NCBI GenBank assembly: GCA_031400935.1
Contig: JANNQV010000027.1
Span: 62,001 to 126,000 of the forward strand
Reading direction: 5' to 3'
DNA: 64,000 bases
DNA from: Armatimonadota bacterium
Lineage (GTDB): Bacteria > Armatimonadota > Fimbriimonadia > Fimbriimonadales > Fimbriimonadaceae
Below, piece after piece: positions 1 to 64,000 of the stretch. Each line of letters starts with the position of its first letter. The first letter of the stretch is position 1. The translations under genes and the position numbers were made by a program. Below the pieces are notes generated by a model. That model saw nothing but the letters and a program-made list of their open reading frames with translations, did not search any database and was not told the DNA's origin.

Positions 1-1467
1 AATGGTGCGGCTATTGGGGCTAGTTCCTCTACTCGTGCAGGTGCAGTTGATGATACGACACTCTTAAACGAAGCTTTGGCAGCAGCGGCAGCCCAGGCGA
101 CCAGAGAAATCAATCAACGCAATTTGCCAACAGCAACAGTACTTAACACGCTGACTAACGAAGCATTGATCAACCAAGGTACTCGAACTGGATTCCAGGC
201 AGGTATGGAGTTGATTGTTGTTCGTGGAGCAGAGCAAGTTGCTACGGCCACGGTTGATACCGTTGAGTTTGATAGTGCTGTAGTTCGAATTACAAAGTCG
301 TTTCGGGGCATTCAACCAGGCGACAAGGTTCGAGCGATCTTTGATCCACCGATTTTGAAACCAGATTGGAATGCAAACAATGGCAATCCTCAAATCGTAA
401 AGCCTAAAACCCGAAAGAGCAACAGTCAATTTACGACTCTAGCAATAGTCGGTGGCATCATGGCCATCTTGTTGTCGAACAGCAGCACGGCAGAATCAGT
501 TTCCGTATTCAACGCAGAAGCGATGTTGTATCCGAACTTTTCGGGTGTACCGGCGGTTCAGCTTAGCTGGAAGCTAGATTTGTTCCATCGTGGGCGATCC
601 ACAATGTATTCTTGGCAATTGTTCCGAAACGACGTACTTACCAGTCCGGTAACCGTTGTTCTTGGAGATGCTACGAAGGCATGGGATACCACAGGTCCCC
701 GAGACGTGGCTTTCAGCACGTTTGGCGGACAGATTGGCGGTAATACATGCGACAATGCTGCACCTGAAGACGAAACGGCAACAGGCGTTGCAGGTGTCAT
801 AGCAGGTCGTCCATATACTTATCAGATTCAGCAACTCTACAGAGTGGCTGGAATTGATCTACCTGGCGGCGGGACAACCGGCGGTGGAACGACTGGTGGT
901 GGTACTGGTGGAGGTACTGCTGGCACGACTGGTGGCACTGCCGGAACTACCGGCGGAACAGGTGGAACGACTGGCGGTACAGGTGGTACTGCTGAATTCT
1001 GTTACTTCTTGTCGCCTAAGCAGATGGCAAAGGGCATTGCAACTCCGCTTGATCGCGTATTGCAAGTTTCGCCTACATCGGGTGCAACAGTAGCAACAGA
1101 TGACAACTTTACGTTTACATCCGTAGCGACCGGGGCATTTCCGATCGTTGTGGAATATGCACTCCAATTCTCAACAGACGAATCGTTCACAAACAAGAAC
1201 TTGATCAAAACGTATGCCAAGATCATCCGGACCGAAATCGGAATTCTTGCGTTCGTACCTGTTGATTATCGTAGGAACACAAGCGATACGTTGTTGAATC
1301 GTCTGAGATCGGACTTTGGCAGTTCAACTCTTCAGGTGTTCTGGCGAGTAGGCGGTCGCAATACTTCCGACCTTCCAGGCCCGGTAGCCGATAAGGCTGG
1401 GAACAGGTATGTCTTTGGCCCACCACGTAGAATGTTGTTGCCAACGCTGCCGCCACCGCCTCCGTAA
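1..1467 (+). CDS. Secreted/surface protein, 5'-truncated by the window; FlgT C-terminal-like domain, hydrophobic segment, Gly/Thr-rich linker, poly-Pro C-terminus
   Basis: Frame is open from base 1. GTRTGFQAGMELIVVRG...VATATVDTVEFDSAVVRI...IQPGDKV resembles FlgT_C. GGTTGG repeats; ends LPPPPP. Confidence 0.55.
   Translation, partial: NGAAIGASSSTRAGAVDDTTLLNEALAAAAAQATREINQRNLPTATVLNTLTNEALINQGTRTGFQAGMELIVVRGAEQVATATVDTVEFDSAVVRITKSFRGIQPGDKVRAIFDPPILKPDWNANNGNPQIVKPKTRKSNSQFTTLAIVGGIMAILLSNSSTAESVSVFNAEAMLYPNFSGVPAVQLSWKLDLFHRGRSTMYSWQLFRNDVLTSPVTVVLGDATKAWDTTGPRDVAFSTFGGQIGGNTCDNAAPEDETATGVAGVIAGRPYTYQIQQLYRVAGIDLPGGGTTGGGTTGGGTGGGTAGTTGGTAGTTGGTGGTTGGTGGTAEFCYFLSPKQMAKGIATPLDRVLQVSPTSGATVATDDNFTFTSVATGAFPIVVEYALQFSTDESFTNKNLIKTYAKIIRTEIGILAFVPVDYRRNTSDTLLNRLRSDFGSSTLQVFWRVGGRNTSDLPGPVADKAGNRYVFGPPRRMLLPTLPPPPP
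865..990 (+). repeat. Coding low-complexity Gly/Thr repeat (GGTTGG/GGTAG units)
   Basis: Translates GGGTTGGGTTGGGTGGGTAGTTGGTAGTTGGTGGTTGGTGGT. Confidence 0.9.
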
Positions 1468-1542
1468 GAAAATGGATGGTCTACTGTAATAATTGCAGTA
1501 CTGGCCACAATTGAGGAAACGTCATACGTAATGTCAGTTAGA

Positions 1543-1574
1543 ACCCGGAGTTTCAAACAAATGAAATTCCGGGT
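1543..1574 (+). other. Intergenic stem-loop
   Basis: ACCCGGAGTTTCA-aacaaa-TGAAATTCCGGGT inverted repeat with no clear U-tract. Confidence 0.55.
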
Positions 1575-1599
1575 CTCTTCAGAGAGCGAAGGATAGAAA

Positions 1600-4437
1600 A
1601 TGAATACGCGTTTTTCAAAAGTTTTTGGGTTTGCAATGATCGCCGCATTCGGTGCTAGAGCCGCCTACGGCCAAGCTGGAAGTTGGGGTTTCGAATGTAT
1701 TGACCCGATGAATACAATGCCACGCTCGATACCGTTTGGCTCCCTAGGCCAAGCGAATCTGTTAATGGCTGCAAGCACAGGTGTTGTCGGAACCGTCACT
1801 TACGGCGGGGCCAACGGCCCGTGCTTTGGACCAACCGCCTATACTGGCAACTTGCCAGGTGGATTTGGATTTATGAATGGATTCCTGGGCTCGGTTCAGG
1901 ATCAAAATCCAGCCGACCCCAATAGCAGTTTTACAGATGATGGCTTGATTCACACATGGGGGATGCCGATTGATCCGAACCGAGATGGCGGCATCATGAT
2001 GACCCTTCAAGGTGAACCTGGCTCAACCGCCGCTCCGGCTAGGCAAGTTTTCGGACTTCAAGGATTCTTCGAATTGTGGGAGGGTCTTAGCGGGCGTTAT
2101 TACCACTTTGGTTCCCAGCATGGCGATATTGAAGTTATGCTTCGGGTTGACGTTATTGGCGATACAGCAAAAGTCACTTGGGACCTAAGAAATACGAATA
2201 CAACAACTGGCCGAACAATTGGACTCTGGTTTGGGCATCAAAGCGCAATGCTGTCAGCGAACGCTGATACTACTGGGTCTGACATGTCGTTTTCAGGATT
2301 GTTCACTCGCTCATTTAGGAGCGGCAAACCAGGCTATATTGAAACTCCTGCAGGTCGTCCCATCATTACTCCAAAGCGCTTTATCCGAAATATTGATCCG
2401 GCGACCTTTCCTGAGTTCTTAAATGTAGTTTTCGGCCAAACCGCAGGCTTTGGCCTTCGCATTGATATGGGGCCGACAGACGAAACCAAAGATGTGAATG
2501 GAAACAGTGAAGTCACGCCAGTTGATGCAATTACTGTGGGTACTTGGAATACAAGTCCACCCGTGTTCAATGCGGCTGGAATTCCTGACGTTATCATTCC
2601 AGATACGTCCGTGCAAGGGCACACGCAGGTACTTCAGAAATTCGATCCGATCAATGTTCAACCATTGGCGACCAGACGAATTGTTCAGATGTTTCGTTCA
2701 ACTTGGGGCAAAGGCAACTATGTGGAACCTTACACCGTTGTCGTAGACGCTCCTCAACTCATCGCTTCTGATCCAAATGGGGCTGACGGATTGTCTCCGA
2801 ATCCGATGACTATCAGAGTTTATATTGATAACTCTCAGGGTTTCGCAATTATTGAGAATCCAATCTCGTTGCAGGAAGTTCGATGCAAACTGACCTTCCC
2901 AGGAATTGGATTGACTCTGGAAGCTGGCGAGCAACAGACAAAGACGCTGAACAGCATTGATGCTGGACAAATTGAGTTTCTCGAATGGCAAGTAGCGGCA
3001 GACGGAATTGCGTTTGGCGACTTGCCATATAAGCTTGAAGTTGATTCTACACCTGGTGGTCCAAAGGTCCTCACGGGTACGATTCGAGTTTCTTCAACAC
3101 CAAAATTTGACATTGCCGCTGATGCTAATCTCCTTGGCTGTCCTTGGCAAATGAATAATGACAACTCGTGGGAAGCCGTTCTCGGCCTACAAAGCCCGCT
3201 TGATTTCAGAGCTTACAAGTGGGATCCGCAGCAAAATGGCTACATCATCTCCACAGGCGCTGAGCGTGGAAAGGGTGCGTGGATAGTTGCAACAAGCGCA
3301 TTCGGAATCATTGATATACAGGGCAACCCAGTTGCACCACCTGATATCGCAACCGGAGCTCCAAACATTCAACTTAAATCGGGTTGGAACTTGATCGCGA
3401 ACCCGTATCCTTATGCGGTTCAACTGGGTCAGATTGTGGGAGTTCCAAATGGAACGCCAACAGTTTTGACTTGGAATGAGATGGTGCAAGCAGGCTACAT
3501 TAATGGCACGCTTTGGTATTACGATCCAAATACTGCCGACTACTTGCCAACTCAAAACACGACAGGAACTTTGTTCCCTCACCGTGGATATTGGGTTCAC
3601 GTCAATACTCAAAATGACTTGACACTGGGATATCCGGCAGTGTATTCGAGATTCTTGCCAGGCTCAAACCGAACCGATACCGGAGCGGGTTGGACTCAAA
3701 CTGACAAGCAATGGCGATTGCAGCTTGCAGCACGAACTAGCAGTTCGCAAGATGCTCAAAACTTTGTTGGGCTTGCACCTTCAACTTCGGTAGCAAATGT
3801 GCTCAGGTTGAATGAAATCCCAAGTTCGCCCGTTGCCAATGTCTCGATAGCTGTTGAAGATTCGGTTGGCGGAACCACGAGACTGTATTCGCAAACGCTT
3901 ACAGATCGCATGGCACGAAAGACTTGGAAGGTTCGAGTGAACACGACTGAGGCCGCAACAGTGACTATCACTTGGCCAAACCTTTCGACGGTTCCTAGAA
4001 ATGCTCGATTCCGATTGACTGACCTTGGAAGTGGAACAGTCCGCGACCTTCGACAAAGCTCAGGGTACACGTTTGACACCAATGAAGCGTCATCAAGAGA
4101 ATTCAATCTCGAGATGATTCCTGGATCAGCAACTCGAGCCGTTATCGGCAACGTGCTGGTCGCTCGAAGTCGAGCGGCATTAGCTCCATTCTCAATTCGA
4201 TACACTCTATCATCAGATGCAACGACCCAAGTCCGCGTTCTTTCGAACAACGGCAAGGAAGTATATTCCGTTCATCGTGGAAGAGCAGATCGAACAGGCG
4301 AAAATGAAGTCACTTGGGCAATGCGTGACAATGCAAACCGACTCGTAGCTCCTGGAGCTTATCGAGTCGAAATTCTAGCGGAGACACCTGAAGGCGAAAG
4401 AGGTCGAAAGACTGTCGTCCTCAACGTAATTCGATAG
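1600..4437 (+). CDS. Large secreted beta-rich protein with C-terminal FlgD-Ig-like domain
   Basis: Signal peptide (MNTRFSKVFGFAMIAAFGARAAYG). LKSGWNLIANPY motif. C-terminal IRYTLSSDA..QVRVLSNNGKEV...VTWAMRDNANRLVAPGAYRVEI is typical of FlgD_ig. Confidence 0.7.
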   Translation: MNTRFSKVFGFAMIAAFGARAAYGQAGSWGFECIDPMNTMPRSIPFGSLGQANLLMAASTGVVGTVTYGGANGPCFGPTAYTGNLPGGFGFMNGFLGSVQDQNPADPNSSFTDDGLIHTWGMPIDPNRDGGIMMTLQGEPGSTAAPARQVFGLQGFFELWEGLSGRYYHFGSQHGDIEVMLRVDVIGDTAKVTWDLRNTNTTTGRTIGLWFGHQSAMLSANADTTGSDMSFSGLFTRSFRSGKPGYIETPAGRPIITPKRFIRNIDPATFPEFLNVVFGQTAGFGLRIDMGPTDETKDVNGNSEVTPVDAITVGTWNTSPPVFNAAGIPDVIIPDTSVQGHTQVLQKFDPINVQPLATRRIVQMFRSTWGKGNYVEPYTVVVDAPQLIASDPNGADGLSPNPMTIRVYIDNSQGFAIIENPISLQEVRCKLTFPGIGLTLEAGEQQTKTLNSIDAGQIEFLEWQVAADGIAFGDLPYKLEVDSTPGGPKVLTGTIRVSSTPKFDIAADANLLGCPWQMNNDNSWEAVLGLQSPLDFRAYKWDPQQNGYIISTGAERGKGAWIVATSAFGIIDIQGNPVAPPDIATGAPNIQLKSGWNLIANPYPYAVQLGQIVGVPNGTPTVLTWNEMVQAGYINGTLWYYDPNTADYLPTQNTTGTLFPHRGYWVHVNTQNDLTLGYPAVYSRFLPGSNRTDTGAGWTQTDKQWRLQLAARTSSSQDAQNFVGLAPSTSVANVLRLNEIPSSPVANVSIAVEDSVGGTTRLYSQTLTDRMARKTWKVRVNTTEAATVTITWPNLSTVPRNARFRLTDLGSGTVRDLRQSSGYTFDTNEASSREFNLEMIPGSATRAVIGNVLVARSRAALAPFSIRYTLSSDATTQVRVLSNNGKEVYSVHRGRADRTGENEVTWAMRDNANRLVAPGAYRVEILAETPEGERGRKTVVLNVIR

Positions 4438-4454
4438 AATCAAACAAACATCGT

Positions 4455-4494
4455 TTTGGGAAGTCGAACCTTTCGGCTTCCCAAATTTGTCTTT
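4455..4494 (+). terminator. Probable intrinsic terminator
   Basis: TTTGGGAAGTCGAA-cct-TTCGGCTTCCCAAA followed by a T-rich tail. Confidence 0.6.
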
Positions 4495-4528
4495 ACTATA
4501 AGCTCCCGGCTATACTTACATTTGAGCT

Positions 4529-6532
4529 ATGGGAATGTCTCAACCAATTCGCGCTGGAATTACCATCCTACTCTTTGCAATCGCAACTGCGGTTGCAAAT
4601 TGCTCGAATGGTGTTATCCGACTTACGAGCTTTCCTTCGATGACCGTTGCCGATGGTCGAAGTACTCTTACGATAAGTGCTGAAGTTCGAGACCGATCAG
4701 GAAATATTGTTCCCGATGGCACTCAGGTTGTTTTTGCTACTAATATGGGCTCCTTCGTTGAGCCTGTAACACGAACTGTTTCGGGAACAGCACGTGCGAT
4801 TTTTTCAGCAGGCTCGGTTCCGGGAATTGCAAAAATTCAAGCTTCTGCCCTTACCTATAACGCTGTATCAATTCTGGACATCGAGCTTGTTTCTGATCGC
4901 AATATGCTGACTTCGGCGAAGGAGTTCATTGAGATCAGCGCAGAAAACTACTTGATGTACAGCCTCGATCATCGAATCATGGGGGCTGCCGCCCCAGAAC
5001 GTGGCGTCGCAATCCGGTTCCGAGACATCTCTATTGATGCCGACGATGTCCAATTAACAATTCCCAGCAAAGAAGTTCGAGCACGAAACGCCAAAGTGAA
5101 ATTTGGTACTTATGAGCGCGAGTTTACTGAGCTCTATTTCAAAATGGATTCAAAAGAGGGATTCGGCATTACAACTTTCGAAGTACCGAACTCTCGAATC
5201 GTCGCAACTGCAAAACTCTTTAAGTTTGAAACCTCGACCGTGAAGCGTCTAGGAATGGCGCAGATTTCAGGGCAAAACATTACGCCTTATACAAAGCAAT
5301 TGCCAAGCGGGATTTTTGAATTTACCGACCTGCTGGAATCAACTTCGACAATTTCCGCAAAGAAGGCATTCGCGTATCCGCGGGGTCAGATTCAATTTCA
5401 TCGTGCATCCATCTTCATTGGCACACAACGGGTGATGTCAATGCCGATGTACCAGCTCGATATGAATAGTAGCTCGCCTTTGGCGACCGAACAGTTTCTC
5501 AATGTTTACAACAGCCAAGTTGCACTCAATTACCCCTATTACCTGACTCTAGAGCCGGGAGAAACTAGCGCGATTCGCTTTCGAACTGGCGAACGCTATG
5601 GCCGAAATTCTACGAGTTTGGGCGGAGTTTTTCTAGACTATGAGTGGAATTGGAACAAAGGCCAAGACATGGACGGCGGGCTAACAGTAACTGGGCTGAA
5701 CCGGAAGGATTGGTCTATCGGCGCCAGGCAGTATCTACGGCTCGATTCAAAAACCGTCGCTTCGGCGCAACTCGAATTTCCTTCGCACCGTAGTGTATTC
5801 GGGTCTGCTTCAGTTCAGCGACATGGCGACGGCTATCACATGAGCGTAAACGCCAGCAGTTCTCGCTCACTGAAGGGCACTGAGTATCAAACCCAACAAT
5901 ACTCAGCCGTCATCGAAAAGAGCCCCACAAAGGTCGGCACACTGCCACTGCGGCTGTTTTATGGTGTTACAGCTAACTCCAGCTCTTCCGATACTGCTTC
6001 AACTCATTTTCAGCAAAATTCGGTCGGCGCCCGAGTTCGTATGCAGGTGCTTCCAATACTCTTGGACAAACGTTCAACCTTAATGGGCTCAATGTCTCTG
6101 AGCCATTTGCAGGGCGATGGAGTGAAGAACGGTTTGACAACCATTGCCGATCTTTCGCTGAGCCATCAATTTGGTGACGGTGCGGCTCTGTTTATGAGTT
6201 ACAACTATACTGATGACGGGTTTGCGAGTGCTGTGACAGGTCGCAATTCACTCAATGTGAACGGAATCTATGACCGAGGCAAGTTGTCATTTTCATTTAA
6301 TGCGTCAAAGAGCCTAGATATGGACCGTCAAAGCTACTTTTTTGACTCAAGTTTCTTGGTGAGTGATCAATGGCGTGTCTCCTATCAATACACATTCGAT
6401 CAATTTCTTGGCGACCGTTACATTGACGACCTCGCCATGCTAAGCTATCGAGTTGGTGTGAGGGAAATTGGGGTTACGTATTCGATTCAAAGGAAGCGCA
6501 TCGGCATTCAACTGTTTGGTTCGCAGTTTTAG
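4529..6532 (+). CDS. Invasin-type Ig-like (Big_1) domain plus probable outer-membrane beta-barrel (LptD-like middle region)
   Basis: ADGRSTLTISAEVRDRSGNIVPDGTQVVFATNMGS is Big_1-like. Amphipathic beta strands; C-terminal Phe (GIQLFGSQF). Confidence 0.55.
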   Translation: MGMSQPIRAGITILLFAIATAVANCSNGVIRLTSFPSMTVADGRSTLTISAEVRDRSGNIVPDGTQVVFATNMGSFVEPVTRTVSGTARAIFSAGSVPGIAKIQASALTYNAVSILDIELVSDRNMLTSAKEFIEISAENYLMYSLDHRIMGAAAPERGVAIRFRDISIDADDVQLTIPSKEVRARNAKVKFGTYEREFTELYFKMDSKEGFGITTFEVPNSRIVATAKLFKFETSTVKRLGMAQISGQNITPYTKQLPSGIFEFTDLLESTSTISAKKAFAYPRGQIQFHRASIFIGTQRVMSMPMYQLDMNSSSPLATEQFLNVYNSQVALNYPYYLTLEPGETSAIRFRTGERYGRNSTSLGGVFLDYEWNWNKGQDMDGGLTVTGLNRKDWSIGARQYLRLDSKTVASAQLEFPSHRSVFGSASVQRHGDGYHMSVNASSSRSLKGTEYQTQQYSAVIEKSPTKVGTLPLRLFYGVTANSSSSDTASTHFQQNSVGARVRMQVLPILLDKRSTLMGSMSLSHLQGDGVKNGLTTIADLSLSHQFGDGAALFMSYNYTDDGFASAVTGRNSLNVNGIYDRGKLSFSFNASKSLDMDRQSYFFDSSFLVSDQWRVSYQYTFDQFLGDRYIDDLAMLSYRVGVREIGVTYSIQRKRIGIQLFGSQF

Positions 6533-8303
6533 CTGTTGCATTGCATCAGCCATTTGTTTTGTCTCGCAAGCCCAAGATTTTGGCCGGTTTGGCTACAAAA
6601 ATCAATGGGATTTGCCAGCGCTTTCGGTTTCAAGGTTAGGATTTCGGGCGAACCACCCTCAAAGCGCGGCCATAGACTTTGTTCCAAAACCCCCACTATG
6701 GACGCCGCTTCAAACATCGTCGCTCGTTCAAACCGTGCTTATTCGAGCAGGTCAGGAGGGCATGTTGAAAATGCGAGCCAACTTGTTGGGGCTTGGATTT
6801 GAGGTCTATTGTGTTGGCAAACTTAAGTTGGCAATACGCACGACATCCTCGCCATTTCTAACTTGGAGTGAAGGTTCGGTTGGCTCTGGCGTCCCAACGC
6901 CGAACACAGTTTGGATTGGAGTTTCGTTTCGAGATTCGCAGCCTCCGCTAGCGATTGGGTTCCTTAGCGGGCCAGCCGGTCTCCAGATTCAAGGAAGCGC
7001 TGGCGATTGGACACTTGAAACAGTTGAGGATTACAAGGGCTGGATTCGGATTTGTGCTCCGAACGGAATCATGCCTTATCGTACCAACGGCGCGGCAGAA
7101 CTTGGCGATTTCGCAAAACTATGCAAAAAGCTTGCTATGGTCATTAGCTCCCCGACCCCAATGATCAAGAGCCAATCTGTACTCGCGGATTCGCAAGGAA
7201 TTGATCTGAATATTGAATTGTCAGGGGCTGGAGCTGTGATTCCAAGCCATTGGATGATGGCCCCGATTGCGGGTTATCCCGTAAAGGTTTCAGGCAGTCC
7301 TGAGCCCACCACCGTTCAAACCGAATCCGGCCCAGTTTATCTGCATTCGTTGCCGAATTTGCGTGTTCGTTTTCCTGCCCGAAGGGTTCCGTTGGGCCGG
7401 GCGATTGGTTTAGGAAATTTGAATCTCCCAGAACCTGGAACGGTTTCTTCCCTTCATATTCCCGGCGTAGTTGAACTTGCTTTGATCAACCTGCTTGCAA
7501 ACGCGACGCAATCGCATCGCATGGTAGCTCAGGAAACCTTAGATCAATTCTTTGAAGAAGCTCACTACGCTATCGAGCCCTTTTCCAAGCAACAATTGCC
7601 ATTTAACTCGGCAGGAGCAGATATTGATGTCGTTGGCGCACATGCTCTATTGCTTCAAGCTATGCAGAACAACTTTATGGAGGAGCCGCAGAACAACAGT
7701 TTGCTAATGTCGCTTTCTCTACGAAGAGATTGGTTTTCGGGCCGACTGTGGGTACCCGACTTTGATGCGGGTCGCGGTGCCATGTCACTTGCAGCCCTGG
7801 CTGGGGCTCTGTCTCCAGAACCTGAACGCCGCCTAGATGGCGCAATGTTTGAAGCCGCGTTAATGGCTGAAAGAGGTTTGGAGATTTGGAAAAGAAGACG
7901 AAGCCAACCGGTGGAAAGCCCGGCAAAAAGTGGAGCACTGCTTCCTTTGCGCGAGGCACTTTTCACTCGCACTTTAGCAAAAAGGAACGCATTTGCTGAC
8001 CTGTTGCTAAGCTTGTATCGCCTAACTGGACCGCGCGGATTTGGATTCCAACAGACGTCTCTTACCGTAGTCGCAACGGGGAACATAATGGAAAAACTGA
8101 CGGTTTCGTTTGGACTTCATACGGGTTTTGAACTAGCGATTCGTCCAAAGAAGAACGTGGAAAATCTAGTCGCTAGTGGCCAGTTTGGAACTCATCGAAT
8201 TCTTGTAAAGCCAAGGGATTCCGGAGATTTTCAAATATCGTTCGATTTGCCGACGTGGGCACCGAAACTGCCGAGCGTGGCTCCTATTCCTGGTTGGAAC
8301 TAA
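6468..8303 (+). CDS. Hypothetical secreted protein (start uncertain)
   Basis: 611-aa ORF with signal-peptide-like segment ending ..VSQAQ; no recognised family. Confidence 0.55.
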   Translation: MGLRIRFKGSASAFNCLVRSFSCCIASAICFVSQAQDFGRFGYKNQWDLPALSVSRLGFRANHPQSAAIDFVPKPPLWTPLQTSSLVQTVLIRAGQEGMLKMRANLLGLGFEVYCVGKLKLAIRTTSSPFLTWSEGSVGSGVPTPNTVWIGVSFRDSQPPLAIGFLSGPAGLQIQGSAGDWTLETVEDYKGWIRICAPNGIMPYRTNGAAELGDFAKLCKKLAMVISSPTPMIKSQSVLADSQGIDLNIELSGAGAVIPSHWMMAPIAGYPVKVSGSPEPTTVQTESGPVYLHSLPNLRVRFPARRVPLGRAIGLGNLNLPEPGTVSSLHIPGVVELALINLLANATQSHRMVAQETLDQFFEEAHYAIEPFSKQQLPFNSAGADIDVVGAHALLLQAMQNNFMEEPQNNSLLMSLSLRRDWFSGRLWVPDFDAGRGAMSLAALAGALSPEPERRLDGAMFEAALMAERGLEIWKRRRSQPVESPAKSGALLPLREALFTRTLAKRNAFADLLLSLYRLTGPRGFGFQQTSLTVVATGNIMEKLTVSFGLHTGFELAIRPKKNVENLVASGQFGTHRILVKPRDSGDFQISFDLPTWAPKLPSVAPIPGWN

Positions 8304-8335
8304 AATATCAAGTCAAGAATTCGCGCACTTCCAAA

Positions 8336-9070
8336 TCATAGAAAGAATATCTTCACGACTGCAACGATCAAAACCAAACCCAGCAACCGCCGCAATCCAA
8401 CATTTGGAATTTGAAACGCACCCAAGAACGACCCAGCAAGGGCACCAATTGCCCCAATGGCGAGTAATTCCCAGTGTTCCCCAATTGGACTCAAAGATGC
8501 TGGGTCGCGAGCCGCCAAGCCCGACAGCGAGTTTGCGAAAATGAAAAGAGCCGCTAAACTAGCAGTCTTTTTTGCATCCGCAAATCCCGCCAGAAGGACA
8601 ATCGGGCTCAGAAACACACCTCCCCCAATTCCCACAATTCCGCTAAGCAAACCAATAACTGCGCCAATGCCAATAGAGAGCAATAGGCTTGGAGATTTTG
8701 TTTCCAACTGCGCAGCAGCCGGGCGAAGTAGCAGAACGAGTGCCGCGCCGGCTAAAACTACAGCAAGTATGGGTTCGTGGGCGTTACCTGGTAGCTTCAT
8801 TTTTCCGCCGATGAACGCAAAGGGAATCGAACCCGCTAAGAACGGCCAAGTCAGTTGCCAATCGAAATGCTTCGCGCGTTGAAATGCGAAAAACGCAATA
8901 CTTGACACCACCAAATTCGTTGCGAGGGCGAGCACAGAAGCCTCTTTAGTTGCCAAAGTTGAGAAGGTCAAAAGAGCTAGGTAACCGGTTGCGCCACCGT
9001 GACCTACGGAACTGTAGAGTGCGGAAACGATGGCAAGCCCAGTTAACAAGACTGGGTCGCTTGGATTCAA
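8336..9070 (-). CDS. TauE/SafE (TSUP) sulfite exporter-family membrane protein
   Basis: LYSSVGHGGATGY and GLLSGIVGIGGGVFLSP motifs. Likely TTG start at 9070 overlapping the moaE stop. Confidence 0.85.
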   Translation of the reverse strand: MNPSDPVLLTGLAIVSALYSSVGHGGATGYLALLTFSTLATKEASVLALATNLVVSSIAFFAFQRAKHFDWQLTWPFLAGSIPFAFIGGKMKLPGNAHEPILAVVLAGAALVLLLRPAAAQLETKSPSLLLSIGIGAVIGLLSGIVGIGGGVFLSPIVLLAGFADAKKTASLAALFIFANSLSGLAARDPASLSPIGEHWELLAIGAIGALAGSFLGAFQIPNVGLRRLLGLVLIVAVVKIFFL

Positions 9071-9480
9071 TTCTTTGTGACCTCGCTTGGGACGACCCAA
9101 ACCGAATCCCCGTCTGCAAAATGCTCTTTCTTCCAGATGGGAACCCTAAGTTTTAGCTGATCAATGATCCACTCGCATCCCGCAAATGCTTCGCGGCGAT
9201 GCACCGCCGCGACTTGGATCAGCACTGCGGTTTCACCGAGCTCGAGAATTCCAACACGATGGATGACATTTGCCGAAATGAGTCTAAAGCTATCAATCGC
9301 CTCTTGAACCAGCTTCGTGCCTTCAGATTCGGCGAGCTCTGGGTAGGCCTCGTATTCGAGGCGATTGACGTGCCGTCCTTCGGCTTGATTTCGCACTTTT
9401 CCTTCAAACGTAACAAATCCGCCAGCACCTTCTTGGTTCAGTGTGGTGGAAACGATAGGTTCGGAAGCTAGCTTGAACAT
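9067..9480 (-). CDS. moaE: Molybdopterin synthase catalytic subunit
   Basis: GGFVTFEGKVRN, LEYEAY, HRVG.L..GE, HRREAF, LKLRVPIWKKE. Confidence 0.95.
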   Translation of the reverse strand: MFKLASEPIVSTTLNQEGAGGFVTFEGKVRNQAEGRHVNRLEYEAYPELAESEGTKLVQEAIDSFRLISANVIHRVGILELGETAVLIQVAAVHRREAFAGCEWIIDQLKLRVPIWKKEHFADGDSVWVVPSEVTKN

Positions 9481-9483
9481 GGC

Positions 9484-9723
9484 CTATCCACCGGCAACTG
9501 GCGGGATAAGGACAACATTGTCGCCATCCATTAACGCCTGATCGTCTTCTGCGAATTCGCCATTCACCGCAGCACGAATTCTTGAAGGAGGCAAAGAAAA
9601 CTGGTGTGCCTGTGCCAAATTTGCTACAAATTCTGCAACTGTTGCCGACTTACACTCAACAGATTCGGATTCGAGTCCTCGCTGGTCCCGCAGCAACGCA
9701 AAATACCGGACATTCACAGTCAT
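9484..9723 (-). CDS. moaD: Molybdopterin synthase sulfur carrier subunit
   Basis: VRYFALLRD...AVNGEF...IPPVAGG (C-terminal GG); ATGA overlap with moeA stop. Confidence 0.93.
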   Translation of the reverse strand: MTVNVRYFALLRDQRGLESESVECKSATVAEFVANLAQAHQFSLPPSRIRAAVNGEFAEDDQALMDGDNVVLIPPVAGG

Positions 9724-10889
9724 GATGCCAGCCTCCAAGGGAAAAATGTGAATTCTGCAATCGTTGATTTGCTGTGTAATCCTGGAGCGAGGCGAAGCAG
9801 CCCATCTGAATCGCCAAAGCCCGAAAGCGAATGGGAGCCAACATTCCCCTTCACTAAAGCCTCTAAGTCAGCTTTCCAATCAAGCAAGGCAGGGATGAAC
9901 AGTTCGCGGTCACCCTTAACCTCAAAATCGTTGCCAAGTGGGACCGAAATCACTCTTTGCTTGTACCCAAGATAGGGCGCGGCGAACAACAAGAAGGTGG
10001 TGATTGCCGACATCGGGTTTCCTGGCAGGCCAATCCATGCGTGGCCCGAAGGCAAAAGTCCAAACGAAACTGGCCTTCCGGGTTTCATCGAGACTTTAGA
10101 AAACAGGATTTCAAAACCAGCCTTGCTAGTAGCAAACTTCACATAGTCACGCTCTCCAACCGAAACGCCGCCAATTGTCAGCAATAGGTCGCAAGAAAGG
10201 GACAGTTTCTGAACTGCTTCAAAAGTCTCTAACTTGGAATCTTTACATCGAACGATCTCAGGAATAATCCCAAAGGAGTTAAGAATGGAAGCGATGGCAA
10301 ACGAATTGGACTCGTAGATTTGGCCAGGCAACAGATCCAACCCAGGCTGAACCAACTCATCACCAGTGACCACAATTCCAACTTTTGGTAGGGCTCTAAC
10401 AGCGACACTGCTGAGTCCTAAAGCGGCGATTTCGCCAATTGTCACCGAGCGAATTGTGTCGCCAACTGACAATATTTTGGTTCCAGCTTGATAGTCCTCG
10501 CCCACTTTTCTAATGCCGCTGCCCGGTTCCGGGCAGCATGTAGCAGTTAATTTGTCGTTCGTCGTAACTGCGTCTTCTTGCATCAGAATCGCTTCAGTGC
10601 CTTTGGGAATCCTTGCGCCAGTGAAAATCTGCATGGCTTCATCGCTTGCGATGCAATGCTCGCCGGTATCTCCAGCAGGAATGCACCCGACAAGTTGCCA
10701 ATGGCTCCGCTGAGCCGAACCTAAGGCAAAGCCATCCACGGCGCTGTTGTCGAATGAAGGAGAAGGATATCTGGCAACCAAGTCTTTGGCGAGAACTCTG
10801 CCCCAGCACTCAGCGATTGGCACCGTTTCAGTCTTTGGCTGAAAACTATGCCTCAAAACAATCTCAAGCGCTTCATCAAACGAAATCAC
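9720..10889 (-). CDS. moeA: Molybdopterin molybdotransferase
   Basis: PSFDNSAVDGFA, IFTGARIP, TGDEL, GQIYESN, GGVSVGERDYV, MKPGRP, GLPGNP. Confidence 0.95.
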   Translation of the reverse strand: MISFDEALEIVLRHSFQPKTETVPIAECWGRVLAKDLVARYPSPSFDNSAVDGFALGSAQRSHWQLVGCIPAGDTGEHCIASDEAMQIFTGARIPKGTEAILMQEDAVTTNDKLTATCCPEPGSGIRKVGEDYQAGTKILSVGDTIRSVTIGEIAALGLSSVAVRALPKVGIVVTGDELVQPGLDLLPGQIYESNSFAIASILNSFGIIPEIVRCKDSKLETFEAVQKLSLSCDLLLTIGGVSVGERDYVKFATSKAGFEILFSKVSMKPGRPVSFGLLPSGHAWIGLPGNPMSAITTFLLFAAPYLGYKQRVISVPLGNDFEVKGDRELFIPALLDWKADLEALVKGNVGSHSLSGFGDSDGLLRLAPGLHSKSTIAEFTFFPWRLAS

Positions 10890-11788
10890 GAATGCCCTTC
10901 CCCTCTAAGCATTGCTTGGGCGTGCAGCAGCCCTGGGAAGAGCGCGACCAAAGCATCTTCACACGCCGCTGGCGAACCGGGAATGGCCAAAACGATGGTG
11001 GAACCAATGATTCCTGCAACTGACCGGCTAAAGTGCGCCGTCGGAATTCGGTCTTGGCCGTACCTTCTCAGAGTTTCGGAAATTCCTGGAAGTTCAAGGT
11101 CAAAAAGAGGAGAGATTGCTTCAGGAGTTCGGTCGCGAGGGCTAATTCCCGTGCCACCAGTTACGAGCACGATGTTCGTAGCCGCACTGACCAATTCTTG
11201 AACAGCCTTTTGAATCTGATCATGGTCGTCACCTACCACCGTTTTTGCTACCGATGCGGCCCCGAGACTTTCAAGACCGACCTTGAGAATCCCTCCTGAT
11301 TTGTCTTCAAAAGTCCCTGCCGAAACTCGGTCAGAAACCACGATTACCCCAGCGGTCCATCCGGAATCAGAAACAAAATCGCTTTTGCCACCCCGCTTTT
11401 CGATGAGTCGAATTCCGACAATTTCCATGTCGTCATCAAACATCTTCAGCATGTCGTATAGGTTCAAAACGGCAGCAGAAGCCGCAGTTAGGGCTTCCAT
11501 TTCGACACCCGTTTTTGCAACGCTGACAACTTCGACCGTTACAATAATTCGGTCGGATTGAAGCTCGAATTTTACGTCCACGAATTCAATTGGAATTGGG
11601 TGGCAATAGGGAATCCAATCGGTCGTTCTCTTTGCTGCCATGACCGCTGCAACCTTTGAAACAGGAAGTGGATCGCCCTTTGGAACCGTACCATCCCGAA
11701 TCGCAGTTAGCGTCGCAGGAGAGGCCGTAAGCTCGGCGCGGGCAATGGCAGATCGCCGAGTTGTGACCTTATGAGAGACATTTCTCAA
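10886..11788 (-). CDS. moaCB: Bifunctional MoaC / MogA-MoaB fusion
   Basis: N-terminal KGD...AAKRT..IPYCHPI, KTGVEMEAL, YDMLK. C-terminal VSDR...DKSG, TGGTGISPRDRTPEA, PGSP. TTG start overlaps the moaA stop. Confidence 0.92.
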   Translation of the reverse strand: MRNVSHKVTTRRSAIARAELTASPATLTAIRDGTVPKGDPLPVSKVAAVMAAKRTTDWIPYCHPIPIEFVDVKFELQSDRIIVTVEVVSVAKTGVEMEALTAASAAVLNLYDMLKMFDDDMEIVGIRLIEKRGGKSDFVSDSGWTAGVIVVSDRVSAGTFEDKSGGILKVGLESLGAASVAKTVVGDDHDQIQKAVQELVSAATNIVLVTGGTGISPRDRTPEAISPLFDLELPGISETLRRYGQDRIPTAHFSRSVAGIIGSTIVLAIPGSPAACEDALVALFPGLLHAQAMLRGEGHS

Positions 11789-12792
11789 CCGCCGATCTCC
11801 ACCATGGCAAGTGTATCCAGCTGCCGCCACGTATTCATTGGGGGATGCCCGGCCCATTTGGTAAATAGATCGGTGCGAATCGTTCGCGCCAATTCATCAT
11901 CAGAAGAGCCGTCTCTCATCATGTCACGAAGGCTCGATTTCGGCGGAAGGAATAGGCAAGTTTTCAATTGGCCGTCGGAAGTTAGGCGAATTCTGTTGCA
12001 ACCATCGCAAAAGGAATCTGTGACGCTGGTAACAAACCCGACTTTGCCTTGAAAGCCATCTATTCTGAAATCTTTCGCGACGTCTGTTGGTTGCCCCTCC
12101 AATGGAATCAATTTGTATTTAGTTTCAATGATGTTTCGCATTTCAAGGTAGCTAATGACCCGATCTGCCTTCCATTCATTACCCAAAAATGGCATGAATT
12201 CGATAAAACGAACTTGGATTGGCTTGTCTTCGACAAATTCCACGAAGTCCAGAATTTCGTCGTCGTTCACACCGCTCAATGCGACCACGTTCAACTTTAT
12301 TGAATCGAATCCGGCATTGATCGCAGACTTTATTCCTGCCAAAACGCGATCAAATTCGTCCCTTCTCGTGATCTGCTCGAAACGATCTTTCCGAAGCGTG
12401 TCGAGGCTGATATTGATGCCAGTCAGTCCATTTTGCTTGAGTTTTTCAGCATGAAGCGAAAGTGAGCTTCCATTGGTTGTCATCAGGATTCTCTCGATGC
12501 CGGGAATGCTTTTCAAGGTTCCAATTAGCTCTACATATCCCTTGCGAACTGTCGGCTCGCCTCCAGTCAATCGAATCTTGTTAGTGCCGAGCCGGGCGAA
12601 AACACGGGCAAGCCGTTCAATCTCTTCGAGCGACAAGATTTGAGATCTTTCTTGCCATTTCACTCCATCTTCCGGCATGCAATAGACGCACCTGAAATTG
12701 CATCGGTCGGTCAGCGAAATGCGAAGGTAATCGTGCTTTCGCCCGAATCTGTCGATCAATGGCTCCCATGAAGAATGGGAAAGGTCTGTCAT
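11785..12792 (-). CDS. moaA: GTP 3',8-cyclase (radical SAM)
   Basis: LRISLTDRCNFRCVYCMP, RLTGGEP, CDGCNRIRLT.DG.LKTC, C-terminal IGG. Confidence 0.97.
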   Translation of the reverse strand: MTDLSHSSWEPLIDRFGRKHDYLRISLTDRCNFRCVYCMPEDGVKWQERSQILSLEEIERLARVFARLGTNKIRLTGGEPTVRKGYVELIGTLKSIPGIERILMTTNGSSLSLHAEKLKQNGLTGINISLDTLRKDRFEQITRRDEFDRVLAGIKSAINAGFDSIKLNVVALSGVNDDEILDFVEFVEDKPIQVRFIEFMPFLGNEWKADRVISYLEMRNIIETKYKLIPLEGQPTDVAKDFRIDGFQGKVGFVTSVTDSFCDGCNRIRLTSDGQLKTCLFLPPKSSLRDMMRDGSSDDELARTIRTDLFTKWAGHPPMNTWRQLDTLAMVEIGG

Positions 12793-12908
12793 CTATCTAG
12801 ATTGTATCGTATGGATTCGAACGAAGGGTATGAGGTAGGTCATAACTCCGCAAAAACACCCCGAAGAACCACGATGGATTGACTAGCGCTTCTATGCCGC
12901 CCGGCGAC

Positions 12909-13012
12909 ATGACCCTAACGGGCATGAAGAAACATATAGGGGTCCTGGAGCCAGCGGGGCTCGTCACCAACGGAGAAGGTCGGGCGCTTGCGGACCTGCA
13001 AACTCGGGCTGC
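12909..13012 (+). pseudogene. Degenerate partial duplicate of the ArsR gene (HTH part)
   Basis: Near copy of 13204-13306 (MTLTGMKKHIGVLEPAGLV...) with a 1-nt frameshift. Confidence 0.85.
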
Positions 13013-13077
13013 GCAACTTGAACACTCCAATAACAATTGCAATTCCGCCTCTCTGTTGGTATACGCTGAACCGCATA

Positions 13078-13362
13078 GTGCAGTATAGTCAAGCCCGCTT
13101 TGATGCCTTGTTCGGCGCTCTCTCGGACGCCACCCGACGCGGCGTTCTGAAGCAACTCGGGCGTGCAGACGCTTCGATCACAGCCCTTGCCGAGAGGTTT
13201 CATATGACCCTTACTGGCATGAAGAAACATGTAGGGGTCCTGGAGCAAGCGGGGCTCGTCAGCACCGAGAAGGTCGGGCGCGTGCGGACCTGCAAGCTCG
13301 GGCTGCCCAGACTGGAAGAAGAAGCGGCGTGGATCGAGAGGTATCGCCAGCTCTGGGCCTAA
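13078..13362 (+). CDS. ArsR/SmtB-family regulator, probably prematurely terminated
   Basis: FGALSDATRRGVL...LAERFHMTLTGMKKHVGVLEQAGLV.TEKVGRVRTC. The helical C-terminus RFEELDIVVEEMK continues in frame after TAA. Confidence 0.8.
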   Translation: MQYSQARFDALFGALSDATRRGVLKQLGRADASITALAERFHMTLTGMKKHVGVLEQAGLVSTEKVGRVRTCKLGLPRLEEEAAWIERYRQLWA

Positions 13363-13416
13363 CGCTTTGAAGAGTTGGACATCGTTGTCGAGGAAATGAA
13401 ACAGAAGGAGAAACAA

Positions 13417-13992
13417 ATGGAAGTTAGTAGAGAGAGTGACGCCACGCCGACGAAGAACCCCACGACGGATTTCCCGTTGAGTGAGATTGAGGCGTTCGAG
13501 CACTCTATCTGCGGATACACGGGCGGAATCATCCGCAGAGCACGGGAGATACCCGAGGAAAAGTGGAACTGGAGCTTCTCCGAGCGCACGCCTACTGCCC
13601 GTGAGATATGCGAGCATGCGTGGATGTGGCTGCGGAGCGATCGGCAGGAGATAACAGTGCTCGACCCTGCACGCCAGGAGGCCATTCCAGATCCTCCTCA
13701 GCACCGCGTCCAGATGCTGGATTTGCTCGAAAGCGAGAAGGAGGCGTGGCGGGAGCTCATCCAAACCGTAAAGGCACCTTTGATGGATGAACTCAGAACC
13801 AGCCCAGACGGCTATAGCCGATCCGTTCGAGGCTATCTGTTCCACATGTCGCAACACATCGTCAGCAAGAGCGGCCAAATGACCATGCTTCATTTCGAGC
13901 TCGGCCTCGATGGAGGCGAACCCTATGATGCTCCGCACCCGAACCGCGTCTACGGCTTCGGCTCTCCTGCCTGGCCCGCACCAAGGAACTGA
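13417..13992 (+). CDS. DinB/YfiT-like four-helix-bundle protein (start uncertain, possibly chimeric N-terminus)
   Basis: [23 protein letters not shown]...[15 protein letters not shown]. Confidence 0.7.
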
Positions 13993-14191
13993 GCAAGTGC
14001 CAGGGATATCGTTTGGACTTCACAAAACGTGTGCCACGGTCAAGCAATTGGTGGGCGGGATATCTTGGACTCTCCATCCAACGGGTGCCACGGCCAAACG
14101 ACACGCCATCTATTCGAATGCCGATTGCATTTCTGAGTTTGACCGAGCTTATTGCCCAATTCTACTCAGGTCTAACTTGATCACTGCCTTG

Positions 14192-14218
14192 CTCGTTCCT
14201 CGCAAGACAGTGGCACCC
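14192..14218. repeat. Dispersed 27-bp REP/MITE-like repeat, copy 1
   Basis: CTCGTTCCTCGCAAGACAGTGGCACCC, 24/27 identical to 27525-27551. Confidence 0.75.
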
Positions 14219-14244
14219 ACAAAATGGAATTACAACTTAGCCCG

Positions 14245-14353
14245 GTCACCCGTCCGATTGGCCATCTTGCCCGACACCACCCACGTTACACTGATGCAGC
14301 GCATACCCATCATCGTCCCAATGGTGAACAACTTTCTCGACGCCAAGCCGTAG
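14245..14353 (+). pseudogene. C-terminal fragment of an alpha/beta hydrolase
   Basis: [32 protein letters not shown] resembles the catalytic-His region and end of a/b hydrolases; no intact upstream frame. Confidence 0.55.
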
Positions 14354-14450
14354 CCGTGCTACGGCTCGCGCCGAAAACCGAAAGCGAAATTCGTACAGCA
14401 GTCAACACTGCCAAAAATCATGCATTTCACACAGACTCACACCCGAAGTT

Positions 14451-14525
14451 TGGTGGGCGGTACAGGATTTGAACCTGCGACCCCTTCGGTGTGAACGAAG
14501 TGCTCTACCACTGAGCTAACCGCCC
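14451..14525 (-). tRNA. tRNA-Val(CAC)
   Basis: Reverse complement GGGCGGTTAGCTCAGTGGTAGAGCACTTCGTT-CAC-ACCGAAGGGGTCGCAGGTTCAAATCCTGTACCGCCCACCA forms a full cloverleaf with CCA. Confidence 0.97.
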
Positions 14526-14610
14526 ATTTCTTCATTTTGGCTGGGGGTGGCTGGGAATTGCTGGGATTGGTGAGAGTAGTCGGCAAGTTGTTTGCAACTT
14601 GAAATGTCAC

Positions 14611-15579
14611 TTACGCCATTCCAGAAGAAAATTGGGCAGCCTCTATGGGCATCTTTTCTAGGTATTTGGCAACGCCATTTGCGAGTGAAGAGAACTCTCT
14701 TTCGTAACCTAATTGCCGCAATTTTTCTAAACTTGCCCGCGTATTGAACTGATACTTGTCCTTTAACGATTCTGGAAAATCGAAGTACTCGATCTTGCCC
14801 TTTCCAAGATGAAGAATAACTGCATTCGCCAGGTCGTTCCAACTGCTCGAAACTCCTGTACCCGCGTTAACAACCGTCTTTGTGACCCGCCCGCGCAAAA
14901 AGTGCAAATTCATCTCAACCAGATCGTCCACGTACACAAAATCCCTGGTTTGTTCGCCAGGGCCATATTTGCCGATTCCTCCAAAAAGCCTTGCCACGCC
15001 AGTATCTCGAACCTGATTGGCTAACTGGAAAACCATTGATGACATTTTGCCTTTGTGGGCTTCGCCGTTGCCGTACACATTAAAGTATCGCAGCCCGACA
15101 ATCGTGCTTTCCGATTGACTGAATAGGCGCATTGCGTATTGATCAAAGAGCAATTTTGAATAGCCGTAAATGTTCAATGGAGCCTCGTCGCCGGCGTCTT
15201 CGCGAGCAACTTCGCTGTGCCCGTAAACTGCCGCACTGGAAGCGCAGATCATTGGTATTTTATGGTCAATCGCGAAATGGAGAAGCGATTTTGAATACTC
15301 GAAATTATTTCGCATCATGTATTCGCCATCGTATTCGAGCGTGTCGGTGCAAGCGCCTTGGTGGAGGATCGCCCGGACGCCTTGAAAATTTCCAGCTACC
15401 AAGAGGGGCAGAAACTCGTTTTTTGGAATGAAGTCTCGGAACCTCTTTCCAACCAGATTTCGATATTTGTCGGAGTTCGTAAGGTTGTCTACGACGAGAA
15501 TGTCGTCTTCGCCATCTTGATTCAAGCGTTCCAAGATGTTGCTTCCAATGAATCCGGCTCCACCGGTAAGAATAATCAT
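14611..15579 (-). CDS. hldD: ADP-L-glycero-D-manno-heptose 6-epimerase
   Basis: MIILTGGAGFIGSN, HQGACTDT, ASSAAVYG, PLNIYGYSK, LRYFNVYG..E.HKGKM, RDFVYVDD. Confidence 0.95.
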   Translation of the reverse strand: MIILTGGAGFIGSNILERLNQDGEDDILVVDNLTNSDKYRNLVGKRFRDFIPKNEFLPLLVAGNFQGVRAILHQGACTDTLEYDGEYMMRNNFEYSKSLLHFAIDHKIPMICASSAAVYGHSEVAREDAGDEAPLNIYGYSKLLFDQYAMRLFSQSESTIVGLRYFNVYGNGEAHKGKMSSMVFQLANQVRDTGVARLFGGIGKYGPGEQTRDFVYVDDLVEMNLHFLRGRVTKTVVNAGTGVSSSWNDLANAVILHLGKGKIEYFDFPESLKDKYQFNTRASLEKLRQLGYEREFSSLANGVAKYLEKMPIEAAQFSSGMA

Positions 15580-15661
15580 GTTTTGTGATTGCGAGATTAC
15601 CCATCTTGAGCTCCAGTGCCCTTGACGTTTATGGCTCAATCCAGGTTAAATGTTTACCTAA

Positions 15662-15690
15662 CGTGGGGGTATAGCTCAGCTAGGAGAGCG
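15662..15690 (+). repeat. Duplicated 5' portion of tRNA-Ala
   Basis: CGTGGGGGTATAGCTCAGCTAGGAGAGCG vs CGTGGGGGTATAGCTCAGCTGGGAGAGCG at 15745-15773 (1 mismatch). Confidence 0.9.
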
Positions 15691-15747
15691 TCCCGCACTA
15701 GCTTCGCGACGGTCAGGTCGTCATCCAGATAATCTTATGAACATCGT

Positions 15748-15823
<76 letters not shown>

Positions 15824-15916
15824 AATTTGACAGGCGTCTTTGCAGCACTATTGCCGTCCAAAAACCTGACAATACAACCGGATTCTGCCAGGATTCTCTA
15901 GATTCGTGGGAAGGTT

Positions 15917-16705
15917 GTGATACAGTACTATATGCGCTCGTTACTGACCCTTTCGGTATTTGGAATCTTGTGCCAGATTTCTACCGCCACGCCACTTGCT
16001 TGGATTTTGAACACCAACACAACGATAGATGTTGTAAACGTCGCTACGAACGGGAGCGCACCAGCGGGCACCACACCATTTATTTCCCAAAGCTTAGCTC
16101 GGACGCCTTCTGGCAACCTGATTTCGGCTGGCCCGAACGGAGCGTTGTGGGACGTTACTGGAGGTCCGATCCCAGTTGGAGCAACAGGGCGAACACAAAT
16201 CGGAGATCTTGATTACGGATCGGGCGGTTTGTGGGGTTACAGCAACGCATCTCAGGAACTGTTTTTCTTTGATTTGACCCTCCTTACAGTCACCTACGCT
16301 CAAGTGATCTCTATGCCAAGCACAATAACCGTTGAAGGCGTCGCGTTCCAACAATCTACGGGTGATATCTTTTTGAGTGTCCATGCTGGTCTAAACACAG
16401 ACCGCCTACTGCACGTCGCAGCATCTGCAACATCAGCTACTCTTGTCGGACCCATGGCCAATGGCGACGCCTTTAGCTACTTCAGCGATATTGACTTTGA
16501 TTCTACGGGGACGCTGTATGCAGTTAGTTTCTTTCACAGATACTTCTACACGGTTTCAACGGCGAATGCTGCTACTTCGTTCGTCAGTTCAGGCCCACAC
16601 AAGGATACGACCGGAATGGCTCTTGATCCTGTTCCTGAGCCGACAACAATCGCAATTGTTGGTTTGGGAATGCTGGCAATTCGTCGAAAGAAGCAACACT
16701 CTTGA
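15917..16705 (+). CDS. PEP-CTERM surface protein, probable beta-propeller repeats
   Basis: Signal peptide; repeats IGDLDY/VEGVAF/FSDIDF; C-terminal VPEPTTIAIVGLGMLAIRRKK. Confidence 0.9.
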   Translation: MIQYYMRSLLTLSVFGILCQISTATPLAWILNTNTTIDVVNVATNGSAPAGTTPFISQSLARTPSGNLISAGPNGALWDVTGGPIPVGATGRTQIGDLDYGSGGLWGYSNASQELFFFDLTLLTVTYAQVISMPSTITVEGVAFQQSTGDIFLSVHAGLNTDRLLHVAASATSATLVGPMANGDAFSYFSDIDFDSTGTLYAVSFFHRYFYTVSTANAATSFVSSGPHKDTTGMALDPVPEPTTIAIVGLGMLAIRRKKQHS

Positions 16706-16719
16706 ACGACCTGTTTGGT

Positions 16720-17337
16720 TTTGTGACAAAGCTTACGATATTCGTTGCGGAACAGAATGCGACCCCGTCTGCATATTTCCAACAGCTCATGAGAGTTCAC
16801 GAGAGCTACGCTCAATCCATCTCAAGAAATCTGATGATCCAGCTTAGCAGCCACGACACGCCCCGAATTCTCAATCTATGCTAAGGGAACAAGAATTTGG
16901 CGATGCTTGCAGCAACGCTTCAACTCACATGGGTCGGTTCGCCTTCTATCTACTACGGCGACGAAATCGGTATGATGGGCGGAGTTGATCCTGAAAACAG
17001 GCGCGGGATGAATTGGGAATCAGCAATCTCCCTCAATCCAGTTTTGAAGCATTACAAAGCTCTCATTTCTGCACGAAATCGTTCCAAAGCATTGCAAATG
17101 GGCGAGCCGAAGCTGCTTATGGCTGATGATGCAAGAGGAATTCTCGCCTATCAAAGGTCGCATGGCAATGAGTCCGCTATTGTTGTCGTGAACCGATCAG
17201 CTGCGAGCGCCACGATCTCATTGTCAAAATTGCCAAAGGGAAATTACTGGAACATTTTCAAGAGAAATTTGCTTAACAAAACAGGTGACAAAGCAATTGT
17301 CACGCTCGGTCCGCGCTCTTCAGCCGTCTATTTGTAA
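16720..17337 (+). pseudogene. GH13 (neopullulanase/cyclomaltodextrinase-like) C-terminal fragment with in-frame stop
   Basis: [58 protein letters not shown]. TAA at 16882-16884; N-terminal catalytic half absent. Confidence 0.85.
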
Positions 17338-17348
17338 TCGGGTGCAAA

Positions 17349-19784
17349 TTGATGGCTCAAAAATGTCTCTTGCGTATTCTCGCTGTGTTTCTTGGTATAG
17401 CTGCAATTGCGATTTGTGCTGCTCAAACAAAGCGTCCAGTCGTCGTCTGGGGTTTGAACTTTGGCCCAGATTCAAAGGGCGAACAAGCTGTTGTTCGCGA
17501 ATTTGAGCGCCGAAACCCAGACATTGACATTCGAGTGCTCAGTATGGGTGGGCGAATGGACCCTCAGAAGCTGATGACGAGCATTGTGGGAGATGTCGCA
17601 CCTGACGCCGTTTCGCAAGACCGGTTCACTATTTCTGATTGGGCTAGCCGTGGGACATTTCGAGCCCTCGACGACCTGATTGAACGAGACAAAGCCGATT
17701 CGCTTACCCCCAAAAAGGAAGATTATTACGAGGCGACCTGGCAGGAAGCTTGCTATGGAGGAAGAGTTTACGCAATCCCAACTAGTGCCGACAATCGAAT
17801 TCTGTATTGGAATCGAGGCATATTTCGGCAAAAAGCAGCAGAACTGAGGAAAGCCGGTCTCGACCCCGAACGAGCGCCCCGAACTTGGACAGAGCTTCTT
17901 GCTTATTCAAAAACCTTGACGGAATTCAACTCGAACGGATCGCTGAAACGCGCCGGTTTCATGCCAAATTTTGGCAATTCGTGGCTCTATCTATACGCTT
18001 TTCAAATGAACGCTTCATTCATGTCCCCTGATGGCAGGAAGTGCACGTTGGCAACTCCAGAAGCGGCGGAAGCCCTCAATTTCATGGTCAAAGGTTATGA
18101 CCAATTGGGAGGATACGAAAAGGCAAAGAGCTTTGAATCAGGCTTTTTAGGAAAGGAAAACGATGCGTTCATCGTTGGCAAAGTCGCAATGAAAATTGAC
18201 GGCGACTGGATTCTTGCCGATCTTGCCCGATACGGGCCCTCCATGGATCTTGCGACAGCACCACCCCCGGTTCCGGATGACCGATACAACAGAGTTGGCA
18301 GGTTCAAAGACGAAAAGGACACTTTCGTGACTTGGTTTGGCGGATTTTCCTATGCCATTCCTAAGGGAGCGCGGAACGTTCAGGACGCGTGGAAGTACAT
18401 CAAATTTGCCACAAGCACAGAGGGAAGGCTCATTGACGCAAGGGCACAGCGCGATTGGGAACGGATTCGGGGACGGATATTCATCCCAAGACAAGTGGGG
18501 AATCGAGTTGCAAACGAACTGCTTGCAAAAGAGCTTCGCCCCGCCGACCCGAAGTTTGCAGCAGCCGTTGACATGCACAAACGCATGGCGAAGTTCGGAA
18601 GACTTCGGCCTCCAACATTTGCAGGGCAAACGCTGTGGTCTGAACAAACTCGAGCGATGGAAGCAGCGCTTTATCATAAGTCACCTCCAGAAGCTGCCCT
18701 CGCTGAAAGTCAGAAGGTTGTACAGAGGGAGCTTGATGCATTTTTTGAGAAGGAAAAGCACCCGATTGTTGACCTTAGCAAACTGCCTTTGGCGTTTGTT
18801 GGAATTCTCTGTGCGTCCATTGTCGGATGGTATTTCTGGTTCAAACGGCAACAGCTTGGAACCCTGGCAAAAAAGGAAGCCAAGTGGGCTTATCTGTTCG
18901 TTTCGCCCTGGGTGATCGGCTTTTGCGCGCTCACTCTAGGACCGATGCTCGTTTCGCTCTTCTTCGCATTTACACAATACGACGTGTTGAACGAAGCTAG
19001 GTGGCTCGGCACGCAAAATTTTAGCGACATGGTTGGAGCGGACCGTCCCAATTTTCTCAAATCGCTTACGAATGCCGCCTATTTAGCTTGCTTAGGAGTT
19101 CCCCTTTCCATTGCCACAGGACTTGGCGTTGCGCTATTGCTAAATGCCGCGGCAAAGGGGATGCGCTTCTACCGAACTATTTTTTACATGCCTGCCATCG
19201 TGCCGGGCATTGCAAACGCAATTTTGTGGACATGGGTCTTGACGCCGGACTCGAACAAGGGACTTGTCAACGCATATTGGGTTCATACTTTCGGAGCCTG
19301 GTTTAGCACGGAAGCGCCTGGTTGGCTTCAATCTGCGAATTGGTCCAAAGACGCTCTTGTTGTGATGGGAATGTGGGGCGCGGGAAGCGGAATGATTCTC
19401 TGGCTTGCCGGATTGAAGGGAGTTTCGCCTAGTCTCTATGAAGCGGCGGGAATTGACGGAGCAACAAAACGACAGCAGTTTTGGTCAATCACTTTTCCAC
19501 AATTGACACCGATAATCTTTTTCAACACCATCATGGGCGTGATCGGCTCAGTGCAAGAGTTCGATCGAATGTACATTATGAAACCGTCTGGCGAAGGGCC
19601 GGTTGGTCCCGATGACTCGTTGCTTACGCCTGTTTTCCTTTTGTTCAAAAACGCGTTTGCCTTTTTCAAAATGGGCTACGCATCCGCCCTCGCATGGGTG
19701 CTTTTTGCTATTATCTTGCTACTGACTTACCTCCAATTCAAAGCCGCGCCAAAGTGGGTGCAATATGAAACGGAGGACAAATGA
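17349..19784 (+). CDS. Carbohydrate ABC transporter: solute-binding protein fused to MalF-like permease
   Basis: N-terminal SBP family 1 (YAIP...LYWNR.IF...P.TW.EL). C-terminal AYLFVSPW, YRTIFYMP, LYEAAGIDGA EAA motif, MGYASALAW. Confidence 0.9.
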   Translation: MMAQKCLLRILAVFLGIAAIAICAAQTKRPVVVWGLNFGPDSKGEQAVVREFERRNPDIDIRVLSMGGRMDPQKLMTSIVGDVAPDAVSQDRFTISDWASRGTFRALDDLIERDKADSLTPKKEDYYEATWQEACYGGRVYAIPTSADNRILYWNRGIFRQKAAELRKAGLDPERAPRTWTELLAYSKTLTEFNSNGSLKRAGFMPNFGNSWLYLYAFQMNASFMSPDGRKCTLATPEAAEALNFMVKGYDQLGGYEKAKSFESGFLGKENDAFIVGKVAMKIDGDWILADLARYGPSMDLATAPPPVPDDRYNRVGRFKDEKDTFVTWFGGFSYAIPKGARNVQDAWKYIKFATSTEGRLIDARAQRDWERIRGRIFIPRQVGNRVANELLAKELRPADPKFAAAVDMHKRMAKFGRLRPPTFAGQTLWSEQTRAMEAALYHKSPPEAALAESQKVVQRELDAFFEKEKHPIVDLSKLPLAFVGILCASIVGWYFWFKRQQLGTLAKKEAKWAYLFVSPWVIGFCALTLGPMLVSLFFAFTQYDVLNEARWLGTQNFSDMVGADRPNFLKSLTNAAYLACLGVPLSIATGLGVALLLNAAAKGMRFYRTIFYMPAIVPGIANAILWTWVLTPDSNKGLVNAYWVHTFGAWFSTEAPGWLQSANWSKDALVVMGMWGAGSGMILWLAGLKGVSPSLYEAAGIDGATKRQQFWSITFPQLTPIIFFNTIMGVIGSVQEFDRMYIMKPSGEGPVGPDDSLLTPVFLLFKNAFAFFKMGYASALAWVLFAIILLLTYLQFKAAPKWVQYETEDK

Positions 19785-21523
19785 ACGCAGGAATTCTCTA
19801 TTTGGTTGGTTCAATCGGCTGGTGGATCGGGCTTGTCGCGCTACTTTCCGGAATTTATGGCCTTGCGGTTTCGATTTGGTTCCGTTCTCCAGACGCTCCA
19901 GTTTCGAGTTCGCCGATTCAATCTTTTGTGCGAATTGCGATGGGTGCCGCCTTTATTGTTAGCGGATATTTTCTAACCGCCCCTGCAGATTCTTCTCAAA
20001 CAATTCGGCTTCCTTTGGCTTGGCCAGTCATGCCTATTTGGTGCTGGGCGATTGCCGGAATTGCGTTCGTCGCGATTCAGCGACTCGGTCAGGCGGCAAC
20101 TGCCCTCAATCCCGGCGAAAGAGCAGCAAAGTTGAAGACTGCACTTACTTGGGCTTTAGTCGGTACGGCTGTATGGGCATTAGGAAACGAGATTGCGACT
20201 TCTGGCTTTGAAGTGATGAAAGGCGGGATTGAAACCCCGATTTCTCGAGTTGCAATGCTCTTTGGGCTAGCTGTGTTGGCGATGATTGCGATGGCGGCAA
20301 TCTCTCGAAGCTCGGTGGCCGCAGGAAGGGCAAGAGGCGTCGCAACTCAAATTGCCTTGATTTCTGGATCCGTTCTGTTCGGGCTTCCATTTTTGTTTCT
20401 TATCATTACGAGCTTCAAAGAGGACCGGGACATGTCATCTGCAAATGGCATTGTGTGGGTTCCGAAAGTCCAGCAAAAAGTGGACTATTTAGACCCTTTG
20501 AATCCTCTCTTTGAAGCGAGATTTGAAGGCAAAATGGTCGAAGGGACCATTATAGAGAAACTTCCTGACGGCACGGTAAGAATTGATATTGCAAAACCGC
20601 TTTCCATCAGGGGCACAACGATCGTAGTTCCCCAAAACCAGGCTAAGGAAATTCCTCGAACAATCCCCCTCGTAACTGCCCAAACTGATGGCAAAAATGC
20701 AACGGGAAAGATCGTCGAGAATTTTGAAGACGGTCGGCAAAGAGTTGAGTTTATCTCGCCTCCTGAATTTGCTGGAAAGTCCCAAATATTCACACCAACA
20801 GAACTTGGATCAATCCGAAATGTCGGCCTTCGTTGGGAGAACTATAGCGAAGCGTTGAGCTTTATGCCTCCCGAAACACTTTTCGGGCTTGTATATCTAA
20901 AGAATTCGCTTTTGCTGGTTCTCTTGAGCGTTTTAGGGACGGTCTTGAGTTCTGCGCTGGTTGCGTATGCGTTTAGCCGACTCCAGTTTCCAGGCCGGGA
21001 ATTCTTGTTTGGAATTCTTTTGTCTACTTTGATGCTCCCAGCCGCAGTGACTCTTTTGCCTCAGTTCCTCATTTTCAAACAGCTTGGATGGGTGGACACT
21101 TTGATGCCGCTTTGGGTGCCCGCATTTTTCGGATCGGCGTTCAACATTTTCTTGCTGAGACAGTTCTTCAAGGGAATTCCGATGGAACTCGAGGACGCCT
21201 CGAAAATTGACGGTTGTTCCTATTTACGAACGTTTTGGTCGGTTTTGATGCCTCAAATCAAGCCAGCGCTTACAGTTGTTGCGATTTGGACAGCGTTGGG
21301 CGCCTGGAACAACTTTATGGGGCCGCTCATCTACATCAATTCGCCTGAAAATATGCCGCTCAGCTATGCGCTTCAACTTTTCCAAGGCGACCGCGGTTTA
21401 AGCGAGCCAGGGCTTCTCATGGCGTTCGCAACGATGACGATGATTCCCGTTCTCGCCCTGTTTTTCTTTGCTCAAAAGTACTTTATCGAAGGCGTTACTC
21501 TCAGCGGCTTAGGAGGCCGTTAG
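19781..21523 (+). CDS. Carbohydrate ABC permease (MalG-like) with extra N-terminal helices and periplasmic insert
   Basis: AYAFSRLQFPGR, LEDASKIDGCS EAA motif, WNNFMGPLIY, QKYFIEG. Confidence 0.9.
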   Translation: MNAGILYLVGSIGWWIGLVALLSGIYGLAVSIWFRSPDAPVSSSPIQSFVRIAMGAAFIVSGYFLTAPADSSQTIRLPLAWPVMPIWCWAIAGIAFVAIQRLGQAATALNPGERAAKLKTALTWALVGTAVWALGNEIATSGFEVMKGGIETPISRVAMLFGLAVLAMIAMAAISRSSVAAGRARGVATQIALISGSVLFGLPFLFLIITSFKEDRDMSSANGIVWVPKVQQKVDYLDPLNPLFEARFEGKMVEGTIIEKLPDGTVRIDIAKPLSIRGTTIVVPQNQAKEIPRTIPLVTAQTDGKNATGKIVENFEDGRQRVEFISPPEFAGKSQIFTPTELGSIRNVGLRWENYSEALSFMPPETLFGLVYLKNSLLLVLLSVLGTVLSSALVAYAFSRLQFPGREFLFGILLSTLMLPAAVTLLPQFLIFKQLGWVDTLMPLWVPAFFGSAFNIFLLRQFFKGIPMELEDASKIDGCSYLRTFWSVLMPQIKPALTVVAIWTALGAWNNFMGPLIYINSPENMPLSYALQLFQGDRGLSEPGLLMAFATMTMIPVLALFFFAQKYFIEGVTLSGLGGR

Positions 21524-21780
21524 CTTCCCGAAATGTTTTTTACAAAATTCTCGTATTCTTCCCTCAGTAGCTTGGCGAGCGCGCATGCTAGAGTTGACTG
21601 CGCCGAACGCTCCAAATGGTCAAAAATTGGGACAAAAGGAAGGTCGAATATGCTCGCAATTTTGATTGCCTTGATTGAGACGATGAAGTTTAAGGGTTGG
21701 TGATTGAGTACGGATATTGATTACATTGTTGACAGGAGCGCTGTGCTCTCCCAAAGGCATTTCGAGCGTATACTTATAAC

Positions 21781-23064
21781 ATGGTAGACGCACCTCTACC
21801 GATAATCAATGCAGGAGCGTTACGGTATTTATTTCTTGACCTCAACGCCTATTTCGCGTCAGTGGAGCAACAAGAAAAACCCGAACTTCGGGGGCTCCCA
21901 ATTGCTGTTGTCCCTGTTGATACCGAAACAAGCTTTGTCATCGCCGCAAGCTATGAAGCTAAGGCATTTGGAATCAAAACGGGCACCCGAATCGCAGAAG
22001 CTAAGCGAATGTGCCCCAATCTGATTTGCCTGAAAGGAACACCGCACCTGTACACGCATTACCATGACAAAGTCGTTGCCGCTGTGACGACCGTCTTGCC
22101 AGTCGAAAGAGTGTGCAGCATTGATGAAATGTTCTGCCGCCTTTTAGGTGAAGAAAGGGCACCGGCAAGAGCAAGAGAATTGGCATTAGAAGTGAAGCAA
22201 GCATTGAGAAAAGATGTGGGCGAGTACATGAAAGCCAGCATTGGAATCGCTCCGAACATCTTCCTGGCCAAAGTCGCCACCGATATGCAAAAGCCAGATG
22301 GACTCGTGATCTTGCAAGAAGACGATTTGCCACATGCCCTATATCCCCTTGATTTGACCGAACTCGCCGGTATCAACCGAAAAATGGAAGCACGCTTGCA
22401 AGCTGCTGGCGTTTTTACTGTAGAGCAAATGTGCAACCTCGATGTTCGCGGCATGAAGAAAGCGTGGGGATCGGTGATCGGCGAAAAGTGGTGGTACAAA
22501 CTTCGGGGAGTCGAACTCCACGACGAATACGAAACCGGGAAATCTCTAGGCCATAGCCACGTTATGCAGCCCAGTTTGCGAAACGACGATGGCGCAAAGG
22601 AAGTGCTTTTAAGGCTCCTCCAGAAGGCGACTGCCCGGCTTCGTTCCGAGGAATTGACGGCTTGCTCCATGCACCTAGAGGTCACAGGAAAGCCCGGCTG
22701 GCAAGACCATTGCCGATTCGCGCCGACTTCTGATTCAGTAACGATCACTGAGCATTTCTTGAGTATGTGGAAGTCGCGCAATTTCAAATCACCCATGAAG
22801 GCAGGGGTGACATTTGTGGGTCTAGCTACAGCGAATCAGGTTACTCCTAGCCTCTTTGATGAGGCCGTTCAGCGAGCTGAATTGGACTCAGCTATTGATG
22901 AAATCAATCAAAAATTTGGGAAGAATTCGGTCTTTATGGCAGGAATGGAGCATGCCCGGCACGCCGCCCCTGAACGAATTGCCTTCCAAAAGACCAAGCT
23001 GTTTTCAGAAGGTAAAGGCGATCATGAATGGGGGATACGTTCCGAGGGCCGAAAAAGGATGTGA
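21781..23064 (+). CDS. dinB: Y-family DNA polymerase IV
   Basis: LDLNAYFASVEQ, AASYEAKAFGIKTG, SIDE, SIGIAPN.FLAKVATD.QKPDG. Confidence 0.9.
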   Translation: MVDAPLPIINAGALRYLFLDLNAYFASVEQQEKPELRGLPIAVVPVDTETSFVIAASYEAKAFGIKTGTRIAEAKRMCPNLICLKGTPHLYTHYHDKVVAAVTTVLPVERVCSIDEMFCRLLGEERAPARARELALEVKQALRKDVGEYMKASIGIAPNIFLAKVATDMQKPDGLVILQEDDLPHALYPLDLTELAGINRKMEARLQAAGVFTVEQMCNLDVRGMKKAWGSVIGEKWWYKLRGVELHDEYETGKSLGHSHVMQPSLRNDDGAKEVLLRLLQKATARLRSEELTACSMHLEVTGKPGWQDHCRFAPTSDSVTITEHFLSMWKSRNFKSPMKAGVTFVGLATANQVTPSLFDEAVQRAELDSAIDEINQKFGKNSVFMAGMEHARHAAPERIAFQKTKLFSEGKGDHEWGIRSEGRKRM

Positions 23065-23123
23065 AGGACTAGGAGAGTGCCGCCAACCGCCAATTGCTAA
23101 CTGCTGCCTCCTAGTAGCCAAAC

Positions 23124-23153
23124 AAAAAAATGACCCCGAAGTAATCGGGGCCG
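23124..23153 (-). terminator. Intrinsic terminator downstream of mscL
   Basis: Minus strand GGCCCCGA-ttact-TCGGGGTC-ATTTTTTT. Confidence 0.7.
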
Positions 23154-23249
23154 ATTCTATTCCCTGTCGTTGGCAACCTCTTCGGACTGCTCTCCAAATC
23201 ATGAAACCAGTCCCAGATGAACTCAATGTTAAGAAAGAAGAAGTTTCGG

Positions 23250-23642
23250 CTATTTTGCTTTCAATATGTCACGAATCTCCTCTAAAAGCAGTTCGCTCTT
23301 GGATACTGGAACAGCCTCTAGTGGTGCGGCCTCTTCGGCTCGCTTCATTTTGTTTATGGCTTTCACGACAATAAACAATACAAACGCAACAATTACGAAA
23401 TTCACGAAAACATTGATGAAATTTCCGTAATTGAGCATGACGTCTTTGCTATCTTTACCCACGCCAAGGGAAAACGCCATCTTTGAAAAGTCCAGTCCGC
23501 CTGTCACTTTGCCGATGGGTGGCATGAAGATGTCATTCACCAACGAGTCAACAATCTTGGAAAACGAAGCACCGATGACAACGCCAATAGCCAAATCGAG
23601 CATATTGCCCTTCATCGCAAATTCTCTAAATTCTTTGAGCAC
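23250..23642 (-). CDS. mscL: Large-conductance mechanosensitive channel
   Basis: EFREFAMKGNMLDLAIGVVIG, YGNFIN, LLEEIRDIL; GTG start preceded by AGGAGG. Confidence 0.96.
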   Translation of the reverse strand: MLKEFREFAMKGNMLDLAIGVVIGASFSKIVDSLVNDIFMPPIGKVTGGLDFSKMAFSLGVGKDSKDVMLNYGNFINVFVNFVIVAFVLFIVVKAINKMKRAEEAAPLEAVPVSKSELLLEEIRDILKAK

Positions 23643-23818
23643 GAAATTCCTCCTTCCAGTCAAGTTTTCCAAAGGTTGCAAGGACTTGACTCTTGAATGA
23701 CGGATTCAAGCTGAAAAATGAAACGAAATCTTGAGAATTACTAAGATTGCTAGGTTTTTGGCTCCTACTAACTTCCAAACTGAGGAATGCCAATCCGATT
23801 TCCGATGATACACGTAGG

Positions 23819-24370
23819 ATGAGCAAATCTGCGTATCTAAGAATTGGGGAGCTTTTGGTTTCTGAGGGGTTGTTAACTCCAGAACAGCTAGAAGAAGCCC
23901 TATCATGGCGATCTCGAACCAAATCCAGGTTCGGGGAAGTCCTCACTGAATTGGGGTTTGTTCGAGAGGAAAACGTCATTGCCGCCTTGGCTAAGCAATT
24001 CGACCAACCGATGATTGATCTTTCTGAGTTCAACGCAAAGTTTGAAGCCGTCGAACTCGTTCCGCAACAATTTGCCATTGAACGTGTTTGCCTTCCGCTT
24101 TGGACCGACGAAATGGGACTGCATGTTGCGATTTCAGACCCGCTCGACATTCCCACTATTGACGAACTGTCGTCTATGTCAAAACTTCGAGTGAACGTTC
24201 ATTTGGCAACTCCAACAGATATAAAGAGAGCAATCAATCGCAGTTATTCGGCAGGCGCAAGTCGGGCTCCGAAGGCACGTCATACACGACGCCAGAAGGA
24301 CCGCGATCAGCTACTTGAACTATTGGCAACAGTTGAGCCATATCAACCTGAAGTAAGGAAGGCAGCATGA
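23819..24370 (+). CDS. Stand-alone MshEN / GspE N-terminal domain protein (no ATPase)
   Basis: Tandem RIGELLVSEGLLTPEQLEEAL and RFGEVLTELGFV..ENVIAAL..Q motifs; VAISDPLD; no Walker A. Confidence 0.8.
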   Translation: MSKSAYLRIGELLVSEGLLTPEQLEEALSWRSRTKSRFGEVLTELGFVREENVIAALAKQFDQPMIDLSEFNAKFEAVELVPQQFAIERVCLPLWTDEMGLHVAISDPLDIPTIDELSSMSKLRVNVHLATPTDIKRAINRSYSAGASRAPKARHTRRQKDRDQLLELLATVEPYQPEVRKAA

Positions 24371-25158
24371 GAACGATCGCAATTACTGGTGGGAAAGGTG
24401 GAGTCGGCAAAACGAGCATTGCCTCGGGTTTAGGGATTGCATTGTCGCAAGCTGGAAAACGAACCGTTCTATTTGACGCTGACCTTGCCCTAGCGAATCT
24501 AGACGTTGTTCTTGGTTTTCGAAGCGAATTCAATCTTCAACATGTGATCAATGAAGAAAAGACGTTGATGGAGATTCTGCACCATGGCCCTGGCGGAGTT
24601 TGGATCGCGACGGGAACATCAGGTGTCGGAAGCATCGCAAGCGCCGGTCCCAAAAAGCTTAAGAAATTTTTTACGCAAGTATTTGCAATTGAAGCTGATA
24701 CGGACTATCTGATCTTTGATACCGGTTCTGGCATTGATCGCCGCATCATGGCTTTTCTGAAGGCTTCCGATGACGTCGTGGTGGTAATAACTCCGGACGC
24801 AGCAAGCCTTACCGATGGCTACGCAACTATAAAGTCAGCATTGCGTGGAAAAAAGTCAGCCAACATCCATGTTATTGTGAATATGGTGGACAGCGATGTC
24901 GAGGCATATAAGACGTTCAGCGCGCTCTCAACCATCGTAAAGAAGTTCTTGAAGTCAGATATCGCCTATCTTGGTGCAATTTTCAGCGATCCAATTGCTG
25001 CGAAGTGCATCCGCACTCGGAAGCCGTTTGTAATTGCAGAGCCAAGTTGCGTTGCTTCGAAGAATATCAAGAGTTTGGCCAAGAAGATTTTATCTTGGGA
25101 ACCAAACGAAGGAAGAAGCTTCTCGGAACGAATTGCGGCGCTTTACGACGTGGCGTAA
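24367..25158 (+). CDS. FlhG/FleN-like MinD/ParA ATPase
   Basis: IAITGGKGGVGKT, FDADLALANLDVVLG, IFDTGSGI, TPDAASLTDGYATIK, IVNMV. Confidence 0.85.
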   Translation: MRTIAITGGKGGVGKTSIASGLGIALSQAGKRTVLFDADLALANLDVVLGFRSEFNLQHVINEEKTLMEILHHGPGGVWIATGTSGVGSIASAGPKKLKKFFTQVFAIEADTDYLIFDTGSGIDRRIMAFLKASDDVVVVITPDAASLTDGYATIKSALRGKKSANIHVIVNMVDSDVEAYKTFSALSTIVKKFLKSDIAYLGAIFSDPIAAKCIRTRKPFVIAEPSCVASKNIKSLAKKILSWEPNEGRSFSERIAALYDVA

Positions 25159-25232
25159 CTTTTCATCTTTGAAAGAGGGTTCTTTGGGTCGTTCAGATAT
25201 TAGTTGCGGCATTGCTGTATTCTTGACCTGAG

Positions 25233-27320
25233 ATGCAGTTTTTGAATCGTTTTGTCCTGTCAACTTCTCTGTTTGTTGCACCAATTCTTGCTTTTGGGCA
25301 AGCCGCCGATGGTCTCTTCACAAGAGCCGGTCGCCCCTTTTTGGCTCCCCCAAACGATCTTTGGCAACAAATTCAGAAGGCTGTCGGAAGGGAAGGAAAG
25401 CCGCTGGGCTATTCCTTTGAGGAAATGCTCGGATATCCCACGTTCGAATTCCGACTCCGAACCGTTGAAAACCTGTTTCGCGACATCTTGGCGCCATCGG
25501 AATACGGCGGGCTGATGGGAAACAACTTGCTTGCCTATGCAAACGAGCCAGCGCAGCTTTGCTACATGCTGTGGAGCCAGTTAGAGGCGAGGGCTGGAAG
25601 GGAATGGGCTGTTCCGAAAGACAAGGGCGATTGGGGCGTGCCGGGGATTCCTAAAGGGGCGACTCCGCAAGCGGCAGTTGACAGGCTAGTTGGAACTCCT
25701 GATGGCAAGGGGCCGAGACTTTTGCTTGCTGGTCTAGATGAACGCTCGCAGCGATTGGTTGCCAGGATTATTGTGGCAGCCAAAATCGCGAACCCATATC
25801 TTCAAGCCGCGGATGGCTCCGACTGGTTTGAGCCCTCCACGTTTTCTAATGGGGAATGGCAAGTTCAGGTTCCTCGAAAGTTAATCTATGATCGTCTCGT
25901 TTCTCCATACCTCGGTGACGTCAACGATGACACGATCATCGTTGCAGACAGAAGAGCGTATGAGACGATGCGAAAATGGGACGCTAACTACTCGGCATTT
26001 GGCTCAGCATTGTTTTTGCGTCACTTTGATGCCGCAATTTCCGAGTACAACTCTTCGATTCCTGGCAAGATTTCTGCAAACTTCAAAACAGTTCGATTTG
26101 AGTCTCTTCAAGGGACATTCGTCATCGGAGGAAGCGGTTCGGATCAACACAAGAATGGTGAAATCGTGATTGATTTCGGTGGCAACGATGCCTATTCTGG
26201 CTTGATCGGCGCACCATCATCCAAGTTAGAAAACATCTCCATTGTCCTCGACATCGGCGGAAACGACATCTACGACGGGACCTCAATTGATGGAAACATC
26301 GGCTGCGGATTGTTTGGCCTCGGAATGGTCTACGACGCAGAAGGAAACGATACTTACAAAGTCAAGAATGGGGGGATAGGCTTCGGACTATACGGCACCG
26401 GAATCGTGATTGACCGCAAAGGCGATGACACGTATGAAGCCAAAAAGGGCTGGGCGCAAGGCGCAGCCTACGCAGGAGTTGGGCTCCTGCTAGACAATGA
26501 GGGCAACGACAAATACCGCACGACTTGTATGTCTATGGGGTTTGGTGGAACTCGTGGAATTGGCGCTTTGGTTGACGTGAGCGGCCACGATGAATATTTC
26601 ACAGCGGACATCGGAAACGACTCGAAGGCATGGGGGAAGACCGTTTCGATGACGCTCGGTTGCGGATATGGGCGGAGGTGCGACTCTGGCGACGGGCAAA
26701 ACCAAGGCGGCGGAATTGGAATCGTTGTCGAAGGTGCAGGTGACGACAAATACCACACCGGGATTTTCACTTTGGGAAGTGGATATTGGTGGGGAGCCGG
26801 AATCTTCGAGGAGCGCGGCGGCAACGACACCTACCGATGCACGCACTATTCGATGGGATCAGGAGCACATTTCGCGGTAGGAAGTTTTGTTGACTTAGCT
26901 GGCAATGACAAGTACAACGATCGCCCCGATGCGGTCGAACGATGGGCGGCGATTGGGCGCGACGGCTCGATGGCGGTATGTATTGACGCCGATGGAGATG
27001 ACATTTGGGGCAACTTGACTGGCGGGCATTCCGACCTCAACAGCTACGCTTTGTTCTGGGATCGACGGGGAAACGACGTTTATAAAAGAATGCAGCCATT
27101 TGATCCCGCTGCACTGGGAAATCGTCCCTTTGGAAGCGCGGTTTCTTATCCGCAATTTCACAATTTCAGGGACAGATTGCCGTCTGTCGGCATCTTTCTA
27201 GATACTCAAGGGGCTGACCAATATCCGCCAGGAATGACAACAGTTGAGAGTCAATCTTGGCAATTGCAAAAAGGGCCGATGTTTTGGGGCTATGGAGTGG
27301 ATGGGAATTATTTGAATTGA
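25233..27320 (+). CDS. Secreted protein with about 12 D-x2-G-[ND]-D-x-Y Gly-rich repeats
   Basis: Signal peptide; IDFGGNDAY, LDIGGNDIY, YDAEGNDTY, IDRKGDDTY, LDNEGNDKY and others. Confidence 0.75.
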   Translation: MQFLNRFVLSTSLFVAPILAFGQAADGLFTRAGRPFLAPPNDLWQQIQKAVGREGKPLGYSFEEMLGYPTFEFRLRTVENLFRDILAPSEYGGLMGNNLLAYANEPAQLCYMLWSQLEARAGREWAVPKDKGDWGVPGIPKGATPQAAVDRLVGTPDGKGPRLLLAGLDERSQRLVARIIVAAKIANPYLQAADGSDWFEPSTFSNGEWQVQVPRKLIYDRLVSPYLGDVNDDTIIVADRRAYETMRKWDANYSAFGSALFLRHFDAAISEYNSSIPGKISANFKTVRFESLQGTFVIGGSGSDQHKNGEIVIDFGGNDAYSGLIGAPSSKLENISIVLDIGGNDIYDGTSIDGNIGCGLFGLGMVYDAEGNDTYKVKNGGIGFGLYGTGIVIDRKGDDTYEAKKGWAQGAAYAGVGLLLDNEGNDKYRTTCMSMGFGGTRGIGALVDVSGHDEYFTADIGNDSKAWGKTVSMTLGCGYGRRCDSGDGQNQGGGIGIVVEGAGDDKYHTGIFTLGSGYWWGAGIFEERGGNDTYRCTHYSMGSGAHFAVGSFVDLAGNDKYNDRPDAVERWAAIGRDGSMAVCIDADGDDIWGNLTGGHSDLNSYALFWDRRGNDVYKRMQPFDPAALGNRPFGSAVSYPQFHNFRDRLPSVGIFLDTQGADQYPPGMTTVESQSWQLQKGPMFWGYGVDGNYLN

Positions 27321-27524
27321 TTCATCCAATTCGTCCATTCCAATTCCTACGGGTGATCCTAACAGATTTTGATTGGAGATTGGGTGGCATGGACAGCCAT
27401 TCTTCGGGCGCTGACGAAAATTGGAATTAAATGGGAAAAGAATGTTTGTCCATGTAAGGAAAGCTAGGAAATCACTGAAAAATCGCAGATCCCGCCGCAG
27501 GGTAATGAACGAAGTGAATCGGGA

Positions 27525-27551
27525 CTCGTTCCTCGCCAGTCTGTGGCACCC
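27525..27551. repeat. Dispersed 27-bp REP/MITE-like repeat, copy 2
   Basis: CTCGTTCCTCGCCAGTCTGTGGCACCC. Confidence 0.75.
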
Positions 27552-27695
27552 GAATTCGAATTCATGCGGAGTTAGAACCTATCCCGCCCACCCGTCGCTC
27601 AGCATATTTTGATTTTGTTTGTGACACTGATAAATATTGACAAAATTCGAATGAGGATTGCAACCTTTTTGCTAATTGTCGTTCTGTAGATCAAT

Positions 27696-29105
27696 TCAGT
27701 GAAGATCTGATGCCTTCCCCTTATATCCAAATTGAACATACGCTGCAAACAGTGCACCGAATCCCGCAATGAGTCCAAGCCAAAGAGGACCAATCGTATT
27801 GTAAAGCAGATACATATTCAACCCGCCGATAAGGGTGCAAATCGAATAACCCAATACCATCACCCAGCGAGAATTCGTGAATTCGCCCATTCTTCGCTTG
27901 TCGCTCGTAACCATGATTAGTGGAAAAATTGCGAAAGGAAGTTGCATTGAGAGAACGACCTGCGAAATGACAAGTAGCTGAACCGTGTCCTTCCCTCCCG
28001 TTGCGTTAATTATGATAATCGCAGGAATGATTGCAAGGCACCGAGTAATCAGCCTACGTTTCCATGGTGATAGCTTCCATCGCATGAAGCCTTCCATGAC
28101 AATCTGGCCTGCAAGAGTTCCCGTAATCGTTGAAGATTGGCCTGATGCCAGAAGCGCCACTGCAAATGCCGTCGCCGCCCCACCGCCAAGAGCCGCTGAA
28201 AGTAGTTTATGGCCATCTTGGAGTTCCTCGACTACAATTCCTGCCTTGAAAAATACTGCCGCCGCGAGAATCAAAATCGCCGCATTGACAAAGAAAGCAA
28301 GACTCAGCGCGAAAATTGTATCCGCTCGGTTAAACCGAATTGCATCCTTTATGCTTTTCGGGTCTTTATCAACTTTTCGAGTCTGAACGATGCTGCTATG
28401 AAGATACAAGTTGTGGGGCATTACCGTCGCGCCCAAGATTCCAAGCGAGATCAGCAGAGCCTCTTGGCTTGGCATACTTGGAATCAATGTGCCGCCAAGT
28501 ATTAAAGGGAAGCTTGGCTGAGCCATGAAAATCTCATAGACAAAGCAGCCGAAAATGGTCATAACCAAGGTGAATACGATAGCTTCGATTTTTCGGAAAC
28601 CAAATTTCATGAATGCGAGGATTAGCAAGACGTCGAGTCCCGTTATGAGCACGCCAAGCTGCAATGGAATGCCGAATAGCAGATTCAATGCCACTGCCGA
28701 TCCCACGACTTCTGCAAGATCGCATGCAATGATCGCAATTTCGCACAGAATCCAAAGCGCGATTACGGCCGGGCGTTTGTAATAGTCCCGACACGACATG
28801 GCAAGGTCTTTTCCAGTGACCAATCCCAACTTAGCGCACAAGACTTGCAAAAATTGCGCCATGAGATTGGAAACAAAGATCACCCAAAGAAGCGCATAGC
28901 CATACTTGCTTCCGCCAGCCAGGTCCGTTCCCCAATTTCCGGGGTCCATGTAACCTACGCTAACCAGAAATCCCGGCCCTGCAAACGCCAAGAAGCGGCG
29001 AAACCACGACCGATTAGCGGTAACCGGGATGCTGTGGTGAACTTCTGGAAGGGATCGAAGTGATCCCACGGGTTCCGGAATCTGTGCTGGTTTGGCGACT
29101 GGCAT
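27696..29105 (-). CDS. mntH: Nramp-family Mn2+ transporter
   Basis: GYMDPGNW, LGATVMPHNLYLHS, GQSSTITGTLAGQIVMEGF, SQVVLSMQLPFA. Confidence 0.96.
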   Translation of the reverse strand: MPVAKPAQIPEPVGSLRSLPEVHHSIPVTANRSWFRRFLAFAGPGFLVSVGYMDPGNWGTDLAGGSKYGYALLWVIFVSNLMAQFLQVLCAKLGLVTGKDLAMSCRDYYKRPAVIALWILCEIAIIACDLAEVVGSAVALNLLFGIPLQLGVLITGLDVLLILAFMKFGFRKIEAIVFTLVMTIFGCFVYEIFMAQPSFPLILGGTLIPSMPSQEALLISLGILGATVMPHNLYLHSSIVQTRKVDKDPKSIKDAIRFNRADTIFALSLAFFVNAAILILAAAVFFKAGIVVEELQDGHKLLSAALGGGAATAFAVALLASGQSSTITGTLAGQIVMEGFMRWKLSPWKRRLITRCLAIIPAIIIINATGGKDTVQLLVISQVVLSMQLPFAIFPLIMVTSDKRRMGEFTNSRWVMVLGYSICTLIGGLNMYLLYNTIGPLWLGLIAGFGALFAAYVQFGYKGKASDLH

Positions 29106-29122
29106 AAGCTTTCACGAATTTG

Positions 29123-29134
29123 TAGCCTTGGCTA
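29123..29134. promoter_or_regulatory. MntR operator-like palindrome
   Basis: TAGC-CTTG-GCTA between divergent mntH and mntR; same TAGC-N4-GCTA core as the E. coli MntR box. Confidence 0.75.
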
Positions 29135-29196
29135 ATTTTTCTTATTCTAGCATAAAGGACGGCTAAAAAGTGGAGCTAGTGCTACAATTGTTTGAA

Positions 29197-29619
29197 ATGA
29201 GTAAAAAGTCCTTAGCAGAATCGCACAGATTCGTTAAAACGCGAGAGGCGCATCGAGACGAATTGGCACAGGATTATGTTGAAGTCATCCTTGATCTTAT
29301 TGAAGAAGGAGGCGAAGCGAGGCTAACCGATATCGCGGCAAAAATCGGAGTTGCTCATCCAACGGTATCAAAAGCGTTGCGCCGGATGCATAGTGAAGGG
29401 CTAGTGTGGCTTCGCCCCTACCGAGCATTGCAATTGACCGAACAGGGCCGGCGCTTGGCCCTAGAATGCCGAGTTCGGCATAAAATTGTGTTCGAGTTTT
29501 TGTTATCGCTCGGGCTCGACAAAGAAGTTGCGGAAGTTGACTCTGAAGGCATCGAGCACCATGTTAGCCAAGAAACACTGGACGCAATGCAGGCCTTTAC
29601 GAATGGTAAGCGAAGCTGA
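29197..29619 (+). CDS. mntR: Manganese-responsive DtxR-family regulator
   Basis: QDYVEVILDL...ARLTDIA..GVAHPTV...HKIVFEFL..LG...AEVDSEGIEHHVS. Confidence 0.93.
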   Translation: MSKKSLAESHRFVKTREAHRDELAQDYVEVILDLIEEGGEARLTDIAAKIGVAHPTVSKALRRMHSEGLVWLRPYRALQLTEQGRRLALECRVRHKIVFEFLLSLGLDKEVAEVDSEGIEHHVSQETLDAMQAFTNGKRS

Positions 29620-29688
29620 GATTTTTTTCGATTTCGAAAACGCAATTAGAGAGTATCAAGGGAACACAAATACGTCAACATATTCTAT

Positions 29689-32685
29689 ATGCGCCGAATT
29701 CTGTTTTTCGTACTTCTCGCCTTGTGCCTCAGTTCGGCATGGGCGCAGGAATCTGGCAGTTCAGCAATGGTTGGAGGCAAACGATGGGCAATCGTTGTCG
29801 GAGCAGGTGATTATGAAGTTTTTAGCAAGCTCCGGTACACGGTTTCGGGTGCCAAAACGTTTGCCTCGAAACTGATTGAGAGCTATGGGTTTTCGGACGA
29901 TTCAGTGAAGGTTCTGGTTGATGATGCAGGTCCAAAACTAACTCCGACTGCAGGACATATTCTTGGTGAGCTTTCAGTTTTTCTCCAAGACAAACGGCTG
30001 GACAAATCCGACCTGTTCATTTTCTACTTTTCTGGCCATGGAATGGGGCTCAAGTCTGGTGACTATTTGGTGCCGCTGGACGCTCGGCCTGCGACCGTCG
30101 AACAACTTGGCGTACCTGTCAAAAAGGTGATCGAGCAGTTCGCGGCTGCTGGTTTGAAGAACGTGCTATTCATCGCCGATGCCTGCCGCTCTGGCTCTGA
30201 GAACCCGTTTGGAACAGAGCTTCAGCAGCTTGCCGACAAGGCGAACATAGCTGTTATGCTGGGCTGTAAACCGGGACAGGTCTCTAGAGAAGACCCGCAG
30301 CTCAAAAGCGGAATCTTCTCGCATTTTTTGATCAAAGCTCTTGATGACGCTACGATTCGTGACCCAGACTCGGGCGCTGTTTGGGTGACTTCAATTTCAA
30401 AGCAAGTTTCAGAAACGGCATACAAATTCGGGCAGCGCGAATATGGGGAGTACAGCCAGCAACCCACCGCATGGACCGACCCGACAAGAGACGTTTTACT
30501 CGGCGTATTTCCAACTTCGCAAAGTGGCGATCAAGAGCTAAAGTCATTTCTCGCTTCGGTTCAGAAACTGAATAAAGAGGCGTACGTTTCAGCACTCAAT
30601 GAGTACGCTGTAAGGCTTTTTCAACTTGACCGACTGCGCGAGACGGTTGAAGTTTGCAAGGTTTTAGATCAACTGGACCAGCTTTCTCCAGACTCTCGCT
30701 ATATGTATTCGGTTTCGTTAAGCGTTTTAGACCGCGACCTTGAAGCTGTTCGCGTGATTGCAAAGTTTGGCGACGACGTTGATTCCTTTTTCTACAAGAA
30801 TCTCTCCATCGCATCCTCATCAAGCGATGCGATTCCAGCAGATGAAAAGATCAATGCTGCCGCAATAGCTTGGCTTGGCTCAAAGAGTTGGGCAATTGGC
30901 CAGATTCGTTGGATACTTCTGAAATACCACGGGGTACAAGATCAAAAGAAACAGTTTTTGAAGGAGCTGATCGAATTTGTGGGTCCCGGGACCCGGCAGG
31001 GCATATATCTGGACGCTGAATATGCGTTGGTCGAAGGGGACTCTGCACGTGCAGCCGCCCGTTTCGAAGATGCAAAAAGAGCAAACGGGCTTGACCCCGA
31101 CGATTACAATGTTGACCTCGCAATTCATGGAGCTCTAGCAGCAGCGGGCGATGCGAAGAAGTTGGAGGAGTTTCTCAAGTCAAGAATGAACGACCCAAAG
31201 AGGGGATACATCTGGGCGGTTTTGCTTGCAAAACACTATGCGCTATATAACGAGTCCGAGCCGATGATGCAAGCGTTGCGAAGCGCGCTAAACGGACCGA
31301 TTGACGCCACTTATTTGTGGCTAACCGTAAAGTACGCCGGTGCGCGAGCTGGCGAATTGGCTGCCGAAATCAAAAAGGCCGCTGCGCGCCACCCATTGGT
31401 TTGGAGGGCGCTTCTAGCAGAGCAAATGGCCACTGCAATTCATGACAAGGGACTCGGAGCTGCCTTCGAGAATTATGAAAAGCCGCCTGATTTCCTTGAA
31501 GAAAAGGCTGCATTCTCTTTTGAAGCCATTTCCTTTCTTTGGAACGTATGGCAAGCAGCACTCGAAAAGGGCAAGGTGAAAGAGGAAGACTCTCAAGTCT
31601 TTATACAGTCTGCAAGCGCCGAAATGACAAAGTATGCAGATGATCTTGAGCAAGATGCCGAGTTTTGGGAACTCTATTACGAGTTGATGCTACGCGGGGA
31701 GAAGGCTGCAATTATAGGTCAAATTGTCAGAAAGTATTTCGATCCGGAGACGTCTGTTGACAAAATTCGAAGTGAAATTCGCCCCTATCTCTTGATGATC
31801 TACGCCAACGCGAGGGATACATCCGGCATGGACACACTATCAAAAGCAGGTGGAATCATATTTCGCGATGATTACGATTCCAAGCTGCTCTCGGCCTGCT
31901 ACTTTGCCATTGAAAATCGTACCGTTGATGCGCGAACCATACTTCCTGCAAAAGGCCAAGTTTCGAAAGTCTTGGAATCGTTGCGGTTAGCGACTGAGGG
32001 CCTAATACTCGCTAAGGAAGGCAAAAAGGCTGAAGCAAAAAAGATCGCCAACGACCTGGAGGGAACAGTTGATCTTCCGACTCAACCGATGGTAGGGCTC
32101 ATCTATGGAATTCTTGAAGATTGGGAAAATGCAAAGATTTTTTTTCACGCCTCTCGCGTTCAACGGGCGTGGGCGTTCAACTATATTCACCTTGCGGCGT
32201 TGAGGAGTTATTTCGAACTTTGCGTTCGTACGGGCGACCGTGTTATGCAAGAGCAATTGAACTACGAAATGTCCATTCAGCATCCAGCCAACGATTGGGG
32301 CAGAGAGTTCTTTTCAGGGGTAAAGCCTGAAATTTCTAATTTTGTAGGCACAACCGAATTCAAGATTTCGGGAAACGCAGATTGGAGCGAGCCTATGGCA
32401 GGAACTATGACGCTAACCGTTACTCCTACAGGAAAGGTGACAGGAGTTGTTGATTTGGGAGATGATGTGACCGCTTCAGTTTCTGGAACCATTGATAAAT
32501 TTGGAACAGTAAAAGGCAAGGTCAAGATCAAATCCATTGAATACGAACTGAATTCAAAGCTTTTTGAAACCGAATTTCTTCACAAGAACGACCAAATCAA
32601 AGAAACAGGAATTCTGTTTCAAATGCTGAGGAAGGACTTTTTGAGGATTGTTTGGATTTGTAAGCCAATTCTTAGTTCGGGTTAG
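29689..32685 (+). CDS. Secreted caspase-family (peptidase C14) protein with helical/TPR-like region
   Basis: Signal peptide; RWAIVVG, FYFSGHG (His), IADACRSG (Cys), GIFSHFLIKAL. Confidence 0.88.
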   Translation: MRRILFFVLLALCLSSAWAQESGSSAMVGGKRWAIVVGAGDYEVFSKLRYTVSGAKTFASKLIESYGFSDDSVKVLVDDAGPKLTPTAGHILGELSVFLQDKRLDKSDLFIFYFSGHGMGLKSGDYLVPLDARPATVEQLGVPVKKVIEQFAAAGLKNVLFIADACRSGSENPFGTELQQLADKANIAVMLGCKPGQVSREDPQLKSGIFSHFLIKALDDATIRDPDSGAVWVTSISKQVSETAYKFGQREYGEYSQQPTAWTDPTRDVLLGVFPTSQSGDQELKSFLASVQKLNKEAYVSALNEYAVRLFQLDRLRETVEVCKVLDQLDQLSPDSRYMYSVSLSVLDRDLEAVRVIAKFGDDVDSFFYKNLSIASSSSDAIPADEKINAAAIAWLGSKSWAIGQIRWILLKYHGVQDQKKQFLKELIEFVGPGTRQGIYLDAEYALVEGDSARAAARFEDAKRANGLDPDDYNVDLAIHGALAAAGDAKKLEEFLKSRMNDPKRGYIWAVLLAKHYALYNESEPMMQALRSALNGPIDATYLWLTVKYAGARAGELAAEIKKAAARHPLVWRALLAEQMATAIHDKGLGAAFENYEKPPDFLEEKAAFSFEAISFLWNVWQAALEKGKVKEEDSQVFIQSASAEMTKYADDLEQDAEFWELYYELMLRGEKAAIIGQIVRKYFDPETSVDKIRSEIRPYLLMIYANARDTSGMDTLSKAGGIIFRDDYDSKLLSACYFAIENRTVDARTILPAKGQVSKVLESLRLATEGLILAKEGKKAEAKKIANDLEGTVDLPTQPMVGLIYGILEDWENAKIFFHASRVQRAWAFNYIHLAALRSYFELCVRTGDRVMQEQLNYEMSIQHPANDWGREFFSGVKPEISNFVGTTEFKISGNADWSEPMAGTMTLTVTPTGKVTGVVDLGDDVTASVSGTIDKFGTVKGKVKIKSIEYELNSKLFETEFLHKNDQIKETGILFQMLRKDFLRIVWICKPILSSG

Positions 32686-32770
32686 TATCGGTTTGTTCGG
32701 GTTTATTCGGATTTGTTTTCCGCAAACCCGAACAAAGCCGCACCAATCCGAACCAACCCGAACAAAACTC
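32672..32770. repeat. Inverted array of degenerate 10-mers between convergent genes
   Basis: TTAGTTCGGG TTAGTATCGG TTTGTTCGGG TTTATTCGGA ... CCCGAACAAA GCCGCACCAA TCCGAACCAA CCCGAACAAA. Confidence 0.85.
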
Positions 32771-32772
32771 GA

Positions 32773-34593
32773 TCACTTGTCAGGATCATAAACCGAAGTC
32801 ATCGTAATGCCGGTTACTTTTCCGTCCGCGATCAGCACGCCAAGGTTCAACTTACCGAAGTAAGTCCACGATTCAAGGCCTGCCTTTCCCACTAGGTTAA
32901 ACGGCTTACCCGAATCAATAACAAGCCATTTGTCCAATTCGACAACAGTCATTCCAACTTTTACTTCGTAGCCGCTTCGTATCCTTTCATCGGCGGCACG
33001 AATCGTGAGGTAGTCATCAGTTGCGTAACTTGTAATCCGCATCGCTTGAAGGTCTTCTCCGATAACATGAAGCTCATCTCCTTCCCACCTCAAATTGAAT
33101 ACATTTTTGTACTTATCAACAAATGGCGTAAGAGAATTCGCTTTGCCAACTTTGGCGACTATGCTTTGAAGGTTTTCAAAAAGGCCAATCTCCTTGCCTT
33201 TATGGAAAAGTGAAATCGCTGGCCGCAAATAGGTTGGGGCGGCTTCAATCACGCTCGGAGTTACACCAAGCTCGCCGCACACTAAATTGTAACCTTCCCT
33301 CACGACATTGTAAGCAAGGCTATCACTTGGAGTTAGCTTAAGAAAGACCTCAAGGATCTTCTTTGAAAGCTCTAAGTCTGACTTTGGCAAAGTGCCTTTG
33401 TTGAACCTCAATCTGCCAAGATTTTCCGCAGCACAATGGTTGCCTGATCTGTTAGTTTTCCACTCGCTTACGAGCATCGTGAACGCTTTGTTTATGTCTT
33501 TCAATGCAATGTAACCAACGGCTTGGTTATTGACATAGCGAAATTTGTCCGAATTGCTGGCCGAATTCAGGGACGCTAGGGTGTCAATGCCTGCTTTGAT
33601 CGCTGTTGCATCGTTAAGCGGATGAAGAATTTGGGCAATCGCTTTTAGTTCCTTGTCTCGATCCGTCCCGCTTTTTGAAATGGCAAATTCAATCGCGTCC
33701 ATTGCCTCCTTATATTGCTGGAGGTTTTGCGGTGTAACGGCAGCTCCCTGGTTTGTGGAAAGTTTCGGTGTCGTAGCTGCCTCTCCGAAATCGGGTCGGA
33801 AAAACTGGGCAAAAAGCTCTACGGGAAGCTGATCCCAATAGAACATCAGCATTGCCTGGGCACGGTTTGTGAACGCTTCCTTCAGTTCAGGCTGCATTGT
33901 GTAGGCAACTTCAAACATGTCAGCCGCCATCTTGTACTTTCGGCTTTCAAGGTATGCATGCGCTACATCAAATTGAACTAACGATTTCAAGACGGAAGGG
34001 TCATCTGCAATCTTAGCAGCTCGTGCTTTCGGGGTTGCGTGATCAGAATTGAGTCCTCCTAACCAACCGCGGCCCCTGGCTCGAAGTCCGTCCAAGAACA
34101 TGAGCATGTCAATAACATCTTTCTTGGAATAGCCAAGCTTTTGCAAATATTGAGCTCCCTTAATGTCCGCTTCATGCTCCTGCTGGCGGGTCATCAGAAG
34201 CTCAAGCTCCCGCGCCATATAGACACTTTTACTCACATGGCCGCATGCCAGGTGGGCGACTTCGTGTGCCACAACCGCTCGAATCAAGCGATGATCGTAC
34301 TTGGCGGCCTCTATAAGCCCAGTATAAACGACCATGATGCCTTGTGGCTTTTCGGTGCCGACTGGCCTCTCCATAGTGGCACCGGCATTGATCTTTGCAT
34401 TCTTTACTATCGAACACTTGATCGGCCATTTGTAATCGGCATGCGTTCCACTTACGGTTTCAAGCTCTCGAACCATTTTCTCAAGGTCGGCTTGGGTAAA
34501 TGATTGTGCAAAAGTGGGCAACGACATTGTTGCCATTGCAGCAAGGCAAACTGTTGCTCGCTGAATTGTCCTTAGAATTGATAACTGTTTCAT
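32773..34593 (-). CDS. M48-family zinc metallopeptidase with TPR-like region
   Basis: INAGA, VYTGL, VVAHEVAH, RQQEHEAD..G..YL...GY, DHAT...R. Confidence 0.85.
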   Translation of the reverse strand: MKQLSILRTIQRATVCLAAMATMSLPTFAQSFTQADLEKMVRELETVSGTHADYKWPIKCSIVKNAKINAGATMERPVGTEKPQGIMVVYTGLIEAAKYDHRLIRAVVAHEVAHLACGHVSKSVYMARELELLMTRQQEHEADIKGAQYLQKLGYSKKDVIDMLMFLDGLRARGRGWLGGLNSDHATPKARAAKIADDPSVLKSLVQFDVAHAYLESRKYKMAADMFEVAYTMQPELKEAFTNRAQAMLMFYWDQLPVELFAQFFRPDFGEAATTPKLSTNQGAAVTPQNLQQYKEAMDAIEFAISKSGTDRDKELKAIAQILHPLNDATAIKAGIDTLASLNSASNSDKFRYVNNQAVGYIALKDINKAFTMLVSEWKTNRSGNHCAAENLGRLRFNKGTLPKSDLELSKKILEVFLKLTPSDSLAYNVVREGYNLVCGELGVTPSVIEAAPTYLRPAISLFHKGKEIGLFENLQSIVAKVGKANSLTPFVDKYKNVFNLRWEGDELHVIGEDLQAMRITSYATDDYLTIRAADERIRSGYEVKVGMTVVELDKWLVIDSGKPFNLVGKAGLESWTYFGKLNLGVLIADGKVTGITMTSVYDPDK

Positions 34594-34715
34594 AATCCCT
34601 CTGTTGATACGAAAATCGAAACTTGGACGGACGATACTTTCTTTCGTTTCAATCGTGTACCAAAAGTCCCATACCTTTACAGACGTAGCATAACAGATAC
34701 AATTGGAATTGTCAA

Positions 34716-35399
34716 ATGTTTGTGCCTAGCTATGCGCCGCCACCTATCGAAATCGCCGATAATGTCGCCGATGCGGCGTATGGAGTGCGCTTAGGATTTA
34801 TCCGTCGAGTTCTGCACCTTTTTCTTCTAGCAACGGCGTTTTCGTTTGGAGTGAGTTTCATTCCGATTGCGACGATGTCCATAGGATTCCCAGCTTCGGT
34901 TGCCTTTGGAATTCTCATCCTGCTGAACGTTGTGCGAAACGTGGCTAAGGGCCGGAGAATGGAAGTGGTCGTTTCAACAGGCTTACTGATTCCGATGCTA
35001 ATTGCGCTGGGCTTTGCACTTAAAATGCTGCACGCTTCAGGCTGGCCGTGCTGGCCGTTACTTGCATCGTTTGTTTTCGTTTGGCTATACGGTGTTTTTT
35101 GTGGTCGCGACCTGAGTTTTATGGGAATGTTTGTTCTTCCACTTACTGCTAGTTCGCTACTTTGGATAGCGGCGGACATTTTGAATCTGGCAGGAAATTG
35201 GAGCTGGTGGCTCGGTGCTTTGGTGAATGCGATCGTCTTGCTCTATCTCGTCTATGACCTCGCAGCTTTACTCACTCGAAGGCGCTTGGGAGAAGAACCG
35301 GGAGCGGTTTGCGACCTGTTTCGAGACTCCCTGAACTTCACAACCTATTGGCTCCAGGTGTATTGGCATTGGCGAAAATATCCCCTTTGGCAACGATAA
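34716..35399 (+). CDS. Multi-pass membrane protein, Bax inhibitor-1/YccA-like
   Basis: RLGFIRRV N-terminus, about 7 hydrophobic segments, RDLSFMG, YLVYDL...AVCDLFRDSLNF. Confidence 0.6.
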   Translation: MFVPSYAPPPIEIADNVADAAYGVRLGFIRRVLHLFLLATAFSFGVSFIPIATMSIGFPASVAFGILILLNVVRNVAKGRRMEVVVSTGLLIPMLIALGFALKMLHASGWPCWPLLASFVFVWLYGVFCGRDLSFMGMFVLPLTASSLLWIAADILNLAGNWSWWLGALVNAIVLLYLVYDLAALLTRRRLGEEPGAVCDLFRDSLNFTTYWLQVYWHWRKYPLWQR

Positions 35400-35541
35400 A
35401 TGTTGGTTTAGAACCCCAAGGCGGGTAATATGTGCAAGTAGAGACAGCCTAAACGACGGTTTTCAAACTTTCAAAATCTACCGAATTTGTCAGAGTTTGG
35501 ACGCGTCTTACTAAAGTCCCGATTACAGGTTAAAAACGAAA

Positions 35542-37383
35542 ATGATAACACCGATTCTGCTCTCCATCATCGCCGCCTCGACAAATACTGGTTTGGCATC
35601 GCCGAACTCAGGTTACTCGGCCCTCGCTTTTTCCCAGGGTGCAGCTGCCGCGCAAGCCAAGAAAGTCGAACTTTCTGTCATGGTTGGCGACAAGGTAGCG
35701 AGTGACCAGTTGACCGTTGCAGGAACCATCAGATTTATTGTTAAGGTGAGCGCAAAAGACGCCATCAACAGTGTCGAGTTCTACGTTGGCGACGATATTC
35801 GTGATACCGACGGCAGCACTCCCTATGAATTTACCGTTGACACTTTGGGCGAAGCTGAAGGAGCTCTTAAAATCACGTTTATCGCGTATACGTCAGAAGG
35901 CGACCAGGGCAAAAAGATACTCACTTTAAACGTAGATAACGGTGGCTCGAAAGGTGCAGAGTGGAATGTCGCTCAAGGAAACGATTGTCTTTCGATCAGT
36001 AAGTGGGATGAGGCCATCCGATTCGGCAGAGTCGCCCTAAAAGTGAATGCAAACTTCAATCCTGCTCGCCTCCTAATGGCTCGAGCAAATATGGGCAAAG
36101 GCGCTTTCGACCAAGCTCAAAAATATGCTGAGGATGCTGTAAGCAGTGATCCAAAATATTACGAAGCCGTAGATTTTTTAAGCAGTATTCACCTCCAACG
36201 CGCGTTCGTCACTTTTAATCGAGGCGAAAAGCGCGAAGAAACAATGGCTACGATTCGACAAGCCCTCAAAGGTGCCGTTGTAAATCGTCGAATCGTGCTC
36301 GACAATTCTTTGGATAAACTGGGTGCGCCTACCGATGCCAATCGGCTAGTAGTAGCGGATATGGCGATCAAGGCAGGTCGGTACTCTGTGGCCATTTCAG
36401 CGCTATCTGAAGCATTCAAAAAAGATACTGCAAACAGTGCATTTGCAAATCGAATTACTTACGCACAGCTGAGAAGCGGTCGCCTTGACGATGCTGCAGT
36501 TACGATGCAGGAGCACCAGCGGTCAAACGGTTTGGATGGTTTTGGATATTCGCTACTTGCAATTATTCAAACATTCAGGGGCGATGATGTAGCAGCCGAC
36601 GAAGCGATGAAGGAGGCAATTCTTTCAGAGCCCGATAGTCTTGGAATTCAAACTTCGCAAGCGTTTATTGCCTTGAAGCGCGGCAGAATGGACGTTATGG
36701 GAATTTTGATCAATCGGCTCGCCAAAGATCAAGGTCAAAGAACAGAAGTTAACTTCTATCTTTCAACGCTAAACAACTCAGCCCAACGATATGCCGAATC
36801 AGCAAGGGCATTCGAGAGAGCTGTCTTAGCTGAGCCTACTAATTACGATATGTACGTTCAAAGAGGAAATGAGGCACTTGCAATCGTAGCTGGTGGACGT
36901 GTTCGTGACGAAGAACGGAAATATCAAGTAGAGGTAGCCCGAACATTTTACGATACGGCTTTGATAGCGAAACCTGAATCGGCCGAAGCCCTTTCAGCCA
37001 TCGCAATTATTGACATTCTCGTTGGAAAAAACATCGAAGCGGCTTCCTACGCCAAGGCTGCTACGCAAGCCGCTCCAGGTTATGCTCCGGGGCAATTTGT
37101 GAAGGCAATGGTGGATAGCGTCATGGAATCCGATTTTAAGTCACGAGCCGAAGCCATTCGCAAAAACGCTCCCGGTGGAAATATGACCGACGACGATCGC
37201 AAGCGGCTTCAGCAACTGAATACAGATTCGAATTCGTACGGGAAGTCTTCAATTGAGGCGATGAATCTGGCGATGAAGTTGGATAAGACAAACCTTTCAG
37301 GGCGAAAAATTCCGACTTCGCAAGAGGCGTTCACTTACTTTATTCGGCACAATCGGCTACCGCTATTGGTACTTCCTAAATAG
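35542..37383 (+). CDS. Secreted Ig-like domain plus TPR protein
   Basis: INSVEFYVGDDIRDTDGSTPYEFTVDT (bacterial Ig-like) followed by TPR-pattern helices. Confidence 0.75.
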   Translation: MITPILLSIIAASTNTGLASPNSGYSALAFSQGAAAAQAKKVELSVMVGDKVASDQLTVAGTIRFIVKVSAKDAINSVEFYVGDDIRDTDGSTPYEFTVDTLGEAEGALKITFIAYTSEGDQGKKILTLNVDNGGSKGAEWNVAQGNDCLSISKWDEAIRFGRVALKVNANFNPARLLMARANMGKGAFDQAQKYAEDAVSSDPKYYEAVDFLSSIHLQRAFVTFNRGEKREETMATIRQALKGAVVNRRIVLDNSLDKLGAPTDANRLVVADMAIKAGRYSVAISALSEAFKKDTANSAFANRITYAQLRSGRLDDAAVTMQEHQRSNGLDGFGYSLLAIIQTFRGDDVAADEAMKEAILSEPDSLGIQTSQAFIALKRGRMDVMGILINRLAKDQGQRTEVNFYLSTLNNSAQRYAESARAFERAVLAEPTNYDMYVQRGNEALAIVAGGRVRDEERKYQVEVARTFYDTALIAKPESAEALSAIAIIDILVGKNIEAASYAKAATQAAPGYAPGQFVKAMVDSVMESDFKSRAEAIRKNAPGGNMTDDDRKRLQQLNTDSNSYGKSSIEAMNLAMKLDKTNLSGRKIPTSQEAFTYFIRHNRLPLLVLPK

Positions 37384-37602
37384 CAGTGCCGCTAGCAATA
37401 GGCAAATCAAGAATCGAGGAGCCCTCTCAATTGAAGGGATCATTCCTCGTTTTATGGGCCACCAATTCTTGATGCCTCATGATGGGTATCTAGATATTCG
37501 ATTTCCCTACGATGAGGTCGGCGATTGGTTGTTCGTCACACGTGCCACAGAAGTCATCAGCATGGATACACTTCGACCGCTCACTGATATACTCGTGCGA
37601 CA

Positions 37603-39675
37603 ATGCCTTCGCTTTTACTTAGCCTTGTCTTATTGACCGCCGTGCAACTCGAAATGCCAAAACCACCGATCGCCAAAAAGGTTCCACATGTAACTGAACT
37701 CCACGGAACCAAGCTTGTAGACAATTATCATTGGCTCAGAAACAAAGACTCGAAGGAAGTTCTTGACTTTTTGAATGGCGAAAATGCCTTTGCCGAAGCT
37801 ACGATGAAGTCATCCGAGGCGCTTCAAGGCATTCTTTATGGAGAGATGCTGGGCAGGATCAAGCAAACCGATCTCAGCGTCCCCAGGCCGGAAGGCGGAT
37901 TCCTTTATTACAACCGAACTGAAGAAGGTAAGCAATATTCGATTTATTGCCGGAAGAAAGGTGCTTCGGGCAAAGAAGAAATCCTGCTCGACGTAAACAA
38001 GCTCGCAGAAGGGCAAAAGTTCATGTCCGTTGCTTCGTTCAGCATTAGCGACAACGGAAACATGCTGGCCTATTCGACGGACAACACCGGATTTCGGCAA
38101 TACAAGCTTCATTTTCTGAACCTTGAAACAGGGAAACTGACTGAGAATGTGGCTGAACGAGTGGGCGGCGTAACTTGGGCGGCGGATAACCAGACTATCT
38201 TCTACAGCACCGAAGATGCGATTACAAAGCGATCCGACCGAATTTTTCGCATGAATCTCGGCGGCAAATCTGAGCAGATTTTTGAAGAGGAGGATGCGCT
38301 TTACAATTGCGGCATAAACAAATCGCTCGATAAGAAGTTCCTTTTCATCCAATCTTCGTGCTCAGAAAACGATGAAACTTGGTTTCTAGATTCTAGCAAA
38401 CCGACAGGAAAGTTTAAGCTGATCGAAAAACGACAAGGCGAATTGGAATACAACGTCGAGCATCGTGACGGCCTGTTTTACATTCGTACAAACAAGGACA
38501 ATAAAGACTTTGAGGTGATGACAACCTCAGTTGCAAAGTCTTCCAAGAGGAACTGGAAGCCTCTGATTCCGCCAATTCCGAGCGGGACAATCACCGGGAT
38601 GCTGGTTTTTAAAGATCACTTGATTTATAGCAAACGCGAAAACGGATTGCCTGGGCTGAGCGTCCATGATTTCAAAAACGGTAGGACTCGCGACATCCTC
38701 ACTGGCGAGCAAATCTACAGCATCGGCAATGGCGCCAACGCTGAGTTCGATACAGTCAACTTTCGCTTCAACTATTTCTCGCCGCTCACTTCTTCGACGG
38801 TTTATGAAATCAACCTCAACACTTTTGAATCGAAGGTACTGAAGCAAACTGAAGTTCCGGGAGGATATGACCCCAAGCTCTATGCTACGGAGCGAGTTTA
38901 TGCGACCGCCCCCGACGGAAACAAGGTTTCAATTGTATTGGTTTTCCGAAAAGACAAGAGATCGGCATCCGGCAATCCATGTATCCTGAATGGTTACGGT
39001 TCGTACGGCTCATCTGCCTCTTTTGGGTTCAACTCAAACATATTCAGTCTTCTTGACCGCGGCTTCGTCTGGGCGACAGCGCAGATTCGCGGTGGAGCCG
39101 ATATGGGAATTGCCTGGCATGACGATGGCAAGATGATGAAAAAACGGAACACATTTACCGACTTCATCGCTGCCGCCGATGAACTCGTGTTTTCTGGCAT
39201 TACGACTCGCGAAAAGTTGGCAATTTCGGGCGGTTCAGCGGGCGGATTGCTCGTCGGCGCAACGATTAACATGCGTCCAGATCTTTGCAAGGCCGCTATT
39301 CTCCATGTTCCGTTCGTTGACGTAATCAATACGATGAACGACGAGACAATGCCCTTGACGGTCGGCGAATTTTTGGAATGGGGCAATCCGAAGAAGGAAA
39401 CTGAGTTCAAATATATGCTGAGCTACTCGCCTTATGAGAATATTCGGAACACAGCGTATCCGGACTTTTTGGTTAAGACGAGCTACAATGACAGCCAAGT
39501 TATGTATTGGGAGCCTGCCAAATATGTCGCTCGAATGCGAGAGGTCGGCAAGTCTTCCAGCCTCATTTTCAAGACAAATATGGCTGGCGGGCACGGCGGT
39601 TCCAGCGGGCGATTTGATGCTCTGCGAGAGCGAGCGTTTGATTTTGCTTGGCTTGTTCTGAAGCTTGGGGGTTAG
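37603..39675 (+). CDS. ptrB: Oligopeptidase B (S9A)
   Basis: DNYHWLR, GYGSYG, IRGG.DMG..W, GGSAGGLL, EFLEWGNP, NDSQV.YWEPAKYVA, GHGGSSGR. Confidence 0.95.
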   Translation: MPSLLLSLVLLTAVQLEMPKPPIAKKVPHVTELHGTKLVDNYHWLRNKDSKEVLDFLNGENAFAEATMKSSEALQGILYGEMLGRIKQTDLSVPRPEGGFLYYNRTEEGKQYSIYCRKKGASGKEEILLDVNKLAEGQKFMSVASFSISDNGNMLAYSTDNTGFRQYKLHFLNLETGKLTENVAERVGGVTWAADNQTIFYSTEDAITKRSDRIFRMNLGGKSEQIFEEEDALYNCGINKSLDKKFLFIQSSCSENDETWFLDSSKPTGKFKLIEKRQGELEYNVEHRDGLFYIRTNKDNKDFEVMTTSVAKSSKRNWKPLIPPIPSGTITGMLVFKDHLIYSKRENGLPGLSVHDFKNGRTRDILTGEQIYSIGNGANAEFDTVNFRFNYFSPLTSSTVYEINLNTFESKVLKQTEVPGGYDPKLYATERVYATAPDGNKVSIVLVFRKDKRSASGNPCILNGYGSYGSSASFGFNSNIFSLLDRGFVWATAQIRGGADMGIAWHDDGKMMKKRNTFTDFIAAADELVFSGITTREKLAISGGSAGGLLVGATINMRPDLCKAAILHVPFVDVINTMNDETMPLTVGEFLEWGNPKKETEFKYMLSYSPYENIRNTAYPDFLVKTSYNDSQVMYWEPAKYVARMREVGKSSSLIFKTNMAGGHGGSSGRFDALRERAFDFAWLVLKLGG

Positions 39676-39764
39676 AGCAAAAGAAGCTCGGGAGTCCCGC
39701 CCGCTTCCGTGCCGAATAGCGTCTCGCTATTCTGTCGTTCGTACCAAAATAGGATTGAAAAATT

Positions 39765-39841
39765 TGGTCGGGGCGACAGGATTTGAACCTGCGACCTCCT
39801 GCACCCCATGCAGGCGCGCTACCAAGCTGCGCCACGCCCCG
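39765..39841 (-). tRNA. tRNA-Pro(GGG)
   Basis: Reverse complement CGGGGCGTGGCGCAGCTTGGTAGCGCGCCTGCAT-GGG-GTGCAGGAGGTCGCAGGTTCAAATCCTGTCGCCCCGACCA. Confidence 0.97.
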
Positions 39842-39948
39842 AAACCACCAGACAATTATACTTTGAACCTGTCAATGGATGAACGTGCAAAATAAGCCCT
39901 TTTAGTCCAAAAGGTCGTATCTGTCCGATTACCCCAACCCAATTTCCC

Positions 39949-40653
39949 TTATTCTTCCCTTGTCCGGGTCGTTAGCCGTTCGATCCTCTTCTCAAAGTTT
40001 GCACCTTGGATCAATCGGTTCACATAGATACTCGGCGTGTGGATGCAATCGGGGTCAAGTTCGCCCAGCGGAACGATTTTTTCAACCTCTGCCACACAAA
40101 CTTTGCCAGCCGTTGCCATCATCGGGTTAAAGTTTCTAGCAGTTCTCCGGTAAATCAGATTGCCAGTTTCGTCGGCTTTCCAAGCCTTAACGATACTTAG
40201 GTCTGCTACAAGTGCAGATTCCATCACGTACCACTCGCCATCAAATTGGCGAGTTTCTTTTCCTTCGGCAATCATGGTCCCATATCCCGTTTTTGTAAAG
40301 AAAGCTGGAATTCCTGCACCGCCCGCTCGAATTCTCTCGGCAAGTGTTCCTTGGGGATTGAATTCCAATTCAAGTTCCCCGCCAAGATACTGCCGCTCGA
40401 ATTCTGCGTTTTCACCAACATACGAAGAGACCATTTTCTTAATCTGCCGAGTTTGCAAAAGCGGCCCCATTCCAAAATCATCAACCCCGCAATTGTTGCT
40501 TATGACAGTGATATTTGTAACTCCTGAGTCGCGAAGGGCATAAATCAGGTGCTCAGGAATACCGCAGAGCCCAAACCCTCCCGACATGATCGTCATACCG
40601 TCAAAAAGCAAACCATCAAGAGCCGACTTCGCATCCGAATAAACCTTGTTCAT
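39949..40653 (-). CDS. scoA: 3-oxoacid CoA-transferase subunit A
   Basis: [49 protein letters not shown]. Confidence 0.93.
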
Positions 40654-40713
40654 ATTGAGCCTTTCTCATTTGAAAAGGTACCTAAGCGTGATGATCTGTT
40701 GCTAACGGCATGC

Positions 40714-40741
40714 AAAAAATGAGGAGCGAAATCGCTCCTCA
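40714..40741 (-). terminator. Intrinsic terminator-like hairpin upstream of scoA
   Basis: Minus strand TGAGGAGCGA-tt-TCGCTCCTCA-TTTTTT. Confidence 0.7.
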
Positions 40742-40855
40742 AATGGACTGACAAAGAAACTGGCCTCCTTTCAAATGGTGAAGCCTTCAATTGTAAGAAA
40801 GCTAAACCTCCAAAATTGTTCCCAGCGGATCTCAATTTCTTTGGATTTGTAGACT

Positions 40856-40894
40856 CTTTATCTTGTCTTAATTCTTCGATAATGGCTTCTTAAT
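40856..40894 (+). promoter_or_regulatory. Pho-box-like 11-bp periodic array upstream of the pilin-like gene
   Basis: CTTTAT (40856), CTTAAT (40867), GATAAT (40878), CTTAAT (40889). Confidence 0.5.
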
Positions 40895-40930
40895 CTCAAA
40901 GCCTCAAATTGAGTCGTTACCGGAGGATTA

Positions 40931-41902
40931 ATGTTAAAACGAGCTTTCACACTCATCGAACTTCTAGTCGTCATTGCGATCATTGCGATCCTTGCCGCCA
41001 TCCTTTTCCCTGTTTTTGCCCAAGCAAAAGAGGCTGCCAAGAAGACAGCTTGCTTGAGCAATTCCAAGCAGCTCGGCCTTGCGCTCATGCAATACAACGC
41101 CGACTTTGATGACATGAATCCGATGGCCTATTACTATAAGAACAACACGGCCACGGCCAACGGAGGCTCCGCCGGTGGGTACGTAACCTGGACAGTTCTG
41201 TTCCAGCCGTACATCAAGAACTCCGACATGTTCGTCTGCCCGTCGGATCGAAACAAGGGCCTTCCCCCAGATAACGCACCGTGCAACCCGTTCACCGACA
41301 CGTCGACGCTGGGCTGCGAAGCGCAGGTTCCTCGGCTGTCCTACATCCCCAACTCGGCGATCATGCCCCGCAAGCGCGGCCCCTCAGATGCCCCGAACAC
41401 GATCTCCGCAACCGTTCTCGATGCGCCCGCCGACACGATCGCTTTGGCGGAAATGACCAACCACCAGAACTGCATCTTCTTGGCTTCCACGGGCCAAGGC
41501 AACCCCGAGCGACGCAACAAATCCCACCGACCCGTCAATGCGATCATGCGAAACGTGACGGGCGGGCAATGGGCGGGCCAGAGCGTCGCCGATGCGACCG
41601 GACCGATCTACGCGATCACCAAGGCCGCGGCCGAAGGCCCCGATGGCTGGGGCGGTCCGTCCGATTCGGGCAGTGTCACAAACACCGCTGGATGCCGCGG
41701 CACCGCAGCCGACAGCGGCTTTCACATCCGGTTCATGGAACCCGCGCGACACTCGGGCGGCTCCAACTACACGTTCTCGGACGGCCACTCAAAGTACAAC
41801 AAGTTCGACGCCACGATCAATCCGAACAAGTTCCTCTGGGGCACGACTTACTACCCCACGGGCCAAGTGGTCCTCGACCAAAACGGTATCCAGGTTCGCT
41901 AA
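40931..41902 (+). CDS. Prepilin-type N-terminal cleavage/methylation protein with DUF1559-like region and H-X9-DG motif
   Basis: [69 protein letters not shown]. Confidence 0.92.
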
Positions 41903-41920
41903 CGGACTAAACGTTGATGC

Positions 41921-41960
41921 CCCCTCCTTCGGCCATCATGCTGAAGGAGGGCCCTTTTTC
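41921..41960 (+). terminator. Intrinsic terminator
   Basis: CCCTCCTTCGGC-catcat-GCTGAAGGAGGG followed by TTTTT. Confidence 0.75.
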
Positions 41961-42446
41961 TTCTCTTCGATTTATGTCCAGCAGGGTCAGGCTCATTTGC
42001 AGCCGTCTGGTGATGATTCTTGTTTGGTCCGACGCCACCGCATCATGATGTTGACAGTTGGAGTACACATCTTTGCTCTCACAAGACGGTTGCCGCGGCC
42101 AAGCAATCTGGCAATTCTCCCCGTAGGTTGAGTTGTCGAGGCTCGGCTCAACCACTAATCATCGTATAGCCGGCGGTTCGCATCTTTCGGAGCCCTCAAC
42201 TCTACAAGATAGCCTATTGCATTCCCAGCATTGCGCCGTCACTACTGTTAGATCAACTGCACGTTGATCCCCTGGTTAAGGGAAAGGTTAGCGATGCTAG
42301 CTCAAGCTTCAATCGCACCCAGAACTTCAATGATCCGATCTTCCAAGTACTTCTTTCCTGTTGTCAATTCTGTCTGCCATTTTGGAGCCTTAACCCATGT
42401 TCTTAGGGTGGAGAGATTATTGGGAACCTGTTAACAACTGATCAGA

Positions 42447-42485
42447 CTTAACGAATCCTTAACTAGCAAATAATCAGTTCTTAAC
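42447..42485 (+). promoter_or_regulatory. Pho-box-like tandem repeats upstream of porin-pstSCAB
   Basis: CTTAAC at 42447, 42458 and 42480, AATAAT at 42469: exact 11-bp spacing. Confidence 0.7.
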
Positions 42486-42549
42486 ATTAGGTCGCCATTA
42501 TCAATTCAGCTTAATGGTGCCGTTAAACGTGATGGTGCAAACAGGATGA

Positions 42550-44028
42550 GTGTTTATGCGTAGATGGATTGACTTAACTGCTGCCGTTTTGGTTGGCCTG
42601 CCTTGTATCGCTTTTGGACAAAATGCAGAAGTTCCTAAGACTCAGCCAGTCCAAGAGCAGACTGCAGTTTCCGCTTCTGGCCAAAAACCGATTGAGCAAA
42701 GCAAGAGACGAGCTACAGAAGCTGAAAAACTTGCAATGCTGAGAAAACTTGATGCTAAGTCAAAGGAAATGGACACCCTGAAGCAGAAGGCAGACGATGT
42801 GACAAAGGCAATGGCCAAGACCGTCGCACAGGGAAATGTCGGAACTACGCAACAGGGTGTTCAGGCACTCCGCGAACTGATTGACCAACTCGACCAAATT
42901 CAAGATGCACTTCAAAAAATCCATGAGGAGATTGAAGGCATCAAAGGTTGGATTGAAGGTCAAAACGAAGCTTTGCCAATTATGGCGAACGATATTTTGG
43001 ACTTGAAGCGAAACAAGTGGGGCAATTACATTCAGTTCCAATATCGAGACACTGATCAATCCGGCGGCGCAAGCGACGCGTTTTCACTTCGAAGAGCTCG
43101 ACTTGGACTTACTCAGCAAATAGACTCGCGAACAGTGTTGCGTGTTAGCTTTGATGTAGCTACTGGCACAACAACAAATACCCCTCAGATGCGCGACGCT
43201 TACGTTCGTTGGGATTTGGAACCATCTCTAGAAAAAGTGGGAACTGAAGTCTTTATGGGCCAATTGCCATTGATGCTTGGCTATGAGCTTGAAAGGTCGT
43301 CTGGTGACCGTGAGTTTCCTGAGCGAACGCTTTACAACAGAACACTCTTTGCCGGAGAAAGAAGTCGAGGGATCAACATCAAGCATGGACTGAGCGACAC
43401 AGCCTTTGTTCATATTGGTGGATGGAATGCTCTGACTTGGGACGACCTAGAGCAAAGGACGGTAGCTCCTGGTCCCGGAAGCCGCCTCGCTATGTCAGGT
43501 GGCGCTCGAACATATGGTACGAACTGGGAACTTGGCATTTCGGGATTCTTTGGCGAACGTCCTTCTGTTTCAACAACGAGAGTAGTCAGCAGCGTAACGG
43601 AAACGATCGTTCACCCTGCAGTAGATCGAGAGATAATTTACGTTGATGGAACGTACGTGGGATTGATTGATCCAAAGCTCTTTGTCAAGTTTGAACTGAT
43701 GACTGGAAAGGATCGGATTCCCATCGCTCCTGGCTTGAATCAGAGTATTTCAGCTCCGCGAGGCAGGGTCAATGTTTCAGGCAACCAAGTTCATTTGGGT
43801 TACAACATCAACAATCGGAACCAGATAAATGTTCGAAGAGAGGAGTGGGATCCAAATACAGATGTTGATGGAAATGTTGTAAATACGTGGGCAGCAGCTT
43901 ATTCGTATTTCATCAATCCTAATGCCCGAGTTACAGCTTCTCATGAATGGATCACAGACCCTTCTCGAGCAGGCATTGGCCAAATCAAATACAACATCAC
44001 AACTTTGCGAGTGATCTTCAAGTTTTAA
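42550..44028 (+). CDS. Phosphate-selective porin-like (OprO/P-like) outer-membrane protein with N-terminal coiled coil
   Basis: GNYIQFQY...FSLRRARLG...MRDAYV...GQLPLMLGYE..RSS....FPER; C-terminal Phe; first gene of pst operon. Confidence 0.75.
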   Translation: MFMRRWIDLTAAVLVGLPCIAFGQNAEVPKTQPVQEQTAVSASGQKPIEQSKRRATEAEKLAMLRKLDAKSKEMDTLKQKADDVTKAMAKTVAQGNVGTTQQGVQALRELIDQLDQIQDALQKIHEEIEGIKGWIEGQNEALPIMANDILDLKRNKWGNYIQFQYRDTDQSGGASDAFSLRRARLGLTQQIDSRTVLRVSFDVATGTTTNTPQMRDAYVRWDLEPSLEKVGTEVFMGQLPLMLGYELERSSGDREFPERTLYNRTLFAGERSRGINIKHGLSDTAFVHIGGWNALTWDDLEQRTVAPGPGSRLAMSGGARTYGTNWELGISGFFGERPSVSTTRVVSSVTETIVHPAVDREIIYVDGTYVGLIDPKLFVKFELMTGKDRIPIAPGLNQSISAPRGRVNVSGNQVHLGYNINNRNQINVRREEWDPNTDVDGNVVNTWAAAYSYFINPNARVTASHEWITDPSRAGIGQIKYNITTLRVIFKF

Positions 44029-44050
44029 GTTATTTAAAGGAGTACGTGAA

Positions 44051-44884
44051 ATGAAATTGAATACAAAACTAATATTGAGTGCGCTTGGAGTGCTTGTGAT
44101 TTCAGCTGGAGTTCTTGCTTATCAACGCCAAGTTTCAGTGAAAGGTTCAGATACTCTTTTAGTCCTAAACCAAGCTTGGGCAGAGGCATTTGGCAAAAAA
44201 GGTGGCTCGATTGCTGTGTCAGGCGGTGGATCTTCAATAGGGATAAACGCATTTATCAATGGCGTTACCGATATCTGTGCAAGTTCGAGAAAGATTCGAA
44301 AGAGCGAAATTGACAGAGCCAGAAGTAGGGGTTCACTCGTGAACGAGATTCCTGTTGCATTAGACGGACTAGCGATCATTGTGAACTCGAGTAACAGTAT
44401 TGAGTCGCTGACTATGGATGATCTGCGAAAAATCTACGTTGGTCAGTTCACGAATTGGAAGCAAGTGGGCGGTTCCGATATGCCAATCGTTCCATTCAGT
44501 CGAGACTCAAACTCCGGAACGTACGGCTTTTTCCAAGAGAATGTGCTTAAGAACCAAAACTGGGGCGCAAGCGTTCGGTTTATGCCTTCGACAAGTGAGG
44601 AGGCCAGAGAGGTCGCACGAACAGGAGGCGGTATTGCATACGGTGGTGTTGCTTACTTCAAAGGCAAGGGAATCAGAATAGTTCCAGTTGCCAAAGCCAA
44701 CGGACAGCCTGCAATTTCTCCTAGCGAAGCAAATGTTCGCAATCGCAGCTATCCAATTTGGAGATTCTTGTACTACTACACAAACGGCAAACCATCGGGC
44801 GAATCAAAGAAATTCATAGACTTTGCTCTCAGCGCAGAAGGACAAGCTATCGTTGAAAAAGTTGGTTACTATTCAGTCAAATAA
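44051..44884 (+). CDS. pstS: Phosphate-binding protein
   Basis: KGSDT, GGGSSIGI, ASSR, VALDGLAIIVN, SRDSNSGTYGFF, YPIWRFLYYY. Confidence 0.95.
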   Translation: MKLNTKLILSALGVLVISAGVLAYQRQVSVKGSDTLLVLNQAWAEAFGKKGGSIAVSGGGSSIGINAFINGVTDICASSRKIRKSEIDRARSRGSLVNEIPVALDGLAIIVNSSNSIESLTMDDLRKIYVGQFTNWKQVGGSDMPIVPFSRDSNSGTYGFFQENVLKNQNWGASVRFMPSTSEEAREVARTGGGIAYGGVAYFKGKGIRIVPVAKANGQPAISPSEANVRNRSYPIWRFLYYYTNGKPSGESKKFIDFALSAEGQAIVEKVGYYSVK

Positions 44885-44959
44885 GTACGAATTGACGCGC
44901 CATAGCTCCCCCATAGGATGTGGGGGAGTGTTTGGTATGTGAGATCCGACGCCCTGCGA

Positions 44960-46441
44960 ATGAGAAAGTTAAGACTACTAGATCGCGGAATGGAAGCTCT
45001 TGTTTATATAGCAGGAGCCCTTATCGTGCTTGTTGTTGCAGCTATTTTCTACTATTTGGTTCACGAATCTCGGCCAGCATTTGACAGAAAGTTCACATAC
45101 GGATTTCTATTTGCACTGCAGCCTTCAGAGGGCGAGTTCGAAAAGGATTTGTCCTACGATCCAAATGCTTCGATACTCACCTGCAATTGGGAAGGTGATG
45201 ATGCACTTGATTCAAAGGAAGAGGGGCTTCCATTAGGAACTCTTGACTCATTTAAGGGCATTTCATCGCTTGTAACGGTTGCTGCAAATGGTGGCTCGAA
45301 TGGGAGTCAGGCCGCAGGCAATCTGTACCGAGACGAGTGGAAAGGCCCCCAGAAAGCTGAAACTGCACACGATTTTGTTCTCTACGCATTCGCGACACCC
45401 GAATACAAATCCAAAACAATGTTCTTGGCTTGGGATGTTCACACTGGCTCAAATCCGTCCGCCTTGCCATACAATCTAAAATTGGAACTTGTCGGCAAAC
45501 CAGCCGGTGCCGATCTAGATTTTGCAAGTATTGATTTAAAATTAAATCCTAAGGGCAGAATCAAGATTCCCACCTTTATTGCAGCTACGGAATCTGATCG
45601 AATAAAGGGCTACCGATTTCGTATATCGGCAAAATCGGTTTCTGGAACCCTTGCCGCAACTCTGAGAAACTTCTTTTCAACCGTTTGGGGGCCGACTATT
45701 GCCCACCCAAGCTACGGCATGATTCCACTGTTGCTAAGCACGATGTTGATCACATTTGTTGCCGTTGCTCTTGCCTCGCCAATTGCCATTGCTTCCGCTG
45801 TCTATTTGGCGGAAATTGCACCCACCAGATTGAGAGAAATTTTGAAGCCATTGATCGAAATGCTTGCAAGTGTTCCAACTATAGTGTTAGGTTATTTCGG
45901 TTTGATGCTTTTGGCGCCAATTGTTCAAAAGACAATCGCCCAGCCTTTGGGATTAGATTCTGGAAGGTGCCTCTTGACGGCAGCACTGATTATGGCAGTG
46001 CTGATAATTCCAACAATACTTACGCTTTCTGAAGACGCACTTCGATCCGTTCCAGATTACATGAGAAGTGGTGGTGAGGCGCTAGGGCTTACTCGAAAGG
46101 AAACCCTTCGAAAGGTGATCTTGCCAGCAGCAAAGGCTGGAATCATCTCCGCAATCATGTTGGGGGTCGCACGTGCACTGGGTGAGACAATGATCGTATG
46201 GGTCTTAAGTGGCGGCACACCCAAAATGCCGATTGCTTCAAGCCTAACAGAAGCTGCAAAGTCAATGGTACAGCCGACTCGAGGAATCCCCGACACGATT
46301 GGAATCGAGATGGGGAACGTCACATTTGGCGAACAGCATTACGGCCATCTGTTTTTGCTGGGGTTAGTTTTGTTTGTACTTACACTATTACTCAATTTGA
46401 CGGCTTTTAAGTTTGCTAGGAGGCACGAATGGCGTCACTAG
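44960..46441 (+). CDS. pstC: Phosphate ABC permease with large extracytoplasmic insert
   Basis: YG.IPLL..T, AVYLAEIAP, KPLIEMLASVPTIVLG, SEDALRSVP, GVARALGETMIV. Confidence 0.93.
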   Translation: MRKLRLLDRGMEALVYIAGALIVLVVAAIFYYLVHESRPAFDRKFTYGFLFALQPSEGEFEKDLSYDPNASILTCNWEGDDALDSKEEGLPLGTLDSFKGISSLVTVAANGGSNGSQAAGNLYRDEWKGPQKAETAHDFVLYAFATPEYKSKTMFLAWDVHTGSNPSALPYNLKLELVGKPAGADLDFASIDLKLNPKGRIKIPTFIAATESDRIKGYRFRISAKSVSGTLAATLRNFFSTVWGPTIAHPSYGMIPLLLSTMLITFVAVALASPIAIASAVYLAEIAPTRLREILKPLIEMLASVPTIVLGYFGLMLLAPIVQKTIAQPLGLDSGRCLLTAALIMAVLIIPTILTLSEDALRSVPDYMRSGGEALGLTRKETLRKVILPAAKAGIISAIMLGVARALGETMIVWVLSGGTPKMPIASSLTEAAKSMVQPTRGIPDTIGIEMGNVTFGEQHYGHLFLLGLVLFVLTLLLNLTAFKFARRHEWRH

Positions 46442-47346
46442 CCAAAATTGTAATTCCTAATGAAAAGGCACTAACTACACGAGATAATTCTCGTGAAAGC
46501 AGAAGCCGCATCAGTAGCTATTCATTGGCACTCGTTACGTTTTTGACGGCATTGCTGATAGTGGGAATCATAGGAACTATTGTTTGGAAAGGGGCTCCAT
46601 CCTTGACCTGGGAGTTTCTTTCGCAATCACCGAAGGCAAACATGAGTGCAGGTGGAATATGGCCAATGATTCGTGGTTCGTTGCTGTTGATGGGTGGTAC
46701 ATTGCTCGCTGTGTTGCCAGCAGGAATTCTTGGTGGCATTTTCCTTGCCGAATATGCAGGTCGCGGACGCCTTGCTCGACTCATGCATGCATGCGTGACT
46801 AGTCTGGCGGGCACGCCTTCGATTGTCTTTGGCTTGTTTGGATTGGCCGTATTTGTGCTGCTTCTGAAATGGAAGTTTTGCCTCTTGGCAGGATGGCTCA
46901 CGCTAGCTGTATTTTCCCTACCTACTGTTGTGTTGACTACAGAAACAGCAATTCGATCAGTTCCAGATTCATTGATTGAGGGTGCTTTGAGCTTAGGGCT
47001 TTCTAAATGGCAGACCATGTGGAAAGTAGTACTCCCAAATGCTATGCCAGGAATTCTCTCTGGACTAATTCTAACCACTGGACGGGCTGCCGGAGAAGCC
47101 CCACCAATCCTGTTGACCGCGGGAATCTATTACTCTACATCGAAATTCGAACTGAATAGCGGGATGCTATTCCAGCCGATTGAAAACCTGCCTTATCACC
47201 TGGCAGAGGGGTATCGGCAAGGCGGTGTAATTCCAGACCGAATTGTTTGGGGAACCTGCCTTTCACTTATGCTTTTTGTCTTGCTCCTGAATATAGGAGC
47301 AGTAATCTTTAGATCGAGGATGCGATGGAAACAACTGCAACATTAG
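46429..47346 (+). CDS. pstA: Phosphate ABC permease
   Basis: [47 protein letters not shown]. Confidence 0.94.
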
Positions 47347-48137
47347 AAGGATCAATCAGTGAGACTCATATGAGCGCCAAAATGCCAATTGTTCATGTCC
47401 GGCAACTTTCGGTTTCGTATGGCGGTGTAAAAGCTCTAAAGGAAATCAGTATAGATATTCCTAAGAACGCCGTGACCAGCCTCATTGGACCGTCGGGCTG
47501 CGGGAAATCCACGTTTTTGCGGACTCTGAACCGAATGAACGACCGAATTACCGGATTTCGATGCGATGGTACAGTGGAAGTCGCTGGTGTGAATGTGTAC
47601 GCCAAAAAGGTGGACATGCTATCACTGAGAAGACGGGTCGGCATGGTTTTCCAAAAAGCAAATCCTTTTCCAATGTCGGTTTATGAAAATGTAGCAATTG
47701 GCCCGAAAATGCACTATGGAACAAAGGGAGCAGAATTGGACCAGATCGTTGAGGATTCTCTTCGGGCGGCAGCCATTTGGAATGAAGTCAAGGACGATTA
47801 CAAAAGGAAGTCGGGACTATCACTCTCCGGTGGGCAACAGCAGCGCCTTTGCATTGCCAGAATGCTGGCTGTTCGTCCTGAAGTGATCCTGATGGATGAG
47901 CCGTGTTCAGCACTAGATCCAGTTTCAACAGCGAAAATTGAGGACCTTGTCATCGAACTAAAGGCAGATCATACAGTCGTCATCGTTACGCACAACCTGC
48001 AGCAAGCTGAGAGGATTTCCGACCAAACTGCCTTTTTCATGTTCGGCGAGCTAGTGGAATATGCCAAGAGCGACATCCTTTTCAATGATGCAGCTCGGCG
48101 TGAAACGCAAGATTACGTTTCTGGAAGATTCGGATAA
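47325..48137 (+). CDS. pstB: Phosphate ABC ATPase
   Basis: [61 protein letters not shown]. Confidence 0.97.
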
Positions 48138-48251
48138 TTCCAACGACCAGAAGCTATCTTGAATCTAAACGGATGGCAATGGGGAAAGCAAGCCTACACA
48201 GCTGGTGGTGGAGCAAACTACAAACCAGGCACGACAATCAACGTGGAATAA
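48138..48251 (+). pseudogene. C-terminal remnant of a prepilin/H-X9-DG family gene
   Basis: FQRPEAILNLNGWQWGKQAYTAGGGANYKPGTTINVE* aligns with the end of the 40931 protein ([20 protein letters not shown]...). Confidence 0.55.
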
Positions 48252-48272
48252 TTTCACTTGGGTTAGAACCTT

Positions 48273-48302
48273 TGGAACCGGCACTGCCGGTTCCATTTTT
48301 TT
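48273..48302 (+). terminator. Intrinsic terminator of the pst operon
   Basis: TGGAACCGGC-act-GCCGGTTCCA-TTTTTTT. Confidence 0.85.
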
Positions 48303-48324
48303 CTGTGCTGGTACCCTTCCTTCA

Positions 48325-49356
48325 ATGGCAGTTTCCGCAATGCGCTGGGATGACTCTGGTGCACTTCTTTTACTCGATCAAAGAGTCCTTCCTCAAACGG
48401 AAAACTGGCTCCGAATTGAATCTTGGGAGCAGGGCCGGGATGCAATTCGGGACATGGCAGTCAGGGGGGCACCCGCAATTGGAATCGTTGCCGCTTATGG
48501 AATGGCGCTCTCGGCAAAACTGGGTGCTGATCGCGCATTCGCAGATTCAGGTCTTAGATCCTCACGTCCTACTGCAGTAAATCTCTTCTGGGCTCTGGAT
48601 CGAATGTCGAAAATTGAACCTTGGAATTTTGAGTCTGCAATTGCTGAAGCGAAAGTCATTGAATTAGAAGATATGCAAATGAACCTCGCTATCGGCGAGA
48701 ACGGAATGAAGTTGATTCCGCCAGGGTCACGGGTCCTCACGATCTGCAATACAGGCGCATTAGCAACGGGCGGGCATGGCACGGCGCTAGGGGTGATTCG
48801 CTCGCTTCATTACGAAGGTCATGACGTTTTTGTCTTTTCCTGTGAAACTCGCCCCCGCCAGCAAGGGCTACGGCTTACTGCCTATGAGCTTATGAAGGAA
48901 GAAATCCCATTCCAAAGCATCGCCGACAGCGCGGCTGGGGCTTTGATGGCATTGGGAAAAGTGGACTGCGTGATTGTGGGGGCTGACCGAATCGCATTGA
49001 ACGGTGACACAGCCAATAAAATCGGTACATATTCTCTGGCAGTTTTGGCAATGCATCACGGAATTCCATTCTATGTAGCTGCGCCGAGTTCAACTCTGGA
49101 CCCAACACTTCCATCTGGCAATGAAATTCCGATTGAAGAGAGGTCAGCTGAAGAATTGACTCACATTGAGGGAATCGCAATCGCTCCAGAAGGATGCCCT
49201 GTTTGGAATCCTGCATTTGACGTTACGCCGGGCGAACTAATTTCGGCAATTGTTTCGGAGGACGGAGTTTTTGAGAGGCCGTACAATTTTGAGAGCGGGG
49301 AGCGTAAGGTGGAGAGCGGACAATCGTCCTGGCCGCAAAGTTCATACGACCCATAG
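48325..49356 (+). CDS. mtnA: Methylthioribose-1-phosphate isomerase
   Basis: LLDQRVLP, MAVRGAPAIG, RPTAVNLFWA, LTICNTGALAT, ETRP..QG.RLT, GADRIALNGDTANKIGTY, NPAFDVTP. Confidence 0.95.
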   Translation: MAVSAMRWDDSGALLLLDQRVLPQTENWLRIESWEQGRDAIRDMAVRGAPAIGIVAAYGMALSAKLGADRAFADSGLRSSRPTAVNLFWALDRMSKIEPWNFESAIAEAKVIELEDMQMNLAIGENGMKLIPPGSRVLTICNTGALATGGHGTALGVIRSLHYEGHDVFVFSCETRPRQQGLRLTAYELMKEEIPFQSIADSAAGALMALGKVDCVIVGADRIALNGDTANKIGTYSLAVLAMHHGIPFYVAAPSSTLDPTLPSGNEIPIEERSAEELTHIEGIAIAPEGCPVWNPAFDVTPGELISAIVSEDGVFERPYNFESGERKVESGQSSWPQSSYDP

Positions 49357-49442
49357 TGTTTGGGGATGTGTCGAACCCCAAATAGCAAAAACTAAGAAAC
49401 GACAACCAACAACCAACATCTAGGAAGCGGTACAACCGAACC

Positions 49443-50735
49443 GTGAACATGCTTTCCATCATTGGGACTCGAAGAGATTGCGGAATCCATGGTGAAGCCG
49501 AATTTCGCTTCTTGGCCGAGGGCGCAGCCAGCGGAAGCATCCCCGATTATCAGCTTTCTTCGTGGCTGATGGCGGCGGTATTGAATCCACTCTCCATTGA
49601 AGAAACGGCGCTGTTGACAATGGCGATGGCTGATAGCGGAGAAAGGCTAAACCTTGCTGATTTGCCCAAGCCCAGGGTTGACAAGCACTCCACTGGTGGC
49701 GTTGGGGACAAGACCACAATCGCGTTACTGCCTTTGCTTGCCTCGTGCGGGCTGACGATGGTCAAAATGTCTGGAGCAGGACTCGGAATCACTGGTGGAA
49801 CGGTCGACAAATTGCAGAGCATTCCAGGTTTTCGAGTTGATCTTTCTCCAAACGAAATGATGGCTCAAACCAAACGAATTGGCCTTGCAATAACAGGCCA
49901 AACTCCAAAGCTCGCACCCGCCGATAAGGCACTTTACGCACTTCGAGATGTGACTGGCACAGTGAAATCCGTACCACTAATTGCAAGCAGCATCCTCTCC
50001 AAAAAACTCGCTGGTGGAGCAGAAACGGTTGTGATTGACCTCAAAGTTGGCTGCGGCGGGTTCATGAAGACTATCGAAGAAGCACGTGAACTCGCCGATG
50101 CAATGCTTGCAGTGGCGAAAATTTGCGGATTAAATCTTCGAATCGCTATGACAGATATGGAATCGCCTCTGGGATATGCCGCTGGCAACGCATTGGAGAT
50201 TCGGGAAGCGATTTCATTTCTTCAAGGAAGTGTTGAAAATCGGTTTTCAGAACTTTGCCATCAACTGGCTGGTTTCACCCTTCAGGCTGTCGGAAAAGCT
50301 TCGACGGTGAGTGAAGGTGCTTTGATGGCTAAGGATGCTGTTAAATCGGGAAGAGCGTATGAAAAGGCAACAGAATGGTTTTCAGCACAGGGTGCCGATC
50401 TTTCCAAATGCCTAGATTCGCTTCCTATTGCGCCTATCCAGAAGGAAGCCTTCTGGGAGGGAACTCCTGGCATTGTGTCCCGAATTCGGGCTGATTTGAT
50501 TGGTCAAGCTGTTCTTGATTTGGGTGGTGGTAGAAAGCAAAAAGGCGACAGTATCAACTATTCCGTTGGCGTTGTACTGACCATTGAGCCGGGCAGTCAG
50601 GTTTCGCGAGGACAGCACATTGCTACGATCCATGCCAATTCTGACAATGGAGCGCAAATTGCTAGCGACGCTGTTCAAAGTGCAATTCAGATCGGAGAAC
50701 CGCTGAACACTGGACCGATCATTGAACTTATCTAA
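49443..50735 (+). CDS. pdp: Pyrimidine-nucleoside/thymidine phosphorylase
   Basis: DKHSTGGVGDK, KMSG.GLG.TGGT.DKL, LAPADKALYALRDVTGTV, LIASSILSKK, LGGGR. Confidence 0.93.
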   Translation: MNMLSIIGTRRDCGIHGEAEFRFLAEGAASGSIPDYQLSSWLMAAVLNPLSIEETALLTMAMADSGERLNLADLPKPRVDKHSTGGVGDKTTIALLPLLASCGLTMVKMSGAGLGITGGTVDKLQSIPGFRVDLSPNEMMAQTKRIGLAITGQTPKLAPADKALYALRDVTGTVKSVPLIASSILSKKLAGGAETVVIDLKVGCGGFMKTIEEARELADAMLAVAKICGLNLRIAMTDMESPLGYAAGNALEIREAISFLQGSVENRFSELCHQLAGFTLQAVGKASTVSEGALMAKDAVKSGRAYEKATEWFSAQGADLSKCLDSLPIAPIQKEAFWEGTPGIVSRIRADLIGQAVLDLGGGRKQKGDSINYSVGVVLTIEPGSQVSRGQHIATIHANSDNGAQIASDAVQSAIQIGEPLNTGPIIELI

Positions 50736-52076
50736 TTAGAAAAGTTCTTTCAATTTTCCTGAGCTGTCGCCAAGCGATTCGAGAGGAACCCCCATTCGAT
50801 CTAACAGCGAGAGAAACAAGTTGTTCATCGGTGTGTTTTTGGGGAATTGATGATGGAATCCTGGCTTTAACTTGCCTGCGCCGCCGCCGCATAGCAGGAT
50901 CGGAAGTTCGTCATGATTGTGCCGATCTCCGTCGCTGATTCCGGCTCCGTAAACGAGCATTGTATTGTCAAGCAAAGTGCCGTCAACCTCTTTGATAGAT
51001 TGCATTCGGTTCAAAATATAGGCAAGTTGCTCAATCTGATAGCGGTCAATTTGTCGCTTCTTTTCTAGCTTGACCGGGTCTCTTCCATGGTGAGAAACAT
51101 CGTGATGCCCGTCCGAAATTCCGATTCCTCGAAAACTTCTGTTGCTACCGTCGTTTGCGAACATCAGCGTGCAAACTCGGGTTAGGTCAGCTTGAAAAGC
51201 GAGCACCATCATGTCGCCCATGATTCGAATATGCTCGCCATAGTCGAACGGGATTCCGCGAGGTCGAGCTGCACCAGGCAGGGATGTCTCTGGATGGTCT
51301 TTTTCGAATCTTTCGAGCCGCGTTTCAATTTCCCGAATTCCCTGCAAATACTCGTCTAGTTTCTGTTGGTCTCGTAGGCCAAGTTTCATTCGCAGATCTG
51401 CCGATTCGTTGCCCACAAAATCGAGAATGCTCTTACGAGACTTCAGCCGCTGAACTCGCGTTGCTTCCGACTCTCCAGCTGGGCCAGCTCCAAACAGTCG
51501 TTCAAAAACCAATCGAGGGTTGACTTCCTTCCCCATTGGAGTTGTATCGGATCGCCACGAAATCGAACTGGAATAGGCGCAACTGTAGCCTGAATCACAG
51601 TCTCCCGCTTGAGCGCCGCGCTCGCATCCGAGCTCTAACGAAGAAAACTTGGTCTCCTTTCCAATTTTGAGCGCAGCGACTTGGTCGGCAGAGATTCCAT
51701 TTCGAATATCGCCACCCGACGTCTTCTTGGGGTGAACGCCAGTCAGCCATGCGGCAGTTGAACGTGCATGATCTCCCGGTCCGTCTCCAAGCGCAAATGC
51801 GTTGTGCTGAGCTAATCCTGAGAGAACGGAAAACTGCTTTCGCAAAGGTTCAAGAGGCTGCAATGTTGAAGGGAGCGAGAATGATGTGCCAATTTCAGAT
51901 GGCGTCCAATGCTCCATGTGCATTCCATTTGGGACGAACAAATACGCCATTCGGTTGATGCGAACTTTTGGCGTTTGGGCGAGCGCACTTGTTGGTAACA
52001 TGCCTTCAAGCATGGGGAGCGAGATCGCTGTGCCCAGGCCTCGCAATATGGTTCTTCGGGATAGTTTGTGGCTCAT
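50736..52076 (-). CDS. DUF1552 domain protein (twin-Arg-like leader)
   Basis: LSRRTILRGLG..ISLP.LEGM, VPNG, CDSGYSCAY..SISW, HH..SHH, DG.RHNH..LP. Confidence 0.85.
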   Translation of the reverse strand: MSHKLSRRTILRGLGTAISLPMLEGMLPTSALAQTPKVRINRMAYLFVPNGMHMEHWTPSEIGTSFSLPSTLQPLEPLRKQFSVLSGLAQHNAFALGDGPGDHARSTAAWLTGVHPKKTSGGDIRNGISADQVAALKIGKETKFSSLELGCERGAQAGDCDSGYSCAYSSSISWRSDTTPMGKEVNPRLVFERLFGAGPAGESEATRVQRLKSRKSILDFVGNESADLRMKLGLRDQQKLDEYLQGIREIETRLERFEKDHPETSLPGAARPRGIPFDYGEHIRIMGDMMVLAFQADLTRVCTLMFANDGSNRSFRGIGISDGHHDVSHHGRDPVKLEKKRQIDRYQIEQLAYILNRMQSIKEVDGTLLDNTMLVYGAGISDGDRHNHDELPILLCGGGAGKLKPGFHHQFPKNTPMNNLFLSLLDRMGVPLESLGDSSGKLKELF

Positions 52077-52090
52077 GGTGTTGGTTTTTA

Positions 52091-52256
52091 GGAAGGGTGC
52101 AGGGTTTAGGGTATGGGGTACGTGATTCGAAAACTAGTTGCCGGTTGTTGGCACGTCGTCAATCGAAGCAATCCACAATCTTTCGGCTCTCCGCTCTCTG
52201 CTCGTCATTCCGCACTCTCGAAATTCGCAATACCCCAAATCCCATACCCTTCCCCA
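52091..52256. repeat. Inverted heptamer-like tandem repeats bracketing the intergenic region
   Basis: GGAAGGG TGCAGGG TTTAGGG TATGGGG TA ... TACCCCA AATCCCA TACCCT TCCCCA. Confidence 0.65.
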
Positions 52257-52257
52257 T

Positions 52258-54549
52258 TCATCCCCTCCTAGTTAGAAACGCCGGACTTGTTGCAACCGCT
52301 TCGATCATTGCATCAAGTCTGTACTCTTTTGACTTTGTTTCACTCACAATTCGTTCAATTGACGGATTATCTTCCCTATCAACACCTCTTCCAAGCGCAT
52401 AAGTCAGCAGTTTCTTTGCCAACGCCCGAACAAAGTCATCCTTTCGATTCAATAGCACTTGCCTCAACGACAACGCATTGAGAATTTTCGTGCCATCGGG
52501 AAGTGTTCCGCTCGTGTCCACTGCGAACTCTCCATCCTTCAACCGCCATTTGCCAATCGGGTCAAAATTCTCAAACGCAAAACCAATTGTGTCCATTTTC
52601 ATGTGGCATGTCGCGCAATTCGGATCGCGGCGATGTTTGGCAAGTCGTTGTTTCATCGTTTTTGTTGGAATTTTGTCGGTATCGCCTTCGATTACTCCCG
52701 CACCTGGCGGTGGTGGGGGCGGCGGATCTCCTAAAATCTGTTCCAACACATATTTGCCGCGCTTCACCGGCGATGTTCGATTCGGGTTTGAAGTGACGGT
52801 TAGTACAGAGGCTTGGGTGAGGACTCCTCCACGCATAGAGTCGGGAAGCGTGACTTTCCGAAACTGGCTCCCTGCAACTCCTTGAATTCCGTAGAAAGTT
52901 GCCAGTCTATCGTCAATCAGCGAATAATTTGAATCAATAATCTCCGTTACCGGTCTCGCGTTTCGCAAAATATAATCGAAGTACGATTCCGTTTCCTTTC
53001 GCATTGAAGAGCGAAGTGAATCTGAAAACTCCGGAAACATATCGGGATCGGGGCTAACGGATTCTAGCTTTCTGAGCTGAAGCCACTGGGATGCAAAGTT
53101 TTCGACCAGCGCTCTCGATTTTGAATCTGAAGTCAATCTCTTGATCTGTAAAGAAATGATTTCTGGTTTCAAGAGGTTGCCAGATTTTGCCAAGTTTTGA
53201 AGTTCCGAATCTGGCGTCGAGCTCCACAGAAAATAGCTCAAACGACTTGCAAGCTCATTGGCTGAAACAGGACGCGTTTTGTCATTGCTGGCATCTAACT
53301 CGGCACGAAACAGGAAATTCGGCGAACAAAGAATCGCTGTAATTGCAACTTGAATTCCACGCTCAAACGGCTCTCCGCCTTGGGCAGCATTTTGGAAAAG
53401 CGACAGCAGGCGCCCAAGCTCTATTGACGTTAACGGTCTTCGATATGCCCGATTTGCAAAAGCTGAAACAATTTTTTCGGCAGCGGGTTTCGGATTTGCT
53501 GGGTCGGGAGTAGCGATCATGATCGCTTTGTGAGCCGCGGGCAATTCAGGGACAATTCCGATTGGTCCGATCAGCTCTGCGTTTTGAATGTATAGGTTTC
53601 TATCACGTTGCTTTGGGTCTGGGTCGGTTGGCGCATAGTAGTCATTGATAAAAGATAGTTCGACGGCAAAATTTCCATTTGTAAGCTGAATTGGCACTTC
53701 GTAATTTGATGGAATGATAATTGATTTGACGTCGAATGTTACAATTCGTTTGCCGTTCAAACTAACTGCCATCTTTGCATATTCCTTACCTGCCTGCTGA
53801 CCGTATGCTTTTATCCGAAGCTTGTATCCACCAGGGGTTGTGATTCTTACTTGGAACTTCGCTGAAGCATTCGAATACATGCCGATAATCTCATCCGTAT
53901 TTGCTCCGCCTGAAACCTCCATGTTCTCAGGCCCAAATTCACGGCTTTTTGACCCTGGCAGTTGTATGGCGGTTTCAGCAATCGTTTCAGCCGCCTCGAT
54001 GTACCGTTCCATGAGCAATGGAGAAATCGAGAGTACAGAGCCGATGTTGTCAAACCCTTCGCCCACATCGTCAGAAGGGAAGTCGTCTGCCGGCGATAGT
54101 CCAATCCCTGGAAACAAGTCTCTGATCGTGTTGTTGTATTCGGCGCGGTTCAACCTTCGAATCGAGACACCTTTTACTGGAGGTTTTGGCGCCGATGGTT
54201 TGCCAACAATCTTATAAATCGCGTCCGCAAATGCTTTTCCTTTTGCGGATGGGGGGCGCATCAGCCCTACTGGCGGCATGGTGGATTCTAATACTCGTGC
54301 GGCACCTGCTTGCCATTGCCGCTTAAACTTCGTCAAATCCGCCTTCTTTTTGACTAGCGTCATGTCGAATCCAGCTTGGGAAGCTTTCCCCGTGTGACAC
54401 GGTAGACAAAAATCCTTTATGAATGGCTGAATTGTTTTTGTGAAATCGTTGGCAGCGGGTGCGACCTTCGGCCTCTGCTGTGAAAAGCCAAGCACAACGG
54501 GCAAGACGGCCAGCACAGCTAGGCAAACATGGTTCAAGCGAGAATTCAC
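52258..54549 (-). CDS. Planctomycete-type c-cytochrome / DUF1587-1595-1592-1588-1585 protein with CBM-like insert
   Basis: CLPCH and CATCH heme motifs, RRLNRAEYNNTIRDL, ELASRLSYFLWSSTPD, RTSPVKRG, DRNLYI. Confidence 0.88.
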   Translation of the reverse strand: MNSRLNHVCLAVLAVLPVVLGFSQQRPKVAPAANDFTKTIQPFIKDFCLPCHTGKASQAGFDMTLVKKKADLTKFKRQWQAGAARVLESTMPPVGLMRPPSAKGKAFADAIYKIVGKPSAPKPPVKGVSIRRLNRAEYNNTIRDLFPGIGLSPADDFPSDDVGEGFDNIGSVLSISPLLMERYIEAAETIAETAIQLPGSKSREFGPENMEVSGGANTDEIIGMYSNASAKFQVRITTPGGYKLRIKAYGQQAGKEYAKMAVSLNGKRIVTFDVKSIIIPSNYEVPIQLTNGNFAVELSFINDYYAPTDPDPKQRDRNLYIQNAELIGPIGIVPELPAAHKAIMIATPDPANPKPAAEKIVSAFANRAYRRPLTSIELGRLLSLFQNAAQGGEPFERGIQVAITAILCSPNFLFRAELDASNDKTRPVSANELASRLSYFLWSSTPDSELQNLAKSGNLLKPEIISLQIKRLTSDSKSRALVENFASQWLQLRKLESVSPDPDMFPEFSDSLRSSMRKETESYFDYILRNARPVTEIIDSNYSLIDDRLATFYGIQGVAGSQFRKVTLPDSMRGGVLTQASVLTVTSNPNRTSPVKRGKYVLEQILGDPPPPPPPGAGVIEGDTDKIPTKTMKQRLAKHRRDPNCATCHMKMDTIGFAFENFDPIGKWRLKDGEFAVDTSGTLPDGTKILNALSLRQVLLNRKDDFVRALAKKLLTYALGRGVDREDNPSIERIVSETKSKEYRLDAMIEAVATSPAFLTRRG

Positions 54550-54672
54550 ATTGATATTGTATCGCACACTTCGTGGCTTGCGAAACTACTCTTCCGATTC
54601 GGAAAGAATGCTGGCAAATGGTGGGGGGACTGAACCCATTTCAGAAACTCCCGACTTTTTAAGGTTGAATAC

Positions 54673-56370
54673 TTACTTTTTGCCACGCATGAAGGGTCTT
54701 CTTGTTTCCTGAACGGGCTCATAATCCATCCCTCGTTCTGGCGGCATACCGTAGAGTTCTGGATGCTGATAAGTGCCTCTTTCGGTTCCAATTTTTTCAA
54801 CTACATCCTTCGGCTGTTTACGCTTTACGTAGAGATCATTACGGTCAGCATCTACTCGCCACGAAACCTTCACATTTGGCGCATTGGTTCGGACCTGAAA
54901 TCTGTTCCCCCGAATTTCCTTACATATTTTCGCCATGACGAAGCGATCCGAGTCGGCGTCGTCCACGACGGTCAACTGATATTTGAAGTTGATGTTGATC
55001 TCATCGAAGTAGTCGGGCAATTCAACCCAGGCGTACCCTTTCGAATCGGTTACGACATTTCCGACGTAGAAATTCTGAGGCATCGGGCTTTCGCTCGCAT
55101 AGTGCAAAAGGTACTTGTTTTCGGGATCGAATGGATGGTCAATTCGAAACGGTTTTACGCCACTCGCGCCCATATCACCGCTGGCGAAGACCGCATATCC
55201 ACTCGCGATGATTGGTGCTGAGCCGAAAACGCCATAGCCAACACCTGTTGTGCTGGGTGAATCCCCTTGAACACCCCTCCCACCGGAATTGAATGCAGTT
55301 CCCCATACTCCGCGACCAATACCGCTCCCACCTTGAGTGATTCCCGAAACTCCAGTTCCGCCACCAGATGCATAGCCGTAGACTCCGTTCCCTAACTCTG
55401 AAAAGGCGAGACCGTAGACGCCAGATGTACTACCAGTCGCATGGTAAGCTTCTCCAAAAACTCCGGTGCCGTTTTCGCTCATGCTTCGCCCACGAACTCC
55501 ATAACCAAAGCCGGAAGTAGAAGTGGAAATGCCAAAGACTGCTGTGGCACCTAAGGGGACACTGGCACCCGTTGCTGCGCTCTCAAAGTAGCCGCCATAC
55601 GCCGGGCCACTCGCAGCAGAGTTATGCCCATAAATCCCTCTTCCTGCTGGGCTGTCGCTTTGACCGTCAACACCAGAAGTTGTTCCATTGGTGGCTCTAG
55701 CCCAGCCTAACACTCCCGTTCCTGATGGGCTGAAACTATGAAAAGAACCTCCGTAAGTTGCCCCGGTTGTGGCGTTTGCAGTTCCGAAAACTCCCAATCC
55801 CGAGGTGCTTGCCGACTCTCCGTAAACGCCGGATGATGTCCCTGAACCGCCCGTGACAGAACCATAAACTCCACGACCACTAACAGAAACGCCGGTTATT
55901 CCCCAGCCACCGCCATTCTGCGACCCCCACACGCCGATTCCAAATCCGCCTGTCCCCAGGTTCACGCCGCTTACCCCTGCCGAAAACGAACCTGGGCTTG
56001 TAGAAGTGATTTCGCCCAGAATGCCAATCGAGTTTGCAGCAGTCGAAGTATTCGACCCACGAATTATTGGCAAGCTATTCTGAGTGCCGGAGACGATAAG
56101 TGGGCTACTAGAACTCATAAATGCAGAACTATCGAGTCCATCGAGGAGATTGGCGTTAACGTTGGTCAAAGCCGCACCGCCACCTGCAAACTGGGCAGCG
56201 CGGGAAGTGCCCGAAACATTCGAATGCCCAGATTGGCTCGTGCCAGGAGTCGTTGGTTGAAGGCTCACATAGCTTTTCGGCGAGCCGAGTTGAGACTGCG
56301 CAGTTGTGGCAAGTAGGGCTGCCGTTCCTGCAGCGACGATAACAAAAGACAATATGGAATTACGATTCAT
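54673..56370 (-). CDS. Secreted Gly-rich repeat (fibre/adhesin-like) protein, paralogue 2
   Basis: Signal peptide; NANLLDGLDSSAF; periodic GxGVxG; C-terminal KPFRIDHPFDPENKYLLH domain. Confidence 0.75.
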   Translation of the reverse strand: MNRNSILSFVIVAAGTAALLATTAQSQLGSPKSYVSLQPTTPGTSQSGHSNVSGTSRAAQFAGGGAALTNVNANLLDGLDSSAFMSSSSPLIVSGTQNSLPIIRGSNTSTAANSIGILGEITSTSPGSFSAGVSGVNLGTGGFGIGVWGSQNGGGWGITGVSVSGRGVYGSVTGGSGTSSGVYGESASTSGLGVFGTANATTGATYGGSFHSFSPSGTGVLGWARATNGTTSGVDGQSDSPAGRGIYGHNSAASGPAYGGYFESAATGASVPLGATAVFGISTSTSGFGYGVRGRSMSENGTGVFGEAYHATGSTSGVYGLAFSELGNGVYGYASGGGTGVSGITQGGSGIGRGVWGTAFNSGGRGVQGDSPSTTGVGYGVFGSAPIIASGYAVFASGDMGASGVKPFRIDHPFDPENKYLLHYASESPMPQNFYVGNVVTDSKGYAWVELPDYFDEININFKYQLTVVDDADSDRFVMAKICKEIRGNRFQVRTNAPNVKVSWRVDADRNDLYVKRKQPKDVVEKIGTERGTYQHPELYGMPPERGMDYEPVQETRRPFMRGKK

Positions 56371-56536
56371 GGAACACTCTCCCCTTTCGAGATCAGATAT
56401 TCATTATGTGGGCTTTCCTGGCAAATTCACGGAACTGAGGCAATTGCTGGCTAAAATGTTGGGAGAGATGGTCACTTGAAGTTGCCAAGTTGTTTGTAAC
56501 TTTCCTGCCACCTGCCGTTTACTTGCCAACCACCTG

Positions 56537-58585
56537 TCAACGCTCTAACTGCCGGCCTTTCTTGGGCATCGCTTTCCTATTGGTGGCAGGCTGGTAGTCC
56601 ATCCCTCTCTCTTTCGGCAACCCATAGTACTCCGGATGCTCAAATTTCCCGCGCTCGGACACATGCTTTTCGCGCTCATCAGTCGGGCGATTAGCTTTGA
56701 TTCGATTGTCGTTTCGATCAGCTTTGACTTCCCATGAGACTTCGACGTTAGGCGCGCTGGTCATAATGAGAAATCGGTTGTTCTTGATCTTGCGGCCGAT
56801 CTTCGCTTGGACAAAAGTCGCAGTCTCACCATCGTCCACCACTGTTAAAATGTACTTGAAGTTCGTGTTGATCTCCTCGAAGTAGTTCGGAAGATCAACC
56901 CAGGCTTTGCCCTGGGCGTCGGTCACCGCATTGCCGTTATAGAAGTTCTGAGGGAACGGGCTTTCGCTCGAATAGTGGAGCAGGTACTTGTTTTCAGGGT
57001 CAAACGGGTGGTCAATGCGAAACGACTTGACGCCGCTGGCTCCAGAATCGCCCACCGCATAGAGGCCGTATCCAAATGTGGCTGAGCTGGCTTGTCCCCT
57101 CACGCCGTAGGGCACGTCGGCAGCACCTGTGGAGGTTGCGACGGCGTAAACCCCTCGCCCTGTGTCGCCTGCGGACTCAAATCTTCCACCGTATCCGGAA
57201 CCGCTAGTGTTGGTCGCCTCGCCAAAAACGCCGCGCCCACCGATGGCTCCGCTTTTTCCTTCGACGCCAGAAGCTTTACCTGTTGCCGAAACTCCAACAC
57301 CGGTCGAGCTATCGCTCAAAAATTGGCCGCCGAAGTTATTGCCGGTTGTACTACTTGCATATCCAACAACACCTGTACCGTTCGGGCTTTTGGTCCAAAA
57401 GTCACCACCCCATGCCGACCCTGAATCGGAAAGGGCGTATCCACCCACTCCGATTCCGCTGGAGCCATAAGTTTCTCCTACCACGCCATAGTTGCCGCCG
57501 ACACCAGAGGTGGCTCTGCCATAGGCTCCCACACCGCCACTCGAAGGGCTTTCAAAAAAGCCGCCGAAGTTGAATCCGGTAGTCGACGTGTTTTCACCAA
57601 AGACACCCGTGCCTGACGTACTTGAGCTCCGAAAGTGGCCACCATACGCTTCGCCTGTCTGCTTGGTGGATATGCCTCTCATCCCATATACACCGATCGT
57701 ATAACCATACACACCCGTGCCAGCCGCGCTGGCATTAGAAAAGAAACCGGCATAAGTGTTTCCTGTCGCAGCATTTGCAAACCCGGCAACACCATATCCG
57801 GATGTGCCCTCAGTTTCGAACTGGCCCCCAAATCCAGATCCTGATGTGTTCGAAGCTTGACCATAAACACCCCGCCCAGCTAATCCGGCACTCAGTCCGT
57901 AGACTCCATAGTTGGCGCTAGACGCATTTGCAGCCCACCCAAAAACGCCCCGACCCGTCGCACTATCGCTCAAGAACTGGCCGCCATAAGCGTTTCCAGT
58001 AGCCGAAGTAGCATAGCCAAAAACGCCAAGCCCAGTTGAACTCGCGTTCTGTCCATAAACGGCATAAGTTGTTCCCGTCAAACCTGTGGCGTACCCGCTG
58101 ACACCGGACGCCCCATTGGTCGTCGCCGAGTTCGTTCCTCGAACAATGTGGCTTGAACTCGTTCCGGAAATCGTCAACGGATTTGGGACCGCTTGCAAAA
58201 ACGCGGTCGAGTTCAGCCCATCGAGCAGATCGGCATTGACCCCAGCAAGCCCTGTTCCGTTTCCTGAAAAAATGTTGCCCGTATTGCTAAACGTATTTGC
58301 GCCAGTCCATAGGTTGGAGCTGGAAAGCTGCCCGAATGCAGATGCTGAAAGTCCTGCGAGCTGTGATGCGTTCACATTCGTGAGCCCTGCGCCACCGCCG
58401 ACAAACTGCGATGCTCGAACAGTCCCCGAAACATTTGCATGTCCAGATTGGCTCGTTCCCGGCGTGGTAGGTTGAAGGTTCACAAAAGCCTTCGGTGCAC
58501 CAAATTGTGATTGTGCAGTTGCAGCGAGGAGGGCAGAAATCCCTCCTAGAACGACGAGAAACGAAAGAATAGATAAACGGTTCAT
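56537..58585 (-). CDS. Secreted Gly-rich repeat (fibre/adhesin-like) protein, paralogue 1
   Basis: Same N-terminus (LQPTTPGTSQSGH) and C-terminal KSFRIDHPFDPENKYLLH domain; more repeats. Confidence 0.75.
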   Translation of the reverse strand: MNRLSILSFLVVLGGISALLAATAQSQFGAPKAFVNLQPTTPGTSQSGHANVSGTVRASQFVGGGAGLTNVNASQLAGLSASAFGQLSSSNLWTGANTFSNTGNIFSGNGTGLAGVNADLLDGLNSTAFLQAVPNPLTISGTSSSHIVRGTNSATTNGASGVSGYATGLTGTTYAVYGQNASSTGLGVFGYATSATGNAYGGQFLSDSATGRGVFGWAANASSANYGVYGLSAGLAGRGVYGQASNTSGSGFGGQFETEGTSGYGVAGFANAATGNTYAGFFSNASAAGTGVYGYTIGVYGMRGISTKQTGEAYGGHFRSSSTSGTGVFGENTSTTGFNFGGFFESPSSGGVGAYGRATSGVGGNYGVVGETYGSSGIGVGGYALSDSGSAWGGDFWTKSPNGTGVVGYASSTTGNNFGGQFLSDSSTGVGVSATGKASGVEGKSGAIGGRGVFGEATNTSGSGYGGRFESAGDTGRGVYAVATSTGAADVPYGVRGQASSATFGYGLYAVGDSGASGVKSFRIDHPFDPENKYLLHYSSESPFPQNFYNGNAVTDAQGKAWVDLPNYFEEINTNFKYILTVVDDGETATFVQAKIGRKIKNNRFLIMTSAPNVEVSWEVKADRNDNRIKANRPTDEREKHVSERGKFEHPEYYGLPKERGMDYQPATNRKAMPKKGRQLER

Positions 58586-58751
58586 GTGGTTGCCCTCAAA
58601 TACAACAAGAATGATAACACCGAAACTCAAAATGATGGTGCGGCTCAGTCACCATAAGTGCATTCTGTTCACCATAATTTACTGGCTTGAATTTAACAAA
58701 CAGAAGTAGGTAGGCTAGACAAAGCCGATAATAGTGTAAATAGATTATCCC

Positions 58752-59525
58752 ATGAGCCTTTACCATCGCCTCGATCTTTCTGGCTTGCCGACAAGAACCG
58801 TGTTCAGCCACGGCGAAATGGCAAAAGAAGCCGATGATTGGGAACATACGGGAGAATGGTGGCGAATTACGATCTATGAATACGATGGATGGATCGAATT
58901 CAAGGGCCGCCGTTTCGACCTAACGCCAGGAACGGTTATCGTGTTGCCGCCAAGAGCCCATTTCAAACAAGATCGGTACGGCGAAGACCTGATGACCATG
59001 TATTCGAATTTCGTGCCAACCGAATCGGGCGAGCAATTCATGGCGATTCCAGTCTGCACGCACTTAGGCGATACCTACCTTCATCGGCGAACAGAATGGC
59101 TTCGTAACGTTCGGAGGCTCCAATTGAGTGTTTTGCCCGCAAGAGCAATGCTGTACCAATTGCTATGGATTCTTGCCGAGCCGCTTAGCAAGTACCGCCG
59201 ACACGCCGCCGTTGATGCCGCCGAGGAATATTTTGAAATACATATGGGTGAAAGCATCTCGATCAGCGAGATGAGCGAAGAGATCGGGATTTCGCACAAT
59301 CAATTGATTCGCCTCTTTCGCCAAGAGCATGGCTTAACGCCCGCCGCCTATTTGAGAAACCGGCGAGCGGAAGAAGCAAGAAGGCTATTGACTACGACAG
59401 ATGAGCCTATCAAGCAAATCGCCGCAAGAGTTGGAGTTCCGAACCTTCATTCGTTCAACTCGTTTACTCGAGACTATTTTGGAATGGGGCCGAGGCAATT
59501 GAGAGAAACGGCGCAGGGTCCATAG
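58752..59525 (+). CDS. AraC-family regulator
   Basis: Cupin-like N-terminus; L.RLFRQEHGLTP..YL...R.EEARRLL.TTD.PIKQIA.RVG...F..YFGMGP..LR. Confidence 0.9.
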   Translation: MSLYHRLDLSGLPTRTVFSHGEMAKEADDWEHTGEWWRITIYEYDGWIEFKGRRFDLTPGTVIVLPPRAHFKQDRYGEDLMTMYSNFVPTESGEQFMAIPVCTHLGDTYLHRRTEWLRNVRRLQLSVLPARAMLYQLLWILAEPLSKYRRHAAVDAAEEYFEIHMGESISISEMSEEIGISHNQLIRLFRQEHGLTPAAYLRNRRAEEARRLLTTTDEPIKQIAARVGVPNLHSFNSFTRDYFGMGPRQLRETAQGP

Positions 59526-59736
59526 AATGCGGCGTTTCATTTTCAACAGCGATTGATAACGAATGCTAGTTTTGATGGACTTTTTGGGTGGAAAAGGGCA
59601 AGAATTTTGTATTGAACTATTGTTCGACGCACAATTTTTCCTTCCAATCAGGCTCAAAAGAAGCATGGAGCCAGTATTTTTGCCTGTTTAATGCGTCCAC
59701 CGTATCTATTTTCGTTTCATTCTGATATTATGTGTC

Positions 59737-59754
59737 TGACCAAACGCTTGGTCA
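59737..59754. promoter_or_regulatory. LacI-family operator-like palindrome
   Basis: TGACCAAA-CG-CTTGGTCA (central CG) just upstream of the lacI-family gene. Confidence 0.65.
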
Positions 59755-59787
59755 CATTTGTCAGTCTCGTTTTGAAACCGGAGTTTC

Positions 59788-60810
59788 ATGTCTGAAAAGC
59801 GCCCCATAACAAGGAATGTGACGCTTAGCGATGTCGCTAAGCGAACTAACGTGAGCCAATACACGGTTTCTGTTGTGCTGAACGGTTCACGATCGAACAC
59901 GCGAGTCTCAACCCTAACACGAGAACGAATTTTTACTGCGGCGAACGAAATGGGATATTCGCCGAATGTTCTTGCGCGAGCGCTCCGCAAAAAGACAACA
60001 AACATCATTGGTCTTTATTTTGGATACGGCCACCTTGAACCGCATGATTCTTTTCATGCCGAAGTGTTATCAGGTCTGCAACGAGGATGCGCCGAATGCG
60101 ACAAGGACTTGATGATCCATTACTCTTTTCACCGCTATAGTGTGGATGAGATATTTGCCGAACTAGCGGGTGGAAAGATTGACGGATTAGTCCTTATCGC
60201 CCATCCTTCAGATCCTCTTGTAGATCGTTTACTAAGCTCAAATCTACCAGTTGTAGCGATGACTGATATCATTCCAGGCGCTAATTGCATTGTCGCCGAC
60301 GATGCCGGTGGCTCGATTGCAATCGCAGAACACTTAGCTCAAAAGGGGCATAAGGTCGTTATGTACCGCCAATGCCCAGGCGAATCAGATTCCGCTTTGC
60401 GGCGATTTGTTGCGTTTGAAGCCAAAGCTACTGAGCTTGGAATCAAAGTAATTACTGCCAAAACAACAGATTGGAAGGGTGCGGTTGAAGAAAACGAGTC
60501 AGACCTCATACTTCATCGGCAAAAACTCGGAATTACTGCGGCGGTATGTTGGGGCGATCCCAGCGCGAACGCCCTACTTTCATTTTGCAAGCAAAACGGC
60601 ATAAAGGTCCCCGAGGACCTTGCCGTTGTCGGTTTCAACGGAATTGAATTGCCGTTTGAGCCGGCTCAACGCTTGACAACGGTGTGCGCTCATTGGTCTC
60701 TTGTAGCCCAAAGAGCCGTGCACCAACTCGTCACTCAACTTGATGGGTCGGAAGATGTGCCAAAGCACACCGTCATACCCGTCCAGTTTATACCTGGGGA
60801 AACAACATAG
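59788..60810 (+). CDS. LacI-family regulator
   Basis: TLSDVAKRTNVSQYTVSVVLN, GYSPNVLARAL, GIKVPEDLAVVGFN, LTTV. Confidence 0.93.
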   Translation: MSEKRPITRNVTLSDVAKRTNVSQYTVSVVLNGSRSNTRVSTLTRERIFTAANEMGYSPNVLARALRKKTTNIIGLYFGYGHLEPHDSFHAEVLSGLQRGCAECDKDLMIHYSFHRYSVDEIFAELAGGKIDGLVLIAHPSDPLVDRLLSSNLPVVAMTDIIPGANCIVADDAGGSIAIAEHLAQKGHKVVMYRQCPGESDSALRRFVAFEAKATELGIKVITAKTTDWKGAVEENESDLILHRQKLGITAAVCWGDPSANALLSFCKQNGIKVPEDLAVVGFNGIELPFEPAQRLTTVCAHWSLVAQRAVHQLVTQLDGSEDVPKHTVIPVQFIPGETT

Positions 60811-60835
60811 CCCCATGCAACTTCACAGAGGCACC

Positions 60836-61663
60836 ATGAAACGAAACAAGTTATCTGCATTTACTCTAATTGAGCTTCTGGTCGTAATCGCTATTATCGC
60901 GATTTTGGCGGCCATTCTATTCCCTGTCTTTGCTAGAGCAAAAGCTGCTGCAAAGGGTACAGCTACTCTTTCCAATCTTAAGAACATTGGTTTGGCTGGA
61001 CAAATGTACTTATCTGATTACGATGACATGGTTCATCCACATCAGTTCAGTGTCCCCACGACCGACCCCGGAAACGGCAACATTTATAGTGCCGGAGGCC
61101 AAGCGGGATGGTATGAATACACTAAGCCATATACAAAGAACGCTGACATCCTCTGGGATGCCTTGCGTCCTAAAATTGTTGACACGACAAGCAATACAAA
61201 CGTCGCTTGGCAGAGTCTTGTTACGCTGACCCTAAATCGTAACGGATGGTCAAGCTGGGAATCGTTTAGTACGTTCGTTCGAAATTACAGGGTGGCGTCT
61301 TCTCAGGAGGACATAGCAAAGCGAGCAGCCTATATGATTACTGCCGATCCTGCAAATCACAGTCTGGGATGGCGATTCAATTCTGATGAAGCCGGATGTC
61401 CAGTAGTTAACGACCTAGGCAACTTAACTGGCCAATATCCTCGTTGGAACAGAGTCTATATTGCTTCAGAAAAATTCCACAACAAGCAAATCGTCACCTC
61501 GTTTGGCGACGGCCATGCTGGAAAAGTACAACAAAGCAGAGTTATGAGATATTGCTATTCAACAGCTGAAGCAAATGCATGCGCCTATCCTGCATTGGAA
61601 GGTCCGCAATACATGGGCTTTGACACGACGTACTGGGGATATTGGGCAAGCGGAACTCAATGA
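60836..61663 (+). CDS. Prepilin-type N-terminal cleavage/methylation protein with H-X9-DG motif
   Basis: [44 protein letters not shown]. Confidence 0.9.
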   Translation: MKRNKLSAFTLIELLVVIAIIAILAAILFPVFARAKAAAKGTATLSNLKNIGLAGQMYLSDYDDMVHPHQFSVPTTDPGNGNIYSAGGQAGWYEYTKPYTKNADILWDALRPKIVDTTSNTNVAWQSLVTLTLNRNGWSSWESFSTFVRNYRVASSQEDIAKRAAYMITADPANHSLGWRFNSDEAGCPVVNDLGNLTGQYPRWNRVYIASEKFHNKQIVTSFGDGHAGKVQQSRVMRYCYSTAEANACAYPALEGPQYMGFDTTYWGYWASGTQ

Positions 61664-61830
61664 GTCAGATAAAAAAGGAGCTTAATCCCGCGTTATTTTG
61701 GGGCGTAATTGTGCTCCTTGCGATCGGCTTAGCAACGTTCTACTTTATGCAAAATCGGCAACCTCCGGCGATTGATATGAACACTATCAGCCCCGAGAGA
61801 CTTGAAGATCCAGATAAAAGAGGGCAATAG
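61660..61830 (+). CDS. Small single-pass membrane protein
   Basis: MSQIKKELNPALFWGVIVLLAIGLATFYF...; ATGA-coupled to the pilin-like gene. Confidence 0.7.
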   Translation: MSQIKKELNPALFWGVIVLLAIGLATFYFMQNRQPPAIDMNTISPERLEDPDKRGQ

Positions 61831-61918
61831 CCGAACAGCACTTGGTTCACCAACGAGCCGCACACTGCAAGCGCAGTGTGCGGCTATCCATATCGCAACT
61901 TTGTTGTCGTAATTCGGT

Positions 61919-63862
61919 ATGAATTCATCAGCTGACCCCACATTCGCGAGCAGCAATACAAAGGGACAAATTCATGTCGCGCTTGTGTATTTGTGGAGAT
62001 TTGTCGTGCCGTATCGGGGGAAGTTCTTCCTCGGCATTCTTCTTCTCCTATTTGCAGTCCCACTAGGACAATTTGCAATTTTCCTGACGAGGGATGTGAC
62101 AAACAACGCCTTAACGGCAGTTCAGCTTTCGAGCACTGAGCGTTGGGAAACTGTCATTCGAGTCATTTCCATCCAGTTTTGCTTTTGGTTAGCAAGCAAC
62201 TTGCTATCCGTTTGGCGTGAAGTCCTCGAATGGTACACGTCAATGAAATCCACCTTTGATTTGAGGATCAAGTTCTACAAGCACCTTCAGCGACTTCCAA
62301 TGAGCTTTCTGAGCAAGAGGAGCCCAGGCGAACACCTTTACCGATCTACCGCCGATATGGTCTCCATGTTCAAAATCGGAAACCGAATTGAGACCGTTAC
62401 CCCCGCGGGCCAAATGCCCCCAGACAGTAAAGAAGTCCAACTTAGCTATCACTACTCCAATGACGTTGACCCATTTGATCCTGGGGTCATGGGAATGATC
62501 ACTCGGTCTATGCCGTTGTTCATCGAGACTTTGTACGCCTTGGGTTGGGGAGCCGCACTTCTGTTTCTCATTGACCCATTTCTTTCAGTTTGTCTAATCG
62601 CATACATCATTCCTTTTTCTGCGATTTCGTATTTCTCATTCAATAGGGTTCAACATGCGGCGTTCAAATTCAAAGCGAATACGGAAATCGAAACAGGAGT
62701 TTTGCGAGACAGCATTGCCGGAATGAGGGTTCTGAAATCGCTTGGACGGACTCGATTCCAACTCGGAAATTATTTCCATGCTGCCGGTCAAGCTCGCACG
62801 GCTGGCGTGAATATGGCATGGCAGCTCGTTTTGACGCAGAACGTTTTGCAGCAAGGAATGCGCTGGATATTTACTGCAAGTTTGTACCTATATTTGGCCC
62901 TTCGCATAGTAAAGGGCCAGGCCACGATCGGCGATTGGGTGGCGACGGCACTGCTTATTGAGGCAACCCAAATGCCGCTTCAGAATTTCGTACAGCTTCT
63001 CCAACTGCTCAAAATGCAAGCCGTTCCCGCATCCCGAATCGTAGAAACGATGCAAATAGAGCCAACACTCGTTGACAAACCGAATGCATTCCATTTGAGC
63101 GATTTTGAAGGGAAGATAACCTTTGAAAACGTAGAATTCGCGTATGAAGCTGGCAGGCCAGCTTTGGCAAATCTGAGCCTGAATATCGAGCCTGGAGAAT
63201 ACATCGGCATCGTGGGGCCTAGCGGTGCTGGCAAAAGTTCGCTTGCCAATTTGGCTCTACGACTCTATGCTCCCGATTCAGGCCGAGTCATGATTGACGG
63301 CCATGATCTATCTGATATTGAACTCCAGAGCTATTTGGATCACGTCGGAACGGTGCCGCAAACTACATATTTGTATTCGGGCACTGTTCGTGACAACATA
63401 TTGTTCGGAAACCCTTATGCCTCTGACGAGGACCTCGGCGAGGCAGTTGTCCGATCCGGACTGGAATCGTATGTGACCCGCCATCTCGATGGCTTGGAAA
63501 GCTGGATCGAGGACGATTCGAACTTGTCGGGCGGCGAGAGGCAGCGGATCGGAATTGCAAGAGCACTCGTTCGAAATGCAAAAATTCTCATTCTCGACGA
63601 AGCAACCGGGAGCCTGGACCCAGCAACGGAGCAAACCGTATTAGAAACCATAGAGACCGTTCGGCTAGGACGGACAGTAATTTCAATCGCACATAGGCTG
63701 AAAGCTGTCGCGCCTTGCGATCGAATTTATGTCTTAAATGAAGGCTGTGTTGTTCAGCAAGGAACCCACAATTCACTCATAGCTGAACCCGGTTTGTACC
63801 AGGAGCTTTGGAACCAGCAAAGCGAACAAAGCGGCGGAGCGACAGGAGCAGCGAATGACTGA
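61919..63862 (+). CDS. ABC transporter, exporter-fold fused TMD + NBD
   Basis: GPSGAGKS, LSGGERQRIGIARAL, ILDEAT, IAHRL. Confidence 0.93.
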   Translation: MNSSADPTFASSNTKGQIHVALVYLWRFVVPYRGKFFLGILLLLFAVPLGQFAIFLTRDVTNNALTAVQLSSTERWETVIRVISIQFCFWLASNLLSVWREVLEWYTSMKSTFDLRIKFYKHLQRLPMSFLSKRSPGEHLYRSTADMVSMFKIGNRIETVTPAGQMPPDSKEVQLSYHYSNDVDPFDPGVMGMITRSMPLFIETLYALGWGAALLFLIDPFLSVCLIAYIIPFSAISYFSFNRVQHAAFKFKANTEIETGVLRDSIAGMRVLKSLGRTRFQLGNYFHAAGQARTAGVNMAWQLVLTQNVLQQGMRWIFTASLYLYLALRIVKGQATIGDWVATALLIEATQMPLQNFVQLLQLLKMQAVPASRIVETMQIEPTLVDKPNAFHLSDFEGKITFENVEFAYEAGRPALANLSLNIEPGEYIGIVGPSGAGKSSLANLALRLYAPDSGRVMIDGHDLSDIELQSYLDHVGTVPQTTYLYSGTVRDNILFGNPYASDEDLGEAVVRSGLESYVTRHLDGLESWIEDDSNLSGGERQRIGIARALVRNAKILILDEATGSLDPATEQTVLETIETVRLGRTVISIAHRLKAVAPCDRIYVLNEGCVVQQGTHNSLIAEPGLYQELWNQQSEQSGGATGAAND

Positions 63863-64000
63863 ACTTGAAGCCAGATCGCTCGGTCCGGACTACCGCCAGA
63901 ATTCGTGGAAGGCGTTCCGCTTTGTGCTCACATTCATCAAGCCGTTCTTGCCGCGGCTCTTATTGGTGTGCCTCTTGGACATCAGCATTTCACTTACAAA
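63855..64000 (+). CDS. Probable second ABC half-transporter (3'-truncated by the window)
   Basis: MTELEARSLGPDYRQNSWKAFRFVLTFIKPFLPRLLLVCLLDISISLT overlaps the previous stop; N-terminus resembles an ABC TMD start. Confidence 0.55.
   Translation, partial: MTELEARSLGPDYRQNSWKAFRFVLTFIKPFLPRLLLVCLLDISISLT

Follow-up and report, generated by a model that had tools for sequence, protein, structure and literature searches.

Promoter sequences point to a phosphate-regulon box in front of two clades of DUF1559 pilin-like genes, and perhaps of a third. One of these genes lies beside a porin-pst operon in a 64,000-nucleotide stretch of an Armatimonadota genome (this whole stretch is called the window below). 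Its membership of the Pho regulon, proposed by a sequence-only reading of the window, is very likely and extends to its whole clade, on the basis of matrix ranks and clade counts. The gene is likely to be induced by phosphate starvation, because its promoter signal is common to the adjoining phosphate-uptake genes and to most of its relatives. Few families with no assigned role have expanded as much in Planctomycetes, Armatimonadota and their relatives as the DUF1559 pilin-like proteins; a conserved putative regulator site now links defined clades of them to one nutrient, and supplies candidate binding residues, a condition and a ligand class. A literature search found no paper reporting DUF1559 genes with a Pho box.

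Two repeat arrays and the layout of the locus

The features of the locus, in window coordinates, are:

40856..40894, + strand: Pho-box-type array 1, four units, 11-bp period; its 3' edge lies 36 nt before the pilin start
40931..41902, + strand: DUF1559 / H-X9-DG prepilin-type gene, 323 aa, "clade A" (N_methyl and DUF1559 profiles, TIGR04294)
41330..41533, + strand: a portion of the head insert that includes the arginine-rich motifs PRLSY, MPRKR and KSHRP, conserved in the clade (candidate anion-binding residues)
41922..41961, + strand: intrinsic-terminator-like hairpin, 12 pairs and a T run, directly 3' of the pilin gene (pattern match)
42447..42485, + strand: Pho-box-type array 2, four units, 11-bp period, just upstream of the porin-pst operon; the genome's best four-unit site
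42550..44028, + strand: phosphate-selective porin O/P family, long N-terminal extension, start codon uncertain (PF07396, 29.8 bits, cut-off 20.9)
44051..44884, + strand: pstS (TIGR02136, over cut-off)
44918..46441, + strand: pstC, start codon uncertain; a large insertion precedes the permease domain (residues 248-502 match TIGR02138, over cut-off)
46429..47346, + strand: pstA (TIGR00974, over cut-off)
47325..48137, + strand: pstB, start codon uncertain (TIGR00972, over cut-off)

The hexamers of array 1 (CTTTAT at 40856, CTTAAT at 40867, GATAAT at 40878 and CTTAAT at 40889) and of array 2 (CTTAAC at 42447, CTTAAC at 42458, AATAAT at 42469 and CTTAAC at 42480) hold an exact 11-bp register. The original description of four CTTAAY-like hexamers at this spacing upstream of both genes was confirmed, and the term is fair: five of the eight units match CTTAAY exactly, with two mismatches in the third unit of both arrays and one at 40856.

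On the two strands of the 2.97-Mb genome no other four-unit array comes within four mismatches of CTTAAY, a result that is post hoc because the motif was derived from these same two arrays. A matrix built from the porin array alone provides a non-circular test, and it places the pilin array third among sites genome-wide. An independent matrix, trained on the pst promoters of 15 relatives (other genomes only) and with the unit consensus CCTTAAC, ranked porin-pstSCAB first among 2777 upstream regions, another DUF1559 pilin second and the pilin at 40931 third; when all positions were scored, the pilin array was the fourth distinct four-unit site. The genome scan with the porin-array matrix yielded no array of comparable strength at periods 8-10, 12 and 13, and one site at 33 bits at period 14. 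The sister species G001 retains the hexamers of array 1 with diverged spacers, and the array 2 motif also precedes 15 related porin-pst or pstS genes. The identification of the arrays as a Pho-box-type motif holds up well: they are rare rather than common in the genome-wide scan, which has its top sites before phosphorus genes, and they are conserved, as judged from the relatives' matrix and the homologue promoters described below.

PstS, PstC, PstA and PstB are encoded in a single run, all above NCBIfam cut-offs, and make up a PstSCAB transporter. The unit had been drawn to 48302, an end that reaches into mtnA, which lies outside it. The idea of a pilin-porin-pst module survives in part: the pilin gene and the porin-pst operon do share a box type, but each has its own box, a terminator lies between them (the hairpin is near-identical in G001), and the layout is found at 0 of 18 related pst loci. 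The terminator and the lack of this layout among the relatives argue for a regulon link rather than one operon; together with the second box between the units, they led to rejection of a single conserved pilin-porin-pst operon. The 41956-42420 spacer has no further copy elsewhere in the genome.

The suggested synteny of such pilins with pst genes likewise failed at the 18 related pst loci, but adjacency of pilin and porin or pst recurs in four other arrangements (G062, G097, G161 and genus g26). As read from coordinates, an O/P porin and a clade A pilin lie within 5 kb of each other, in other orders, in 7 of the 47 genomes with both. Clade A and the porin-pstS1 operon seemed to exclude each other in 36 genomes (2/8 vs 25/28, p 0.001), but this was rejected when the pattern vanished in 174, where clade A is independent of that operon (18/31 vs 89/143, p 0.69) and of any porin (47/76 vs 60/98, p 1.0). 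The porin-pst1 operon was not seen in G001, a genome that is 85% complete and whose contigs break at both junctions. One metatranscriptome run, with 5% of words present, placed only short foreign contigs on the stretch and gave no usable cover.

Distribution of the box and a candidate regulator

A box was called in homologue promoters at 15 bits or more. By this measure it precedes 20 of 29 clade A genes, 11 of 24 clade B genes and 5 of 98 other pilins (counts from related genomes, which are not independent samples), leaving 9 clade A and 13 clade B genes below the threshold. The held-out clade A set was boxed in 10 of 11 cases, and with wrong periods none of 151 homologue promoters reached 15 bits. 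The first control clade, the orthologues of G000 C22:41730, had a box in 4 of 30 promoters at three units and 10 of 30 at two units and, being partly boxed, is not a clean negative. Clade A is present in 108 of the 175 genomes of the family; within the genome studied here, only 2 of 27 prepilin genes have a high box score. A GTDB-wide scan, which used shared N-terminal words only, returned mostly other DUF1559 genes and was excluded from these counts.

Phosphorus-scavenging genes (phytase, phosphoesterases, GDPD, NAGPA, PPK2) neighbour 9 of 38 clade A and B loci, and the same Pfam comparison found them in 0 of 112 neighbour ORFs of 59 control loci. At clade A loci such neighbours are a minority (3/24), with phytase directly downstream of the pilin at two; at clade B loci, phosphoesterases lie alongside in 6 of 14 cases. 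The neighbouring enzymes come from six unrelated families and are often convergent to the pilin gene. The Pfam comparison replaced an equal-window neighbour test (4/30, 8/25, 0/89), which was inflated by self-hits because its queries were drawn from the test loci.

The top-scoring sites precede porin-pst, a second pstS (pstS2), a Phytase-like gene and two pilins. Weaker two-unit sites precede phoU and the operon of a PhoB-like regulator, and at some sites scoring near 15-20 bits no phosphorus gene is evident. Judged from sequence, the CCTTAAC motif is in all probability a Pho box read by the product of G000 C28:105739-106440, one of two OmpR-family regulators. This candidate scores 236 bits on TIGR02154, under the cut-off of 296, and in the profile search both regulator and kinases fall below the PhoB/PhoR cut-offs. 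Its ortholog is present in 57 of 61 genomes, and, of 30 loci, 23 have a two-unit box of at least 14 bits no more than 1.5 kb upstream; in G097 the ortholog sits inside a pstSCAB-phoB-kinase operon divergent from the clade A pilin. A likely Pho box and a candidate regulator are thereby defined for the lineage.

The pilin-like protein and its possible role

The N_methyl and PF07596 profiles match the pilin gene product at 29.6 and 34.9 bits, both above cut-offs, and the C-terminal H-X9-DG profile (TIGR04294) is just over its cut-off of 19, at 19.8 bits (23.4 in another search). The mature Phe1 and Glu5 never vary (28 of 28 sequences), and there is hardly any variation over the first 25 residues; position -1 is occupied by Ala in 25 of the 28 and by the usual Gly in 3. 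The structural model (pLDDT 87, pTM 0.86) predicts a helix at residues 4-54 and a pilin-like core with this N-terminal helix and an insert of about 170 residues as a variable head. The best structural matches are pilins, though weak ones (top Z 4.8, rmsd 4.4 over 99 residues): the top 13 rows of the wide fold search were pilins or pseudopilins at Z of only 3.6-4.8, and Foldseek gave no match with E below 0.001. The clade B model is similar (best Z 5.1). The fold searches found no match above Z 5.1 for the head of either clade, and an ESM Atlas search returned unnamed clusters only. Rows of inositol-monophosphatase-type phosphatases in these searches were weak (Z 3.4 or less) and within noise.

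Conserved head arginines outside the family core number four in clade A and four in clade B, versus 0-1 in three larger box-free clades; a small box-free clade (6 sequences) is likewise rich in conserved basic residues. The GC3 of the pilin gene, 0.75, is the highest among the genome's 1868 ORFs of at least 200 aa (mean 0.48), and the gene has the look of a recent import placed behind a native promoter. The genome also encodes a PilD-like protein, five PilT/PilU proteins over cut-off, three secretins, several PilB/GspE-like ATPases below equivalog cut-offs, and a GspE/F/G-like cluster on contig C29. No pil or gsp machine genes were recognised among the 20 best-boxed promoters and no secretion machine genes lie at the pilin-pst locus, and an Hxc-like phosphate-regulated type II secretion system was rejected on these two grounds. 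Another DUF1559 paralogue in the genome follows a TPP riboswitch, which fits nutrient-specific heads.

The preferred, though tentative, reading is that the protein is a Pho-induced minor subunit of a retractile type IV pilus, with an arginine-rich head predicted to catch a phosphorylated solute. On phosphate starvation, the host PhoB/SphR-type regulator would likely bind the two CCTTAAC arrays. Processing by PilD and display by shared pilus machinery are, on balance, probable; starvation would swap the head and not the machine, as the shared machinery has no Pho box as far as seen. The head might then bind organophosphate or polyphosphate, not free phosphate, with retraction bringing it to the envelope, where co-regulated phosphatases would free phosphate for the porin and Pst; we hold these later steps with some reserve. 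The pilin genes would travel as single cassettes, repeatedly landing beside other phosphorus genes. If true, this reading describes a new mode of nutrient uptake.

One might instead suppose a Pho-regulated, membrane-anchored periplasmic binding protein that forms no filament and uses the pilin helix as anchor only. Pfam does label PF07596 a solute-binding family (PMC2754498), and the frequent Ala at -1, a head that is large for a pilus core subunit and the repeated adjacency to porin and Pst all favour such a protein. We nevertheless consider it unlikely: the near-invariance of F1, E5 and the first 25 residues goes beyond an anchor's needs, none of the ranked fold-search rows was a solute-binding protein, and the Tuwongella proteins with both domains fractionate differently from ordinary binding proteins, going partly with SDS-soluble material (PMC8567305). 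There is rather little probability that the protein is a Pho-regulated adhesin, in which starvation would turn pilus tips towards attachment, with phosphorus-rich surfaces, particles or cells as targets, and no solute would be imported. Five retraction ATPases in the genome, neighbours that are hydrolases of soluble substrates and transporters, and the thiamine riboswitch on the paralogue suit solute capture better, even though mineral phosphate or anionic polymers could be ligands of an arginine-rich head, attachment has been proposed for Fimbriimonas pili (PMC4072686), and Pseudomonas forms adhesive PstS-rich appendages in response to low phosphate (PMC2242829).

The cluster on C29, and the phytase and phosphoesterase neighbours already counted, could also indicate that the protein is a pseudopilin adaptor of a type II secretion system, choosing or displaying secreted phosphatases in the manner of Hxc. 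The diversity and frequent convergence of the neighbouring enzymes, the absence of recognised machine genes from the 20 best-boxed promoters and the fact that most pilin genes stand alone make this improbable. A pilin without phosphate control, in which another regulator uses the repeats or the gene hitch-hikes on a neighbour's promoter, is very improbable. The regulator is under the curated PhoB cut-off, and the G097 box, which sits between the divergent pilin and pstS2, could serve pstS2 alone; against this, the box tracks the clade through dozens of unrelated neighbourhoods; in G080 and G082 it survives in the porin-pilin interval and in front of each of the two tandem paralogues, and it also marks operons of pst, phoU, phytase-like and phoB-like genes.

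The capture pilus can be generalized, more speculatively. DUF1559/H-X9-DG proteins may possibly be swappable substrate-catching heads of retractile pilus uptake, each induced by its own nutrient (phosphate for clades A and B, thiamine, by its riboswitch, for another) and traded from species to species as single-gene cassettes; this would be an outer-membrane import route apart from porins and TonB-dependent transporters.

Relation to known systems

The cyanobacterial SphR Pho box consists of tandem direct repeats with an 11-bp period and the consensus CTTAACCT (Su et al. 2007, PMC1906773), where the unit here is CCTTAAC. As in the SphR regulon, boxes precede pst genes, phosphatase genes and the operon of the regulator itself. 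Unlike it, the present regulon belongs to an Armatimonadota lineage and has arrays in both orientations, the comparison being made on boxes and regulon genes. DUF1559 pilin-like genes are among the strongest sites here, whereas the available portion of that paper makes no mention of them.

The family itself is large, with at least 41 members per Planctomycetales genome (PMC8567305) and 79 PulG-like genes in Fimbriimonas (PMC4072686). In domain layout and in its many scattered paralogues, the group described here resembles the N_methyl and SBP_bac_10 family (PF07596, TIGR04294) of Planctomycetes and Fimbriimonas (PMC8567305, PMC2754498, PMC4072686). The accessible parts of these accounts assign no subfamily to a regulator or a nutrient; in the present group two clades, perhaps three, have a putative phosphate-regulon box and phosphorus neighbours.

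The Hxc system and PstS-rich appendages of Pseudomonas aeruginosa are comparable in their low-phosphate response, pilin-type proteins and surface structures tied to phosphate capture. Hxc, however, has dedicated machinery encoded in a cluster of its own and secretes a phosphatase or binding protein (PMC2242829), whereas here the box stands before one large pilin-type gene and, as far as seen, not before the machine genes. ComP (PDB 5hz7), the top row of the fold search at Z 4.8, offers a pilin-like core and the idea of a substrate-binding minor pilin, but the match is tied with other pilins, covers the core only and has no phosphate link. The dextran-binding fibres of Planctomycetes provide a parallel for uptake by way of a substrate-binding filament; in the portion of that report available, the fibre proteins are not named and no link to phosphate is made (PMC5394234).

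Repeat arrays and their rarity

In the source genome (G000; 2.97 Mb, 48.7% GC), of probable Armatimonadota lineage judging by Atlas clusters, the pilin gene at window positions 40931..41902 (+) encodes a prepilin-type protein of 323 aa, with N_methyl and DUF1559 over curated cut-offs and a marginal H-X9-DG match. Downstream lie a phosphate-selective O/P-family porin and then pstS, pstC, pstA and pstB, each above its curated cut-off. The sequence-only reading had claimed four-unit arrays upstream of both the pilin and the porin, and both were found, at 40856..40894 and 42447..42485; the repeat unit (box) is CCTTAAC, with a period of 11 bp.

Other features of the locus (window positions)
39765-39841, minus strand: tRNA-Pro(GGG), upstream of and unrelated to the pilin-porin-pst unit
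39949-40653, minus strand: CoA-transferase subunit A gene, also upstream and unrelated
44918-46441: PstC, with about 200 additional residues ahead of the permease domain

The PstC proteins of related operons are similar in length to this extended form. A second O/P-type porin (C34:52512-53990), 45% identical, is solitary, and no box was seen upstream of it.

A genome-wide motif scan showed the arrays to be rare and placed the pilin among the top sites. With the porin array as sole training, the next-best sites genome-wide belonged to a second DUF1559 pilin, the window pilin and a Phytase-like esterase gene, and a second pstS-C-A operon was also recovered. The pilin was excluded from the matrix training sites to guard against circularity. 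When the matrix was built from the non-pilin sites of the genome, the two pilins ranked 2 and 3 among 2822 upstream regions, and these were the only high scorers among 27 prepilin genes (21.9 and 21.5 bits; next prepilin, 8.4). A matrix derived solely from other genomes, using 15 of their pst promoters, gave, among 2777 regions, the top order porin-pst, second pilin, window pilin, second pstS (pstS2). Weaker, two-unit sites precede phoU and an OmpR-family regulator operon. Part of the 15-20-bit sites fall within coding DNA or upstream of genes without evident phosphorus role, and so the score threshold is not clean. One box-like site of 16.7 bits (C28:179554, L006) lies between divergent genes of unassigned function, one encoding a 162-aa membrane protein. 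The period control returned one strong 14-bp-period site (33 bits, C61:19474, minus strand), which is probably a short tandem repeat.

Boxed pilin clades and their neighbourhoods

The second boxed pilin is the following:
C28:99026-99928 (L001:9027-9929): DUF1559 pilin of clade B, convergent with an 888-aa phosphoesterase

In a quick tree, homologues of the window pilin and of this second one fall into clade A (window) and clade B. Scores of at least 15 bits were found upstream of 20 of 29 clade A genes, 11 of 24 clade B genes and 5 of 98 other DUF1559 pilins (250 nt upstream, both strands, source genome and sister species G001 included; genes shorter than 200 aa, or with less than 200 nt of upstream sequence, excluded, and no row from L066, L070 or L092). 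At control periods of 9, 10, 12 and 13, none of 151 upstream regions reached 15 bits on the forward strand, and boxes at that score were absent from four other pilin clades (25, 13, 8 and 6 sequences). Clade A genes fetched later were box-positive in 10 of 11 cases, a count that omits two paralogue rows of those loci (one at 14.2 bits, one with 66 nt upstream only). Clade A and B genes occupy unrelated neighbourhoods, and relatives are not independent samples. The clade A head profile, applied to no more than 15 candidates in each genome, matches in 108 of the family's 175 genomes, and metagenomes contain 290 representatives of a family related to this head (E <=0.001). With the box tracking pilin clades across genomes, the proposal that the window pilin belongs to the Pho regulon is, on sequence grounds, very probably right.

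Four of the five other box-positive pilins belong to a third clade, and the fifth has a spacer in common with a clade B gene. The third clade (C22:41730-42728, orthologues L121-L150) is near-universal, being found in 51 of 61 genomes, and conserves many basic residues; 10 of 30 genomes have a two-unit box before it, G000 and G001 not among them. It is probably a third phosphate-linked pilin clade.

The further proposal of a pilin, porin and PstSCAB module stood only in part. A terminator-like hairpin lies directly 3' of the pilin and a separate array precedes the porin; the two are linked by a probable regulon, not by an operon. A DUF1559 pilin adjoined none of 18 related pst loci, one of which lies 5.7 kb from short prepilin genes that are unrelated, and across 174 genomes clade A neither associates with nor avoids the porin or the porin-linked pstS1 operon. 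Proximity nevertheless recurs: by coordinates, porin and clade A gene lie within 5 kb in 7 of 47 genomes holding both. Five of the seven belong to genus g26, count as one event and have the porin ahead of the pilin; in G062 the pilin follows porin-pstSCAB, and in G161 the two are divergent. G097 adds a pstS2-regulator case. A box of at least 15 bits directly precedes the pilin in six of these eight loci, with none seen in G115 and G161. Phosphorus-scavenging enzymes lie directly beside the pilin at 3 of 24 loci in clade A and 6 of 14 in clade B, from a scan of 94 of the 97 neighbouring ORFs; the 59 control loci, with 112 of 127 ORFs scanned, showed none.

Prepilin peptidase and PilC/GspF genes flank a clade A gene, which is on the opposite strand, at L306 (G009:C1:90700-101500). 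Box-free DUF1559 pilins of two other clades lie very often, in many genomes, interspersed with the complex I (nuo) genes nuoA, C, D, E and F:
C18:116703-117632 of the source genome (L181)
L154, L160-L162, L165, L166, L173, L183, L184, L186, L188-L192, L196, L197 (further nuo-embedded loci)

Candidate regulator and origin of the genes

The source genome has two full OmpR-family regulators. We take the orphan at C28:105739-106440 as the putative PhoB/SphR equivalent; it reaches 236 bits against TIGR02154, short of the cut-off of 296, and two orphan kinases likewise fall short of the PhoR TIGR02966 cut-off of 334, with 244 and 277 bits. The regulator's ortholog is present in 57 of 61 genomes, and G097 has it within a run of pstS2-C-A-B, regulator and kinase genes that diverges from a window-pilin homologue. 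Two-unit boxes of at least 14 bits occur within 1.5 kb upstream in 23 of 30 regulator loci, a count made without a shuffled control, and mostly stand directly before the operon's first gene:
C28:106478-107608 (L001:16479-17609): 376-aa protein without Pfam/NCBIfam match; its boxed gene opens the PhoB-like operon
Its gene is the regulator's neighbour at 27 of the 30 loci.

The GC3 of the window pilin (0.75) is the highest of 1868 ORFs (mean 0.48, sd 0.05), and over its first 40 codons GC3 is close to native (0.475). Between G001 and G000, DNA identity is 98-100% in the pilin ORF, 47-84% in its promoter and 79-96% in a housekeeping gene elsewhere; the promoter keeps all four hexamers, with diverged spacers. 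We read the gene as a likely mobile cassette whose body was recently imported beneath a Pho-type promoter already in place, probably through recombination within the invariant N-terminus. The clade B pilin, 94-100% identical between the two species in its 5' part and 78-87% in its 3' part, is possibly a mosaic.

Head structure and possible function

The window pilin model, built from 28 sequences (pLDDT 87, pTM 0.86), shows a helix spanning 4-54, a sheet including the H-X9-DG stretch and a long loop-rich insert. Foldseek gave no hit with E below 0.001; in a wide fold search the best 13 rows were all pilins or pseudopilins, weak at Z 3.6-4.8, and the clade B model gave a similar picture. Phe1 and Glu5 are invariant, and position -1 is mostly Ala. 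PilD, PilB, PilT, Glu5 and Gly(-1) have established general roles in pili. The genome encodes PilD, PilB/GspE-like ATPases, five PilT/PilU and three secretins. Conserved insert residues comprise four arginines and one lysine in clade A and four arginines in clade B; the larger box-free clades have 0-1 conserved arginine, and one six-sequence box-free clade has several. The arginines softly suggest an anionic ligand.

In the mechanism that we find most likely, if tentatively, low phosphate would activate the regulator and so induce Pst, porin, hydrolases and one or two particular heads of pilin type; a head displayed on a retractile pilus would catch a phosphorylated solute, to be hydrolysed and taken up by Pst. 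Capture itself is a plausible prediction. The pilin could instead be an anchored periplasmic binding protein, which we consider unlikely, or an adhesin, which is somewhat less likely again. A TPP riboswitch (70.7 bits, L112:427-535 on C28) lies directly before another DUF1559 pilin gene of this genome (11117-11950), which shifts weight from adhesion to nutrient-specific capture. A role as secretion adaptor seems a slightly poorer prospect still, and a pilin free of phosphate control is the least probable of these readings.

A search confined to the main text and listings of largely open-access literature turned up no paper linking the DUF1559/H-X9-DG family (PF07596, SBP_bac_10, TIGR04294) to phosphate control; transcriptome tables, for example those in PMC2754498 and PMC8567305, may be relevant here. 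As to known systems, the repeat unit of this genome is near the cyanobacterial SphR consensus CTTAACCT, as given in PMC1906773.
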